A DNA stretch of 64,000 bases from an uncultured Desulfosarcina sp. (GTDB lineage Bacteria; Desulfobacterota; Desulfobacteria; Desulfobacterales; Desulfosarcinaceae): positions 448,001 through 512,000 of the forward strand of contig CAXXWQ010000002.1 in the NCBI GenBank assembly GCA_963674945.2, in the 5' to 3' direction. The first letter of the stretch is position 1. The number at the start of each line of letters is the position of its first letter. Below, piece after piece: positions 1-64,000 of the stretch. The position numbers and the translations under genes are program-made. The notes beneath the pieces were generated by a model. It saw only the letters and a program-made list of their open reading frames with translations, was not told the DNA's origin and searched no databases.

Positions 1-149
1 GCTGCAAGGCCATATACGCCTATCACCTTTCATTGACCATGCTGGCGGCAGGTCAACAAAAGGAGGCGAAAGAAAAACTTCATTTGGCCGTGGGTGCCGG
101 CCTGCCGTCTCGATATGAGAAAAGGGCCCTGGAGATTTTACGCCATTAG
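1..149 (+). CDS. 3' end of a TPR-repeat protein (partial; resembles the C-terminus of TPR proteins of PEP-CTERM/EPS loci)
   Basis: Frame 3 reads CKAIYAYHLSLTMLAAGQQKEAKEKLHLAVGAGLPSRYEKRALEILRH to TAG at 147-149, a TPR-like YHL....G...EA...L..A pattern. Not in the ORF track. Confidence 0.6.
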   Translation, partial: CKAIYAYHLSLTMLAAGQQKEAKEKLHLAVGAGLPSRYEKRALEILRH

Positions 150-158
150 CAGACGGCT

Positions 159-221
159 TTTTGCCACGGACACACACAGACGCACACGGACGGGGTTTGA
201 TCTTATATCAAAGGTAAAGAG
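159..221 (+). repeat. Composite repeat, copy A: 10-nt-period tract CAC(G/A)GAC-NCA x3 plus near-palindrome TTTGATCTTATATCAAA
   Basis: Matches 6921-6973 except for one extra 10-nt unit and one substitution. Confidence 0.9.
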
Positions 222-244
222 TGATGAGGTGAAAAGTAAAACAC

Positions 245-1345
245 ATGCACATCAAACTCGATCGATGGGCGATCCTTACAATCACGATGGTATTGATCGC
301 CCTTTTTTTCGGATTGCGTCCCCACGCCTGGTTTGTCGATAATGATGCCAGGTGGCTGCCAAACCATGATGGCCTCCAATTCATGGGCAACGGCATCGCA
401 TACGTTAGAGATTTGCGCCCGGATATGACAGAAAGCCATCCGGATGCGTTCACGATCGAATTGGTCGCGACGCCGGGAACTGTTCAAATCCGTGGCTTCA
501 GTCCGCTGCTGGTCCTTAGCGATGGTTCCGATGACCGGCAATTGGCCGTCTGGCAGTATTTGGGGTCACTCATTGTCATGAACGGCGACGATTACGACTA
601 TCGGCAACGACGGCCGCGCGTCGTTGCCCGCGATGTTTTTTCCGCCGGCCAGGTACGAATGGTCACGATCACGTCCTGTGATCGGGGAACCCGATTGTAT
701 ATGGATGGTGTGCTTGCGGCGGCCAAGGAAAGCTGGCGGTTGACCATTCCACGAAATTCTCAACCACTGCATCTGGTGCTGGGCAATTCCCTGTATGCCA
801 AGCATGGGTGGTATGGCCGCCTGCATGGCCTGGCCCTGTTCACCGAAGCCATTGGTGCCGAAGAGATCGAACATCGTTATGATCAATGGGCGGGTAGTAA
901 TGATTTCAGCCGGATACATGGATCAATGCCGCAGCCTGTCTATTCGTTCGGCAAGCTATCGGGCCAAACCATCGGTGACGAAACCGGAGGCGAACGGCGC
1001 CTCGAATTGCCCAGGCATCTGAAAGTCCTGAAACGATCTTTTCTGTCGGTACCAGGTCGAAAGGAAGCATGGAACCGCAACCTGTTTGGTGACATGCTGA
1101 TCAATGTGATCGGCTTTATCCCCCTGGGATTGGTATTCCGTCGTTTCCTGTCACGAACGTCCCGTATGGGCAATAGTACCATTTTCTGGATGGTCGTTCT
1201 CGCCTGTCTGATGCTCAGCCTGGCCATCGAAATCGTCCAGGCGTGGATCCCGGGCCGAACGTCGAGCCTAACGGACCTGGTGCTGAATACCACCGGGGGA
1301 ATGCTGGGCGCTTGGGTGGGGAAGCAGCCGGTGGATAGGCTCTAG
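245..1345 (+). CDS. Membrane protein with a LamG/ConA-like periplasmic domain and a C-terminal VanZ-like domain
   Basis: N-terminal TM helix; LamG-like segments (FTIEL, TRLYMDG, LVLGN, WYGRLHGLALF..A); VanZ signature DMLINVIGFIPLG...SLAIEIVQAWIPGRTSSLTDLVLNTTG. Confidence 0.8.
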   Translation: MHIKLDRWAILTITMVLIALFFGLRPHAWFVDNDARWLPNHDGLQFMGNGIAYVRDLRPDMTESHPDAFTIELVATPGTVQIRGFSPLLVLSDGSDDRQLAVWQYLGSLIVMNGDDYDYRQRRPRVVARDVFSAGQVRMVTITSCDRGTRLYMDGVLAAAKESWRLTIPRNSQPLHLVLGNSLYAKHGWYGRLHGLALFTEAIGAEEIEHRYDQWAGSNDFSRIHGSMPQPVYSFGKLSGQTIGDETGGERRLELPRHLKVLKRSFLSVPGRKEAWNRNLFGDMLINVIGFIPLGLVFRRFLSRTSRMGNSTIFWMVVLACLMLSLAIEIVQAWIPGRTSSLTDLVLNTTGGMLGAWVGKQPVDRL

Positions 1346-1350
1346 AAACT

Positions 1351-1413
1351 TGGCTCATAGCTCATAGGTGATAGCTGATAGCCCATAGGTGATAGCTGAT
1401 AGGTTATAGCTTG
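1351..1413 (+). repeat. Degenerate heptamer tandem repeat, 9 units, consensus TAG(C/G)TNA
   Basis: TGGCTCA TAGCTCA TAGGTGA TAGCTGA TAGCCCA TAGGTGA TAGCTGA TAGGTTA TAGCTTG, just after the stop of the VanZ-like gene. Confidence 0.95.
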
Positions 1414-1553
1414 GACAACCTACAAATGACCTGTTGATGGTACAGACGATTCATGACTTTTGCGCTATCAGCGAAAAGCCGACAACCTGTTTTTTCTGCG
1501 CATTTTGTGTCTCTTTGGCGGAAAAATATTCGGGAGTGATCTTTATGGTTTCA

Positions 1554-1600
1554 GTTGACAGCCGATAAAATACTGTGAAATGAAACGAGGTCATCCTTTT
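1554..1600 (+). promoter_or_regulatory. Conserved 47-bp upstream element with a sigma28-like -10 box (GCCGATAA), copy 1
   Basis: 36/47 ungapped identity to 8543-8589; GCCGATAA at 1561-1568. Confidence 0.6.
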
Positions 1601-1633
1601 GCCAACCAATACAAAGCGCCATGGGGGGAATAC

Positions 1634-2128
1634 ATGAAGCGATCAGTTTGGATACTACTCTTTTTGATTTGTGCGACTGTGGTGATGCCGGACGGGGCGA
1701 TGGCAATTGATTTCTCATGGAGTTGGGCGCCCAATGGGTCGACCTATACATCGGGACCGGATGGCGACATCGTTTACGATCTGTACATGCGGGACGACGA
1801 TGATGCCGATTATGCATACGACTATCCGTTGATGGCTGGAATCGAGGATTGCACTGGGGATGATGACCTGTACTCGTGCAGGGCTTCTTTGGATTATGAC
1901 TTTATGCCCGGAGTAAACTACTATTTCGTCGTTGTCGCCTATCTTTCGGAAGATCCCGCTTTGCGAAGCGCCTCTTCCAACGAAGTGCACTACTATATCG
2001 ATCCTGCCAATGAAGAACCGGTCATTGAAGAACCCGGCTTGCAGGATAGTGGTGCCGGAGGGGGCGGCGGATGTTTCGTTGATTCCAATATCATTGAATT
2101 TTTTTCCGGTTGTGATACGAATAAATAA
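1634..2128 (+). CDS. Secreted fibronectin type III-like protein with a C-terminal GGGGGCFV tail
   Basis: ATG 1634 after a G-rich RBS; signal peptide MKRSVWILLFLICATVVMPDGAMA; FN3-like W.W.PN...YDLY...PGVNYYFVVVAY...SASSNEV; acidic linker then GAGGGGGCFVDS. Confidence 0.75.
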   Translation: MKRSVWILLFLICATVVMPDGAMAIDFSWSWAPNGSTYTSGPDGDIVYDLYMRDDDDADYAYDYPLMAGIEDCTGDDDLYSCRASLDYDFMPGVNYYFVVVAYLSEDPALRSASSNEVHYYIDPANEEPVIEEPGLQDSGAGGGGGCFVDSNIIEFFSGCDTNK

Positions 2129-2219
2129 ATCTTTCTATTACTTGCGGCAAATTCGACAATCGTTTGGATTAATTTCGTTTCCGTTTTTAACTCCCCTATG
2201 TGAACCGCTGGGGGAAACC

Positions 2220-3536
2220 GTGACCATCGATCGGTACCGCATGCGCATTCAAGATACCGCTGACCGACGTGCTTTCTGCAGCTTTTCCCTGTGCTTGTGG
2301 CTTCTGTTTTGCCTCGGGACGGATGCCATCGCCGATTTTCATTTCACCCCACGCCTATCGGCCGGTGTCGCCTATACGGACAACGTTTTTTTGACTCCGG
2401 ATCGCGAAGAGCACGACATCATCACCTTCGTTTCTCCCGGTATCGCTCTGGAGTGGACGGGTCGAAACAGTGCTCTGGGCATTGACTATGCCCCGATTTA
2501 CAACAGCTACCTGCGGTTTCCGGAATATACCTATTGGGGCCACAGTGCGACGTTGGACGGGTGGACCGAAGTTGCCCGTGGCACCCGGCTGGAATTGACC
2601 AACACCGCTACCTATACCCAGGATCCGCCGGATACCGAGACCGATACCACGGTCCGGCAAGGCAGAGAACCGTATTTCACCAACACGGCCACCATCGGCG
2701 TGGTCAATCAGTTCGGTGCCGAAAACAGCATCGCATTGCATTACACCCACTACATTCTCGAAAACGAAGACATTACCATCGAAGACAGTTCCTATCATCG
2801 GCCGGAAATCCTGATCACCCACTGGTTTTCCCCCAACCGCTATGCCTTGGAAATGGAGGCGCTGTATACCGTCAGCAACTTCGATGTGTCTGCGGATTTC
2901 GATGATCTGGACGCCCGGATTCGATTTACCAAGCGTTTCAACAGCCACCTGGACGGGTATCTCGAATATGGTCATGTCTACCTCGACTATTACGACGACA
3001 CCGAGGAGGATTATCAGGTATACAGTCCACTGGCGGGTTTCATCTGGGATGAGCGGTCCAACACGCACTTTGGCGCCAGCTTCGGTTATTTTTATCGGGA
3101 CAACGAGTTCAGCGAAGACGACGACGGCATCGTCGGAACCATTGAGATGAGCTATGCCTATTCCAGAGAGAGCACTTTCTCGATGCTCGGAGACGTGGGG
3201 TATGACCGTGCCAATTTCGGTGCGGAAAACCTGGGATTCAATCCCTACTATTCGGTTTCGGGCTCCGTTGATCACCGGATCAACCGCCTGCTCGCGGGCA
3301 TTGTGACCGCCGGGTATCGACGGAACCTCTACATCGACGAAACCCCCGACAGGGAGGATGCCGTATGGTATGCCGGCGCCGGTCTGGCCTACCAGCCGCT
3401 GGCATGGCTGACGTTCAATCTGGATTATGAATACAGGCAGATCAACTCCAACGTCGACATCAACGATTATACGGAGAACCGGGTAACCTTTTCGTTTCGG
3501 TTGGCGCCGGGGCAGCCGGTGCGGTTTGGGAGATAG
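2220..3536 (+). CDS. Outer-membrane beta-barrel of the polysaccharide-export/PEP-CTERM-associated type
   Basis: Probable GTG 2220 (or ATG 2241); signal peptide ending AIA; FTPRLSAGVAYTDNVF...D.I..VSPGI at the N-terminus; alternating aromatic strands; ends ...SN.DINDYTENRVTFSFRL. Confidence 0.8.
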   Translation: MTIDRYRMRIQDTADRRAFCSFSLCLWLLFCLGTDAIADFHFTPRLSAGVAYTDNVFLTPDREEHDIITFVSPGIALEWTGRNSALGIDYAPIYNSYLRFPEYTYWGHSATLDGWTEVARGTRLELTNTATYTQDPPDTETDTTVRQGREPYFTNTATIGVVNQFGAENSIALHYTHYILENEDITIEDSSYHRPEILITHWFSPNRYALEMEALYTVSNFDVSADFDDLDARIRFTKRFNSHLDGYLEYGHVYLDYYDDTEEDYQVYSPLAGFIWDERSNTHFGASFGYFYRDNEFSEDDDGIVGTIEMSYAYSRESTFSMLGDVGYDRANFGAENLGFNPYYSVSGSVDHRINRLLAGIVTAGYRRNLYIDETPDREDAVWYAGAGLAYQPLAWLTFNLDYEYRQINSNVDINDYTENRVTFSFRLAPGQPVRFGR

Positions 3537-3568
3537 GCTGTAGCCCAAAGACTGCAGGCTGTAGGCCG
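3534..3568 (+). repeat. Heptamer tract (5 units), left arm of the four-helix-bundle gene
   Basis: TAGGCTG TAGCCCA AAGACTG CAGGCTG TAGGCCG; the first TAG is the barrel gene's stop codon. Confidence 0.9.
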
Positions 3569-3586
3569 ATGGTATGGGAGATACCT

Positions 3587-3796
3587 TTGCGGGACCACAC
3601 GAAGTTAAGAGCATTTGAATTGGCGGATGAATTAGCGATACTTACTTATCGTGTGACACGTAATTTCCCAAAATCCGAGATTTATGGACTTTCTTCCCAG
3701 ATGAGAAGGGCCGCCGTTTCGGTGCCGTCAACGATTGTGGAGGGGTGTGCTAGAGAACGCCAGGCAGAATATCTGCAAAACTATGAGGCATTATAG
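3587..3796 (+). pseudogene. Four-helix-bundle protein (23S rRNA IVS-protein family), C-terminal half missing
   Basis: TTG start after GGGAG; LRAFELADE...TRNFPKSEIYGLSSQMRRAAVSVPSTIVEGCAR family signature; stops after 69 aa, without the last two helices. Confidence 0.8.
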
Positions 3797-3821
3797 ACTA
3801 TAACCTGTCGCCTACAGTCTA
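3794..3821 (-). repeat. Heptamer tract (4 units), right arm, inverted relative to 3534-3568
   Basis: Minus strand reads TAGACTG TAGGCGA CAGGTTA TAGTCTA. Confidence 0.85.
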
Positions 3822-3846
3822 ATCTGCTAAACTTATTGGAGGCTCC

Positions 3847-6804
3847 ATGAACATATATACAGGCCATGGCATGATAAGGTTTCTGCTCGTCTTGGTTTTG
3901 GTGACGCTGATGGGACCGGCGAGGGGCCTGGCGCTGGATGTCAACGGCATTGTCGACACTGACAGCCGCTGGACAACGGACGACAGTCCCATAAAGATCA
4001 CGGGCGATCTTCTGGTGGCCCAGGGGGCGACCCTGACCATCGATCCGGGTGTTCAGGTGGTGTTCATGACGCGTGCCGATACGGCCCGGGGATACAATCT
4101 CAGGGTCGAGGGGACACTGTTTGCCCGGGGCACCGCAGCAAATACCATCTCCTTTACCGCCCAGGACCCGTTGCTTCCCTGGGGCGCAATTCTCTTCGAG
4201 GATATCAGCGCGGATTGGGATGCCGACCAGGGGACCGGGAGCAGAATCTCCCATTGCGTCATCGAATACGGGGGCAATACCGCAGATTTCGGTATGATCG
4301 TTACCCGAAATGCCATGCCCCTGATACGTGACAACGCCATCCGTTTCAGCGCCGGCGCAGGCATTGCCGCCTTTGCCGACGACGGCGTGGTGACGGTCGG
4401 AGAGAATCTTCAGATCATCGACAATTGGATTTACGGCAACCCCATCGGTCTCGTCATGTTCGCGGAGGAAGGGGTGGTGACCGGTAACTACTTTCTGAGC
4501 AACGGATCGGCCATGGACGTCACGGCCCGCTCCAACGCTGTCGTCATACAAAACAACACCATTTCAGGCGCTTCAACCAACCTTCTCGGGTCGGGGATTC
4601 GTCTCGAACTTGCCGAACCGGCCAGCGGTCTTGCCGGCTACAATTGGGTGCAGACCGGAGGGCCCACTGTTTCTCTGGACTCGACCGACGGCAATCAAGC
4701 CTCGTTTGTCGCGCCGGATCCGGGAAGCGACGTTTATGTCCTGACCTTCGAGCTGACGGCAACGGGTGTCGATGGTTTGCGTGCCGCCGATACGGTGGCG
4801 GTGACCGTAACCGGAACGAATCTGCCGCCGGTGGCAAACGCCGGGTCCGATGCCAACGTTCTTCGCACCGCCGGAATGATGGTAACCCTGAGCGGGGTCG
4901 GTTCAACGGATCCCGACAATGGGATCGCCTCCCTTTTCTGGGAGCAAGAGTCCGGAACAACGGTCTCTTTGCAGGATACGGATACGATCGCACCCTATTT
5001 TTACATCCCTTACACGGTCGTTGCCGGAGAAGAGATGACCTTCCGGCTTACGGTGACCGACCAGGGCGGACTCGAATCGACGGACACGGTTACGCTTCGT
5101 TTTTACAGCGACAACATCTACCCTCGTGCCGGTGTCGGGGAGGAGATGGCCGCCGCAACGGCACAGACCGTCGAGCTGGATGGCACCGGATCCGTGGATC
5201 CGGACGGCGTGATCGCAACCTATCTTTGGGAGCAGACGGACGGGACGACGGTCACCCTGGAAAATGCCGACACGGCCACCGCCAGTTTCGAAGTGCCGGC
5301 GGTTGCGGACGGTGGTGAGGTCTTGACCTTTGCGCTGACCGTTACCGACGATGGCGGATTGACGGACACCGAGACGCTGACGGTCCGGATCAACCCCGTT
5401 GCGGTGGATGCCGGGGAAGACCGGACCGTTTCGGCCGGCGACGAGGTGATTCTCGACGGCAGCGGTTCCATCGATCCCAATGCCTCTGCCGACATCCAGA
5501 TCCAGCACAATACCATCGTGTCCGACGGTGACGGTGCCGGTTTGATGGCCGTTACCGGGGTCGAGGAGGCCCGGTATCAATTGTCATTTTCCGAAAACAA
5601 CCTCGAATTCGACGATGCACAAGGCTATGCGTTTTATCTGTACGATTGGGATGAATCGACCACAGAAATCAACATAACCCACAACTGGTGGGGAAGCGTT
5701 TCCATTCCTGCCATCGACACCTTGATTTACGATCAGGCCGATGATTTCCAATTGCCTTCGGTGGTGTACCGGCCTGTCGCCGCACAGTTGATCGCGGCAG
5801 CCGGATCAGACCTGGTTTATCCACCCCTGGCCAATGCGGGGCCGGATATGGAAACCACCATGGATGCGGCCGTGACCCTTGATGGCAGCCAATCCTACGA
5901 TCCCGACGGGATCGGCACGTATCGATGGGAACAGACAGAAGGGGAATCCGTGACAATTCGTACATCCAATCAGGCCGTCGCGACTTTCGTCGCGCCCTCC
6001 GGCGGCACCGACGGTCGGGAGCTTCGCTTCTCCCTCACCGTATCCACGGGCGGACCGTTCACCCATACCGATGAGGTCGTGGTTACCGTCGTGCCCGATG
6101 AAACCGTGCCTCTGGTCGAGGTGGGCGAAGGCTGCTTCATCGGTTCGACGATTGCCCCATCCGTCGAAGCGGGAAAGGGGTGCGTGATGATGATTGTCGC
6201 AACCTTGGCAATGGTTTCGTGTCTGGTTTTGGGGTCCCGAAAGAGAAGGCAAGGTTTTGCCGCACTGTTTGCGGTTTTGCTGGTTGTTTTCATTCCATCG
6301 TCACACGCCGGCTTTTTTGCCGTTGGCGGTGGCGGCGGTGGTGAAGCGGAGAGGTATAACATCACCATCGAAACCGGGGCCAAGGACATTACCGCCGGCT
6401 CCTTGGAGATGATGTTCGCATTCGGGATCCCGTTCATTCCCCACGGTGACAAGAATATTCCCGAAAATACCGTTGCGATGCCGTGCCCCAACGACCAGTG
6501 CATGTCGCTGGGAGAAGAGAGAAAAGGGACCGAAGTGGGGTTTTATGGAAAATTGGGGATCGAGATCGGATCCACCAACCTCTATTGTAACCTCCTTGGT
6601 GGTTTTACCGCATACACGGAAAGTGAACTGGTGCGATCAACGGGTTCCGGCACAACATTCGAAGAATCGTCCGATACGGTTTTAGAACCCCTCTATGGCG
6701 CCGGGTTGAGCTATTTTCCGGATTACTGGAAATGGCCCATCCTCCTGCAGGTGGACTGGGACATCACCCGGGGAGTTACGGGCACCATTGGTTGGTGTTG
6801 GTGA
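3847..6804 (+). CDS. Large secreted protein: beta-helix with PKD/K319L-like Ig repeats, internal GCFI-TM-RKRR signal, second signal peptide and C-terminal barrel-like domain
   Basis: GGAGG RBS; signal peptide; ITGDLLVAQGATLTIDPGV..F...L.VEGTL.A.GT beta-helix start; repeated P.ANAG.D...V.LDG..S.DPDG...Y.WEQT.G units; EGCFIG at 6127-6144; ends GVTGTIGWCW. Confidence 0.85.
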   Translation: MNIYTGHGMIRFLLVLVLVTLMGPARGLALDVNGIVDTDSRWTTDDSPIKITGDLLVAQGATLTIDPGVQVVFMTRADTARGYNLRVEGTLFARGTAANTISFTAQDPLLPWGAILFEDISADWDADQGTGSRISHCVIEYGGNTADFGMIVTRNAMPLIRDNAIRFSAGAGIAAFADDGVVTVGENLQIIDNWIYGNPIGLVMFAEEGVVTGNYFLSNGSAMDVTARSNAVVIQNNTISGASTNLLGSGIRLELAEPASGLAGYNWVQTGGPTVSLDSTDGNQASFVAPDPGSDVYVLTFELTATGVDGLRAADTVAVTVTGTNLPPVANAGSDANVLRTAGMMVTLSGVGSTDPDNGIASLFWEQESGTTVSLQDTDTIAPYFYIPYTVVAGEEMTFRLTVTDQGGLESTDTVTLRFYSDNIYPRAGVGEEMAAATAQTVELDGTGSVDPDGVIATYLWEQTDGTTVTLENADTATASFEVPAVADGGEVLTFALTVTDDGGLTDTETLTVRINPVAVDAGEDRTVSAGDEVILDGSGSIDPNASADIQIQHNTIVSDGDGAGLMAVTGVEEARYQLSFSENNLEFDDAQGYAFYLYDWDESTTEINITHNWWGSVSIPAIDTLIYDQADDFQLPSVVYRPVAAQLIAAAGSDLVYPPLANAGPDMETTMDAAVTLDGSQSYDPDGIGTYRWEQTEGESVTIRTSNQAVATFVAPSGGTDGRELRFSLTVSTGGPFTHTDEVVVTVVPDETVPLVEVGEGCFIGSTIAPSVEAGKGCVMMIVATLAMVSCLVLGSRKRRQGFAALFAVLLVVFIPSSHAGFFAVGGGGGGEAERYNITIETGAKDITAGSLEMMFAFGIPFIPHGDKNIPENTVAMPCPNDQCMSLGEERKGTEVGFYGKLGIEIGSTNLYCNLLGGFTAYTESELVRSTGSGTTFEESSDTVLEPLYGAGLSYFPDYWKWPILLQVDWDITRGVTGTIGWCW

Positions 6805-6815
6805 TTGATCGTGAT

Positions 6816-6893
6816 GAGCAAAGAGCGGAGAGCAACGAGTGATGAGGAAATAAGCTGATAGCTCATGGGTGATAGCTCATAGGACATGGATGA
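6816..6893 (+). repeat. Two consecutive heptamer tracts (GAGC/GAGT type, then TAGCTCA type)
   Basis: GAGCAAA GAGCGGA GAGCAAC GAGTGAT GAGGAAA, then AAGCTGA TAGCTCA TGGGTGA TAGCTCA TAGGACA TGGATGA. Confidence 0.85.
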
Positions 6894-6920
6894 TGATCGA
6901 AGGAAAAAATTGAATTATTG

Positions 6921-6973
6921 TTTTGCCACGGACACACACGGACGGGGTTTGATCTTAGATCAAAGGTAAAGAG
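6921..6973 (+). repeat. Composite repeat, copy B, with perfect palindrome TTTGATCT-T-AGATCAAA (6948-6964)
   Basis: Direct repeat of 159-221; followed by the heptamers AATGCGT AATGAGT GATGGGG. Confidence 0.9.
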
Positions 6974-7140
6974 CAATGCGTAATGAGTGATGGGGAAAGG
7001 AGCCTAAAGATCATTTCCAAAATAATTCACTGCCCGCTTCGCTCGAGCCGCAGAGTTTCATTATTACCCCGAAGATAAATGAAAAAACATTTGCGTTTCT
7101 GCGGTGCAAACAAAAATAACTTCGACTCTTTACAAGCCAG

Positions 7141-7213
7141 TAATCAGTTATGCGTTATGTGTTATGAAAAACAACATGGTAATAGGCCATAGACTACAGC
7201 CTACAGCCTGTAG
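7141..7213. repeat. Short heptamer tracts (TTATGNG type and CTACAGC type)
   Basis: TAATCAG TTATGCG TTATGTG TTATGAA, and CTACAGC CTACAGC CTGTAG (reverse complement of TAGGCTG-type units). Confidence 0.75.
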
Positions 7214-7224
7214 TTTATCCCATC

Positions 7225-7270
7225 ACGAGAAAGGCGGATGATGGTCTACACCATCATCCGCCTTTCTCGT
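7225..7270. terminator. Perfect 21-bp stem-loop downstream of the PEP-CTERM gene
   Basis: ACGAGAAAGGCGGATGATGGT-CTAC-ACCATCATCCGCCTTTCTCGT between convergent genes; no clear U-tract. Confidence 0.65.
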
Positions 7271-7288
7271 TGCATGCAAGAAAAAGAA

Positions 7289-8107
7289 TTATCTTCTATT
7301 GTTAATTTTTTTTCGTGCGGTACCTGCCAGTCCGATCAAGCCGGTACCGAACAAGAGCAGGGTGGCCGGTTCGGGAACGGGGGCGGTGCCGCTTCCCATG
7401 AGGTTGTCATTGCCGCACCCCATCGTGAAGTGGGATGTGAAGACACCATCCCAGTTTTGTAGATTATCATCATTCAGGATAATGCTCAGGTCAAGGCCGG
7501 TTACCGTATAATGTTGATCGCCAAAGAATGTCTTATCGGCAGCGTATGAGTAAGCGCCATAGGCTATTGAACCGGAACCCAAAATATCTGTTCTCGAACC
7601 AGCATAAAATTGCCATGGATCAGACTCCGGAGAATTTAAGTCCTCTTTTACTCGTTCAAGTGTATCAGAACTACTAATTGAAAATACTTCATAATTGCCT
7701 GTTGCCCAATTGACATCAAAAACATAATCATATCCCATGGTAAGGTCGCTGCTATCAGCACCTGTTCCAAATTCTGCATCCCCGTCAACATCTATGAATA
7801 TATCACCGGAAGTATAACCAGGGTATCCGTTTACTCCATTTTGAAAATCAAATCCACCGACCATTGACAGGATAAACCCTTCGAGGAAAAAACCCTCCAG
7901 ATCCCAAACCTGGCTGGCAACCATTCCAGGTTCAACTTCGTTATCTTCTCCAATTGAAGTCCGTGAATCGGATTCACCGAAATATCCCCGGCTGTCCTCC
8001 CTTTGGTCGAATATTGTAATGTCGGCACCAAAATTAAGCGCCCAGGCCCCGCTGCACAATAGCAACACTAAAAATGGTGCAATCAACATCTTCATCCAAC
8101 GATTCAT
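7289..8107 (-). CDS. PEP-CTERM sorting-domain surface protein
   Basis: Signal peptide MNRWMKMLIAPFLVLLLCSGAWA; acidic body ending HFTMGCGND; C-terminal PVPEPATLLLFGTGLIGLAGTARKK. Confidence 0.95.
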   Translation of the reverse strand: MNRWMKMLIAPFLVLLLCSGAWALNFGADITIFDQREDSRGYFGESDSRTSIGEDNEVEPGMVASQVWDLEGFFLEGFILSMVGGFDFQNGVNGYPGYTSGDIFIDVDGDAEFGTGADSSDLTMGYDYVFDVNWATGNYEVFSISSSDTLERVKEDLNSPESDPWQFYAGSRTDILGSGSIAYGAYSYAADKTFFGDQHYTVTGLDLSIILNDDNLQNWDGVFTSHFTMGCGNDNLMGSGTAPVPEPATLLLFGTGLIGLAGTARKKINNRR

Positions 8108-8168
8108 GTTTTTTCCCTTTCTGCGAAACAATAAAACGCGATAGGTATATTATTGACGGTTATTGGGT

Positions 8169-8186
8169 AAGCAAATGTAATGCCTT
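8169..8186 (-). promoter_or_regulatory. sigma54 (-24/-12) promoter of the PEP-CTERM gene
   Basis: Minus strand AAGGCATTACATTTGCTT is GG-N10-GC, about 60 bp upstream of the ATG. PEP-CTERM genes commonly have sigma54 promoters. Confidence 0.65.
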
Positions 8187-8530
8187 GTGGCATAAAGTGG
8201 TCGATATTTTTTTATAATTATTTTATTTCAACGGGTTGCGGCCAACAGAATGTTTGAATTGGGAAAGGAAAGAGCAAAAAATAGATCGAAAAATGAGAAA
8301 ATAAATATATAAAAATATGGTTGTATGTGTAAAAATATTCCCAATGAGATTCAATTTTAATCTGGCATGTTGCTTGACTGTAACAAAACCATTCGTCATG
8401 CAATATGAATTGGGAAAACAAGAAGATGCCGGCCGAAATGAGTGATGGGGTATGAGCAGGGGAATTGAACGGTCGTTCTTGACTCATTGTCTCTGTTCTA
8501 TGCCCCCCCCCCTCCGCCTGTGTCCAGAAC

Positions 8531-8589
8531 TAAAGATATTTCGTTGAAAACCGATAAAGTACGGAGAAGGGAAACGAGATTGCCCTTTT
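8531..8589 (+). promoter_or_regulatory. sigma28-like promoter and conserved upstream element, copy 2
   Basis: TAAA(8531)-N15-ACCGATAA(8550-8557); 8543-8589 is 36/47 identical to 1554-1600. Confidence 0.6.
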
Positions 8590-8670
8590 TATCTTTGCGA
8601 TCTTGGCGACTCGAGTGAAGTCCGGTCAATGTGACGGGATAAACAGTGCGGTCAAATTAGAAAAGGAACG

Positions 8671-9663
8671 ATGATGAGATTTTTTACGATTCGTATGTGG
8701 CTTTTTCTCCCAATTTTGTGCGCTGTCTCCTGGTTGTCAACGGAGGCCATCTTTGCCGAATCGGTGATCGTTGACCACAATCATACAGATATTACCGCGA
8801 TACCACAGTCGGCCATCGCACAGGCGAAACAGACACTTCACATCGCCTATGGCCACACCTCCCACGGAAGTCAGTTGACAACGGGCATGACCGGGTTGGT
8901 GAGCTTTGCCAATGGCGGTGGATTGGGTCTTTCCCTTCCGGACAACTTCTTTGCATGGGACAACGGCGGGACGGACGGTGCTTTAGACCTTCACGATTAC
9001 GCCATGGGTGGGGATGTGGGTTACTACCCCCAATGGGTAGACAACACGCGGGCCTATCTGGATGATCCGGAAAACGCGGATGTCAACGTGATCATCTGGT
9101 CATGGTGCGGACAGGTGGACGACAAGTACGCCGCCGGCACCCTGGATACCGAGTATCTGACACCCATGGCCCAGTTGGAAGCCGACTATCCCGATGTTAC
9201 CTTCGTATACATGACCGGGCATGTGGATATCGACGACGACGCAGACAACAAGGCCGCCAATCAGGTGATTCGGGACTTTTGCGAGAACAATGGCAAGGTG
9301 CTTTTCGATTTTGCCGATATCGAACACTACGATTCCGACGGCCAATATTTCGAATATGTCGATGACGATTGCAGTTATTACGATGGTCCCCGCGGTACCT
9401 ACCTGGGAAATTGGGCCGTTGCGTGGCAAGATGCCCACGTGGAAGGGCAGGACTGGTACGATTGCAGTTCCGCCCACAGTGAGCCGCTCAACGCGAACAG
9501 AAAAGCCTATGCCGCATGGTGGTTGTGGGCGAGGCTTGGCGGCTGGGATCCGGCGCCGGTTGTCGATGGCAACGATGATGACGATTCCCCTCCGGTTGCT
9601 TTTCAGGCTGACGATGGTGGCAGTGGCGGTTGTTTCATTCGTGCCGCCATCTTTGACAGGTAA
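8671..9663 (+). CDS. Secreted acidic protein (possible SGNH-like fold) with a C-terminal GGSGGCFI tail
   Basis: Signal peptide; motifs HIAYGHTSHGSQL, NVIIWSWCGQ, FVYMTGH, LFDFADIE, AHSEPLN, AAWWLWARL.GW; Asp/Pro linker then DDGGSGGCFIRAAIFDR. Confidence 0.75.
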   Translation: MMRFFTIRMWLFLPILCAVSWLSTEAIFAESVIVDHNHTDITAIPQSAIAQAKQTLHIAYGHTSHGSQLTTGMTGLVSFANGGGLGLSLPDNFFAWDNGGTDGALDLHDYAMGGDVGYYPQWVDNTRAYLDDPENADVNVIIWSWCGQVDDKYAAGTLDTEYLTPMAQLEADYPDVTFVYMTGHVDIDDDADNKAANQVIRDFCENNGKVLFDFADIEHYDSDGQYFEYVDDDCSYYDGPRGTYLGNWAVAWQDAHVEGQDWYDCSSAHSEPLNANRKAYAAWWLWARLGGWDPAPVVDGNDDDDSPPVAFQADDGGSGGCFIRAAIFDR

Positions 9664-9727
9664 AAATAAATTAGCCATCCCAGTTAAAATTCGCTTCGCT
9701 CTTCACTATCGTGCATTTTATGGGATA

Positions 9728-9867
9728 GACGGACACACACGGAAAAAAGAGGTGATGGGCCGTAGACGGTAGGCTGTAGGAAAGCATAGAGCGGAGAGCA
9801 ACCAGTGATGGGTGATGCGTAATGGGTGATGAGTGGAAAGAGCTGAAAGCAGGGAGTGGGAAGCGAA
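9728..9867 (+). repeat. Composite spacer repeat (10-mer tract plus four heptamer tracts) upstream of the TA pair
   Basis: GACGGACACACACGGA; TGGGCCG TAGACGG TAGGCTG TAGGAAA; AGCATAG AGCGGAG AGCAACC; AGTGATG GGTGATG CGTAATG GGTGATG AGTGGAA; AGAGCTG AAAGCAG GGAGTGG GAAGCGA. Confidence 0.9.
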
Positions 9868-9931
9868 TTATTGGATCGATGCACGTACTGCGATTCATGA
9901 TGATTGGAATTCGAATTTCGGCCATTGTCGG

Positions 9932-9967
9932 TTGACTTTATGTTGTGTACGTTTTAAAGTGTACACA
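9932..9967 (+). promoter_or_regulatory. sigma70 promoter with overlapping palindromic operator of the TA operon
   Basis: TTGACT(9932)-N17-TAAAGT(9955); inverted repeat TGTGTAC-N10-GTACACA (9944-9967) straddles the -10 box. Confidence 0.75.
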
Positions 9968-9986
9968 TTAGAAAGGGGCTATTATC

Positions 9987-10220
9987 ATGAAAATCAATGC
10001 CGCCGAATTCAGAATGAAATGTTTCAAAATATTGGATCAGGTGAATTCTACCCATCGGGAGGTGATTATCACGAAACGGGGTAAACCCATTGTAAAGATA
10101 GTACATGTAGAGCAGGATGATAAAAGGGACCCGATGTTGGGAGCGCTGTCAGGCACCGGAAGGACCCTTGAAGACCTTACGCTACCGATAGTCGAATCGG
10201 ATGCATGGGAATTGGATTGA
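9987..10220 (+). CDS. Phd/YefM-family antitoxin
   Basis: MKINAAEFRMKCFKILDQV...EVIITKRGKPIVKIV signature; overlaps the toxin start. Confidence 0.92.
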   Translation: MKINAAEFRMKCFKILDQVNSTHREVIITKRGKPIVKIVHVEQDDKRDPMLGALSGTGRTLEDLTLPIVESDAWELD

Positions 10221-10612
10221 TGATCTTGCTGGACACACATGTCTGGTGGTGGAGTCTTGCCGAACCGGAGAATCTTTCAGCGGATACAATGGCGGTGATT
10301 CGCACCACAAAAACAGACGAACGTTTCATCTCATCGATTTCGATTTGGGAATTTGCCATGATGTTGGCAAAAAACAGGATTGAGTTGAAAATTTCTCCAA
10401 CCAAATGGTTGTCGAAAGCCATCGATGCATCCGGAATTACAGTGATCGAATTGTCTCCGGAAATCGCTGTCGATTCATGTAATCTGCCTGGTGATTTTCA
10501 TAAAGATCCTGTTGATCGAATTATCGTCGCTACCGCCAGAATTCATAACCTCACATTGTTAACCAAGGATAAAAAGATATTGGACTATCCGCATGTAAAA
10601 TCTTTTTGGTGA
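10220..10612 (+). CDS. vapC: VapC-family PIN-domain toxin
   Basis: ATG 10220 overlaps the antitoxin TGA; MILLDTHVWWW, ISSISIWE, HKDPVDRIIVATA, LLTKD. Confidence 0.93.
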   Translation: MILLDTHVWWWSLAEPENLSADTMAVIRTTKTDERFISSISIWEFAMMLAKNRIELKISPTKWLSKAIDASGITVIELSPEIAVDSCNLPGDFHKDPVDRIIVATARIHNLTLLTKDKKILDYPHVKSFW

Positions 10613-10653
10613 TTTGATGAAGATTCTAAGGGCATAATCAATTAGAAGGATTA

Positions 10654-10793
10654 GCCACAGACCCACACAGACGAACACGGACAGAAAAATAGGTGGTAGA
10701 CTATAGGCTGTAGGTTATAGGCTACGGGTATTGAGTTATGAGTGGAAAAAGCTCAGAGTTTGGAGCAGGGAGCGAGGAGCGAAGGTGGTGAGT
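10654..10793 (+). repeat. Composite spacer repeat downstream of the TA pair (same module order as 9728-9867)
   Basis: GCCACAGAC CCACACAGAC GAACACGGAC; TAGACTA TAGGCTG TAGGTTA TAGGCTA; ATGAGTGGAAAAAGCT; GAGCAGG GAGCGAG GAGCGAA. Confidence 0.9.
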
Positions 10794-10825
10794 GGAGACT
10801 TGAAACCTTCCCCCGTAAGGTATTG

Positions 10826-10864
10826 AAAAAGGGGCTTGGCGATGGTTTTCGTCAGGCCTTTTTC
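10826..10864 (+). terminator. Probable intrinsic terminator
   Basis: GGGGCTTGGCGA / TCGTCAGGCCTT 12-bp stem with G-U pairs, followed by a T-run. Confidence 0.5.
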
Positions 10865-10985
10865 TTTCTCCAAGTTATCCCCTCACATTTGTGGGGATTC
10901 GCTCGATGTCACGGAGACAATAGAGAAAAAAATCTGAATATTTCTTCAGTTGGCTTTTTCAACCATCAATTCTTGGAATCATCCG

Positions 10986-11174
10986 TTAATCAAGGTGGTC
11001 ATCTTTTTTTCTCTTAATTGATATAATCATGAAACAAGCTCCTGAGGCTAATCCTAAAGAGCCCCAATTTGAACTGAGAACAAGGTTGCCAAAACAAATA
11101 AATTTGTCAGAGCTCATCCAATAGCCAGAAGCCAATATTATTATTAGAGATATTGCAGTTAAGAAGTTATTCAT
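10986..11174 (-). CDS. Small two-TM membrane protein, candidate Rhs immunity protein
   Basis: AT-rich 62-aa ORF with two hydrophobic segments and a KRKK tail, co-directional with rhs. Confidence 0.5.
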   Translation of the reverse strand: MNNFLTAISLIIILASGYWMSSDKFICFGNLVLSSNWGSLGLASGACFMIISIKRKKDDHLD

Positions 11175-11199
11175 AAAGGATGATATCTTACATCATTAT

Positions 11200-11415
11200 T
11201 TAGAATGTTTTAAAAATACCAATTAAAATTAATACACCTATCAAGATAAATACGATACCAATGAGACCTCGTAATTTATATTGAGCACGCAATTGGAAAA
11301 GAGCATTAGGTTCAGGAGGGGCAATGTATTTCCCTGAGACGGAAGAGTAAACCATAAGGGCACCGCAAACAGAAAAGACAACTGCAATTATAACTATCAT
11401 AATAAGATAAACCAT
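11200..11415 (-). CDS. Small two-TM membrane protein, candidate cognate immunity protein of the Rhs C-terminus
   Basis: Starts 18 bp after the rhs stop; AT-rich; 71 aa with two hydrophobic helices. Confidence 0.65.
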   Translation of the reverse strand: MVYLIMIVIIAVVFSVCGALMVYSSVSGKYIAPPEPNALFQLRAQYKLRGLIGIVFILIGVLILIGIFKTF

Positions 11416-11433
11416 ATTGATTACGAATCCAAT

Positions 11434-14400
11434 CTATTTACATTTGTTATGATCTATTGTGTCAATTGTTTTCGATATATTTATGGGTGGGGTTATACCC
11501 AGTCCTACATTGATACCGAATTGTCCGCTCAACGGGTAATAGCTTATTCCCAAATAACGATTTAAGCCAAATGTAAAAGCAAGATTACCTATTGCATTAA
11601 AACCATTTAAATCGGAAATATTAAATACAAACTCTGTGCCACCACCAATCAAACTTGTAGAAACGCCTATATCAGTCTTAGTGCTAAACCAGTTACCATT
11701 TCGGTTATGAATTTGAGTAGAGTAATCAGTGAAAAGTATTGAACCTCCAACATTCGTACGACTATAGTGTATCGTACTATCTGGAACGAAGTTTTCAATC
11801 ATTTCTGGACCAAAAGCCTCTAATCCCATCGGATCAGTCCAATTAACTGGATTATTACCTACATACCCATAAACATTAATCCCCCCAACCAAACCAATGG
11901 GATCGGTCCGCATGTATCTTCCGGTTCGGGGATCATAATACCGATGGTAGTTATAATGAAGGCCGGTTTCACCATCATGGCACTGGCCCGGGAACCGGAA
12001 ATTATTAACAAAGCCGTTGGCCGTTATATCAACCTGGCCGAAGGGTCGGTAATCGCCTTGCCAGACGACATCGCCGAACTCATCGGTAATGATGATCGGG
12101 GTCCCAAGATGATCGTTGATGAAAAAATAGAGTTTGTCAACGGTCCGTTGGGCGGTGATGGCCTCCGGCAGGATTCCCGTGAGGGGGCCGAAGGATGCCA
12201 GAAGGATGGGTTCGGGTGAGAATACCGGCGGCGTGCCGTCGAACCGGACCGGAAACGGCGACAGGGTCATATCGGCAAGGAGAATGTCCAGATCCATCTC
12301 CACATTGGTGTTTTCGCCGGCCATGATGTTGACGGCCGGCGACCAGACCTGGCTGCCGTCGTGGTCCACCCGGAATTTGTAGGCGCCGTCGGGCACAAGG
12401 AAGTCGGCCATACCGGAAGAATCGGTGCGTTCCATCCGGCCGAGATAGGCGCCGGATTCTGAGAAGAGATAGACCGGGGCATCGAACAGGTCCCAGCCGC
12501 CGACGGTTACGTGGACTGCTGCCCGGCCGTGTTCGATGGAAATGATCGTATCGGTCTGATTGATCACTTCGGACCAGGTTTGTACGGATAGGCAGTCCGC
12601 CCTGAACGCATAGTCGGCCGGCGGAAGGTTGAAGGTTGCCTGGCCGTCTGCATCGGTGAAGGCGCTTCGACCCATGTAGGCGCCGGCGGCGGAGAACAGG
12701 TAGACCGGCACGTCCGCCAGGGGCGCGGCAACCGGGCCGAACTGTCCGTCGACGGTCACTGTTACCATCTGGTGGGTGATGGTGAGCAGATCGGACCGAA
12801 TGTCGGGGATGACATGGTCCGGGGTCCAGTACCGATAACCCAGATAATCGACACGGAACCGATAGCCGCCGTCGGCAAGATCGAAGGCGACCTGGCCGGA
12901 ATCATCGGTATGGGCCGAGAGCCCCAGATAGGCGCCGGCATCGTTGAACACATAAACCGGAACGTCGACCAGAGGCGCGCCGGTCTCCGTTTGGACGGTC
13001 AGGGCGAAGCTGCCGCCGCCTGTGGAAACGGCGATGGGCGTCGTCCCATGGGCCGCCACCGTTGCCGTGGCCCAGAATTGATTTCCCATGTGGTCGGCCC
13101 GGAACCGATAGGTCCCCTGGGGCAGGCGGAAGTTCACTTCTCCCCGGGCATCGGTCTCGCCGCTGATGTTCAGATAGGCATCGGTTATACCGAACACGTA
13201 GACACTGACATTTTCCAGGGGCTGGATTTCCTGCAGTACGGTGACGGCCGCGGTCCCCTCCTCGATGAGGATGTCCGCATCGGCCAGGGTAACGGGATCG
13301 GTCCAGTACTGCCGGCCCATGTAATCGGCCCGGACGGTATAGGCCTGGGCCGGCAGGTTGAACGAGGCCTGGCCGGCGGCGTCGGTGACGGCCGACATGC
13401 CCAGGTAGGCCCCATCGGGTGTGAACAGGTACACCGGTACGCTATCCCTGGCTTCCATATCACCGTCGTCGTTGCCGGCGACCGTGATGACGACATCTTC
13501 ATGGGCGATGGTCATCCCCACGGCATCGGTGGCCGGTACGGAAAAGGCGTCGGTCCAATACCGGTAGCCCAGATAATCGACACGAATCTGATACCCTCCA
13601 TCGGCCAGATGGAAATCGGCGGTACCGTCCCCGCCGGTGGCGGCGCTCTGGCCTAAATAAACGCCGTCATCCGAAAAGAGATAGCAGGAGATTCCGGCCA
13701 TGGGATTTCCTGGGGATTTTTCCATCGTGAAGGTGAGGTTGCCACCGCCGGTGGAGACGGTGACCGGATTGTCCACATGGGCTAACACAGGGGCTGTGCC
13801 GGAAAAATAGCGGCTGCCCAGATAGTCTGCCCTGAAGTTGTAGTTTCCCCGGGGCAAACGAAAGGATATTTCCCCCTGACTGTCGGTCTGGCCGGACAGC
13901 CCCAGGTAGGCACCCGCCTCGTTAAACGTGTGAACATTTACGCCGCCCAGGGGCAGGCCCTGTCCGGTGACCGAAACCGTTGCGATTCCTTCGTCGATCG
14001 TAACGGTTTCGTCGTTCTGGTTGAAGATCGCAGACCAGTATTGTCCACCGATAAAGTCGACCCGGACCTTGTACTCCCCGGCCGGCACCTGGAAGGTCGT
14101 TTGGCCCTGGTCATCGGTGAAGGCGTTGATGCCCAGATGGGAACCGGAGGCGGTGAACAGGTAGACGGGAACTTGCTCCGGAAGCCGTACATCGGCATTA
14201 CAATCCCGCAGGACCGTGATTCCCACATCCTGGTGATCGATGATCAGTTCGGATACGGTGTCGGTGGTCACCGCGATTTCCTCGGTCCAGAACTGATATC
14301 CCATGTAGTCTGCCCGGACCTTGTACATGCCTTCCGGCACAGTGTAGGAAACCCGGCCGGCGGGATCGGTTCGGCCGCTTGCTCCCAGGTAGGCGCCGGA

Positions 14401-17400
14401 TGAGGAAAACAGGTAGACATGAATCCCGTCCAGGGGGGTATGGTCCTGGGTCGTCAGGGTGACGGTCAAGGTCCCCCCGCCGGTGGCAACGGCGAAATCG
14501 TTGGCACCATCCGGTGACACGGTAAGGACGTCGGACATGAACCGGCCACCCAGTACGTCGGCTCGGAACCGGTACCCCTGTCCGGCGGGCAGGATGAACG
14601 AAACATTTCCGTTTTCGTCGGTGATCGCGAAGATGCCCAGGTAAGCGCCGGCCTCATTGAACAGGTAGACCCTGACCCCGGCCTTTGGTCCATCCGCCTG
14701 GGTGATCAGTACTTCGACGGTTTCCACATCGATGACGATGCCGGCGGATGTCGCTCCAGGAAGGGTGACGGCAGAGGACCAGAATCGGTCGCTCAGGTAG
14801 TCGGCCCGGAATGTGTAGCCGCCGGTCGAGAAATCACCGGGATTGAAAGCGGCCTCTCCTGTATCGTCCGTGACGGCAAACCGGCCGGTATAGGCGCCGC
14901 TTTCGGTAAAGGCATAGACGCGAATGCCGGACAGGGCCATGCCCTGTGATGTGGACACCGTGACGGTGAATTCGTCCGATACCGGAGTCGCTGCCACGGC
15001 CGCCAGGCGATGGTCGCCCAAATAAATATAATGGGCGATAAAATCCCCATCGATCGTGGATTCTCCGATGAGATGACCGAATTGATCGTAGTGAAACACC
15101 GTGGTGCCGTCGGCTGTGGTGGCCCGGGTTCGCTGGCCGAGGGAATTGTACATGTACTCGCCCAGGCTGCCGCCGGCGTCGGAGACCTGGATGAGGCGGT
15201 TGTTCCGGTTGTAGGCGTAGGTGATTCCATCTGTGGCGGTCATGTTGCCGGCATCGTCGAATGTGAAACCGGAGGGAAGGGCGCCGGTGATGGTTTGGAG
15301 CCGATGGGTTCCGGGATGGTATTGATAGGTTTCGGTCTGACCATCGACCGTCCGGGTGAGGCGGTTGCCCACACCGTCATAGGCATAGCCGATGGTGCCG
15401 TAGATCCCCGTGGCTTGGGTCAGACGATACAAATCGTCATATTGAAAGGACTGGAAACGGTCGGGGGCCTGGGTGTCGGTGATGGCGGTAATGTTGCCCA
15501 TTGGATCCAGGGTGTAGGACCGATCCATGAGGGACGGGGCGGTGACACCGGTGGTACGGTAGCCGTCGTCGAAGGTGTGGATGACGCGAATGCCGGAACC
15601 GTTGGTGTAATCCGCCACGGGTCCGAAGGGAAGATGTTCGATTTCCTCTGCCACGATCTGCGTGGTTTGATCCATGGTCGTGGTGATCCGAACCACCCGT
15701 CCGGCCCCATCCAGCTCATAGTCCACCTGCCGTCCGTCGGGATAGGTGATGCCGGTGAGCACATCGGCGGCATCGTATTCATAGGAGATGGTGTATATAC
15801 TTCCCGCCATGGTGCGCCGGTCCTGGATCAGATTGCCCGATGGATCATAGGAAAAGGAACAGCTGCCGCCACTGTCGCGAATGCCGGTCAGCCGGCCCTT
15901 TCCGTTTTCACCCGCATCGTACGTGTAGGTGACGTTTTCCTTCGGATCTGCATAGGCGATGTCCGTCAGTCGATACTCGTCGTCATAGGCGAAGTTGACG
16001 ATGATTCCGTTGCCGTCGGTTTTGGAAACCGGATTGCCGGCCTCGTCGAAGAGATAGGCGGTGGTGCCGGCATCGGGAGAAACGATCCTCACCGTGCGGC
16101 CCAGATCGTCGACCACGTATTGTGTGGCCACGTTTTCGGGGTCGGTCACCAGGACCAGGTTGCCCTGTTCGTCGTAATCATAGCCGGTGACCACCGATCC
16201 CGGTTGCACCATGGCGGTCATTCGATTCATCAGGTCATAGGCGTATGTGGTGATCTTGCCCGCGGGATCCGTGACCCGGCGGACATTGCCCGCTGCGTCA
16301 TAATCGTAGGCGAAGAAGGTATCGTCCGGGTTGATCGCCCGATACAGCTTTCCGGGGCGGCTCGGGTGCTGGTAATCGAACCGCTGCCGGAACGTGCGGG
16401 TGCCCGACGGAAGGAAGTAGCCGGTGTCGATGATGTTGCCCTGGCCGTCATAGCCCCGGCCGATCCGGTTGCCCAGGGCGTCGATGGTGGACGTCAAACG
16501 GCCGGTGGCCGGGTCGTATTCATGGGTCAGCGTCGCGCCGTTGGGCAAGGTAACCGTATCCAACATGCCGGCCGATGTGTAGGAAAAACCGGTTGTCGCG
16601 CCGTCCCATTGCCGTGTCATGGCCGTAACCCGCCCCCGACCATCATAACCATAGTCGACGCTGTTCAGGTTGGGATCGGTGATGCGACCGGGTCTGCCGG
16701 CGGCATCGTGCTCGCTGAAGGTCGTCGTGCCCGAAACCGGCCGGGTGACGCCGAGCAGATCACCGGTGATCGAATCATAGGTGCAAGTGGTGGTATCACC
16801 GGTGCCGGAGAGGGGACCATCCACACTTTTCAGCTGCCCTCGGGTATTGTAGGCAAATGTAGTGACCGATTCCACCGGGGCCACTGCTCCCGATGCATCT
16901 TGTGTGAATCCACCGACGATCAACCGATGGACCAGGGGCGTCGGATCTTCATTGGCAATATCGTCGCCGTCATCGTCGTAGTCCCAGGTTGTCATTTTGT
17001 TTCCACTTGCCAGAACGCTCTGCTCAATGCGGGTCAGCGGTTTGTTCAGCGTCGGATGCCAGATCGAAATAACCTCCTTTTCATCCCCCGTTCCCGCAGC
17101 CCGGACAGTCCTGCCGGCATTGCCCCGGTCGTCGAAGTCTGAAAACAGGTCGATCCTTCCGTTGGCATATTCCATCTCGATGACGTTCAAATGCTCATCG
17201 TATTCCCAACGGATTGGCTCTTCCACACAACCGGCGCATCCGGAATCTCCGGTGACACCGAAAATCCGCCTACGTCCCTTGATGGCAGTAAATTGATACG
17301 TTCTCGAGACCCCATAGGCATCGGTTACGACAGCGGCGTTGGCAATGGTATCGTAATCGATGGTAACGCCCCGGCCGTCCGTGGTGTCGTTACGATAACA

Positions 17401-19329
17401 GCGGTCCTGATCATCATAGACCCAGGTTGCCAGGAGATGACCCATTGTGTCGGTTTTTTTCGTCAGGTTATTGATAAACGGCGCCGTATCCGCATCGTCG
17501 TAGTCGTAGACAAAACCGGAACCGTCGGCAAACGTCGCCGTAGTGAGGTTTTTGTTCTCATCGTAGTCGTAGGCGACCTGGATGCCCCCGTCCAAGATGC
17601 CGGACAACAGTCGGATCGACGTGAGAAAACCATCCGTATAGGCAAACACCAGGGAACGGCCGCTGGCCTCATCGATGACGGTTTCGATCAACCCGGGTTC
17701 GGTTGTACCATAGACCATGGTCCGACGGTTTCCCATATGGTCGGTGATATACAGCAATTGGCGGGTTGTTGCATCGAAAGTATACGTGTTGCCGTTCTCG
17801 CGTTCCCAGATATAGGTGTCATCCCGGGCGATGAGATTGGTCCTCTCCTGGAACAATGGAAGTATGGTTCCGGTATTCGGATCCTCTTTGAAATAACGTC
17901 CAAAACCGGTATCATCCAGAATCAACAGATACTCGCTATCCACACCCGTCACCGATTGCAGCGTGATATTGTAGTTATGGGTCCAGCCGTATCCCATGGG
18001 GCTGACAACTTCGCTCCGGCTGTTGTAGAATCTTTTAAAGATCAGACCGCCGGCAAAGGGAGACGGTACGTCGAGATCCGCTTCTGATTCAACCAGATTA
18101 CCGGTATAGATAGAGACGGGATCACCTTTTTCGGCCACATTATTGCAATTTATCTTACCCTTGGGATCTCGTCCCAGATCCAGAGGGATGTATTCGCATC
18201 CATCCGCTGCATTGCCGTATCCCTGCGGGCAAGCATCCATACAGTCATTGATCCCGTCGCCGTCATAGTCCAGACCGTAGGCGCCGGGATCCTGGCAGCC
18301 GACGATAAACAATACAGACTTGATCGTTCTACTTCCATTGGTGGATACAGCCTTCAAACTCAATGAGTGAAAGCCGTCTTCCCAATAGCCGTACAAGGCT
18401 GGATCCAATTCTCTATAATTTTCGTTGTCCGTGTTGAAGCTAAAAGTGTAATCTGTTCCATTGATCGTTTTGGACGTCCTTTGTTTTCCATCGAGGTAAT
18501 ACGTAATCGTGCCTTCCGCACCGACTGGATTTTCCTTAAATGACACCGACCCTGTAAAATCAAATTTTCCGGATATTTTCTCATTGGGAGAAGGCGTGGA
18601 TATGGTAATTTCCGGTGTGTTGTCTACAATAAACGTTGCTGTCTTCTCACTTTTTGTTCCATTCTTGGCAACTGCCCTGACCGTTACCGTGTGCGGACCA
18701 TTGGTCATTCTTCCCGCATTGAGTTTTGTGGTCGGATTTGCCGTGTTATAGCTGAATGGAATTTCTGTGCCTTCGCAGTATTTGCTTAATCGCATCGAAC
18801 CGTCCAGATAAATATAAATCTCCCCCTCAGCACCCTCGGGGTTATCTTTGAAATTGACGAGCCCTGAGATATCGAACTCTCCTGCCACTTCTTCACCAGG
18901 AAATGGGGTGTTTACGTAAACATCCGGAGTGTTGTCGACATTGATCGAGACAGAATCGGTACTTGAATTGTCTTTGCAATCCGTTGCCCTTGCGACGAAT
19001 GTATGTGTTCCGTTCTGCATCCTGGCGGTATTTACCCCATAGGAACAAAATGCGCTGCCGTTTCCTTCATCAGAACACCAATGGGATCCGTCTCGATACC
19101 CAACTAATGTTCCATGACTATTATCATGACAGGCCGGTGGATCATCGGGGCTGCAAAACTCGTAGGTGGAAAAGGACGCCGCATTGCTGACGGTTATCAA
19201 TCCTTCGGTTGCAGACAAAGAAACTGAAGCGCTGGTGGCAAGGGCTATTTCTGAAACACCCCATATGACAGAAAAAGCGAGGATAAAATAAAATGGTTTT
19301 CTTTTTCTAATGTTGTTTTTACAGGTCAT
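11434..19329 (-). CDS. Rhs/YD-repeat polymorphic toxin-like protein: signal peptide, 3 Ig-like domains, Rhs core with an 11-repeat insertion, 128-aa C-terminal tip
   Basis: Probable ATG 19329 after GGAG; [10 protein letters not shown]...FKRFYNS...MGYGWTHNY core start; many YD repeats; NDHLGTP...YRPFG...NNFRFPGQ...[50 protein letters not shown] core end. Confidence 0.95.
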   Translation of the reverse strand: [2631 protein letters not shown]

Positions 19330-19504
19330 GTTTTTCTCCGATATTCCCCGGTGGAGGAGATAATTCATGCAAGAACGGATTTTCTGATGGAATCCAGTGG
19401 AGAATCGAATCGGAGGGAGAACATACCTGGTGTGGTGGAACTGGAACGCAATGCCTGGTAGTACTTAAAACGGATTTTACATATGATCTTTTTTATGGCT
19501 TTCC

Positions 19505-19521
19505 AGCAAGCGTCATGCCAA
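19505..19521 (-). promoter_or_regulatory. sigma54 promoter upstream of rhs
   Basis: Minus strand TTGGCATGACGCTTGCT, near-perfect TGGCA-N6-TTGC. The palindrome GTCGCTGCAGCGAC at 19649-19662 is placed like an enhancer site. Confidence 0.75.
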
Positions 19522-19779
19522 AGCAGAAAGCGTCGAAATCCGGGTATGGACGGTTCGGTTCTTCGGGGCCCTTTGGAAGGGGGGATAAGCGTCGTGATCC
19601 CTGAGGACCGCAGGCGTCAGAAGCCGGTATGCAAGAACCAGGATGTGTGTCGCTGCAGCGACTGGATAAAATGGATCGCGCCGGAGGCAATATCTGAACC
19701 GTGCTACGCGTTAAATTTTTCATACAGGAATGGAAACGAAAATCTACTTCTTCTGCTTCTTCGATCGAACGGTTTTTCC

Positions 19780-20628
19780 TTATTGTTCCTTGATAAAGGT
19801 GCCGTCCCGGTAATCGCGAAATGCCGTCTCCAACTCCGCTTCGGTATTCATGACGATCGGTCCCCGCCAGGCCACCGGTTCGTTTAAGGGTTTTCCGGTC
19901 AGCAACAAAAATCGCAAGGGTTCGTCTCCCGCGTGGACAACCAATTGCTCGCCATCATCAAACAGCACCGCCTTGCCGTTCTTGATTGTCTGGCCATCGG
20001 TTTGCCCGACACCTCCAATGACATAGATGAAGGCCGTGTAACCGGGCACCGTTGGATGAACAAAGGTTTGGCCGGTCGATACCGTACAGTCGAGATATTC
20101 CGGATCGATGACGATGTCGTCCACGGGCCCCCGGACACCGCCGACAGAACCGGCAATCACCTTGATCGTCGTCCCGTTGACCTGTTCGACCACCGGTATC
20201 TGCGCGGCGGTAATGTCGCGGTAGCGGGGAGCCATCATCTTTTGGGCCGCCGGCAGGTTGGCCCACAACTGAAAACCATACATTGCGCCGCCGGCATCGC
20301 CCTTTGGCATCTCCTGATGAATGATGCCGCTGCCGGCAGTCATCCACTGGACGTCCCCGGAAGAGATGATCCCCTTGTTGCCCAGGCTGTCCCCGTGTTC
20401 CACATCGCCCTTGAGCACGTATGTGATCGTTTCGATGCCCCGGTGGGGATGCCAGGGAAAGCCTTTGCGATAATGGTCGGGGGTATCGGAACGAAAATCG
20501 TCGAGCATCAGAAACGGGTCGAAGCGGGGGGATTGGCCATAGCCAAAAACACGATTCAGGTGAACCCCCGCTCCCTCCAGCGTCGGTTGCCGGGTCAGCA
20601 TCGATTGAATCTTGCGAGTCGTCTTCAT
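19780..20628 (-). CDS. Pirin family protein
   Basis: ATG 20628 after GGAGGAGG; EGAGV, DPFLMLD, GFPWHPHRGIETITY, HGDSLGN, QWMTAGSGIIHQEMP, GPIVMNT. Confidence 0.95.
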   Translation of the reverse strand: MKTTRKIQSMLTRQPTLEGAGVHLNRVFGYGQSPRFDPFLMLDDFRSDTPDHYRKGFPWHPHRGIETITYVLKGDVEHGDSLGNKGIISSGDVQWMTAGSGIIHQEMPKGDAGGAMYGFQLWANLPAAQKMMAPRYRDITAAQIPVVEQVNGTTIKVIAGSVGGVRGPVDDIVIDPEYLDCTVSTGQTFVHPTVPGYTAFIYVIGGVGQTDGQTIKNGKAVLFDDGEQLVVHAGDEPLRFLLLTGKPLNEPVAWRGPIVMNTEAELETAFRDYRDGTFIKEQ

Positions 20629-20710
20629 TTCTTCCTCCTCCGTTACAAAATCCAGTTGGCAAATTCTATGGCAGCATGCTTGCCGATGCAAACTTGAATT
20701 TGACTCCAAG

Positions 20711-20790
20711 AAAAACGCCCGATACCGGCGTTTCGCTTCATCCCTCCTCGCTGCGACATATTTTTCTGTACGTCGCATTCCTCGGGATTG
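20711..20790 (+). repeat. Partial copy of dispersed palindromic element family A
   Basis: CCGATACCGGCGTTTCGCTTCATCCCTC..CGCTGCGAC.TA...TACGTCGCATTCCTCGGGA matches the core of 37824-37948 and 62043-62167. Confidence 0.75.
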
Positions 20791-21129
20791 AACATGAATG
20801 TTCGCCGTAGGGATAAAAAGCGTTCCCCTTGTTTCCGTCTATCTGCAAAGAAAATAAGAACGAGTTTCTTGCATGCGATTGTTTGGCCATATCTGCCCTG
20901 GAAAAGCTTTTTGCGAAGCCGCCCGAAAAGTGACTTCTTATGGGTGTATCAATTGTCTGGCAAATGAAAAAAGAAGCATGGGGAATGCGGCCCGTAAATC
21001 ACCCGTGCTCGCCGGAGTCCCTTTTTTGCAAGCTTTGTGCAATGTGTCGTTTGGGGCTGGCACAACGATACAAATTATCGTTGCTGAAGAGAGTGGAAGC
21101 TTTGTACGATACGACCGTTTCAATGATCA

Positions 21130-21360
21130 TCATTCGATGATCTCGAGAACCGTTCTTTTTTTCACCTTTGACGAGACCGCACTCAAGATCGTCCGGATCG
21201 CCTGGGCCGTTCTTCCCTGCTTACCGATAACCTTACCCAAATCTTCCTTGGCCACCGTTAATTCGAGTACGGTGGTCTGATTCCCCTCCACTTCCTCGAC
21301 GGTGACATCATTTGGCCTGTCCACAAGACTCTGTGCGATATACGTCACGAGTTCCTTCAT
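21130..21360 (-). CDS. khpA: KH-domain RNA-binding protein, KhpA family
   Basis: [19 protein letters not shown]...[28 protein letters not shown]...VLEIIE; AGGAG RBS. Confidence 0.9.
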
Positions 21361-21734
21361 CAAATCCTCTCCTTTTCCATTTATCCAAGTAGTGTTCCAT
21401 TCATATTCGGTATCGTATGAATCTTGAATTACGTATCTGGTTGTGATGAATAGGGGTAAATCGTTCGGCCTGTTGACGAACCAGATAACAAAGCATATTC
21501 ATATGACGTTAAACTATATGAAACGGATAGCAAATAACAACACTATATTGTTATATATATACCACGTTTATAAATAAAGTAGTAAATTTTTGTTTTTCGT
21601 TTGCGATTGTTTGAAAACTACTTTTTTTTATTGAAAAATGTTGTATTAAAGCAGGCTGAACTGGTTATGTCTTGTCTCGAGTTGCGTTGCACACGAGACC
21701 CCGTCGGGAGGCAGCGGTGGGGGGAAATGGGAAG

Positions 21735-23126
21735 ATGAAGGATTTTCGTTGGGCATACGGTTTTACCCCTTTCGTGTTTTGGATTTTATTATCGTGCACC
21801 GCCTTTCACCCACAAGTGTTGGAGGATGCGGCGGGGACGGTACCCGAGACCTACGGGTTATACGATTCCGGACCTTATGTGCCCTCACCCTGGTGGGAAT
21901 CCATTGCGTCGGTGGAACTTTCCCGCCTGATCGACGAAGCCTTGACCGGAAGCTTCACCATCCAGGAGGCATGGGCCCGATTGTCCCAGGCCCGGTCCAT
22001 TGCAAGAAGGGTGGGTGCCGATCGGTACCCTGACATCACCGCAGGCGGAGATGCCCAAGCGACCCGTATGGCAACGCCTCCTGCTTCCGGATCCACGGGG
22101 GCGCAAGATGTTTCCCTGTGGTTTGCCGGAAGTTACGAACTGGACCTGTGGGGGCGTGTTCGAGGTGAGCGGGAAGCCGCATCTTTGGACGCTGTGGCTT
22201 CCCGGGAGGACCTTTTGACGGCGATGTTGACCGTGTCGGGGGAAGTGGCCGATCGATGGGTGCAGATCCTCTCCCAACGGCTGCAGATGCAATTGCTCGA
22301 AAAACAATTGGAAAACAATCTGACCTTTCTGGAGCTTATCGAGCTTCGGTTCGACAAGGCAATGGTTTCGGCATTGGACGTGTACCAGCAGAAACAGGCG
22401 GTGGAAAGCGTTCGTGCGCGAATTCCCCTGGTGAAAGCCCAGATCCAGCTCCTGCAGCATGAATTGGCGGTCCTATTGGGACGCCCCCCGCGAACCGACC
22501 TCGGTCTGACCCAAGGGCAGATGCCCGTGCTGGGGGCACTTCCCGCTGTCGGACTGCCGGCGGATCTGTTGGCCAATCGTCCGGACGTTCGGGCCGCCGG
22601 CATACGACTGCAATCGGCACAATGGCAAGTATCCGCCGCAAGGGCCAATCGTCTTCCCTCCATTTCACTTACAGCCGGTGCCCAGTACGGCCCGAGCGAT
22701 TTGGATCTGTTGTTCGATACCTGGCTGCTCCGTCTTGCCGCCAATCTCACGGCACCGGTTTTCGACGGCGGACGGCGCGTGGCCGAGGTGGATCTGGCCC
22801 GCGCCCGGATGGACGAAAATCTGTGGGCCTACCGTCAAACGGTGGTAACGGCAATCAGGGAGGTGGAGGATGCCCTGGTCAACGAGACAACGCAGCGGGA
22901 GCATCTTCATGGCCTCGAGGCGGTGAAGTCGGCGGCGGAAAAAGGGCTCAAGGAAGCCATTTCCCGATATCAAAGCGGACTCAGCGACTACTTGCCCGTA
23001 CTCACCCAATTGCTCACCGTGCAGGACCTGGAACGGAATCTGATCGACCAGCGGGCGCAGTTGATCCGCTATCGTATCGGTTTGCACCGGGCGCTGGGGG
23101 GCGGGCTACTGGCCGATTCGCAATAG
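21735..23126 (+). CDS. RND efflux outer-membrane lipoprotein (TolC/NodT/OprM family)
   Basis: Lipobox LLSC; WW....EL..LI.EAL, SYELDLWGRVR, GLPADLLANRPDVRAA, YRQTVVTAIREVEDAL, L.RALGGG. Confidence 0.92.
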   Translation: MKDFRWAYGFTPFVFWILLSCTAFHPQVLEDAAGTVPETYGLYDSGPYVPSPWWESIASVELSRLIDEALTGSFTIQEAWARLSQARSIARRVGADRYPDITAGGDAQATRMATPPASGSTGAQDVSLWFAGSYELDLWGRVRGEREAASLDAVASREDLLTAMLTVSGEVADRWVQILSQRLQMQLLEKQLENNLTFLELIELRFDKAMVSALDVYQQKQAVESVRARIPLVKAQIQLLQHELAVLLGRPPRTDLGLTQGQMPVLGALPAVGLPADLLANRPDVRAAGIRLQSAQWQVSAARANRLPSISLTAGAQYGPSDLDLLFDTWLLRLAANLTAPVFDGGRRVAEVDLARARMDENLWAYRQTVVTAIREVEDALVNETTQREHLHGLEAVKSAAEKGLKEAISRYQSGLSDYLPVLTQLLTVQDLERNLIDQRAQLIRYRIGLHRALGGGLLADSQ

Positions 23127-23141
23127 GCAATCGGGGAACCA

Positions 23142-23279
23142 CAGGAGTCAGAATCCAATATTCAGGAGCCAGAATAAGTCTGATGTCGCTTCGCTCCGTC
23201 GATTGGATAAGATGGATCGAGACGAAGGCGAATACCTTCTTCTGAATACTGGATTCCGACTCCTGGATTCTTGTAACAA
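23142..23279 (-). repeat. Dispersed element family B (about 140 bp, heptamer-repeat arms), copy 1
   Basis: Reverse complement of 28451-28588; arms GGAGTCA GAATCCA ATATTCA GGAGCCA and TTCTGAA TACTGGA TTCCGAC TCCTGGA. Confidence 0.9.
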
Positions 23280-23308
23280 TATCACGGCAGAGCAATCAGT
23301 CTTTTGAC

Positions 23309-24613
23309 ATGGCCCTAAGTACGAGGTTTTCTGGACTAAAAAAGAAAATGAAAGACAAGAACGTGACATCATCGAATCCATCCACCGGCGAGCCTGTCAA
23401 TAAATCGTGGCGCCGGGTTGCCCACTTTTTTTTATGCCTGGTCATCGTGGTTGTGGGGCTTGGCGTTGCGCAATACCTGAAGAAAACCGCTCCCAAGGCC
23501 CAAAGGCGCGCACCCGAGCGAACGCTTTCCCAGGTGAAGACGATAACCCTTCGTCCAGGCGATCACCGGATTACTGTCAGTGCCATGGGATCGGTCGTCC
23601 CTGCCCGGGAGTTGACCGTAAAGTCCCGGGTTTCCGGCCAGGTGCAATCCCTTCACCCCGATTTCGTTGTCGGCGGAACCGTGGCAAAGGGGCAGCGTAT
23701 GTTGAAGATCGATTCCCAGGATTACCAGTTGGCCCTGGCACGCAAAGAGAGCGAGGAGGTCAATGCCCAATACGAGCTCAAGGTGGAGATGGGCTATCAG
23801 GATGTCGCCGAAAGGGAGTGGAAGCTGCTGAATCCCGGTAAATCAAAGGATTCGGAAGATGCGGAACTGGCACTCAGAAAGCCCCACCTGGCCAAGGCCC
23901 GTTCGGATCTCGCCGCGGCCCGGGCCGAATTGGAGATGGCCCGGCTCGACCTGTCACGCACCGATATCACGGCGCCCTTCAATGCCTTCGTTCGGGAAAA
24001 ATTCGTGGAGGTGGGATCCCAGGTCTCCACCCAGGATGTGCTGGCCGAGCTCGTGGGCACGGACGAATACTGGATCCGTGTCTCTCTGCCCGTCGACCGG
24101 CTTCGTTGGATTCACATCCCCACCGATGGATCCCAGGCCGGATCTTTGGCGACGATCCAATATCGGGGTCACAGCAGAGAAGGCCGCGTGATTCGGATGC
24201 TCGGCGACCTGGAGGCCGAGGGGCGAATGGCCCGGATTCTGGTTTCGGTAAAAGATCCCCTGGGCCGGAAAGATACAACGAAACAAACCGCACCGCTTCT
24301 CATCGGCGAGTATGTCCGGGTGGAAATACAGGGAGACTACCTGAAAGATGTAATTCCCATCCCTCGAACCGCACTTCGCGATAACGATACGGTCTGGCTG
24401 GTGGATGAGAAAAACATCCTTCGGATCCGGTCCGTCGAGACCGTATGGCGGGATGAGGGAATCGTTTACATGCAGAACCATGTCACTTCCGGGGATCGCC
24501 TCATCGTGTCCGATCTGGCCGCTGTCGTGGAGGGCATGCCGGTGGCCGTGCAAGGGGATGAACCGGCATCCGAAAAGCCGGCACATGAGAAGAAAGACAC
24601 CGAAAATGGATAA
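23309..24613 (+). CDS. RND efflux periplasmic adaptor (membrane fusion protein); start may be 23348
   Basis: N-terminal TM helix; G.VVPARE..VKSRVSGQV, G..V.KGQ..LKID..DY, L.RT.ITAPFN, IPRTALR. Confidence 0.92.
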   Translation: MALSTRFSGLKKKMKDKNVTSSNPSTGEPVNKSWRRVAHFFLCLVIVVVGLGVAQYLKKTAPKAQRRAPERTLSQVKTITLRPGDHRITVSAMGSVVPARELTVKSRVSGQVQSLHPDFVVGGTVAKGQRMLKIDSQDYQLALARKESEEVNAQYELKVEMGYQDVAEREWKLLNPGKSKDSEDAELALRKPHLAKARSDLAAARAELEMARLDLSRTDITAPFNAFVREKFVEVGSQVSTQDVLAELVGTDEYWIRVSLPVDRLRWIHIPTDGSQAGSLATIQYRGHSREGRVIRMLGDLEAEGRMARILVSVKDPLGRKDTTKQTAPLLIGEYVRVEIQGDYLKDVIPIPRTALRDNDTVWLVDEKNILRIRSVETVWRDEGIVYMQNHVTSGDRLIVSDLAAVVEGMPVAVQGDEPASEKPAHEKKDTENG

Positions 24614-27600
24614 GGATCTTCGCCAGGATGGCCGGCAGCGTCAGACAGTGAACAAAGGGCCCATCGCCTGGATGGCCGGCAACGGCGTCGCCGCGAATCT
24701 GTTGATGCTTGTCTTTCTCGTAGGCGGCCTGATCTATGCCGGTGACATCAAGAAGGAGGTGTTTCCCGATTTCGAGCTGGATTTCGTTACCATCGTCGTC
24801 CCCTATCCCGGTGCCAGTCCCGAAGAGGTGGAAAGAGGCGTGATCCTGTCCATCGAGGAGGCGGTAAGCGGACTCGACGGCATCAAGGAGATTACTTCCA
24901 CCGCCAATGAGGGATCGGGGACCATCCTCGTGGAGATCATCGAAGGCGAAAATATCCAGCGGATCGCCCAGGACATCCAATCCGAGGTGGACCGTATCAC
25001 CTCCTTTCCCGAGGAGGCGGAAGAACCCCAGGTGACCATCGCCCAGCATAAGCGCAGCGTGGTTTCCCTGGCCCTTTACGGCGGCCAGGAGGATAAGGTG
25101 CTTCGGGAAACGGCGGAGCAGGTGAGAGACCTACTGCTTCAGTCACCAACCATTACCCAGGTGGATTTTTCCGGAACCCGGGATTTCGAAATCGACGTTT
25201 CGGTGCCCCAGGCCAACCTTCGCGCATACGGATTGACGTTGGAACAGATCGCCCAGACGATCCGAAGGGCTGCCGTGGAACTGCCCGGCGGCGCCATCAA
25301 GACAGAGGGCGGCGACGTGCTGGTACGAATGAAGGAGCGCCGCGACTATGGCCGCGAATTTGGCCAAATTCCCATCATCACCAGCAACACGGGCACTCAG
25401 ATCCTGCTCTCCGACATCGCCCACATCACCGACGGATTCGAGGATACCGACAATTTCGCCACCTACAACGGTTTTCCCGCCATCCTCATCGATGTCTACC
25501 GTGTGGGTGACCAGACTCCCATCGAAGTCTCCGAGGCCGTCCATGAAAAACTGGTGGAGATCAATGCGGACCTGCCGCCGGGGATCCATTTGGATGCACG
25601 AAACGACCGTTCGGACATCTACAAACAGCGAATGGATTTGATGCTGCGGAACGGATACCTGGGCCTTTTCCTGGTTTTCATCTTACTGGCAATTTTCCTC
25701 GAGCTGCGGCTCGCCATTTGGGTAAGTCTGGGTATTCCCATTTCCATCCTCGGATCCCTCTTTTTTCTTCCCATGGCAGGTGTCAGCATCAACATCATCT
25801 CCATGTTCGCCTTTATCGTCACCCTGGGTATCGTCGTGGATGATGCCATCGTGGCCGGTGAGAACATGTTTCACCACCACCAGAAGGGCAAATCGTGGTA
25901 CGTGGCCGCCGTGGACGGGGCGAGGGAAGTCGCAAAGCCGGTGACCTTTTCCGTGTTGACCAATATGGTGGCCTTTGCCCCCCTCTTTTTCGTGGCTGGT
26001 TTCATGGGAAAGGTCTTTCGGCAGGTTCCGGTCGTGGTCATCGGCGTCTTTGCCATTTCCCTGATCGAAAGCCTTTTTATCCTGCCGGCCCACATCGGCC
26101 ATCAACGAAAAAGCGCACCCACCAGTGGTTTCCTCGGATGGATATTCAATCTGCAGGGTCGGTTCAGTGCCGACTTCATCCGGTTTGTTCACACCCGATA
26201 CGGCCCTTTTCTACATTGGGTGCTGAAGAATCGATATGTTGCGGTAAGCATCAGCGTCGCCGTGTTGATCATCACCTTCGGCTACGTGAAGAGCGGCCGC
26301 ATGGGATTCGAGCTTTTTCCCAAGATAGAATCGGACTACGCAATGGTGACTGCGGTCTTGCCTTACGGCACCGCCGTTCAACGAACAAAGGCGGTCCAGC
26401 AGCGATTGGTCGATGCAGCCAAATCCGTGGCCGATGAAAACGGTGGTGACAAACTGGTGGAGGGAATTTTCGCCAGGATAGAGGCAAACGAGGTTACCAT
26501 ACGGTTCTACCTTACACCACCGGAAGTTCGGCCCATTTCCACTGCCGAAGTTACCCGCCTGTGGCGGGAGCGGGTTGGGTCCATTACAGGCCTGGAGTCC
26601 ATCAAATTCGAATCCGATGCAGGCGGCCCCGGGCGTGGCGCCGCGATCTCCGTGGAACTCAGTCACCGCGACGAGGCGATCCTGGCACGGGCCAGTGAGC
26701 AAGTGGCCCAGGCCCTCGGTTATTTTCCCAATGTCACGGATATCGACGATGGATATTCGCCCGGTAAGCGGCAAATCGATTTCAAGATGCGTCCCGAAGC
26801 CCGCAGTCTGGGCCTTCGCTCCCAGGATATCGCCCGCATTGTGCGAAACGCCTATTACGGCGCCGAAGCCTTACGGCAGCAACGGGGGCGAAACGAAGTG
26901 CGGGTGATGGTTCGGTTGCCCAAAGAGGAGCGAATGTCCGAAGAGCAACTGGAGGAAATGGTGTTGCTGACGCCCGCCGGTACGGAGATTCCACTGATGG
27001 AGGCGGTGACCGTCCAATACGGGCGGGCCTACACGACCATCAACCACAGGAACGGCCGGCGTGTGGTAACCGTCAGCGCCGACGTCCGGCCGAGAAGCAA
27101 GGCGGACCAAGTGATTGAGTCCCTTGTCCGGGAAACCCTTTCCGCACTTACAGAACAATATCCGGGACTGACCTATAGTTTCGAAGGCACGCAGGCGGAT
27201 CGCCGGGAGAGTTTCCAGAGCCTCATGCGGGGACTGATGTTCGCCCTGATCGTCATCTATGCCATGTTGGCCGTCCCCTTCAACAGTTTCGTCCAGCCGT
27301 TGATCATCATGCTGGTGATACCATTCGGCGTCGTCGGCGCGGTAATGGGCCATCTGATCATGGGATTCAGCCTGAGTCTCATGAGCCTTTTTGGCATAGT
27401 GGCACTCTCCGGCGTGGTGATCAACGATTCACTGGTGCTCATCGATTTCGCCAATCGCCAGCGGATAGACGGAGCCGGCAGCCAAGATGCCATTATCCTT
27501 TCCGGCATCAACCGTTTCCGCCCCATTATGTTGACCACCTTTACCACTTTCGGCGGCCTGGCACCCATGATTTTCGAAACCTCCCGCCAGGCACGGTTTC

Positions 27601-27743
27601 TCATCCCCATGGCCCTTTCCCTGGGATTCGGCATTTTGTTCGCTACCCTGATCACCCTCTTGCTGGTGCCATGTCTCTACCTGATCGTGGAGGATGGGAA
27701 AAATCTTTTTCGACTGGTATATGGAGCGCAGGCAAAGCAATGA
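24606..27743 (+). CDS. RND efflux permease (AcrB/AcrD/AcrF family)
   Basis: ATG 24606 overlaps the MFP stop; YPGASPEEVE, LGIVVDDAIV.GEN, GVVINDSLVL, RFRPIMLTT.TT..GL.PM. Confidence 0.95.
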   Translation: MDKDLRQDGRQRQTVNKGPIAWMAGNGVAANLLMLVFLVGGLIYAGDIKKEVFPDFELDFVTIVVPYPGASPEEVERGVILSIEEAVSGLDGIKEITSTANEGSGTILVEIIEGENIQRIAQDIQSEVDRITSFPEEAEEPQVTIAQHKRSVVSLALYGGQEDKVLRETAEQVRDLLLQSPTITQVDFSGTRDFEIDVSVPQANLRAYGLTLEQIAQTIRRAAVELPGGAIKTEGGDVLVRMKERRDYGREFGQIPIITSNTGTQILLSDIAHITDGFEDTDNFATYNGFPAILIDVYRVGDQTPIEVSEAVHEKLVEINADLPPGIHLDARNDRSDIYKQRMDLMLRNGYLGLFLVFILLAIFLELRLAIWVSLGIPISILGSLFFLPMAGVSINIISMFAFIVTLGIVVDDAIVAGENMFHHHQKGKSWYVAAVDGAREVAKPVTFSVLTNMVAFAPLFFVAGFMGKVFRQVPVVVIGVFAISLIESLFILPAHIGHQRKSAPTSGFLGWIFNLQGRFSADFIRFVHTRYGPFLHWVLKNRYVAVSISVAVLIITFGYVKSGRMGFELFPKIESDYAMVTAVLPYGTAVQRTKAVQQRLVDAAKSVADENGGDKLVEGIFARIEANEVTIRFYLTPPEVRPISTAEVTRLWRERVGSITGLESIKFESDAGGPGRGAAISVELSHRDEAILARASEQVAQALGYFPNVTDIDDGYSPGKRQIDFKMRPEARSLGLRSQDIARIVRNAYYGAEALRQQRGRNEVRVMVRLPKEERMSEEQLEEMVLLTPAGTEIPLMEAVTVQYGRAYTTINHRNGRRVVTVSADVRPRSKADQVIESLVRETLSALTEQYPGLTYSFEGTQADRRESFQSLMRGLMFALIVIYAMLAVPFNSFVQPLIIMLVIPFGVVGAVMGHLIMGFSLSLMSLFGIVALSGVVINDSLVLIDFANRQRIDGAGSQDAIILSGINRFRPIMLTTFTTFGGLAPMIFETSRQARFLIPMALSLGFGILFATLITLLLVPCLYLIVEDGKNLFRLVYGAQAKQ

Positions 27744-28390
27744 CAACCTGCCAACGCTGCGGAGCATGCTGTGAAAAAGGCGGCCCGGCACTTCACCAGG
27801 AGGATCGCTACCTGGTTGACGGCGGCCGGGTACCCGCCAGCGCCCTGTTCACCATCCGATGCGGGGAACTGGCCCGGGACAACGTCAAGGGGACCTTGTC
27901 CCCCGTCACCCACGAAATCATCAAAATCAAGGGAAAGCCGGGGCGTTGGACCTGTCTTTTTTTCGAGGACGCGACGAAAGGTTGTGGAATATACGCCGAC
28001 CGGCCACTGGAGTGCCGTGCGTTGAATTGCCGCGACACGCGACAGATCGAACGGGTATACCAACACACCCGGCTGACTCGCAAGGACCTGCTATCCGGCA
28101 TCGAGGGACTCTGGGACCTGATTGTCGATCATGAGACACGCTGCCGTTACAAAGAGATCAGGCGTCTGATGGATCAGGGCAAGGGGAAGGGCAGGCTGAA
28201 ACAGGAGGCGGCCATTTTGGAGATCCTTCGCTACGACCACCAGATTCGTGCGTTGACCGCGCAAAAGGGAGGCATGGAGCCGCAGATGCTGGATTTTATC
28301 TTCGGTCGCCCGCTTTCCCGGACGATCGGGATGTTTGACGTGGAACTTGTGAAGAGGAAGGGGAAATTTCGTCTCGTACCCCGTTTTTAG
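27740..28390 (+). CDS. YkgJ-family CxxCxxCC cysteine-cluster protein
   Basis: MTTCQRCGACC, C.FF.....C.IY..RPLECR; ATGA overlap with the permease gene. Confidence 0.88.
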   Translation: MTTCQRCGACCEKGGPALHQEDRYLVDGGRVPASALFTIRCGELARDNVKGTLSPVTHEIIKIKGKPGRWTCLFFEDATKGCGIYADRPLECRALNCRDTRQIERVYQHTRLTRKDLLSGIEGLWDLIVDHETRCRYKEIRRLMDQGKGKGRLKQEAAILEILRYDHQIRALTAQKGGMEPQMLDFIFGRPLSRTIGMFDVELVKRKGKFRLVPRF

Positions 28391-28450
28391 TGAGGTTCAG
28401 AAAACCTGATCCTATGGACCAAGTCAACGTTCATTGGCTTTGCCGTATGC

Positions 28451-28588
28451 TTGTTATAAGAATCCAGGAGTCAGAATTCAGAATCCAGAATAAGGTACTC
28501 GCCTTCGGCTCAATCCATCATATCAAATCGACGGAGCGAAGCGACATCACATTCATTCTGGCTCCTGAATTCTGGCTTCTGGCTCCTG
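28451..28588 (+). repeat. Dispersed element family B, copy 2
   Basis: TTGTTATAAGAATCCAGGAGTCAGAATTCAGAATCCAGAAT...GGTACTCGCCTTCGGCTC...CGACGGAGCGAAGCGACATC...TTCTGGCTCCTGAATTCTGGCTTCTGGCTCCTG, between convergent genes. Confidence 0.9.
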
Positions 28589-28667
28589 CGGTATCATGTG
28601 TTCGCAATGCATCTCCTTTATGGGGGAGCCCAAAGCCGAGCCCTCTGGCCCCGGATCGATAATTGGA

Positions 28668-29507
28668 TCACTCGTCCAATTCCATTAATCGCGGCTTCTT
28701 TCGATAGAGGACGGGACGCCGGTTGGGGAAGAAGTAGCGCATGCGGTGATTGCGGACATGATCGATTCGATCGGCCGTCAGATCTGCGATCAGCATGCCG
28801 GAATCACCGGACAGCCGGGAATCGATGATCTCCCCGGAGGGAGAGAAAACCACGGCATTTCCGGGAAAGGTCAGGCCGTTTTCGTTGTCGCCGCATTGGT
28901 TGCATGCGATGATGAACAGGCCGTTGTCAAAGGCCCGTGCGGGAAGGTGACGCATCCACGACTGATGTTTGTCTGCCGCCATCCCCCGGGGAGAGGCATG
29001 GGGGATGAAGATCATATCGGCTCCGGCTTTGGCCATGCGCGTCGTCAATTCGGGAAAGTGGGCATCGTAACACAATTGGATGCCGAACAGGATGCCCGCC
29101 CACTGAAATACCGGTACGTGGTTGCCGGGGCTGAATCGATCCCTCTCGGGGGGCGCCAGGTGCACCTTGCGATAGGAACCGGTGCGGCCGTTGGGCGTGA
29201 TCACCATGTGGGTGGCGAACAACCTGCCTTTCGCGTCTTTTTCCGCGAACCCAACCAGTAGTACCAGACCGAGATCATCGGCCAGGCGGATGAGCGCCCC
29301 CGTTTCCGGACCGTCCGCACGGATCGCCCGGTCTGTGATATCCGACCGGTTGCTGTAACCGGTGAGATTGAGCTCCGGGAAGCACACGATTGTCGCACCG
29401 GTTTCTTGTGCCTGTTTCGCCCAGTACCGGGTTCGCTCCAGATTCCGTTCCACCTGGCCTGAAGGGCATCGGCAGACTACCGCGGCGATGCGAACATCTT
29501 TCTTCAT
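28668..29507 (-). CDS. Carbon-nitrogen hydrolase (nitrilase superfamily)
   Basis: Glu-Lys-Cys triad motifs CFPEL, YRKVHL, QLCYDAHFPE; PARAFDN. Confidence 0.92.
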   Translation of the reverse strand: MKKDVRIAAVVCRCPSGQVERNLERTRYWAKQAQETGATIVCFPELNLTGYSNRSDITDRAIRADGPETGALIRLADDLGLVLLVGFAEKDAKGRLFATHMVITPNGRTGSYRKVHLAPPERDRFSPGNHVPVFQWAGILFGIQLCYDAHFPELTTRMAKAGADMIFIPHASPRGMAADKHQSWMRHLPARAFDNGLFIIACNQCGDNENGLTFPGNAVVFSPSGEIIDSRLSGDSGMLIADLTADRIDHVRNHRMRYFFPNRRPVLYRKKPRLMELDE

Positions 29508-29896
29508 AGGCCAATCAACCGGACATCCAGCTTACGGGTCCTGGGGCCGTCAAACTCACAGAAGAAGATGCCCTGCCAGGTGCCAAGCACCAGCTTGCCG
29601 TTTTCCACGGCAATCATCTCGGAACAGCCGATGATGGCGGTCTTCAGGTGGGCCGGTGAGTTCCCCTCCATGTGGCGGTAGTCCGCCTCCCACGGTACGA
29701 TCCGGTTGAGAACGGTAAGGATGTCCCGGCGAACGGCTGGGTCGGCACTTTCGTTTATGGTGACCGCGGCCGTGGTGTGGGGCACGAATACCATGCACAG
29801 GCCGTCTGACAAATTCCCTTCGGTGACCTGTTTCTGGACTATAGCTGTGACGTCGATCATTTCGGTTTGGGAATTGGTTTTTACCGTTAAGCGCAT
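29504..29896 (-). CDS. YjbQ/UPF0047 family protein
   Basis: FVPHTTAAVTINESADP.V..D, Y.H.EGNSPAHLK, LGTWQGIFFCEFDGPR.R. Confidence 0.93.
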   Translation of the reverse strand: MRLTVKTNSQTEMIDVTAIVQKQVTEGNLSDGLCMVFVPHTTAAVTINESADPAVRRDILTVLNRIVPWEADYRHMEGNSPAHLKTAIIGCSEMIAVENGKLVLGTWQGIFFCEFDGPRTRKLDVRLIGL

Positions 29897-29917
29897 GAAA
29901 TTTCCAATCGGCACTAC

Positions 29918-29960
29918 AAAAAAACAAAAAACCCCGCTTGCAAACAAGCGGGGCTTTTTT
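29918..29960 (-). terminator. Intrinsic terminator after dsrC (potentially bidirectional)
   Basis: CCCCGCTTG-CAAA-CAAGCGGGG stem flanked by an A-run and a T-run. Confidence 0.88.
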
Positions 29961-29982
29961 ATTATTCTGATGATTTGGCTGA

Positions 29983-30300
29983 TTAAACGCAGCCGGTGGG
30001 CTTGGGAAGACCCGCCATCTTACAAGCTCCCTTACCCGGTCCTGACGGGAACAGCTCGTAGATGTGTTTCAGTTTGAAGCCGGTAACCTTGGAGAGTACG
30101 CGAACCATGGGAGCGATCCCATTTTTTTCGTAGTACTCGCGAAGAACTGCGACGACTTTCTGATGCTCTTCGTTCAGTTCATCGATACCCTCTTCCTTTT
30201 TCACATACTGAACCCACTCCTGAGACCAGTTTGCGTAATCGTCGATAAAACCGTCTTCATCTACCGTAAAGGTTTTTCCACCAAATTCGACTGTCGGCAT
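29983..30300 (-). CDS. dsrC: DsrC sulfur carrier of dissimilatory sulfite reduction
   Basis: VDEDGFI...LFPSGPGKGACKMAGLPKPTGCV with both C-terminal cysteines (C-X10-C); GGAGG RBS fits ATG 30300. Confidence 0.96.
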   Translation of the reverse strand: MPTVEFGGKTFTVDEDGFIDDYANWSQEWVQYVKKEEGIDELNEEHQKVVAVLREYYEKNGIAPMVRVLSKVTGFKLKHIYELFPSGPGKGACKMAGLPKPTGCV

Positions 30301-30376
30301 TGTACTCATTCCTCCTTTACAAATTTGTTAGTATTTCCGGCGCACTGCCGTTTAAGTTCTGTTATGGAAAAGTTTT

Positions 30377-30405
30377 CTAGTAGCGAATTCATGAATCCAT
30401 GTCAA
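30377..30405 (-). promoter_or_regulatory. Possible sigma70 promoter of dsrC
   Basis: TTGACA-N17-TACTAG on the minus strand; the -10 box is weak. Confidence 0.35.
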
Positions 30406-30466
30406 TACGAAATCGGAAACCAATGAAATAAAAAAGGATCAAATCGTTATTTTTCGATTCGATCGA

Positions 30467-31312
30467 TCAATATTCCCGAGGTGTCCCATTGAGCTGATTC
30501 AGGGTGAATACCGGTCCGTCCTTGCACACCAGTTCCTTGCCGATGCCGCATCGGCCGCACATGCCGAAGCCACACTTCATGCGATTTTCCAGGCTCATGA
30601 TAATGTGATCGTGGTCGTACCCCAATTTTTCCAGCACCGGCTGGGTGAATTTGATCATGATGGGCGGGCCGCACACGATGGCATAGGTATCGTCACCGCC
30701 CTGGGGGGCTTTTTGTTCGGTAATGGGGGGAACGAAGCCCACGTTGTACTTCCAGTTCGGATCATCGGTGCCATCCACGGTGATGTGCATGTTGATGTCG
30801 TCCCGCTTTTCCCATTCCACCAGTTCGTTCTTGTAGAGCAGCATGTTGGGATTTCGAGCGCCGTATACCACGTCGATCTGGCCGAATTTGGATCGATTGG
30901 CCGGATCGAGCATATAGACGATGGAAGAGCGAAGGGTGGTAAAGGCGAATCCACCACCCACGATAAGGATGTTCTTTCCCTCCAGCAGATCCCAGGGATA
31001 GCTATTGCCAAGCGGTCCCCGAATTCCCATGATGTCTCCGACCCTCATTTTGTGCAGGTAGGTGGTGACGACGCCGGCGCGATTGACGGTGAACTTGATG
31101 AACCCCTTTTCAACGGGAGAGGAGGCGATGCCGATGGGAATCTCCCCCGTGCCGGCAATGGAAAGCTCGGCAAACTGGCCCGCCTTATATGAAAATTTTT
31201 CTTCGTCGCCCTCGTTGAGGAAGACGAATTTGAATGTCTTGAGACTCTTGTCTTCGGCCTCGACGGTGATATCGTCGATGCGGACCGGATAGGGTAAATA
31301 CGGATTTTCCAC
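30467..31312 (-). CDS. flxA: FlxA-type FAD/NAD(H)-binding oxidoreductase with a [2Fe-2S] cluster
   Basis: GQFAELSI.G.GE.PI.IASSP, GIRGPLGN, GGGFAFTTLRS, CGPPIM, SLENRMKCGFGMCGRC.....VCKDGPVF. Confidence 0.9.
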   Translation of the reverse strand: MENPYLPYPVRIDDITVEAEDKSLKTFKFVFLNEGDEEKFSYKAGQFAELSIAGTGEIPIGIASSPVEKGFIKFTVNRAGVVTTYLHKMRVGDIMGIRGPLGNSYPWDLLEGKNILIVGGGFAFTTLRSSIVYMLDPANRSKFGQIDVVYGARNPNMLLYKNELVEWEKRDDINMHITVDGTDDPNWKYNVGFVPPITEQKAPQGGDDTYAIVCGPPIMIKFTQPVLEKLGYDHDHIIMSLENRMKCGFGMCGRCGIGKELVCKDGPVFTLNQLNGTPREY

Positions 31313-31327
31313 GTGTCCCTCCCTCTA

Positions 31328-32392
31328 TCAACCCTGCGCGGCGCAGGCATCTGCGGGTTTGAAGCTGTTCATCCGTTCGCATACGCGGCGAATGTCGATG
31401 TTCACCGGACATTGGCGAACGCACCGGCCGCAGCCTACACACATGATGCCCGTTTCGTATTTGTCCACGAAATATTTCAATTTGTGCATGAATCGCTGGC
31501 GGACGCGTTGGGACTTGGTTCCCCGGGGGTTGTGCCCGGTGGTGTGGACGGTGAAGATGGGGAACATGCAGCTGTCCCAGTTTTTCATGCGTACGCCGGA
31601 TTTTCCGTACACCTCGTCCTGAATATCGAAACACCAGCAGGTAGGGCAGGTGAAGGTGCAGGTGCCGCAGTTCAGGCACCCAAAGGCGACATCGTCCCAA
31701 AAAGAGGCGCCATGAAGTTCCAAAAGGTCGGTGTCGGCCAGGTTGTCCGTCTCGACGGTCGAAACGATTTTCCCTTCGGCGGCTTCTTTTCCGGCCATGA
31801 AGGCATCGGCCGATTCGGGACTGCTCCGGTTCCAGCCGGCGACGTCGGCAAATGCCTTTCCCTTTTCGGTCAGGATTTTTGCCAGAAAGGAATCGTCTTT
31901 TTGCATCACCAGAATGTCCAGGCCGTCGGCATTGTAAGGGCCGCATCCGGCACTGGTGCAAAAGCAGGTGGACAGCGGCGTGTCACAGGCCATCCCGATG
32001 AAGGTGGTGGCTTCATAGGCCCTGAGCCAATACGGATCCTTCACGTCCGGCGTGTCGAAGTTGAGCTTGACCAGCTGTGTCGCCTTGGCGTCGCAGGGGC
32101 GAATCCCGACGATGGCGCGAGGAGAATCATCCTTTTCCACCTCCCGCATGATGTGGTGGTCGTCTCGTGACTCGTCCAGCGAATATTCGATAATCGTGTC
32201 GGACTGGGGAAAGAGGAAAGACTTGGGGGAGAGGCGGGTGTTGACCATGTCCAGATCCGGCATCTCACCCTTTTCCAGTACCTTGAACTGGTGGCAATCC
32301 TTTTCCTTGACCGGCCCGATCAGCCGGTAGGTATCGGCGGCGGTCGCCAATCCCTCGGACCATTCGTTTTTGTTTATTGCAACAAGCGTCAT
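31328..32392 (-). CDS. flxB: FlxB-type 4Fe-4S dicluster protein (AsrA/HydB-like)
   Basis: SPKSFLFPQ, GIRPCD, CFCTS, CLNCGTCTFTCPTCWCFD, WDSC, RQRFMHK, CVGCGRCVRQCPV. Confidence 0.88.
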   Translation of the reverse strand: MTLVAINKNEWSEGLATAADTYRLIGPVKEKDCHQFKVLEKGEMPDLDMVNTRLSPKSFLFPQSDTIIEYSLDESRDDHHIMREVEKDDSPRAIVGIRPCDAKATQLVKLNFDTPDVKDPYWLRAYEATTFIGMACDTPLSTCFCTSAGCGPYNADGLDILVMQKDDSFLAKILTEKGKAFADVAGWNRSSPESADAFMAGKEAAEGKIVSTVETDNLADTDLLELHGASFWDDVAFGCLNCGTCTFTCPTCWCFDIQDEVYGKSGVRMKNWDSCMFPIFTVHTTGHNPRGTKSQRVRQRFMHKLKYFVDKYETGIMCVGCGRCVRQCPVNIDIRRVCERMNSFKPADACAAQG

Positions 32393-32464
32393 AGCAGTAA
32401 CCTTTAAGCCTTAGGGGAAATTGCAGTCGGGAGATGGTCTCTTCTGGTAATCATTGTCGATCAC

Positions 32465-33412
32465 CTATTTGATAAAATCCGCCGGATCATTGGGTTGATA
32501 CACATCCATGGCCGGACGTTGATCCAGAGAGAGACCTGCCTCCCATCCATACTGCTCCTGGCAGTCTTTTTCCAGCTTGCGTGTTAGCAGCCGCATGTCG
32601 ATGCCCACCGGGCAGGCCCGCTGACAGGCACCACAATCGGTACATCGGCCGGCGCAGTGATACGCCCGCAAGAAGTGAAATGTCCGCACATCGATGGGAT
32701 CCTGGCTCTTGCCCACCCATTGGGGTTTGGACTCGTCCACGAAACATGTGGGGCAGTAGCAGAGCGGACAGGCGTTTCGGCATGCATAGCAACGGATGCA
32801 CGGCGAGAGAAGGTCGTCGAAAAATTTCCACTTCTCGTCGCTGGACATGGCTTCGATCTCCCGGATATCCGCGTATCGGTCGATATCCGTCTGCTCCGGT
32901 ACCGGATCGGCCACCATCTCGTCGCTGATCACCGGGTTGCGGTGCACACAAAGGGTGCAGTTTTGCTGGAGTACCTCTTTTTTGTCGAACAAGGTCTCCG
33001 CATCGGCGGTCTGGACTTTGATCGTCTCGTCGGTCTCCGATACCGCAACGATTTCTCCGGCCACCAGTCCGGTGATTTTGCGCTTGTCGATCATCCCCGT
33101 GCAGGGAACGCCGATGATGTGCAGCTGATCGCGGCCGATCTTGTTCTCGATGATGTGGTTGACGATGTTGCGGGAATCACAGCCCTTGGCGAAGATGGCG
33201 ATCTTTTCTTTGCGGTCGGTCAGATAGTTCGCAAGGTTGATGCCGCAGTTGCTGTCCCAGACGAGCTGGTCGACGTCATCGGCGCTGGTGATGGAACACG
33301 GCTCGTTCATCATCGGCATCGATCCCTTGCGAAAGCCGATGACCACCGCCACCTGACAATCCTTGAGCAGGCGCCTGGCAATTTCACGGATCTTGTCTGT
33401 ATAAGCAATCAT
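32465..33412 (-). CDS. flxC: FlxC-type 4Fe-4S dicluster protein
   Basis: C..NLANYL, KGCDSR, CIRCYACRNACPLCYC..CF, AYHCAGRCTDCGACQRACP. Confidence 0.88.
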   Translation of the reverse strand: MIAYTDKIREIARRLLKDCQVAVVIGFRKGSMPMMNEPCSITSADDVDQLVWDSNCGINLANYLTDRKEKIAIFAKGCDSRNIVNHIIENKIGRDQLHIIGVPCTGMIDKRKITGLVAGEIVAVSETDETIKVQTADAETLFDKKEVLQQNCTLCVHRNPVISDEMVADPVPEQTDIDRYADIREIEAMSSDEKWKFFDDLLSPCIRCYACRNACPLCYCPTCFVDESKPQWVGKSQDPIDVRTFHFLRAYHCAGRCTDCGACQRACPVGIDMRLLTRKLEKDCQEQYGWEAGLSLDQRPAMDVYQPNDPADFIK

Positions 33413-33413
33413 C

Positions 33414-33845
33414 TCAGGCCACCTTCAGCTTCTTTTTCACGTATTTACGGTTGGGACCGATGGCCCGGACGGCCTCGGTCACTTCTTTGACGACATCGAC
33501 GAACTTGGTCGATTCGGCCGAGGAGATCCAGGAGAAATTGACACGATCCTTTTCGACTCCCATGTGTTCCAACAGGCTGTGCAGGAGGGTGAACCTGCGT
33601 CGAGCATAGTAATTACCTTCCAGGTAATGACATTCGCCCGGATGTCAGCCGGATACCCAGACGCCGTCGGCCCCCTCTCGCAGGGCTCCTAAGACGAACT
33701 TCGGATCCAGCCGCCCGGTACAGGGGATCCGGATCACCCGGATATTGGGAGGATATTGCATTCGGCTGACCCCGGCCAAGTCGGCGGCACCGTAACTGCA
33801 CCAGTTGCATAAGAATGCAACGATTTTCGGTTCCCACTGCGCCAT
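33414..33845 (-). CDS. flxD: FlxD/MvhD-type [2Fe-2S] subunit, selenoprotein (Sec67), 143 aa
   Basis: [15 protein letters not shown]...CTGR.DP...[27 protein letters not shown]...SWISSAE; in-frame TGA at 33645-33647; frame continues to TGA 33414-33416; hairpin ATTACCT-GGA-AGGTAAT at 33612-33628. Confidence 0.92.
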
Positions 33846-33888
33846 TTCGAATTCTCCTTGGGTTTAACGTTTGAAAACAGTCCTTACG

Positions 33889-33929
33889 AGCCTGTTTGAA
33901 AAGTTTGGAACGGATTTTTCATACAGGCT
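33889..33929. repeat. Short inverted repeat (13/14 bp) in the hdrA-flxD spacer
   Basis: AGCCTGTTTGAAAA ... TTTTCATACAGGCT. Confidence 0.7.
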
Positions 33930-33930
33930 T

Positions 33931-36900
33931 TTAGCAAGCCTCGTTCAAGGCGGTTAGCTCGGCAAAAATCTGATCCGTGTCGAAGCCTTTGAGCCGAATC
34001 GCACCGCTGCGGCAAGAGGCAGCGCAGAGGCCGCACCCTTTGCAAAGTACCGGATTGATTTCGGCGCGCCCGGGAAAGAAGCGTTCGTCGGCCCCTCGAA
34101 AGGAGGGGGCCGAGTAGGGGCAGACCGCTACGCATACCCCACACATGGCACACAATTGCGGCTGCACCTCGGCCACGGTACCGGTTGCATAGGCCACTTT
34201 TGCGGCCAGAACGCGCACGGCCCGGGAAGCGGCGGCCTTGCCCTGGGCGATGGCTTCGTCAACGGGCTTGGGATAATGGGCCATACCGCACAGATAGACG
34301 CCGTCGGAAGCAAAATCCGACGGTCCCAGCTTGGCGTGTTTTTCCGCAAACATGCCGTCATCATTGAGGGAAAGTTTAAAGAAATTTGCCAACTGGGAAT
34401 TGTCATTGGGCACGATGGCCGTCGCCAGGATCAGAAGGTCCGTGGTGATGACAACCTTGCGTTCCAGTACATGGTCTTTGACCGTAACCGCAATGCCCTG
34501 ATCCGTCACGTCGACCGCGGGTTTATCGTCCAGGTCGTATTTAATGAAAATGACACCGGCACTGCGGGCCTCCTGATACAAAAGCTCCCGCTCTCCGTAC
34601 GTCCGGATATCCCGGTACAGAATATACACATTCATTTCCGGGCTTTTCTTTTTCAGTTCCAGGGCGGTGTGGATGGAATGGGTACAGCAGACCCGGCTGC
34701 AGTATGGCCGCGTCGGTTCCCGTGACCCCACGCATTGAATGAATACGGCGCTGTTCATCTTTTTGAGGGCCGGATCCTGTTCCATGAATTTACGGTCCAG
34801 GTCCAGGCTGGTAACGATGCGTTCGTCCGTGCCGTAACCGTACTCATCGGGGACCAGCGCCCTGGCACCGGTGGCCATGATGGCGACACCGTGCTGCAAT
34901 TCGGTCTCTTCCCCGTTTTCTTTGATCGTCGACGTGAAATTGCCGATGAACCCTTTGCCGTCGACGATTTCGGCGTTTACATGGACCGTGATGCGGGGGT
35001 GATTCATGACCTCATCCACCGAAGCGGACAAGATTTGCTGCACGTCCAGCCCGTCGGTGGTTCTGTACAGGTTGCGGGCCTGTCCCCCCAAAGTATCGGA
35101 TTTTTCCACCAGATGGGTGTCGTAGCCTTGATCGGCCAGGCTTTTCGCCGCCGTCATGCCGGTAACCCCACCGCCGACCACCATTGCCGTTTGATTCACG
35201 TCGAGGCGCGCTTCGTCCAAAGGCTGGGAGAGGCCGGCATGGGCAACGGACATGCGGACCAGGTCTTTGGCCTTTTCGGAAGCCAGTTCCGGGTTGTTGC
35301 GATGCACCCAGGAGTCCTGGTTCCGGATGTTGGCCATTTGAAACAGATATTTGTTGAGTCCCGCATTGACCAGGGTTTCCTGAAACACGGCCTCATGGGT
35401 TTTGGGCGTACAGGAAGCGACGACCACCCGGTTGAGGCCCTTTTCCCTGATCACCTCGGTCATGATCTCCTGGGTGTCCTGGCTGCAGGTATACAGGTTG
35501 TCTTCCACGTATTCCACGTAGGGCAGGCTTCTCGCATATTCCGCCACCGAAGGAACGTCCACCACGCCGGCAATATTGCTGCCGCATTTGCAGACAAAGA
35601 CACCGATGCGGGGGCGATCGCCGATGACGTTGGTTTGCGGAACCGGTTCCTTTTTCACGGTACAGGAAAAACGCGCGTCGCCAAGCAGTTCTCCGGCTGC
35701 CGCGGCCGCGGCCGAGGCATCCACCACGGACTGGGGGATATCCTTGGGGCCTTGAAATGCGCCGCAGACATAAATTCCTTTGCGGGAGGTGTCCACGGGA
35801 GTGAACGTGCCGGTGCGGGCAAAGTGGGAATCCGTCAAATCGATATCGAGTCGTTGCGCCAGCGCCACCACGTCCGCAGGTACTTCGAGGCCTACGGACA
35901 ATACCACCATGTCGAAATTTTCCACTTGCATGGCACCCGACGTATCGGTGTAGCGCAGCATCAGGTCGCCGGATTCCATGTCGGTGTCGATAGTATGCAC
36001 CCGGGCCTTCACGAAGCGAACGCCGCTATTGTCCCGCGCCGAATTGTAGTACCGTTCGAACTCCTTGCCGTGGGTCCGCATGTCCATATAGAAGACCGCG
36101 CAATCCAGGTCCTCTCCCGCGTGCTCTTTGGCGATGACGGTCTGCTTGATGGCGTACATGCAGCATACCGACGAGCAGTAGGAGTGATCGCAACGGTTGA
36201 TGTCCCTGGATCCGACACACTGCAGCCAGGCGATCTTTTTGGGAAGGCGAAGATCCGAGGGGCGCTGCACATGGCCATGGAACGGACCGGAAGCACTGAG
36301 AATCCGTTCGAATTCCAGGCTGGTCACCACATCCGGGGACTTGTCGTAACCATAAAAATCCAGGCCCGAAGGATCATAGGCCGTGGTGCCGGGCGCCAGA
36401 ATTACGGCACCGGCGTCGATGGTTGATGTCTTTCCTTCGTCATCATAAAAAATGGCTTCCGCCAGACACACCTTTTCACACAACCCGCAGCCGATGCACA
36501 GCTGTGGATCGATGGTATAGGAAAGCGGTACCGATTGGGCATACTGGATGTAAATGGCCGCCTTTTTCGAAAGTCCCTGGTTGAAGGCGTCTTTGCCGCG
36601 GATCGGACAAACCTGGGCACATTGTCCGCACCCGGTACATTTGTCCGGATCGATAAAGCGGGGATAGCTGCGCAGGGATATGCTGAAATTTCCGGGATCG
36701 CCCTCTACCGAAGCCACTTCGGCGTTGGCGATGATGTTGATATTGATGTGCCGGCCGACCTCGACCAGTACAGGCGAGATGACTCACATGGCACAGTCGT
36801 TTGTGGGAAAGGTCTTGTCCAGTTGCGCCATCATTCCGCCCACCGTGGGGGAACGGTCGACAAGATGAACATAAAATCCTGAATCCGCGAGATCCAAAGC

Positions 36901-36969
36901 GGCCTGCATACCGGCGATACCGGCGCCCACCACCATTACGGTGCCTGATTTTGCCTTGCTTTCTTTCAT
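33931..36969 (-). CDS. hdrA: HdrA-like flavo-iron-sulfur protein with two FAD modules, selenoprotein (Sec62), 1012 aa
   Basis: VVGAGIAG...[29 protein letters not shown] at 36784-36786 joins ORFs 36784-36969 and 33931-36717 in frame; [33 protein letters not shown], second VVGGGVTG, C-terminal ferredoxin motifs. Confidence 0.93.
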
Positions 36970-37043
36970 GTTTGTCCCGCCTTCGTCTGATCTAAAATCA
37001 TTCGTTTTCCGTGTGAACCAAAAGTGGTCGGCAGTAAATGCGA

Positions 37044-37805
37044 TTACGCCGCCTGACGGATAAACAGAGGATCACGACCCTCGTACCCTTTGACATGAAC
37101 CCGCTCCGCATGTTCCAACTCCACCAGGTACGCCGCGACAACATGGCCGGGAAGGTCGGTTTGCGCTGCAAGATCCTTGACCATCAATCCTTGTTCAAGA
37201 GGCAAGGCCGATACCACCAGCGCTTTTTCGTACTCTTCCTTTATGGCCGAGGCCATCACCGCCTTGTAGCGTTCCGCGTCCACCTGTTTGCCATACACGT
37301 TGGATTTTTCCACCAGCTGTTTTTCCATGCCCATCAGCCATCGGACCCGCGGGGTGGCAAGGGTCTCTTTGAGTGCCGACAGGGCCAGGCGGTGCTCATT
37401 CGTGTCGAATTTTCCCAGTTCTACGATATCCCGGGTGAAGGCTTCGATGTTTTCTGCGAAGAGTTTTCCCTCGGCCGAGCTGACCCAATTCAACTGCAAC
37501 CGTTGTCTCCCGATGCCGGAAAGGTCCAGAAGGGAAGAGAGAACAGCGATTTTCTTTTCCGCTTGGTAATTACCGTCCAGGTAATGGCAGTCGCCGAGAT
37601 GTCACCCGCCCACGAACACGCCGTCAAAGCCATTGGCCAGGCCGTCGATGACGAACAGGGGGTCCACTCGTCCGGAACACATCACCCGTACCGGCCGAAT
37701 GGCCGCAGGATATTGGAATCGGGAGACGCCCGCCAGGTCCGCACCGGCATACGCACACCAGTTGCACAGAAAACCCAGAATTTTTGGTTCATAGGGGGGG
37801 GTCAT
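37044..37805 (-). CDS. mvhD: MvhD-like [2Fe-2S] selenoprotein with a C-terminal extension of about 115 aa, 253 aa
   Basis: ATG 37805 after [21 protein letters not shown]...MCSGRVDP...[23 protein letters not shown] at 37602-37604 is in frame with ORF 37044-37499; hairpin ATTACC-TGGAC-GGTAAT at 37569-37585. Confidence 0.9.
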
Positions 37806-37823
37806 ATTCACTCCTTATAGGTT

Positions 37824-37948
37824 GACGACTTCGTAAAAAGCCCGATATTTGCGTTACGCTTCATCCCTCGTCACTGCGACGTATCCAACCATACGTCTCA
37901 TTCCTCGGGACTCGCAAGCCTTGATCTCGAACTTTTTACGAAGTTGTC
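37824..37948 (+). repeat. Dispersed palindromic element family A (125 bp, 17-bp terminal inverted repeats; MITE/REP-like)
   Basis: GACGACTTCGTAAAAAG ... CTTTTTACGAAGTTGTC; core homologous to 44872-44995 (inverted) and 62043-62167. Confidence 0.92.
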
Positions 37949-37968
37949 CGAAATCTGATGGCATGGTT

Positions 37969-40965
37969 CTAAGCACATGCGGTCATGGCCGCTTCAATTT
38001 GCTCGCGACTAAAGTGCCTCATGTCAATGGCTTTCTGGGGACACGACGATGCACAGATGCCGCATCCCTTGCACAATGCGGACAGACCCTGCGCGCGATA
38101 TCCCTTGCCTTCCACCTTGATCAACTGGATCGCGGAAAAGGGGCAGGCCAGTTCGCACAGCCCACAGCCGATGCACAGGGCCTCATCCACGTTGGAGACG
38201 ATGGGCTCGATGGCGATATGGTCTTTCGACAGCACCGTTGCCGCACGGGATGCCGCCGCCTGGGCCTGGGCGATGGATTCTTCCATGAACTTGGGATAAT
38301 GGGCCAGGCCGCAGATATACACGCCGTCCGTGGCGCATTCCACGGGCCGAAGCTTGGCATGGGCCTCGGCGAGAAAATGTTCGGCATTGGTGGAAACCTT
38401 GAACATCCGTGAAATTTCCGTATTGTCTGCCGGTTCGATGGCCGTGGCCAGGTTGACCAGATCCGCGGTGATGGACAGGTCCCGTCCCAGAATAAAATCA
38501 TGAACGATTACTTGCAGACCCTGGTCGGTTTCCCTGACCTCGGGTTTGTGATCCAGGTCATAGCGGATAAAAATTACCCCGAGCTTGCGGGCGTTTTGAT
38601 ACAGTCGTTCTTTTTCGCCATAGGTTCGGATGTCGCGATAGAGAATATAAACGGACCGGTCCGGATTGCTTTCTTTCAAGGCGATGGCGTTCTCGATGGA
38701 AGCCGTGCAGCAAACCTTGGAGCAGTAAGGGCGGTTTGCGTCCCGGGAACCCACGCATTGGATGAAAACCACGCTTTGGGCCGCTTCGACATCCGGATGG
38801 TCCCACAGTTCGTGCCACCGGGTCACGCGGGGATTCTTATGGTAGCCATATTCATCGGTATCGGCCGCCTGTCCACCCATGGCCAGAATGGCTGCCCCAT
38901 GGGAAAGGGTGCGGGTGCTTTCTCCGGTCCTCACCAGGGTTTCGAAATTTCCGACAAACCCGTTGACCGCAGCGATCTCGGTGCCGCAAAGCACTTCGAT
39001 ATCCGGATGGGCGGAGACTTCGGAGACAAGTTTTGCCAGATAGTTCGAAACCTTCGACTTTTTTATGGTTTTCGCGCCGCCCCCCAGTTCACCGGATTTT
39101 TCCACCAATACAGTGGGAAAGCCCTGGTCGGCCAGGCTTTTTGCCGCGGTCATTCCTGCGATTCCACCACCGATCACCAGGGCCGAATGCTGAACATCGA
39201 CGGCATTGGCATCCAACGGTTCCAGCCGGTTGGCCCGGGCCACGGACATGGCAACCAGATCCTTGGCCTTGGCCGTTGCCGTGGCCTTGTCCTTGTGCAC
39301 CCAGGTACATTGGTTGCGGATATTGGCCATCTCGAACAGATAGGGGTTTAAGCCCGCATTGCGAAGGGTCTCTTGAAACAGGGGCTCGTGGGTGCGTGGC
39401 GTGCAGGCCGCCACCACCACCCGGTTCAATTTTTCGGATGCGATCACCTCAGCCATCTTGTCCTGTGTGTCCTGGCTGCAGGTAAAGAGGTTCTCTTCCA
39501 CATAGGCAACGCCGGGCAGTTCTCTGGCAAATGCGGCGATTTCCGGCACATCGGCGATCCCGCCGATATTGGACCCGCAATTACAGACGAACACCCCGAT
39601 TCTGGGCGCATCGCCGGCCACCGGCTGTTCCGGCGGAAATGTTTTTTCCCTGATCAGGCTTCCCCGTGCAGAACTCAGGCTGCGCGCCGCCCCTTCGGCC
39701 GCGGCACTGGCTTCCATGACGGAATCCGGAATGTCTTTGCATCCCCGGGCCACGCCGGCCACATAAATACCGGGTCTGGATGTGGCAATGGGGGCAAGCT
39801 CGTCGGTTTGCACGAATCGGGAGGAATTCAGATCGATGCCCAGGGTTTGGGCCAGTTGCTGCGTGGATTCGGTCGCTTCCATTCCTACGGACAACACCGC
39901 GATGTCAAAGGATTCGTTTACCAACGCGCCGTTTTCGGTCACATACTGAAAATTCAGGGTCCCGTCCGGCTCTTCGGTGATCGTATGAATCCGGGAGCGG
40001 ACAAACCGGACGCCCGCATCCTTGGCCCGTTCGTAATATTTCTCGAAATCCTTGCCATAGGTGCGCATGTCCATGAAAAAGATGGTCGCTTCGACGTCAC
40101 CGTCTACGTGATCATCGACCAGCATCGCCTCTTTTAGGGCATACATGCAACAGACAGAGGAACAGTATGCATTGTCGCATTTATTGAAATCCCGGGATCC
40201 CACGCATTGAAGCCATGCGATCTTGGACACTTCTCCATCGTCCGAAGGCCGTTTGACGGCACCCTTGGTGGGGCCGCCGGCGGAGAGCATCCGTTCGAAT
40301 TCCAGGCTGGTGACCACGTTGGGCATGTTCGAATACTGATAATTGTCCAACCCCTTGGGATCAAAGGCTTTGAATCCGGAGGTAAGAATCACCGAGCCGA
40401 CATTGCGGGTGAGTTCCTTTTCCGTATCTTCGAAATTGATCGCCCCCGTGGGGCAGAATTTTTCGCAGGCACGGCATTTGCCTTTTTTAAAGTAGATGCA
40501 GTTTTCCGCATCGATGGCGTATTTCAGGGGGACTGCCTGGGAATATGGCACGTAGGCGGCTTTTCGCACGGCCAACCCTTCATCATATTCATCGATGACT
40601 TTTTTGGGGCATTTTTCGGCGCAGAGTCCGCAGGCGATGCATTTTTCCATGTCCACATAACGGGGCGCCTGCTTGACGGTGACGGTGAAATTACCAACTT
40701 CCCCGTCGATGCCCGTTACTTCCGACAGGGTCAACAATTCGATATTAAGGTGCCGGCCGACCTCGACCAGCTTCGGCGAGAGTATTCACATGGCGCAGTC
40801 GTTCGTGGGGAAAGTTTTGTCCAACTGGGCCATGACGCCACCGATGGCCGGGGATTTTTCTACAAGATGGACGAAGAATCCGGAATCGGCCAAATCCAGC
40901 GCGGCCTGCATGCCGGAGATCCCGCCGCCAACGACCAACACGGAACCAATCTTTTCCTTTGCCAT
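37969..40965 (-). CDS. hdrA: HdrA-like flavo-iron-sulfur protein with two FAD modules, selenoprotein (Sec60), 998 aa
   Basis: ATG 40965 after [22 protein letters not shown]...[29 protein letters not shown] at 40786-40788 is in frame with ORF 37969-40737; hairpin GCCGA-AGCTGGTCGAGG-TCGGC at 40756-40777. Confidence 0.93.
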
Positions 40966-40981
40966 TGCTGTGCTCCTGAAT

Positions 40982-41094
40982 TTTCATGAGATGCATGAAA
41001 TATATGATGCGAAACCAGTAATTCGTTTCGTTACGATCGCGGACGCTGCGAACACTGAATGAAATCTACTATAGAGACAGGACTTTCTTGTCAA
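40982..41094 (-). promoter_or_regulatory. Possible sigma70 promoter and palindromic operator of the Sec-hdr/flx operon
   Basis: TTGACA(41094-41089)-N17-TAGTAG; inverted repeat TTTCATG-N5-CATGAAA at 40982-41000, next to the RBS. Confidence 0.35.
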
Positions 41095-41336
41095 TAGGAT
41101 TATATCGCCTTTGCGCAAAACCCTGTGATTCGTAAGTGTCATATGCCCAAAAAAATCAATGAAATACGTTTGGAAAAAGTTTTTGATGACGAATTTCAGG
41201 GGGTCATGGTAAATGATGCATGGCCTGGATCGCGAAACTTTCATTTGTCCTCGTTTATGGGTTTTATTGATTCGGATCATTCGTGCGTGTTACTATTTTC
41301 TTATCAAACGCTTTTTCCATGCAAAGATGAAACGAG

Positions 41337-42272
41337 ATGATGGATAGTCCGCCGACGGATCTACCGAAAATTATCGTCGTATGCGGTCCGACAGGTTCCG
41401 GCAAGACCGGTTTTGCCATCGACCTGGCCCAACGGTTCGATGGTGAAATCGTTGGTGCCGATTCCATGCAGGTATATCGATACATGGATGTCGGAACGGC
41501 GAAACCCACGGCACAGGAATTGGCGGCGGTTCCCCACCATTTGATCGATGTCGTCGATCCGGACCAGGATTTCGATGCCGCCGCCTACGCGGCCATGGCT
41601 GTCCGTGTCATTGGCCGAATCATCGACAGCGGGCGCACCGTTTTCGTGGTGGGGGGGACGGGGCTCTATATCAAGGCACTGATGTACGGCCTTTTCGAGG
41701 CCGGTTCGTCGGATCCGGCCATTCGTCGAGAGCTGAAGCGACAGGCCGCCGCGCAGGGGACGGCGCACCTGCACCGCCGACTCGGCCGGATCGATCCGGC
41801 GGCAGCCGCGCGGATACATCCCAACGATACCCATCGCATCGTTCGTGCATTGGAAGTGTTCGAAGCTTCGGGCCAACCGCTCACGCAATTTCAACGGCAC
41901 CACGGTTTTCGGCAGAAGCGATTTCATGCACTGGAAATCGGTATCTCATGGCCCCGCCAGGAACTCTACGATCGTATCAACCGGCGGGTCGACGAGATGA
42001 TGGCGCTCGGATTTTACGACGAGGTGAAACGGCTTTTGGCAAAAGGATATGGCCCACACCTCAAATCCATGCAGAGTCTGGGGTACCGGCACCTGTCGGC
42101 GGTTGCCGCGGGCAGTGCGGCGATGAGCGACGCCGTCTCTTTGCTGAAGCGGGACCATCGTCGGTACGCCAAGCGTCAGATGACGTGGTTCGGTGCCAGA
42201 TCCGAAATTTTCTGGACACCCTTGGGCGAGTCGGCGTCGGTGGCTCGTGCCATTCAATCGTTCATGGCGTAA
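41337..42272 (+). CDS. miaA: tRNA (adenosine-37-N6) dimethylallyltransferase
   Basis: GPTGSGKT, ADSMQVYRYMDVGTAKP, PHHLID, VGGTGLY, IHPND..RIVRALEV, RRYAKRQMTWF. Confidence 0.97.
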   Translation: MMDSPPTDLPKIIVVCGPTGSGKTGFAIDLAQRFDGEIVGADSMQVYRYMDVGTAKPTAQELAAVPHHLIDVVDPDQDFDAAAYAAMAVRVIGRIIDSGRTVFVVGGTGLYIKALMYGLFEAGSSDPAIRRELKRQAAAQGTAHLHRRLGRIDPAAAARIHPNDTHRIVRALEVFEASGQPLTQFQRHHGFRQKRFHALEIGISWPRQELYDRINRRVDEMMALGFYDEVKRLLAKGYGPHLKSMQSLGYRHLSAVAAGSAAMSDAVSLLKRDHRRYAKRQMTWFGARSEIFWTPLGESASVARAIQSFMA

Positions 42273-42422
42273 TCTTTTGTTCCATCGTTCCCGTTTATGG
42301 ACCGGCGGGTCCGGATCCGATGCCATCTCCTTTTTCGCGAAAATTTGGCTGGTGTAAGGCGAATCCATCCTTATCATATCGATAGTTGACCGATTGGATC
42401 CACTTTTGAGGTTTTTTGTACC

Positions 42423-44816
42423 ATGCCATCTTCTTTCAAAAATGTCGACACAGTGGCGATCTGTCCGGTATCCGGCCTTCCCGTGAGGGCACGGCCCGAA
42501 TGGACCGACCGTGGTTTCGGACGGGGATATCGCGTCACCGTTCGGGTGATCGGCAGACGTATCCTGTTGGTTCGACCATCGGGACACGCCCGTGCCGACA
42601 GTGTCGACCGTACCCTTGCGTTGACCGGTGAAATCATCAGGGACAATATGGATCCATCTGCCGGTTTTGTTCAACTCATGGACTATTCCCGCCTTCGAAG
42701 TATCTCCCGAAACGGCCGGTTGCGATACATCGACCACGTCGCAAAGCGCAAGAATCTGCTGGGTCTGATCTATTACAATGTCAACCCGCTGTTTCGCCTG
42801 ATGATCAAGTTTACCATTCGACTCGGTCCCGGTACGGTTGACGTCCACATCGCAAAGGATTACACGGCGGCCGTTCACTTGGCAATGGCGCTTCTGGGAG
42901 GTGAACCGGCGGGCAGGCCAAAAAATGCGCCGGTCGTCGACTATGCCGCACTCGGGATTACCGAACATCACGAGGCCGGCCGGCATATCCTGCGTTGCGA
43001 CAGCTGGAACATTGCCTTTGATGACTACTCGGTATCCGTGGAGGTGATCGACGGCCGTATCTATCATGCGCGATCTTCCGGTATCCTGTGTGATCATCAT
43101 ATCGAAGGGATTTCCCGACTCCGGGAGCGGGTGCGGGAGATGCTCAGGCTGGAAAACGGCTTTCCGGCCATCGTGACGGGTGCCACTGATAATCATGCGG
43201 GGAACCGGAAGGCCCGTAAAAAATATATGGACTCTTTGAAAAAATGGCATGAGCAATACCCCATGGCCCTGTACGTCTTTTACAATGCCAACTGGTTCAT
43301 TCGCAGCGCCGCCATGCTGGCCATTCCATTCATGCCCTTTCCGGTTAAAATATCTCATGACCTGTCGGGTGCCATGGGTGTTGTGGATCGGTTCACCGGG
43401 ACCGTTCCGACCGATGCACCGAAGAAACTGTCGCCGGAATCCGAAGCGGAGGATCCACAGCACGTGGTTCATCAGCTGCTGCAATTTATCGGTGATATCG
43501 AATGGGACCGCAGGGGGGCCGCCAAACCCGGCCATGTGCCGGCGGACCACCCATTTCGTCCGGTTTTCGACGCGGTGGCCCTGGTCAAAGGGGAACTGGA
43601 CGAACTCTTCGAAGAACGGCGGTTGGCGGAGCAGCGGCTCGTGGAGAGTCAACGCCGTTTCGACGAGGTACTGAAATTTTCGCGCGATGTCCTCTACAAA
43701 CGCGACCTGAGGACCGGCACCGTCGACTATGTCAGCGACGCCGTCGAGGACCTGCTCGAGATACCGTCCGAGGTTGTTCGTCGGGATGGACTGGATGGGG
43801 TCAAGCAGTTGATCCACCCGGAAGATCTTCCCCGCTTTGATGGATTTATTCAAAGCCTCATGGGCAACACTGCCCCGCCCAACGGTGAACCTGTCATCGA
43901 GTATCGCGTCAAAAACCGCCAGGGTGAATACCGATGGTTCAGTGACAGCATCACCGTCGTACGAGACGATGGGGGTGAGCCCGCATACATCATCGGCAGC
44001 AGCCGGGATGTCTCCCGAATCAAGAAGCTGGAGTTGGAGCGTTTGAAGGTCGCCGAGCAACTGCAACACTCGCGAAAATTGGAGGCCGTACATACCATGG
44101 CCGGCGGGGTCGCCCACAATTTCAACAATCTGCTGACGGTTGTGCTGGGGAATCTGGAAATGATGCGGCTGGAAACGCCGGCCGGCAGCCGATTGCATCG
44201 AAACATCAGCACGGCGGAAAAATCCGCCCAGCGGGCCGCCGAGCTTGGCGCTCTTTTGCTAACTTACCTGGGACAAGGGGAGATGAACCCCCAGGATTTC
44301 GACTTGCATACCATTGTGTCGGAAATGGTGGATGTGCTGAAAAAGTCCTTTGCCGGGCGTGCTACCCTGGTACTGGCACCTGCCGATTCTGCGACATGGA
44401 TCAATGCCGATCCCGCAAATGTGTGTCAGGTCATCAACAATCTGGTTGCCAATGCGGTGGAGGCTTCGGAAGATCGGCCGCCAATCATTCAACTGACGGT
44501 TGGCAGCCGTTTTTGCGATGCGGCGGCACTTACCCGGCTGGAGACCGGCGGGGAGGAATTGTCCCCCGGCCGTTACAGCTGGTTGCAGATCTCCGACAAC
44601 GGCGGTGGAATGGATCGGGAGATCTTGGACAAGGTTTTCGATCCCTTTTTCACAACCAAATTTACCGGTCGGGGGCTTGGCATGGCAACGGTCCTGGGTG
44701 TCATGCGCGCCCATCAAGGAGGCGTTTTTGTCGAAAGTTGGAAGGGGAAGGGGACGACGGTCATCGTCTACTTCCCGGCTCCGGACCCGGAAGATGTTGA
44801 GAAGTCTTTCGATTGA
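42423..44816 (+). CDS. Cytoplasmic PAS-domain sensor histidine kinase with two tandem N-terminal STAS/SpoIIAA-like domains
   Basis: No TM helix; PAS (IHPED, EYRV...GEYRW..D); H-box [43 protein letters not shown]. The STAS-like call is by eye. Confidence 0.85.
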   Translation: MPSSFKNVDTVAICPVSGLPVRARPEWTDRGFGRGYRVTVRVIGRRILLVRPSGHARADSVDRTLALTGEIIRDNMDPSAGFVQLMDYSRLRSISRNGRLRYIDHVAKRKNLLGLIYYNVNPLFRLMIKFTIRLGPGTVDVHIAKDYTAAVHLAMALLGGEPAGRPKNAPVVDYAALGITEHHEAGRHILRCDSWNIAFDDYSVSVEVIDGRIYHARSSGILCDHHIEGISRLRERVREMLRLENGFPAIVTGATDNHAGNRKARKKYMDSLKKWHEQYPMALYVFYNANWFIRSAAMLAIPFMPFPVKISHDLSGAMGVVDRFTGTVPTDAPKKLSPESEAEDPQHVVHQLLQFIGDIEWDRRGAAKPGHVPADHPFRPVFDAVALVKGELDELFEERRLAEQRLVESQRRFDEVLKFSRDVLYKRDLRTGTVDYVSDAVEDLLEIPSEVVRRDGLDGVKQLIHPEDLPRFDGFIQSLMGNTAPPNGEPVIEYRVKNRQGEYRWFSDSITVVRDDGGEPAYIIGSSRDVSRIKKLELERLKVAEQLQHSRKLEAVHTMAGGVAHNFNNLLTVVLGNLEMMRLETPAGSRLHRNISTAEKSAQRAAELGALLLTYLGQGEMNPQDFDLHTIVSEMVDVLKKSFAGRATLVLAPADSATWINADPANVCQVINNLVANAVEASEDRPPIIQLTVGSRFCDAAALTRLETGGEELSPGRYSWLQISDNGGGMDREILDKVFDPFFTTKFTGRGLGMATVLGVMRAHQGGVFVESWKGKGTTVIVYFPAPDPEDVEKSFD

Positions 44817-44871
44817 CGCATTTACTTTGCTTTTCAGCATCATGGGTTGATGAAGCTGTAAACGGGTCTTG

Positions 44872-44995
44872 GACGGCTTCGTAAAAAGTACGAGATCAAG
44901 GCTTGCGAACCCCGAGGAATGAGGCGTATTGATGATACGTCGCAGTGACGAGGGGTGAAGTGTAACGCCGATATCGGACTTTTTACGAAGCCGTC
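44872..44995 (-). repeat. Dispersed palindromic element family A, perfect 18-bp terminal inverted repeats
   Basis: GACGGCTTCGTAAAAAGT ... ACTTTTTACGAAGCCGTC; overlaps the pspC stop codon. Confidence 0.93.
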
Positions 44996-45416
44996 AGGAG
45001 TTGAGCCGTTGCTCCCAGTCAAACTCCTTATCGGTCACCACGTCCTCCATGCGCTGAATTCGGCGGTTCAATCTTTCAAACTGACGTTTCATGCGATACA
45101 CCGACCCCTTTCGGAAACGGGTATAGCTGTCGTAAAATTCCTGCTCGTCGATACTCTCCAAAGGGATGATCGGTGCTTTCTTCATGAGTATCGCGGCGAG
45201 CAGGTACAAAACGACGATGGGCCAGAATCCGCTGAAAATGAAAACGATGACCCCGATCGTTCTCAACCAGAAGACCGACAAATCGAAGTATTCGGCCAAT
45301 CCTTTGAAAACGCCTAAGATCATGCCATTTCGAGACCGGTACAGGCCCTTTGCCGAGCCGCCATTTCCTTCGAATGACATTGGATCGGAATATCTATTTT
45401 CCCTGTATCTGTTCAT
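44994..45416 (-). CDS. pspC: Phage shock protein C
   Basis: LYRSRNGMILGVFKGLAEYF, a TM helix, RIQRMEDVVT..EF; psp operon context. Confidence 0.92.
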   Translation of the reverse strand: MNRYRENRYSDPMSFEGNGGSAKGLYRSRNGMILGVFKGLAEYFDLSVFWLRTIGVIVFIFSGFWPIVVLYLLAAILMKKAPIIPLESIDEQEFYDSYTRFRKGSVYRMKRQFERLNRRIQRMEDVVTDKEFDWEQRLNS

Positions 45417-45419
45417 TTG

Positions 45420-45662
45420 TTACTCTTCCTTGCGTTCTTTTTCCAGAAGAATTGTCTCCAGCGCTTCCACACGCGCTTCCATTTTGGTGAGACCGTGATA
45501 GATTTCCTGTATCATTTTGGCTTCTTCATCGGCCAATCCCCGGTTGCTGCCGGATACACTTCCCTTCAACATCTTGATGGCAAACAGGATTGTCGCCGGA
45601 ATGATCGCCAGGGCAATAATGATGCTACCAAATGTGATGGCTACGATGAGCACCTGGTGCAT
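45420..45662 (-). CDS. pspB: Phage shock protein B
   Basis: One TM helix then L.KMEARVEALETIL; between pspA and pspC. Confidence 0.88.
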   Translation of the reverse strand: MHQVLIVAITFGSIIIALAIIPATILFAIKMLKGSVSGSNRGLADEEAKMIQEIYHGLTKMEARVEALETILLEKERKEE

Positions 45663-45686
45663 GGTGGTTTTCTCTCCCCTAAAACC

Positions 45687-45862
45687 GACGGCTTCGTAAA
45701 ACGTTTTTCCAGGCCATAGATGGCCAGACCGTGTTACAAAAGAAACTCATTCTTCCAAGATCTTGCCGATGAATTGGATGGGAAACGCTTTTTATATAAA
45801 GTCTTTTCAATTTGTGTCGATGAACGAGTTCCTTTAGAAATCCGACTTTCTGCGAATTCATC
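45687..45862. repeat. Element with family-A-like termini but a different core, between pspA and pspB
   Basis: Begins GACGGCTTCGTAAAA and ends GACTTTCTGCGAATTCATC. Confidence 0.6.
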
Positions 45863-45871
45863 AAAACATGG

Positions 45872-46552
45872 TTAGGCGGAAATTTCCGGTTTGTCCACAT
45901 TTTTTCTGGACTTTAACGCGGCCAGTTCACTTTCAATCTCCTCGTCGACCATCAGGTGGTCGAAGGCCTCCTCCAGTGTCGTTTTTTTGCCAAGGTTCAC
46001 CAAATCCGCTTCGGATTCGAGCCGTTCGATCCGATTTTCAAATTGATTGAATCGCCGTATCGCCTCTTCGCTGTCCATTCGGCGGATCTCTTCTTCCGCC
46101 TGAATTTTTTTGCGGGCATGGATGTGCCGCTGTACCAGGACGCGCTGTTTTTCGCGGGCAGACCGCAATTTGTCTTCGAGCTGGCAGATATCTGCCTTGT
46201 ATTTGTCCACCAGATCACCCAACTCCATCAACTCGGTTTCCAGTACTTGCGTTTTTTGTGAAAACCTTCGTTTTTCCATCAGGGCTTCCCGTGCCAGATC
46301 GTCCCGACCTTTGCTGACGGCGAGGGTTGCCTTGTCATTCCAGCCTGTTTCCCGTGCCTTTACATGGTCAAGCTGTCGTTGAACCGTCTTTTTGTTGGCC
46401 ATCACCCCAGCACACGCGGACTTGATCTCCACAAGCGTGTCCTCCATTTCCCGGATCATCAGACGAATCATCTTTTCCGGATCTTCCGCGCGATCCAGCA
46501 TTGAATTGATGTTGGCGCTGACGATATCTCTGAATCTCGTAAATATACCCAT
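45872..46552 (-). CDS. pspA: Phage shock protein A
   Basis: MGIFTRFRDIVSANINSMLDRAEDPEKMIRLMIREMEDTLVE, W..KA.LA..KGRDDLAREAL, IESEL.ALK. Confidence 0.97.
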   Translation of the reverse strand: MGIFTRFRDIVSANINSMLDRAEDPEKMIRLMIREMEDTLVEIKSACAGVMANKKTVQRQLDHVKARETGWNDKATLAVSKGRDDLAREALMEKRRFSQKTQVLETELMELGDLVDKYKADICQLEDKLRSAREKQRVLVQRHIHARKKIQAEEEIRRMDSEEAIRRFNQFENRIERLESEADLVNLGKKTTLEEAFDHLMVDEEIESELAALKSRKNVDKPEISA

Positions 46553-46635
46553 GGATCTCCTCCCGTTTTTCTCTTTGGTTCATAAGAACATGGTCCTTTG
46601 GGCCAACTTTAAAGATAAATCATTCTGTCGTATGC

Positions 46636-46776
46636 TTGTTACAAGAATCCAGGCGTCAGAATGTGGAATCCAGAATCAGGTACTCGCCTTCGGCTCGATC
46701 CATCTGATCCAATAGATGGTCCAATTGATGGTCCAATCGACGGAGCGTAGCGACATCAATTTCATTCTGACTCCTG
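46636..46776 (+). repeat. Dispersed element family B, copy 3 (internal 12-nt triplication), in the pspA leader
   Basis: Homologous to 28451-28588; contains TCCAATAGATGG TCCAATTGATGG TCCAATCGACGG. Confidence 0.9.
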
Positions 46777-46800
46777 TTGGCCCTATACTGTTCACCAAAA

Positions 46801-46817
46801 AGCACCATTTGTGCCAA
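46801..46817 (-). promoter_or_regulatory. sigma54 promoter of pspABC
   Basis: Minus strand TTGGCACAAATGGTGCT (GG-N10-GC); the divergent pspF is its expected activator. Confidence 0.8.
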
Positions 46818-46936
46818 AAATGGTTTATTTTGCGATATCAAGTTGTTAACACTCTTATTGCCTTGACGAACGGATACAAAAATGGCAAAATAAACCAATT
46901 TATGGTTGATTTACCCAATAATTGTGAAAAAAAGCC

Positions 46937-48001
46937 ATGGATACCTTGTCCCGGATCACAAACAACGTGCATGCCCAATCCTCATCCCAGCGGGAAATCA
47001 CCGAGGCCTTAGGGCAATCCGAAGTTTTTCTATCCTTCCAGGAGAGGATATCGAAGATTGCCCCCATCAACCGTCCGGTCCTGATCGTCGGCGAGCGCGG
47101 ATCGGGAAAGGAATTGGCGGCTTCGCGGCTTCATTTCCTGTCCAAGCGCTGGCAGAATCCGTTTGTCACCTTAAATTGTTCCGCCCTTTCCCCGTCGCTT
47201 ATCGAATCCGAGCTGTTTGGTCATGAAAAGGGCGCTTTCACCGGTGCAAGCGGACAACGCACCGGGCGATTCGAAATCGCGGATCGAGGCAGTTTGTTTC
47301 TCGATGAGATCGGCAACATTCCGCTGGAGGCCCAGGAAAAGATATTGCGTGTGGTGGAGTACGGCACTTTCGAACGGGTGGGTAGTTCGGTCCCCACCCG
47401 TGTGGATGTGCGGATCATCGCCGCAACAAACGTCGATCTGTCGCTTCGGGCAGAGGAAGGAACGTTCATGCGGGATCTTCTGGACCGGCTTTCCTTCGAG
47501 GTGCTGTATATCCCACCGCTTCGCGAACGAAAAGGGGATGTATTGCTTTTGGCCAACCATTTTGCGGCCCGGATGGCCTTTGAAATCGGGATGGAAATCA
47601 TTCCCCGGTTCAGTCAAAAGGCCCTTTGCGCCCTTGAAACGTATCGCTGGCCGGGAAACATCCGTGAGTTGAAAAACGCGGTGGAACGGGCCGTCTACCA
47701 ATCGGACGGCCCGGTGATTCGCAGCCTCGTATTCAATCCGTTTGCCAATCCCTATGAAAATTCTGCTGGAAATCAAACAAAATTGGTGCAAGAATCCGGA
47801 AAAGGGAACGAAGACCAACTTCTCAACGAAGCGTATCTTCTTGACACGTCATTGGACGAAGCCGTTTGGGATCTGAAAGTACGATTTTTAAAGCAGGCAC
47901 TGATCAAGGCGAATTACAATCAAAAAAAAGCGGCCGCTCTCCTTGGGATGACCTACCATCAGTTTCGTGCGTTGTATCGCAAGTATAAGAAAGAGATATG
48001 A
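46937..48001 (+). CDS. pspF: Phage shock operon activator (sigma54 enhancer-binding protein)
   Basis: No sensor domain; GERGSGKEL.A.RLHFLS.RW, ESELFGHEKGAFTGA, LFLDE, DLLDRLSF, WPGNIREL; C-terminal NQKKAA.LLGMTYHQFR. Confidence 0.95.
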   Translation: MDTLSRITNNVHAQSSSQREITEALGQSEVFLSFQERISKIAPINRPVLIVGERGSGKELAASRLHFLSKRWQNPFVTLNCSALSPSLIESELFGHEKGAFTGASGQRTGRFEIADRGSLFLDEIGNIPLEAQEKILRVVEYGTFERVGSSVPTRVDVRIIAATNVDLSLRAEEGTFMRDLLDRLSFEVLYIPPLRERKGDVLLLANHFAARMAFEIGMEIIPRFSQKALCALETYRWPGNIRELKNAVERAVYQSDGPVIRSLVFNPFANPYENSAGNQTKLVQESGKGNEDQLLNEAYLLDTSLDEAVWDLKVRFLKQALIKANYNQKKAAALLGMTYHQFRALYRKYKKEI

Positions 48002-50814
48002 AAAAAAAGGTCAAATTCATACGACTCCTTCGTGTTTGGGGAATTTTGTTTTTGATGGTGCTGGGTATGTGCTACGCAACCATCGATACGGTGATTTCGT
48101 ATCGTGACCTCGACTTTCGTGCCAACGAGATCCGCTCGGAAACCATCGACCGCCAAAAACAGATCATCAAACGGGAAGTCATTCGTGTGGTCGATATGAT
48201 TCGATATGAAAAATCCCGTAGCGAGGAGGTGACCAGGAAAAAAATTCAATCAAGGGTCTATGAGGCATATGCTGTCGCTCGACATATTTATGAAACCAAC
48301 AAAGACGCCGAGCCGAGGGAAAAAATTGAGCAAATGGTCACAGACGCCTTGCGGCCCATCCGATTTGAAAACGGTGTCGGTTACTATTTTGCCACCCGCT
48401 TCGATGGTGTCGAGATGCTGTTTTCAGATCGACCGCAAATGGAGGGTTTGAACCTTCTCGACATGAAGGATACCCGCGGTCAATATGTCATTCGCGATAT
48501 GATCGAGATCGCCAGGGGACCAGGCGAAGGATTCTATGAATATCATTGGACGAAGCCGAAATTTACGGGAAATGAATTCAAGAAGATATCTTTCGTCAAA
48601 CGGTTTGAACCGTGGGACTGGTTTATCGGAACGGGATTATACGTCGAGGATATTGAACACCAGATCAAAGAAGACCTTTTGACTGCCATCAGCAAAATTC
48701 GGTTTGGAAAAGAAGGCTATGTTTTTGTCAACAGATTGAATGGAGACGCCCTGGTCTCCAACGGAAGGCGCTTTTCCGGGACGAAGAAGCTGTGGGAGGT
48801 TTTCGGCAATGATCCCGAAAATATGAAGGCCATTTTTCAACAAGAGCGCCGGGCGGCCGAAAAACCCGACGGCGATTTTATCTACTATTCCCACGTTAAG
48901 TTGACCGATCCGCAAAACGCCTCACCCAAGGTCTCTTTCATTTTCGGTGTGCCGGAACTGAACTGGCTCGTGGGTGGCGGTGTGTATCTTGATGACCTGG
49001 AAGCCGACATTGCATTGATGCAAGCAGAACTGAAAAACCAGATCAAAACGAAAATGCTCTACCTGCTTTTCGTCGTCACCGTTATTTTGGGTCTGTTTTT
49101 TCTTCTTTTCAGTTGGTTGAACAACAGGCTCAGGGGTGATCTTCATTTTTTCGTCTCTTTTTTAAACCGGGCGGCACAATCGGATGAAAAGATCGACAGA
49201 GGTGAGATAAAGTTTGAAGAGTTCGACCAGATGGCGCAACATGCCAACAAGATGCTGGCGGACCGCAGACTGGCGGAAGATGCCCTTCGCAAGAGCGAAG
49301 AAAAGTGGCGGCATATTCTCGTCAATACCCCACAACTCTGCGTATCCCTGAATCCAGGAGGAAAGATCGTCTTTGCCAACGAGCATTTTCAGAAGTTGAT
49401 CGGGTACGATGAAGCGGAAATCCAAAGCCAGGACGGCTTTGACCTTTTCGTTCCCGAAAACAAACACAAAGAGGCCCACGATCTGTTTACGGATTTTTTA
49501 AGAAACAATCCCGATTTTTCGACATTTGAGTATGACATTCTCACAAAAGAAGGTCAGCTGCGCCACATTGCGTGGGCGAGTGTGCCGACGAAAGATACCG
49601 ATGGACAAATTTCGGAGGTGACCTGTCTGGGGCTCGATTTAACGGAAAAAATAAAACTGGAGGAACAGCTTCGCCAGGCCAAGAAAATGGAGTCCATCGG
49701 TACACTGGCCGGCGGCATCGCCCACGACTTCAACAATATCCTGTCCGCCATCATCGGGTATACCGAACTGGCGCAGATGAAATCAGAGGCGGATGCGAAG
49801 ATTCATCATTATTTGAAAGGCGTGCTCGATGCCAGCACACGGGCGAAAAATCTGATCCAGCAGATCCTGACCTTCAGCCGCCAGACAAAAGATGAGAAAA
49901 AACCGGTGCATTTACATATCATCTTACAAGAGGCCCTAAAACTCTTGCGATCGACGTTGCCCACCACCATCGATATCCGTACAACCATTCAAAGTGATTC
50001 CGTTGTGCTGAGTGATCCGACCCAACTTCACCAGATTATCATGAACCTGTGTACCAATGCGGCCCATGCCATGGGCGACAAGGGGGGGACGATCAACATT
50101 TCCCTGGATGACGTGGACCTTGGTGCCGATTTTTGTTCTTTGCACCCGGAGGTCCAGCCGGGTGCATACCAGAGACTGACGGTCGGCGATACCGGATGCG
50201 GGATGACACCCGAAACACTGGGTCAAATTTTCGATCCTTTTTTCACCACGAAGGAAAAAGGCGATGGAACGGGTCTGGGGTTATCGGTCGTTCACGGCAT
50301 TGTAAAAAGTTGCGGCGGCATGATCACGGTTGACAGCCGGCCGCACCAGGGAACAGTCTTTTCCATATATTTCCCGATTATTGCCAGCCATGTGGAGGAA
50401 GAGGTCAAAGAAAAGAAAAACATCCCCACCGGAACAGAGCATATTCTTATCGTGGATGACGAGAAAGCGATTATCGACATTACCCGAAGACATCTCTCCA
50501 CACTGGGCTACACGGTCACAACCATGTCTGGCGGACGCGAGGCATTATCGCTTTTCAAGGCAAACCCCGCCGAATTTGATCTGGTCATTACGGATATGAC
50601 CATGCCACAGATGACCGGCGATATACTGGCCCGGGAACTGATGACGATACGGCCTGAAATCCCCGTAATTCTGTGTACCGGGTTCAGCGATAAGGTCAAC
50701 GGCGAAACAGCCAAACAAATTGGTATCAAGGCCCTTTTGATAAAACCACTTCTTCGGGAAGAGATGGCAAATATCGTCCGAAGGGTTTTGGATGGGGCAA
50801 AGGATGTTTATTAG
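47998..50814 (+). CDS. Hybrid sensor histidine kinase (two Cache domains, PAS, HisKA, HATPase, receiver)
   Basis: Two TM helices around Cache motifs ([38 protein letters not shown]); [34 protein letters not shown]...[10 protein letters not shown]...KP. Confidence 0.93.
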
Positions 50815-50884
50815 AATTGACGGATAAAATAATCCTGTTCGTGGGAACCCGAATTCCGAAAGTCGAGAAAAGTGAGTGCCGTCC

Positions 50885-51754
50885 CTATGACACCATTTTT
50901 TCCCGAACCTTGGCGGTGACGGCCAGATTCAGATTCATCCCCAGTTCTTTCCACGATAGCCCCATGGCCAGTCCGAGCAGCTGGGGCAAATACAAAACGG
51001 CGATGGAAAGATCCTCGCCGGCGATGCCGGATGCCCTGGATTGCCACGCCTCCAGGTTCATCTGGCACATGGGGCACACCGTGACGATGAGATCCGCTCC
51101 CTTCGCCGCCTGTAAGATGGCGGTCACCCGTTCGATGCCGGCATCCGGCTGGGTGCTCACCAGGGCGGCGCCACAGCAGCGGCCCCCCATTTCCCATGGA
51201 TGGACGGCGGCACCGGTGGCCGCGATCAACGGCGCCATGGTGAATGGACGTTCCGGATCATCGAATACCACGTACGGCCGGAGGCACTGGCATCCATAGT
51301 AAGGGGCCACGGTCAAGCCGGAGAGTGAACGGCTGACGAGTGTTTCCAATCGATTCGCTCCCAAATCCATGGCCAGCACATCCAGCAGGTGACGCACCCG
51401 GAGCCTTCCCGTCGCCGTGAGGTCAACGGCCGAAAGGGCTTCATTGATCGCTTCCCGCCCAACAGGGTCGCTTACCAAGGCGTCCTGGGCTTTTTTCAGA
51501 TTCAGGTAACAGGCGCTGCAGGGCACCAGGATCTGTCCAATGTCGGACTTTCGTTCGGCCAGGGCCAGGTTGCGGGCACTCAACGACAATGCCAGCAGGT
51601 CACTGATCGGCGCGGCGGCACTGGCACCGCAGCAGGTCCATTGTTCGATCTCCGTCAAGCCGAAACCGGCAGCGGCCAATAGCGCCCGGGTGGCCATATC
51701 GTATTCGCGGGCCGAGGCGGTCAGGCTGCATCCCGGGTAGTACAGGTAATTCAT
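50885..51754 (-). CDS. hdrB: Heterodisulfide reductase subunit B-like protein
   Basis: ATG 51754; YYPGCSL, WTCCGA, PCSACY.NL, APYYGCQ..RP, CCGA, VTVCPMCQMNLE..Q. Confidence 0.92.
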   Translation of the reverse strand: MNYLYYPGCSLTASAREYDMATRALLAAAGFGLTEIEQWTCCGASAAAPISDLLALSLSARNLALAERKSDIGQILVPCSACYLNLKKAQDALVSDPVGREAINEALSAVDLTATGRLRVRHLLDVLAMDLGANRLETLVSRSLSGLTVAPYYGCQCLRPYVVFDDPERPFTMAPLIAATGAAVHPWEMGGRCCGAALVSTQPDAGIERVTAILQAAKGADLIVTVCPMCQMNLEAWQSRASGIAGEDLSIAVLYLPQLLGLAMGLSWKELGMNLNLAVTAKVREKMVS

Positions 51755-51789
51755 CCGTTTCCCCCTTATTTCTGGACAGACACTGATAT

Positions 51790-52371
51790 TTAATCGTTCG
51801 TCGGCCGCTCGTGGCGGGGATCGGCCTCCATGGCCGCCACCTTGTCGAAAAGGCCGTGCAATGACGTTTCGGGCAGATGTTTGCCCCCCATCTCCAGCTT
51901 TCCCTTCTGCATCAATTTCCATCCCAAAGGGGTGAAGCTGATTGGCGCCATGGGGTTTTTCATGGCCATAAAGTAGCGGGTCATGAACGCCATCTCCCGA
52001 ACACGGCCGTGGTGGCGCACCGATTCCAGAAAGTGTTCGTAGAAGAGCCGGCTGCTCCGGTGCCGTTTCTGCCGGCGAGCGAAGGCGATACCCTTGAGCC
52101 GCTCCATGGCGTGTGTCAATGGGAGTCCCCGGGGACAGCGAAGGGTACAGGTGTAGCAATCCGAACAGAGAATGAACGTCCGGCTGGCCATGATGTCGTC
52201 GAGGCGGTTCATGAGCACCATCCGCCACATGAGCCGCGGTGTCAGGTCCATCTCCGGTTCGTTGGGACACGAGGCGGTGCAGGTGCCGCATTGAATGCAG
52301 GCACCGACCATACTGCGGATTTCGGCAAGGGCATCGATTTCGGATGGTGTATCGTTTTTCATCGTGGCCAT
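51790..52371 (-). CDS. hdrC: Heterodisulfide reductase subunit C-like protein
   Basis: CIQCGTCTASCP...MDLTPR, LCSDCYTCTLRCPRG, F..SV..HGRV.E. Confidence 0.92.
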   Translation of the reverse strand: MATMKNDTPSEIDALAEIRSMVGACIQCGTCTASCPNEPEMDLTPRLMWRMVLMNRLDDIMASRTFILCSDCYTCTLRCPRGLPLTHAMERLKGIAFARRQKRHRSSRLFYEHFLESVRHHGRVREMAFMTRYFMAMKNPMAPISFTPLGWKLMQKGKLEMGGKHLPETSLHGLFDKVAAMEADPRHERPTND

Positions 52372-52403
52372 AAAGTAGGTCCTTTTTTAAGAATTCATCT
52401 TGT

Positions 52404-55400
52404 TCACATCACCGCTCCTTCGATGGCCCCGAACATGCCCCGGTGGGTAAATCCCGCCACCATGGACGCGCCGTTGGGACAGACCGTGGCGCAATCGCCG
52501 CAACCCTGGCACATAACGGGGTTGACTTCCACACGGCGACCCTCCTCATCGAGAAAGCGTGCATTGTATGGACAGGTATCCACGCATCGCAGGCAAAGGG
52601 TACACAGGCCATGGCGAACCAGGGCCGTGTTCCGGGCCCTGGGCAGGTGCTGTGCCGCCAGCAGGGAAAGAGCGCGCCCGGCTGCGGCCTCGGCCGTGGC
52701 CACGGTTTCGGGAATGGATCGGGGAGAGAGGGCGAGGCCGCAGGAATATACGCCGGCCATCATCGATTCCACGGGACGCCATTTACTGTCCGACTCCAGA
52801 AAGAAGCCATCCGTGTCCCGCGCAATGCCATATCCCATTGTCAGTGCTTCGGGTAGATTCGGCACGATCCCGGTGGCCAATACCAGTAAATCGGCACCGA
52901 TTTCCACAGGTGCGTTCAAGATGGGGTCAAAAAGTCCGATGGTGACGGGCTTTTTTCCGGCAGACGCGATGTCGACCCGTGGCGTTTTGTCCGGACGGTA
53001 TTGAAAGAAGAGGATCCCCTGTCTGCGTGCCTCGGTGTACCATCGTTCCGTCTGACCACAGGTCATCATATCCCGATAGAGGACGTAGACTTCGATTTCC
53101 GGCCGTTGCCTCTTGAACCACAACGCCTGCTTCAAGGCCGTGGGACAGCACACCCGGCTGCAGTAGTTTCGCGGTTCCTGCCTGGATCCGACACACAACA
53201 TCATGGCCACCGATTCCACCTCATCGACCGACAGCCGACTTTCACGGATGCGAATGGCCAGCTCCTTTTGGGTGACAACCGCCTCACTGGTTCCGTGGCC
53301 ATAGGCGTCGGTGGTCGCCTCTGTTCCGCCGGTGGCAAGGATCACGGCGCCGTGTGCCACCGTGGTCGTCGGTCCCGCCTCGGTTTCGATGGTGGTGAAA
53401 AAGTTGCCGGCCTGACCGAAACCGCCCACGACACGACTTTCCAGCATCGTTTGGATTTTTGGATGGGCATGGATCCGATCCACGATTTCCCGTAAAAACG
53501 GCCCCACCCGATCGCCATCGATGGTCTCCTCGATCCAGGCGAGGTTACCGCCCAACTGCCCCGTCGTTTCCACCAGGGACACATCCAAACCGTGGTCGGC
53601 GATGGCCAGCGCCGCGGTCATGCCGGCGATGCCGCCACCCACCACCAGGACCGCGTCGGTGGCGGCGGTTTTCTGATCCGCCGTGGCGGCGGCATTTTTC
53701 AACCGGGAGATGCCGGCCCGCAACGCACAAAGGCGTGCCGCCCGTCCCTGTTGTTTGGCACCCACCATTTCCACCATGTCGATATAGGCGGGATCCAGGG
53801 CAAGATCCGCGGACAACGCCTTTTTTTTCCTTCGGTAGATCATGGGACGGCAGGCACCCACCAGCACCCGGTTGATGTTGTCTGTGATTCCATCGGCAAG
53901 GGCTTTCATGCCCTGCTGTGTGCACAGTCCTTCGACTTCCACCACCGCTTTCACCGCCGGATCCGATTTCAATGCCTCCAGCCAGAGGTCCGCCGGTTCA
54001 TTTGTCTGCGGTAGGGCGTCGCAACGGCAGACGGCCACGAGGATGGCCGGCGGTGCCTGGTCCACGTCACGGAAATTTTTTGGTTGGACCTTATTTTCAG
54101 CGAGTCCGCCCCCGGCGCGGTGAATGGTTGCAGAGGCGTGAAGGGCGGCCGACGAGGCGCGAATCACCGACCCGGCGATGTCCGTGGGACCGGTCAGGGT
54201 GCCACCGGCAAAGATACCGTCTTGTTTGGTACATGTGCTGGAAAAGGGCAGGGGGCGAATGAAACCATAAGGATCCGTGTCGATCCCGAGTTCCCTGGCC
54301 AGGACGATCGTCTGTGCGTGGGGCCGCTGGCCGATGCTGAGCACCACCAGATCGAAATCTTCCGTGTGGATCTGTCCATCTGCCGTCGTCCACCGCATGG
54401 CCACATCGTCGCCGCCCTGAGACGGGACGATGGAATGGACCCGTCCCCTTACCAGCCGGACGCCCGGTGACGCCACCACCTGTTGGCCATAGCGCTCGAA
54501 GCTTTTGCCGAAGGTTCGCAGATCCATGTAGAGGATGGTGGCCTGAAAGTCATCGCCGACCATTCGTCTGGCCAGTGCCGTCTCCTTGAGGGCGAACATG
54601 CAGCAGATGGTGCTGCAAAAATCGGCGTTGATTGAGCAATCCCGGTTTCCCACGCATTGAATCCAGGCGGCCCGTTTGACCGGTGCCCCGTCAGAAGGGC
54701 GAAGCAGTCTGCCGGGTGTGGGGCCGGTGCCGCTGACCATGCGTTCGAATTCGATACTCGTGACCACGTTGGGCACGACGCCGTACCCCATGGGATTTGT
54801 GCCCGATGCCGCCGGATCGAAACCGGTCGTTCCGGTGGCAAGGACGATGGCGCCGACCGTCTCCTGGTGATATTCCGATTCATCTACGGCTTCGTCGTCC
54901 GCCGCCTGGATGGGCAAGTCTTTATGGCCAATGACCGACAAGTCGATGGCATCGGTGGGGCAGACCGGTTCGCATGCCCCGCAACCGGTGCAGACCTTTC
55001 GATCGATGGTGTAGGTGTTGGGGATGTTATGGGGTACCGGCAGGTAGATGGCCTTGCGTTGGGTGAGATTGACGTTGAAAAGGTCGCCTGCCTCGACCGG
55101 ACAGGCATCGGTGCAAAGGCCACATCCGATACAGCGGTCCGGATCGACGGCTGCTTTGGCCTGGTTCAGGCGGACCAGAAATTTACCGGGTTCTCCCTCC
55201 ACCGATACCAGGGATGTCGAAAGCCGCAGGTCGATATTCTCGTGAAAGAGTCCCTTTCGCAGGCAGGTCTGAAGCCCCTCATCCCTTCCTGCCATGGGCA
55301 GCATCCGGCACATGCCGCACCGGTCCGTGGGAAACTGATAGTCCAACTGGCTTAGGATGCCGCCCGGATTCGGTGCCCGGTCGCACAAAATCACCCGGTA

Positions 55401-55484
55401 TCCGGACTGGGCCAGGTCGATGGCGGCCCGAATGCCGGAGATTCCTGCGCCCACGACCAGGGCCTTTCCGATTTTTTGGTTCAT
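52404..55484 (-). CDS. hdrA: HdrA-like flavo-iron-sulfur protein with two FAD modules (Cys form, divergent)
   Basis: LVVGAGISG, QLDYQFPTDRCGMC, two ferredoxin motifs, QCVGNR, CSTICCM, second VVGGGIAG, YCSRVCC, C-terminal ferredoxin motifs. Confidence 0.9.
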   Translation of the reverse strand: MNQKIGKALVVGAGISGIRAAIDLAQSGYRVILCDRAPNPGGILSQLDYQFPTDRCGMCRMLPMAGRDEGLQTCLRKGLFHENIDLRLSTSLVSVEGEPGKFLVRLNQAKAAVDPDRCIGCGLCTDACPVEAGDLFNVNLTQRKAIYLPVPHNIPNTYTIDRKVCTGCGACEPVCPTDAIDLSVIGHKDLPIQAADDEAVDESEYHQETVGAIVLATGTTGFDPAASGTNPMGYGVVPNVVTSIEFERMVSGTGPTPGRLLRPSDGAPVKRAAWIQCVGNRDCSINADFCSTICCMFALKETALARRMVGDDFQATILYMDLRTFGKSFERYGQQVVASPGVRLVRGRVHSIVPSQGGDDVAMRWTTADGQIHTEDFDLVVLSIGQRPHAQTIVLARELGIDTDPYGFIRPLPFSSTCTKQDGIFAGGTLTGPTDIAGSVIRASSAALHASATIHRAGGGLAENKVQPKNFRDVDQAPPAILVAVCRCDALPQTNEPADLWLEALKSDPAVKAVVEVEGLCTQQGMKALADGITDNINRVLVGACRPMIYRRKKKALSADLALDPAYIDMVEMVGAKQQGRAARLCALRAGISRLKNAAATADQKTAATDAVLVVGGGIAGMTAALAIADHGLDVSLVETTGQLGGNLAWIEETIDGDRVGPFLREIVDRIHAHPKIQTMLESRVVGGFGQAGNFFTTIETEAGPTTTVAHGAVILATGGTEATTDAYGHGTSEAVVTQKELAIRIRESRLSVDEVESVAMMLCVGSRQEPRNYCSRVCCPTALKQALWFKRQRPEIEVYVLYRDMMTCGQTERWYTEARRQGILFFQYRPDKTPRVDIASAGKKPVTIGLFDPILNAPVEIGADLLVLATGIVPNLPEALTMGYGIARDTDGFFLESDSKWRPVESMMAGVYSCGLALSPRSIPETVATAEAAAGRALSLLAAQHLPRARNTALVRHGLCTLCLRCVDTCPYNARFLDEEGRRVEVNPVMCQGCGDCATVCPNGASMVAGFTHRGMFGAIEGAVM

Positions 55485-55522
55485 GGTACGCTCCCGTGTG
55501 TAGGTATTCAGGCTGAAGGTGT

Positions 55523-55717
55523 TTAGGCTGACGGAATTTCGCCTTTTTCAGCATTCAATCCAACCATCCCAGCATTATGCAATTCGCTTCCCGATGATTT
55601 CGTTTTTAACGGTGCAATGACGATGGTTCTGGCAAGGCTAGCGGGAGGAAGCTGTATGGCCATTACCGCGACGACCGATAACGCAGTCCAGAACCATTGT
55701 CGTTGCACCGTTGTCAT
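55523..55717 (-). CDS. Small ORF with a signal peptide inside the hdr operon (possible gene remnant)
   Basis: ATGA overlap with the upstream gene; MTTVQRQWFWTALSVVAVMAIQLPPASLA followed by only 35 aa. Confidence 0.4.
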   Translation of the reverse strand: MTTVQRQWFWTALSVVAVMAIQLPPASLARTIVIAPLKTKSSGSELHNAGMVGLNAEKGEIPSA

Positions 55718-56865
55718 CCGATTCCGACGACCTCCTCGTATTCATTTTCCTCGAACCCGCTTAAGGGAGGACGCTGCTCCGCATCCATTCCCGCCTCGTA
55801 TTCGAATGCCTTCTGGGTATGGCGGGCCACATGGGCAAACAGATCGGCCAGCGGGATGTCGTTTGGACAGGCGTTTGTGCATTGGCCGCAGCCCACGCAT
55901 GCCAGGCTCATATGCGCCATGCGGGTCAGGTGAAAGAAAAGGGTGTCCGTTGGCATCTTGATCTCGCCTTTTCTCCTGGCCCACGAAAGGTATTGAAACG
56001 GCTCGTGCCGGAAGGTGTCGGTGGTAAAGACACAAGTGGTGCAGTAGCAGACCGGGCAGGCGACACGGCAATTGTAACAATTGACGCAGTCGGCCAGGTA
56101 GGTGGCGAGTCCTTCGATGCTGCCCGTGGCTTCGGCCACTTCGGCGAATCGTTCCTTCCGGTATTCGCCGTTTCGCTGCATTCGGGCATCGATGGCGGCC
56201 TGTCGAACCTTCGGGTCAGGTTTGACGGCATCGAGATGCAGACGCTCGAGCAGCGATTTACCTTCTTCCGTCTGGGAGTAGATCATCGGCGGATCGTTCG
56301 CACCAATGCCGAAAAGCGTAACGGCGATGTCGGCACCGTCAGGGATCGGGTGGATGCAAAAGCGGCAGGCGGCGGTGACGTGGGGCATTGTGTCATCTGG
56401 CGGTGAATGGCCGAAGGATGCGGCGCAAAAGGCCCGGGTGGCGGCATCCAGGCTTTCATGGCGGTCCGCGAAGGCCCTGAAATCGGTGTTGGACATGGCC
56501 CCGGCGCAGTCGATGCCGATGATCGTCACCGCCTCCCGTTTGCCCTGATTCAATTTGTCTAACTCGATGAATGAACGAATCTCGCAGGGTCGGAGGACGG
56601 CGACCAGCCGCCCCCCGGATGGCTGCCGGGTGAGCCTGGCCAGCTGTTGGGCGGCATTCACCGGAAAGGCCGGCGACAGCGGATCGATGTTACCAAAGAA
56701 GGCCTGGTCCGCTATCAGGGTGGGCATGATCCGGTGTTTCATGGCCAGCCCCGCCGGCACCAGGATGGCGTCCGTGTCCGACTTTTCCATCAACGTGGTA
56801 AAAAATGCCCGAATGTTATCCAACCAGTCACCGTTTTCTTTGCTCATACAATATGCCTGTGTCAT
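55714..56865 (-). CDS. FdhB/FrhB-like (FlxC-related) 4Fe-4S protein
   Basis: ATG 56865 after GGAGG; AVLRPCEIR...L.KLNQ, IGIDC.G, CVNCYNCRVACPVCYC..CVF, FHLTRMAHMSLACVGCGQCTNACP. Confidence 0.88.
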   Translation of the reverse strand: MTQAYCMSKENGDWLDNIRAFFTTLMEKSDTDAILVPAGLAMKHRIMPTLIADQAFFGNIDPLSPAFPVNAAQQLARLTRQPSGGRLVAVLRPCEIRSFIELDKLNQGKREAVTIIGIDCAGAMSNTDFRAFADRHESLDAATRAFCAASFGHSPPDDTMPHVTAACRFCIHPIPDGADIAVTLFGIGANDPPMIYSQTEEGKSLLERLHLDAVKPDPKVRQAAIDARMQRNGEYRKERFAEVAEATGSIEGLATYLADCVNCYNCRVACPVCYCTTCVFTTDTFRHEPFQYLSWARRKGEIKMPTDTLFFHLTRMAHMSLACVGCGQCTNACPNDIPLADLFAHVARHTQKAFEYEAGMDAEQRPPLSGFEENEYEEVVGIG

Positions 56866-56876
56866 ACCCCCTCCCA

Positions 56877-57299
56877 TCAGATCACCTTTCTCAAATCTTC
56901 CATTGCCGGTCCCATCTCACGGGTGTGGATCACCAGCTCTCCCATGATACGGGCGAATTCGATGCCGTCGCTGGCGCCGATCCAGGTCAGGCGCAGACGC
57001 CGGTCATCGATGCCGAACCGGGGGAGGATCTCCTTGAGCAGTTTGACCCGTCGCCGGGCCTTGTAGTTGCCGTTGATGTAGTGGCAGTCGCCGGGGTGGC
57101 ACCCGCTGATCAACACGGCATCCGCCCCCTCCAAAAAGGCCTTGATCACGTACTGGGGGTCGACCATTCCCGTGCACATCACCCGGATCAGCCGGATGTT
57201 TTCGGGGTAGGCTAGCCGGGAGGTGCCTGCCAGGTCGGCGGCGGTGTATGTGCACCAGTTGCAAACGAAAGCAATAATTGTGGGTTCGAAAGTCTCCAT
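56877..57299 (-). CDS. mvhD: MvhD-type [2Fe-2S] subunit (Cys form)
   Basis: FVCNWCTYTAADLAG, MCTGMVDP, SGCHPGDCHYINGNYKARRR, LTWIGASDG. Confidence 0.93.
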   Translation of the reverse strand: METFEPTIIAFVCNWCTYTAADLAGTSRLAYPENIRLIRVMCTGMVDPQYVIKAFLEGADAVLISGCHPGDCHYINGNYKARRRVKLLKEILPRFGIDDRRLRLTWIGASDGIEFARIMGELVIHTREMGPAMEDLRKVI

Positions 57300-57320
57300 G
57301 AAGATCTCCGATTATTGTAG

Positions 57321-57360
57321 AAGTGTTAAAACGTAACACTTAATACTTAACACTTAGCCA
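57321..57360. repeat. Minimal heptamer element with inverted arms
   Basis: AAGTGTTA-AAACG-TAACACTT palindrome continuing as TAACACT TAATACT TAACACT TAGCCA. Confidence 0.7.
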
Positions 57361-57362
57361 TT

Positions 57363-60300
57363 TCAGCCAACGGCTGAAATGGCTTCCATAATTCCATCCA
57401 GTTCCGCAAACACCTGCTTTCCCTGAAAATGCCGTACCTGCGCCGCATTGGCCGGGCAGGCCGTGCTGCAACTGCCACACCCCTTGCACAGGGCGCCGTT
57501 GACCACGCTCACCTGCCGGCGGGCATCGTAGGAGATGGCGCCGTAGGCGCAAAGATCGATACAGGTCTGGCAGCCCGAGCAGATTTCCGGATCGATCCAG
57601 CTGATGGTCGATGGTACCGAAACGATGCCCCGGGTGGCCAGGGCCAGGGCCTTGGCAGCAGCCCCCGAGGCCTGGGCCACCGTGTCCGGGATATCCTTGG
57701 GACCCTGGCAGGCGCCGGCGATGAAAACGCCGTCCGTGGCCGTGTTCAAGGGACCCAGCTTGGGATGTTCTTCTAAGAAGAACCCATCCATGCCCGGATT
57801 GACGCCGAACAATCGTCCAACGTCGGCAGCGTCGGCGCGTGCTTCCATGGCGCTGCAGAGCACTACCATGTCCACGGGCAGACGAAGCCGTTCCCCCAGC
57901 AACGTGTCCTCGGCGATGGCCACCAGTTTGCCGGCCTCTTCTTCGGATTGTGCCTGATTGGTGATTTCGGCCACCTTGCCCCGGATGAAGATCGTTCCCT
58001 CCTCCTGGCAGCGTCGGTAGAACTCTTCGTATCCCTTTCCGAAACAGCGCTGGTCGATGAAAAAATCGTATACCCGGGTATGATGCCCCACCTTCTCCTT
58101 GATCAGGTGGCTGTATTTGAGGGCATACATGCAGCAGACGCGGGAACAGTAGGGATGGTGGTTGACATCCCGGCTGCCCACGCAGTGGACCAGGGCCACG
58201 GATGCGGGTGGCCGGTCAAATTGGCCATGGGCATCGCGCATGAGGATGCGGCCGCCGGTGGGACCGGTGGCATTGCTGAGCCGTTCAAACTCCAGGCTGG
58301 TGAATACGTTGGCATATCGACCATACCCCAGGGGATGGATGGGGCTCGGGTCCATCAAATCGTATCCCGTTGAAAGGATGATGCTGCCCACCTGAAAGGT
58401 CTCCTCCTGCGGTGTCATGGTATGATCGATGGCCCTGGCCTCGCAGACCGATACGCAGGCCATGCACTCGCTGCAAATCCCGCAGTTGAGGCAGCGAATC
58501 GCCTCCTGCCTGGCATCGGCCTCGTTCATTGCGGCCTCCGCTTCGTCGAAGGTATTCATCCGCGCTCCGGCCGGGCGTTGTTCCGGATGAATTCGCGGAT
58601 GTTTGTGCATCTTTCTGGGGATGGGTGCCCAATCGCTTCCCGGTGCGGACTTCTGCTCGAATTCCTGTGCGAAGGCGTCCAGGTCCTCGCCGGAAAGGAA
58701 TCGCTCCATGGCCTGTGCCGCCCGGTGGCCGGCCGCCACCGCCTCGATCACCGTGGCCGGTCCGGTCACCGCGTCGCCGGCCGCGAACACGTGGGAAATG
58801 GATGTCTGCTGGATTTGGGGATGAACGGCGATGGTGTGTCGGCGCGTCAGTTCGAGTTCTGGTACTTCGTCTGCCCAGGAAAGGTCGGTGCGCTGGCCGA
58901 TGGCCGGGACGATTGTGTCGCAGTCGATGACGAATTCCGAACCTTCCACGGGCAACGGCCGGCGTCGGCCGCTTACGTCCGGAGGTCCCAATTCCGTTCG
59001 GATACACCGGCACCCGGTGACCCTGCCGCCTTCGGCCAGGACCTGTACCGGTGCCGCGAGGAAGACAAGATGGACACCCTCTTCCTTGGCCCCTTGAATC
59101 TCCTCTTCGTAGGCCGGCATCTGTTCTTCGGACCGCCGATAGACGATGGTGACCGAATCGGCACCCAGCCTCATGGCCGTGCGTGCGGCGTCGATGGCCA
59201 CGTTTCCGCCGCCTACCACGGCAATTCGTTTTCCGGGGCATTGCCGTTCGCCCCGGTTGACCGCTCGCAAGAAGGTAAGGGCATCCATCATACCAACGGA
59301 GGTCTCTTCGCCGGGGATTCCGAGAGTGAAGGACCGATGGGCACCGACGGCCAGAAAGACGGCCGAAAATCCCTGGTCGGTCAGATCCGCCAGGGTGAAA
59401 TCCGCTCCCAGTCTGGTGTTGGTGCGGACTTCGATGCCGTGGTCGAGAAGATAACCGATTTCCCTGTCCAGGATTTCCTGTGGCAGGCGATAGTCGGGGA
59501 TGCCCAACCTCAGCATGCCGCCGAGCTTGGAATGGGCCTCGAAGAGGGTAACCTGAAACCCCTTGCACCGCAGATCATAGGCCACCGTCAGCCCGGCGGG
59601 CCCCGAACCCACCACGGCGACCCGTTCGGGTCGATCTTCTATGGTGGGGATTACAAGCGTATCCACGGCCACCATATCGGTGGCAAATCGCTTCAACGCG
59701 CGAATGGCAATGGGTTCATCCACATCACGACGCCGGCACCGGGCTTCGCATGGATGGGGGCATACCCTTCCCAGGACTCCGGGAAGGGGCAGGCGGCGGC
59801 GAATCAGCTCCACGGCTTCGCGATACTTGCCCTGGCCGATCAGCTGGACGTAGCCCTGGACGTTGACGCCCGCCGGGCAGGTAGTGGTACACGGTGCGCG
59901 GTCCTTCTTTTCGATGGTAAAAGTGATGGGGACCGCCTGGGGAAAGGCCCGATAGATGGCCTTGCGGTCGCACAATCTTTCATCCCACTCGCTGGGAACC
60001 GAGACCGGACAGACCTTGACGCATTCACCGCAGCCGGTGCACACGCCTTCTTTCACATAGCGCGGCTTTCGTGTGACGGTCACCGTGTAGTTGCCCACAT
60101 AGCCGGAGACGCGGGTTACCTCGCTGTAGGACAACAGGTGAATGTTGGGATTCTGGGCCACTTCCACCATCTTTGGCGTGCCGATGCAGGCGGCACAGTC
60201 CAGGGTGGGAAAGGTCTTGTCGAACTGAAGCATGTGGCCGCCCACGGTGGTCTGCCGTTCCACCAGATGGACCGTGAGGCCGGCATTGCCGATGTCCAGG

Positions 60301-60770
60301 GCTGCCTGCATGCCGGCGATACCGCCTCCCACAACCATGACATCCGGATGGATCTTTACCGTTCGTGCTTCCAGCTTTTGATGAAAGTTCACCCGGTTGA
60401 TGGCGCCGGCCACAAGGGTCTTGGCCTTGGCCGTCGCCTCGTCTTCATCGGCGGTCACCCATGAGACCTGTTCGCGCACCGATGCCATCTGGAACATATA
60501 CGGGTTCAATCCGGCGCGCTTACAGGCACCCTGAAAGGTTTTTTCATGAAGGCGCGGCGAACAGGAGGCCACCACGACACGGGAAAGGCCCATCTCCCGT
60601 ATGTCTCTTTCGATCATCTCCTGGCCGGGGTCGGAGCACATGAATTTGTAGTCCCTCGAGACGACAACGTTCTTAAGGGTGCGAGCGAAATCGGCGACTT
60701 CGGTTACCCGGACCTTGTGGGCGATGTTGATGCCGCAATGGCAGATGTAGAATCCGATCCTGATTGCCAT
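57363..60770 (-). CDS. HdrL-like protein: HdrA with an inserted GltD/NfnB-like NAD(P)H oxidoreductase module (Cys form), 1135 aa
   Basis: ATG 60770 after GAGGAGG; GFYICHCG.NI, FMCSDPGQ, ASCSPRLHE, FDKTFPTLDCAAC; insert APC...CPAG...LGRVCPHPCE..C.R, VVGSGPAG, GIPDYRLP, VVGGGNVAIDAAR, AGDAVTGPATVIEA; then HCVGSRD, YCSRVCCMY. Confidence 0.9.
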   Translation of the reverse strand: MAIRIGFYICHCGINIAHKVRVTEVADFARTLKNVVVSRDYKFMCSDPGQEMIERDIREMGLSRVVVASCSPRLHEKTFQGACKRAGLNPYMFQMASVREQVSWVTADEDEATAKAKTLVAGAINRVNFHQKLEARTVKIHPDVMVVGGGIAGMQAALDIGNAGLTVHLVERQTTVGGHMLQFDKTFPTLDCAACIGTPKMVEVAQNPNIHLLSYSEVTRVSGYVGNYTVTVTRKPRYVKEGVCTGCGECVKVCPVSVPSEWDERLCDRKAIYRAFPQAVPITFTIEKKDRAPCTTTCPAGVNVQGYVQLIGQGKYREAVELIRRRLPLPGVLGRVCPHPCEARCRRRDVDEPIAIRALKRFATDMVAVDTLVIPTIEDRPERVAVVGSGPAGLTVAYDLRCKGFQVTLFEAHSKLGGMLRLGIPDYRLPQEILDREIGYLLDHGIEVRTNTRLGADFTLADLTDQGFSAVFLAVGAHRSFTLGIPGEETSVGMMDALTFLRAVNRGERQCPGKRIAVVGGGNVAIDAARTAMRLGADSVTIVYRRSEEQMPAYEEEIQGAKEEGVHLVFLAAPVQVLAEGGRVTGCRCIRTELGPPDVSGRRRPLPVEGSEFVIDCDTIVPAIGQRTDLSWADEVPELELTRRHTIAVHPQIQQTSISHVFAAGDAVTGPATVIEAVAAGHRAAQAMERFLSGEDLDAFAQEFEQKSAPGSDWAPIPRKMHKHPRIHPEQRPAGARMNTFDEAEAAMNEADARQEAIRCLNCGICSECMACVSVCEARAIDHTMTPQEETFQVGSIILSTGYDLMDPSPIHPLGYGRYANVFTSLEFERLSNATGPTGGRILMRDAHGQFDRPPASVALVHCVGSRDVNHHPYCSRVCCMYALKYSHLIKEKVGHHTRVYDFFIDQRCFGKGYEEFYRRCQEEGTIFIRGKVAEITNQAQSEEEAGKLVAIAEDTLLGERLRLPVDMVVLCSAMEARADAADVGRLFGVNPGMDGFFLEEHPKLGPLNTATDGVFIAGACQGPKDIPDTVAQASGAAAKALALATRGIVSVPSTISWIDPEICSGCQTCIDLCAYGAISYDARRQVSVVNGALCKGCGSCSTACPANAAQVRHFQGKQVFAELDGIMEAISAVG

Positions 60771-60798
60771 TTTCCTCCTCCATGGTGGAACAACGGTT

Positions 60799-61224
60799 TC
60801 ATGCCCCGGTGCACAGTTGGTGGACGACACGCAGGAGTTCCTCCGCTTCCGGTGGTTTCTGAACATAGGCTGCGGGCTTGGCCACGGGGCGTCCGTCGGG
60901 TGTCCGGGTCACCCCGAAACATCGTAAGAAGGTGCCGCTGTCCAGCGTGGAGAGCATCACCACGGGAATGTGACACAATTGGCGGTCGGTTCGCAGATAC
61001 TGGCAGAGGCGGATTCCACCTTCGGCAGGGAGCATGGCGTCGATGATGATGAGATCCGGACAGACGTCTTTCGCCTTTTTTAGTCCTTCGGCGAGGTTTT
61101 CGGCGCAGATGGGGCGATAGCCATTGGCGGTGAGCAGATTGGAAAGGAAGATGCAAGTGTCCGGTTCATCCTCAACAACAAGAATGGTTTTGGTTGGCCG
61201 GTCGTTTGCCACCGTATCCCCCAT
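60799..61224 (-). CDS. Single-domain response regulator (receiver only)
   Basis: ILVVEDEPD, PDLIIIDAMLP, IPVVMLS, YVQKP; first gene of the Cys-hdr operon. Confidence 0.85.
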   Translation of the reverse strand: MGDTVANDRPTKTILVVEDEPDTCIFLSNLLTANGYRPICAENLAEGLKKAKDVCPDLIIIDAMLPAEGGIRLCQYLRTDRQLCHIPVVMLSTLDSGTFLRCFGVTRTPDGRPVAKPAAYVQKPPEAEELLRVVHQLCTGA

Positions 61225-61258
61225 TGATTCGATGCATTTGACTCGTGGTTCCCATCAA

Positions 61259-61275
61259 AGCATGGACCGTGCCAG
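61259..61275 (-). promoter_or_regulatory. sigma54 promoter of the Cys-hdr operon
   Basis: Minus strand CTGGCACGGTCCATGCT (GG-N10-GC). Candidate enhancer sites upstream: TGTCGAC-N5-CGCAACA near 61357-61375 and the palindrome TGTTGCGCAACA near 61449-61460. Confidence 0.75.
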
Positions 61276-61505
61276 GGTGCGGGTTTGTCTGTAACGACTT
61301 AAATTAATAATATAAATGAGTTGACTCGCGGGGAAAAACAAAAATTACGGATTGCATGTCGACTATGGCGCAACATCGGTCCCATTTGAAATTGAGAATA
61401 AAATATCCAATTAAGGATAGTTACATCGTTTTGATATTTGTTGCATTATGTTGCGCAACAATTGTTGCGTTCCTTTTGTGCCCACCTGGTGAACCACGGT
61501 GGAGA

Positions 61506-62027
61506 TCAGGATGGGGGCAAATGGGGCAGGATGGGCCAACGTTGATCGCCAAGACGAAGCATGAGTCCCATGTCCCCATCTTCCAGATGCTTCGCCATGG
61601 CCATCAGCGCGTGACTGGTGAATCGGACACGTTCGTCTTCTCTTTGCAGATACAAGTGATCGCCCCGGACGAATAATCGGTCGGGATCGAGTTCTACGAT
61701 GGACCCGGTGTTGAGAACCAGCCGAATCGGATTCTCATCGAGGACACGGACGACGAAAAACGGTGTATCCTCATAGGGAAAGTAGACCTTTTCCCGTACG
61801 TCGCCGCGGATTTGGGTGACGAAATAGCCGGCTTCATCCCGACGGATCGAACGATTGAAATAATCGATGATCCGTTTGTGTTCGAAGCGCCCGTGGCGGT
61901 TGTGCCAACGGCCCTGGCCGTCCATCCAGAAGACGGCATCTTCTTTGGCGATGACCACTTCATGCAAGGCGGGCTTGGGCAAAGACGGTTCGGTTTCGTT
62001 CATTCCATTGACATACGATGTAGACAA
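61506..62027 (-). CDS. DUF1285-like hypothetical protein (start uncertain)
   Basis: F.MD..G.W......F....I...F...I.RD..GYF........EKV...YEDTPFFV pattern. Confidence 0.65.
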   Translation of the reverse strand: MSTSYVNGMNETEPSLPKPALHEVVIAKEDAVFWMDGQGRWHNRHGRFEHKRIIDYFNRSIRRDEAGYFVTQIRGDVREKVYFPYEDTPFFVVRVLDENPIRLVLNTGSIVELDPDRLFVRGDHLYLQREDERVRFTSHALMAMAKHLEDGDMGLMLRLGDQRWPILPHLPPS

Positions 62028-62042
62028 AACGGGTTACGAACG

Positions 62043-62195
62043 TTTGGATTGGTAAAAAGTCCGATACCGGCGTGACGCTTCATCCTTCGTCACTGCGGCG
62101 TACGATAGGTACGCCTCATCCCTTAAGGACTCGCAATCCTCGATCCCGGGCTTTTTACGAATCCGTCCGAACAGCGACTTTTTACGAGTTCATCA
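62043..62195 (+). repeat. Dispersed palindromic element family A with an extra outer arm
   Basis: GGATTGGTAAAAAGTCCGATACCGGCG...CTTTTTACGAATCCGTC, then GACTTTTTACGAGTTCATCA. Confidence 0.88.
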
Positions 62196-62331
62196 ATTTT
62201 GAGTTGGTGTATACAGCAATACGGTCTTTCATACAAGTGTCGATACCGACCCCCTACCGGTTGTTGTCGATGGTGTGACAACAACATATATCTTGCGATT
62301 TTATCCGTATTATGCTAGTGAAACGTACACC

Positions 62332-62664
62332 ATGAAACAATATGTGATAGACGAAATCCGTCCTCAAGACTATCAGAAGGTAAAAAAATACCTGGACGAG
62401 ACCCTTGGAGATTCGGGAGTCGATGGGGTGTACTGGCTTCCGGTGGAAGAAGAGATGCTTTCCGCGGCGCAAACGGCGCACCGCTCGTGCGCTCCCTTTT
62501 ACATGGCACTGGAGCTGGAAGAGGGTCGCCTGTCCGGGGAGTTTTTGGTTCGAACCAAGAGCCGTGTTCGTTGCGACTGTATCCGATATGCCGATGTGCG
62601 TCAGCGGGAGTGGCTGATCCGAACTGTCGACGCCATATTTGAGAAACTGGAAATCATTACCTAA
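62332..62664 (+). CDS. Hypothetical protein (110 aa, Cys-containing)
   Basis: MKQYVIDEIRP.D...YWLP...H.SC.PFY.ALEL...E.LVR.....RCDCI.YA...QR.W; co-directional with plsC and rnj. Confidence 0.75.
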   Translation: MKQYVIDEIRPQDYQKVKKYLDETLGDSGVDGVYWLPVEEEMLSAAQTAHRSCAPFYMALELEEGRLSGEFLVRTKSRVRCDCIRYADVRQREWLIRTVDAIFEKLEIIT

Positions 62665-62685
62665 TTCGTCACAGTCTTTTTGTCC

Positions 62686-63423
62686 ATGCTAAAATCTTTC
62701 CAATACCTTGTGATGACCGTCATTATTCTCCTTTGGACCATTCTTGCAACGGTCATTGTCGGGATTATCGTCATCATCGTTTCCTTTTTCAGCAAAACGG
62801 GTAACGTCCCGCACCTGTTGGCGCGGTTTTGGGCCAACTCCATCCTGTGGATCGGCGGGGTCAAAGTGAAGGTCCACGGCGCGGAAAAGTTGGATCCAAC
62901 GCGATCCTTCATATACATGGCCAACCACCAGAGCAATGCCGATATTCCCGTTGCGCTGGGGCGACTTCCCGTCCAGTTCCGTTGGCTGGCCAAGGAGGAA
63001 CTGTTCAAGATTCCCCTCTTCGGCCGTGCCATGCGGGGGGTCGGTTATATCAGCATCGATCGTTCCAACCGAAAAAAGGCCTTCGAAAGCCTGAAACGGG
63101 CGGCCGAGACCATTCGAAACGGCACCAGCGTGCTGATCTTTCCGGAAGGGACACGCAGTCCGGATGGCCGGATTCTGCCTTTCAAGAAGGGGGGATTCAT
63201 CCTCGCCGTGGATTCGGGCGTTCCCATCGTGCCCATCATCATCCACGGAACGCGGAAGATCATCCCCAAAGGGCATTTCTTGATTCGTCCAGCCCCCATC
63301 GTCATCCAGATTCTGGATCCGGTGGAAACGGCCGGCTACACCCGAAAAAACAAGGATGCCCTGCTTGAAACGATTCGAACCATTTTCATCGATAATTTCG
63401 AAAGCGATGAACGGAGCGTCTAA
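62686..63423 (+). CDS. plsC: 1-acyl-sn-glycerol-3-phosphate acyltransferase
   Basis: NHQS.AD, LAKEELFKIP.FG, IDRSN, IFPEGTRS, PFKKGGF. Confidence 0.92.
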   Translation: MLKSFQYLVMTVIILLWTILATVIVGIIVIIVSFFSKTGNVPHLLARFWANSILWIGGVKVKVHGAEKLDPTRSFIYMANHQSNADIPVALGRLPVQFRWLAKEELFKIPLFGRAMRGVGYISIDRSNRKKAFESLKRAAETIRNGTSVLIFPEGTRSPDGRILPFKKGGFILAVDSGVPIVPIIIHGTRKIIPKGHFLIRPAPIVIQILDPVETAGYTRKNKDALLETIRTIFIDNFESDERSV

Positions 63424-63426
63424 GCC

Positions 63427-64000
63427 ATGCTGAAACTCATTCCACTGGGCGGTCTGGGTGAGATCGGCTTGAACATGATGGTGGTGGAATACGCGGACAC
63501 CATCTTCGTCATCGATGCGGGCATCATGTTTCCCGAAGCGTACATGCTGGGCGTGGATTATGTCATTCCCGACATGGAGTACCTGCGGCAAAACCGCAAC
63601 CGGATTTCCGGCGTGATCCTCACACACGCCCACGAGGATCACATCGGCGCCCTGCCCTTTCTGCTCAGGGAGATCAACGTTCCGGTCTTCGGCACCCCCT
63701 TCACGCTGGGTATCGTTCGGCACAAGCTGGAAGAGTACGAACTTCTGGCCACTGCATCCCTTCACGAGGTGAGGCCGCGGGAGCGGTTGAAGATGGGGCC
63801 CTTCGAGGTGGAATTCATCCGGGTCAATCACAGTGTGGTGGACGGTGTGGGGCTGGCCATCTATACGCCCGTGGGGCTCGTGGTGCATACCGGCGACTTT
63901 AAGATGAGTCAGACGATCATAGACGGGATGATCACCGATGTGAACCGCTTTGCCCAGTGCGGCGACGAAGGGGTACTGGTCCTGCTCTCCGATTCCACCA
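63427..64000 (+). CDS. rnj: Ribonuclease J (5' part, runs off the window)
   Basis: MLKLIPLGGLGEIGLNM...IDAG.MFP...LGVDYVIPD...LTHAHEDHIGALP...VNHS...HTGDFK...LLSDST. Not in the ORF track. Confidence 0.95.
   Translation, partial: MLKLIPLGGLGEIGLNMMVVEYADTIFVIDAGIMFPEAYMLGVDYVIPDMEYLRQNRNRISGVILTHAHEDHIGALPFLLREINVPVFGTPFTLGIVRHKLEEYELLATASLHEVRPRERLKMGPFEVEFIRVNHSVVDGVGLAIYTPVGLVVHTGDFKMSQTIIDGMITDVNRFAQCGDEGVLVLLSDST

Follow-up and report, generated by a model that had tools for sequence, protein, structure and literature searches.

A natural gene fusion in Desulfosarcina predicted to give a surface protein and an outer-membrane barrel from one precursor

An open reading frame of 985 amino acids in the window (the whole stretch of 64,000 nucleotides of Desulfosarcina DNA analysed here) raises the question of whether one gene can supply the cell envelope with two proteins. 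In this single frame, at 3847-6804 on the + strand, a signal peptide, a passenger made of a beta-helix and PKD domains, a Cys-Phe-Ile motif, a membrane helix, the residues RKRR, a second signal peptide and a domain of 164 residues follow one another (Table 1), the passenger being adhesin-like in character, with the junction and the barrel together taking up the last 228 codons. Every feature that a preliminary description had placed in the frame was found there on examination of the sequence, its translation and its hydropathy, with E-G-C-F-I beginning at 6127, SHA at 6301-6309 followed by Gly at 6310, the second hydrophobic stretch at residues 804-816 and the stop codon at 6802-6804. The gene is a natural fusion whose precursor, we think, is likely threaded twice through Sec and cut by signal peptidase I into a predicted surface protein and a predicted barrel, probably a dedicated pair.

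Table 1. Features of the fused gene and its upstream neighbour, in positions of the window
Feature	Positions	Strand	Basis
BBP2-family large outer-membrane barrel, conserved upstream neighbour, start uncertain	2244..3536	+	PF10082 E 2.5e-17
Whole ORF, predicted two-product precursor	3847..6804	+	full-length conservation in homologs; ribosome-binding site 5' of 3847
N-terminal Sec signal peptide, aa 1-29, predicted cut after GLA	3847..3933	+	sequence; mature start aligned in homologs
Right-handed beta-helix, first part	3934..4611	+	PF13229 E 7.5e-9 at aa 130-239; model
Three PKD/Ig-like domains, approximate bounds	4612..5481	+	PF22352, 4 stretches in total; model
Short-strand region, likely beta-helix resuming after the PKD insert	5482..5781	+	inferred from model strands and matches to repeated units in G045
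Fourth PKD domain, approximate bounds	5809..6096	+	PF22352; model
Cys-Phe-Ile motif, CFI-box-like putative sorting motif	6133..6141	+	conservation in homologs; likeness by eye
Membrane helix 1, predicted stop-transfer (out to in), aa 778-796	6178..6234	+	KD19 2.35
RKRR, predicted cytoplasmic loop and n-region of second signal peptide	6238..6249	+	at least 2 Lys/Arg in 56/56 fused relatives
Internal signal peptide h-/c-region, predicted cut after SHA	6256..6309	+	conserved -1/-3; matrix; stand-alone barrel alignment
Predicted 8-stranded outer-membrane beta-barrel, uncatalogued family, C-terminal Trp	6310..6804	+	model, fold searches, face pattern

Profile searches of the passenger identified a beta-helix (PF13229) together with four K319L-like PKD domains. 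The model of the full-length protein (pLDDT 84) places helices at residues 778-796 and 800-814 and the C-terminal domain from residue 821, and, past the N-terminal signal peptide, the two junction helices are the only 19-residue windows with a mean Kyte-Doolittle value above 1.6. A fold search with the full model returned generic Ig/cadherin repeats only. Identity as an M36 peptidase was rejected, the NCBIfam matches lying far below cut-off and being confined to the shared PKD repeats.

The preliminary description had allowed that reads might reveal a stop codon or frameshift at this point. Instead, 5900-6900 is covered with 0 differences by contigs from runs X1 and X2, both of one sample that may be the source, and a contig of run X3, from a second sample of the same study, spans the whole junction (5945-6429), also with 0 differences. 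Because contigs from two samples match the junction in this way, assembly error is excluded, and because the same junction is present in all 37 further long homologs that a search with the barrel retrieved, the fusion is not a chance event. The named homologs belong to Desulfobacterales and other Thermodesulfobacteriota. The gene is a real natural fusion of a passenger gene with an adjoining barrel gene, and the fusion itself is confirmed.

In 56 of 56 distinct fused relatives, some of which are near-copies of one another, the two helices are kept together with the basic patch and a cleavage site of the small-x-small type. Across this set the hydropathy of helix 1 is at least 1.58 (KD15) and that of the h-region of the internal signal peptide at least 2.05 (KD12), the basic patch holds 2-6 Lys/Arg and the junction is 55-78 amino acids long. 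Position -1 is Ala in 53 forms and Gly in 3 and position -3 is small in all, while position -2 is occupied by 12 different residues, so that all 56 forms carry the basic n-region, h-region and small -3/-1 residues of a signal peptidase I substrate. Left out of this count were P0008 and P0009 (apparent frameshifts), four fragments on short contigs whose start falls within the junction, and P0047, which carries an insert of 40 aa and which de-duplication had merged with P0007. One close passenger, P0048, ends inside helix 1, judged from its protein sequence alone. The suggestion that RKRR serves both helices, as the tail of the first and the n-region of the second, is supported by the two or more Lys/Arg found there in every fused relative.

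A home-made, leave-one-out cleavage matrix (not SignalP) was trained on the N-terminal signal peptides that the passengers themselves carry, 35 of 40 being usable. It gave the internal site the top rank in 29 of 40 proteins, SHA/G of the protein studied here among them, and a rank in the top 5 in 38 of 40. In the barrels that are encoded separately, each of which begins with an ordinary N-terminal signal peptide, that peptide ends at the position aligned with the internal cut. The signal-peptidase-like site that had been proposed at SHA/G is thus borne out at the level of sequence, and signal peptidase I likely cuts the precursor and releases the barrel. The barrel would need this cut to reach the outer membrane, because its first strand starts at the cut site and no linker is available to span the periplasm.

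Modelled alone, the C-terminal domain forms eight strands (pLDDT 90). Foldseek placed OmpA at the top (E 6e-4), followed by Ail, OmpX and OprF, and VIA-align returned membrane barrels at Z 12.3-11.1, among them TtoA (Z 12.3; rmsd 5.0, 146 aligned), PagL (11.7; 2.8, 119) and OprF (11.2; 2.9, 120), with the soluble NHBA barrel close behind at Z 10.9. These scores leave room for another reading, in which the domain would be a soluble barrel that serves as a secretion signal, in the manner of Slam/type XI cargo, with the upstream barrel as its exporter; matches at Z 9-11 include the barrels of NHBA, hemophilin and TbpB, and the upstream BBP2 gene itself gives weak SlipAM matches, below cut-off. 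The surface pattern of the strands points the other way. In 87 distinct barrels, with strand bounds set by hand from the model, one strand face is 80% hydrophobic, only 57% identical and free of charged consensus residues, whereas the opposite face, polar or Gly in character and 29% hydrophobic, reaches 81% identity, and a terminal Trp is present in 87 of 87. The conserved polar face, the variable uncharged hydrophobic face and the terminal Trp fit a membrane barrel and break the tie in the fold scores; the top Foldseek rows and the two helices that part the domain from the passenger likewise argue against a soluble signal, which we regard as highly improbable. Structure prediction, fold searches and face pattern therefore agree with the barrel fold first suggested for these 164 residues, and the domain is predicted to be an 8-stranded OmpA-like outer-membrane barrel.

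Despite this likeness of fold to the 8-stranded barrels of the OmpA/OmpX/PagL/TtoA type, identity to them is only 7-15%. Neither the barrel nor its 28 distant stand-alone relatives matched a Pfam or NCBIfam family at cut-off, no solved structure is related to it by sequence, and the ESM Atlas offered unnamed clusters and a weak lead to outer-membrane protein barrels. The barrel has no paralog in its own genome. A disulfide between the Cys of the Cys-Phe-Ile motif and a Cys of a barrel loop was considered and discarded as a general feature, as several barrels are without those Cys residues.

The order of passenger and barrel in one frame recalls an autotransporter, and the protein might stay whole, or the barrel might export the passenger in that manner. 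Autotransporter barrels, however, are 12-stranded and their passengers are joined to them without inner-membrane helices, whereas here there are 8 strands and two inner-membrane-type helices lie between the parts in every one of the 56 fused forms, the cleavage motif is conserved and no linker precedes strand 1. Also, the 985-aa protein has no autotransporter Pfam match. The distinction from autotransporters drawn in the preliminary description therefore holds, and a whole or self-exporting protein is scarcely probable. The same description had entertained the barrel as the exporter of the passenger, and here the evidence is against it: a cargo of several domains and 80 kDa would find no channel in an 8-stranded barrel of the OmpA type, which is too small to let the passenger through.

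If the two products belong together, their genes might be expected to travel together, and they do. In a survey of 401 genomes of the order (Desulfobacterales), the barrel was found in 28 and the N-terminal part of the passenger in 27; both parts were present in 26 genomes, the barrel only in 2, the passenger only in 1 and neither in 372, counts that include kin and are not independent. The two with a barrel and no N-terminal part of the passenger are G642, which is 53% complete, and G693, in which the C-terminal part of the passenger lies upstream; the one with a passenger and no barrel is G731. Eleven of the 28 barrel genomes have the fused form, 12 have the passenger directly upstream, 1 has one gene between them and 4 have no passenger within the fetched flank. 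Natural two-gene versions, the existence of which had been raised as a check on the fusion, thus occur as separate nearby genes in 13 genomes of the order. The passenger N-terminus is present in 15 of the 17 genomes with a separate barrel gene, and the two parts co-occur even where their genes lie apart (G045, G049, G521). Outside the order, the barrel was found in 6 of 400 genomes of the phylum, none of them with it fused to a passenger of the present type; no passenger match was obtained in the barrel-bearing G439 and G097, which belong to other orders, and most of the 147 distant barrel matches are 160-215 aa long and so stand-alone by length. Members of the barrel family are thus also met with in the absence of such a passenger, a point against the reading as a dedicated pair.

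The relatives form a graded series: split forms lacking the helix, split forms that have it together with a basic tail (L048, L053), fused forms in which a relic Met stays at the usual start position of the barrel (L050, L054, L065), and compact fused forms. On a 48-row barrel tree the fused state requires 4 changes, at least 3 of them forced by well-supported branches, and a single fused clade is rejected (p-AU 0.000165); three rows labelled solo in this tree have a passenger upstream, which leaves the fused test unaffected. A smaller tree did not reject a single origin of fusion (p-AU 0.068). The barrel tree is unrooted and does not itself fix the direction of change. The fused forms thus appear not to make up one clade, and repeated fusion fits best because the three fused forms keep relic starts, with repeated splitting as the alternative.

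These relic starts bear on a further reading, that the barrel is made chiefly from an internal start codon and the fusion amounts to a lost stop codon of little consequence. Two of the three relic-start loci (L050, L054) retain an ATG (-25/-29 codons) and a ribosome-binding site scored at -7.2 kcal/mol, the third (L065) keeps one at -24, and the present gene has an SD-like stretch (-8.6) before an ATG at -40. However, that ATG coincides with the beginning of helix 1, away from the usual position, and scores as good were obtained for 11% of 46 control codons. Nor is an internal start a general answer, because an in-frame ATG 17-44 codons before the barrel is missing from 9 of 20 fused loci, whereas 27 of 28 separate-gene loci have one. 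As the full-length precursor would still be made, and would still need processing, we consider this reading very unlikely.

The release of the barrel leaves the fate of the passenger to be considered. Cys-763 and Phe-764 are invariant in 40 of 40 aligned rows, and C-[FY]-[IV] lies near the passenger end in 18 of 18 split loci, which include some near-copies. Of the split passengers, 13 stop within 4-14 residues of this motif, 3 continue into a longer tail that is not hydrophobic and 2 carry a helix with a basic tail, so that a membrane helix and basic cluster follow the Cys in 56 of 56 fused forms vs 2 of 18 split loci. Since 16 of the 18 split passengers end without a membrane helix, the tag does not always include one. 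Equally, the helix is not exclusive to fused forms, an idea ruled out by L048, L053 and the unlinked passenger of G045, all of which have helix 1. The genome as a whole gives a similar picture: about 15 other exported-looking proteins, hand-picked from 24 rows, end in a similar motif and only 2 of them have a helix, so a CFI-like tag appears mostly to go without one.

In the proteins described by the NCBIfam models NF041763 (a 14-aa motif, cut-off 15.9 bits) and NF041770 (a 69-aa CFI-box-CTERM, cut-off 40 bits), Cys-Phe-Ile follows a Gly/Ser/acidic linker and ends an exported protein, as here, but in the present case the motif is internal and the protein and its relatives fall short of both models. 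The cut-off of NF041763 was passed at 8 places in the genome; the fused product is absent from its 17 genome matches at E up to 10, none of 40 family members matches it and two split passengers were also missed. NF041770 had no match in the genome, and no tag model of the MYXO-CTERM/JDVT-CTERM class appeared among the NCBIfam matches for the 40 members. The term 'CFI-box' was not found in the literature searched, outside which most subscription papers lay, and 'CFI' is absent from the available passages of a preprint by Haft (10.1101/2023.06.07.544157). This failure to match the CFI models, together with the lack of the helix in most split passengers, is a caveat on the proposed CTERM-type anchor, which we treat as putative. 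The barrel is not favoured as a general receptor of CFI-tagged proteins, since NF041763 matches above cut-off occur in G015, G018 and G023 (single contigs, 96-100% complete), none of which matches the barrel profile.

The neighbouring genes indicate a surface role linked to biofilm or exopolysaccharide. The BBP2 gene lies directly 5' in 7 of 7 main-clade loci examined, and several loci have PEP-CTERM, PrsK-like and exopolysaccharide genes in the vicinity. The same context could be read differently, with the barrel cut off and the passenger held on the inner membrane by its hairpin for work in the periplasm, for example on exopolysaccharide bound for the BBP2 barrel. Action on polysaccharides is common among beta-helices, L016 has an export (OPX) gene, BBP2 and sugar-nucleotide genes in the neighbourhood of its fused gene, and, although the genome encodes three CPBP proteases, none reaches the cut-off of a known sortase (Mrt_core 40.9 of 100 bits and MrtJ 49.8 of 75), leaving the motif without a known sortase among them. 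However, the 16 helix-free split passengers keep the Cys motif, so that an inner-membrane helix is not the trait that the family shares, and one pair-type lineage has a TolC/HlyD cluster beside the genes instead of BBP2. We judge a periplasmic passenger decidedly unlikely.

For the preferred reading, a surface passenger and a released barrel, a sequence of steps can be proposed. The first signal peptide would export the passenger, helix 1 would stop transfer and leave RKRR in the cytoplasm, and helix 2 would restart export and be cut at SHA/G, releasing the barrel to BAM by way of its terminal Trp. Judged from topology, this course of Sec export, stop-transfer and re-export with cleavage is likely. 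The passenger left on the hairpin might then be lipidated at the invariant Cys, clipped and moved by type II secretion to the cell surface, following the MYXO-CTERM model of Cys lipidation, CPBP protease cleavage and type II secretion that Guo, Haft and Wall published in 2025 (available text of PMC11980579). The genome contains a type II secretion cluster, with GspD, GspC and GspN above cut-off. This step we hold to be possible and a little short of probable, because that model needs a helix after the Cys and most split passengers have none. The barrel would finally partner or dock the passenger, as TraB does with TraA; such a role as the dedicated partner of the passenger we think reasonably likely, and the most likely one for the barrel.

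Polyproteins cut at internal signal peptides are familiar from the glycoprotein precursors of flaviviruses and bunyaviruses, and the Bradyrhizobium cytochrome b-c1 precursor is also cut at an internal signal peptide. All share with the present protein a stop-transfer helix, a short basic loop and an internal signal peptide cut by signal peptidase, but the downstream product here is a predicted bacterial outer-membrane barrel. No test of the release of a barrel through an internal signal peptide was found in the literature searched; the 'internal signal' of PMC13067283 is, in the part of that text available, a BAM signal and unlike the internal signal peptide described here.

The nearest layout is that of Myxococcus xanthus MXAN_5598, described in the available text of PMC11980579 as an adhesin, an internal MYXO-CTERM, a barrel and an OmpA domain, for which an origin by gene fusion and processing are proposed, without a test in that text; the protein is also listed among vesicle proteins in the available part of PMC4158809. 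Because MXAN_5598 has been described in these terms, the layout is known in outline: an adhesin-like region, an internal Cys-bearing sorting tag and then an outer-membrane barrel, as here. It differs in that its tag is a MYXO-CTERM, for which the protease is known, and in its wall-binding OmpA domain, and the text available mentions no internal signal peptide, whereas the present protein has a CFI-like tag, a barrel of a different, uncatalogued 8-stranded family and no OmpA domain, and its split and fused states can be traced across an order. TraA and TraB of M. xanthus, measured at 1:1 in foci (available text of the preprint PMC12045341), are likewise a Cys-tagged surface protein and a partner barrel from neighbouring genes, but they are encoded by two genes, TraB has an OmpA domain and the likeness drawn here is one of layout. 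What is new here is the predicted barrel family, its conserved putative internal cleavage site, the near-strict pairing with a passenger and the series of split, relic-start and compact fused forms.

On a wider view, the Desulfobacterota may have repeatedly evolved envelope polyproteins in the style of viruses, with a CFI tag route that is helix-free and a dedicated small barrel that itself takes up or displays the tagged protein on the outside of the cell. This we consider unlikely, but if such a route exists, the fused, relic-start and split versions would be a natural series for tracing how CFI-tagged proteins are anchored. Genes of the fused type carry the label 'PKD domain protein', an annotation that hides the predicted second product and of which annotators should be wary. 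Through this family an uncatalogued barrel is linked to a single passenger and a way into the study of CFI-like tags is offered, and, if the precursor is cut as predicted, it would be a clear case of a bacterial outer-membrane barrel arising from the middle of a precursor via an internal signal peptide.

In the homologous proteins P0047, P0069 (locus L051) and P0073, short DNA repeats have apparently been taken up into the junction between passenger and barrel and are translated, with both the reading frame and the cleavage motif retained in these repeat-bearing junctions. The junction of P0073 shows a weak KRQAASG-type match.

Among the separately encoded passengers, that of genome G045 has about five beta-helix units, a CFI motif and a helix, after which come ∼100 unrelated residues, and the barrel gene of this genome lies on a different contig. 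In one lineage with separate passenger and barrel genes (loci L015, L029, L031, L060, L062, L064 and L066) a TolC-like gene is located 3' of the barrel gene.

Within the window, the PEP-CTERM gene and the fused gene are in convergent orientation. The Rhs/YD-like protein carries a long repeat insert ahead of the end of its core and then a short C-terminal tip, and from its sequence is possibly a polymorphic toxin.

Coordinates of neighboring and related features
Feature	Location	Strand	Basis
VanZ-family protein with laminin-G-like domain	window 245-1345	+	
Exported protein, Gly-rich CFI/CFV motif at end, without membrane helix	window 1580-2128	+	
PEP-CTERM protein	window 7289-8131	-	TIGR02595 above cut-off
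Exported protein, Gly-rich CFI/CFV motif at end, without membrane helix	window 8671-9663	+	
Small PIN-like protein	window 10205-10612	+	by eye
Exported protein, 2644 aa, Rhs/YD-like repeats	window 11434-19368	-	repeats by eye
Passenger, 2048 aa	L038 503-6646 (G045:C306)		
After barrel gene: TolC, a pair of HlyD-type adaptors, of which one contains GAF, and an M50 peptidase-HlyD fusion	L015 10545-17419		
CPBP protease gene immediately after 537-aa gene	L071 3337-5594 (G000:C4:1758336-1760593)		

The small exported protein of the window's two that end in a CFI/CFV motif is likewise encoded upstream of the large outer-membrane barrel gene (BBP2) at loci L017 and L018. At L071 the product of the 537-aa gene gives a weak match to the NCBIfam model NF041770 (E 0.001, under the cut-off), and the adjoining CPBP protease is a candidate for the enzyme of CFI processing.
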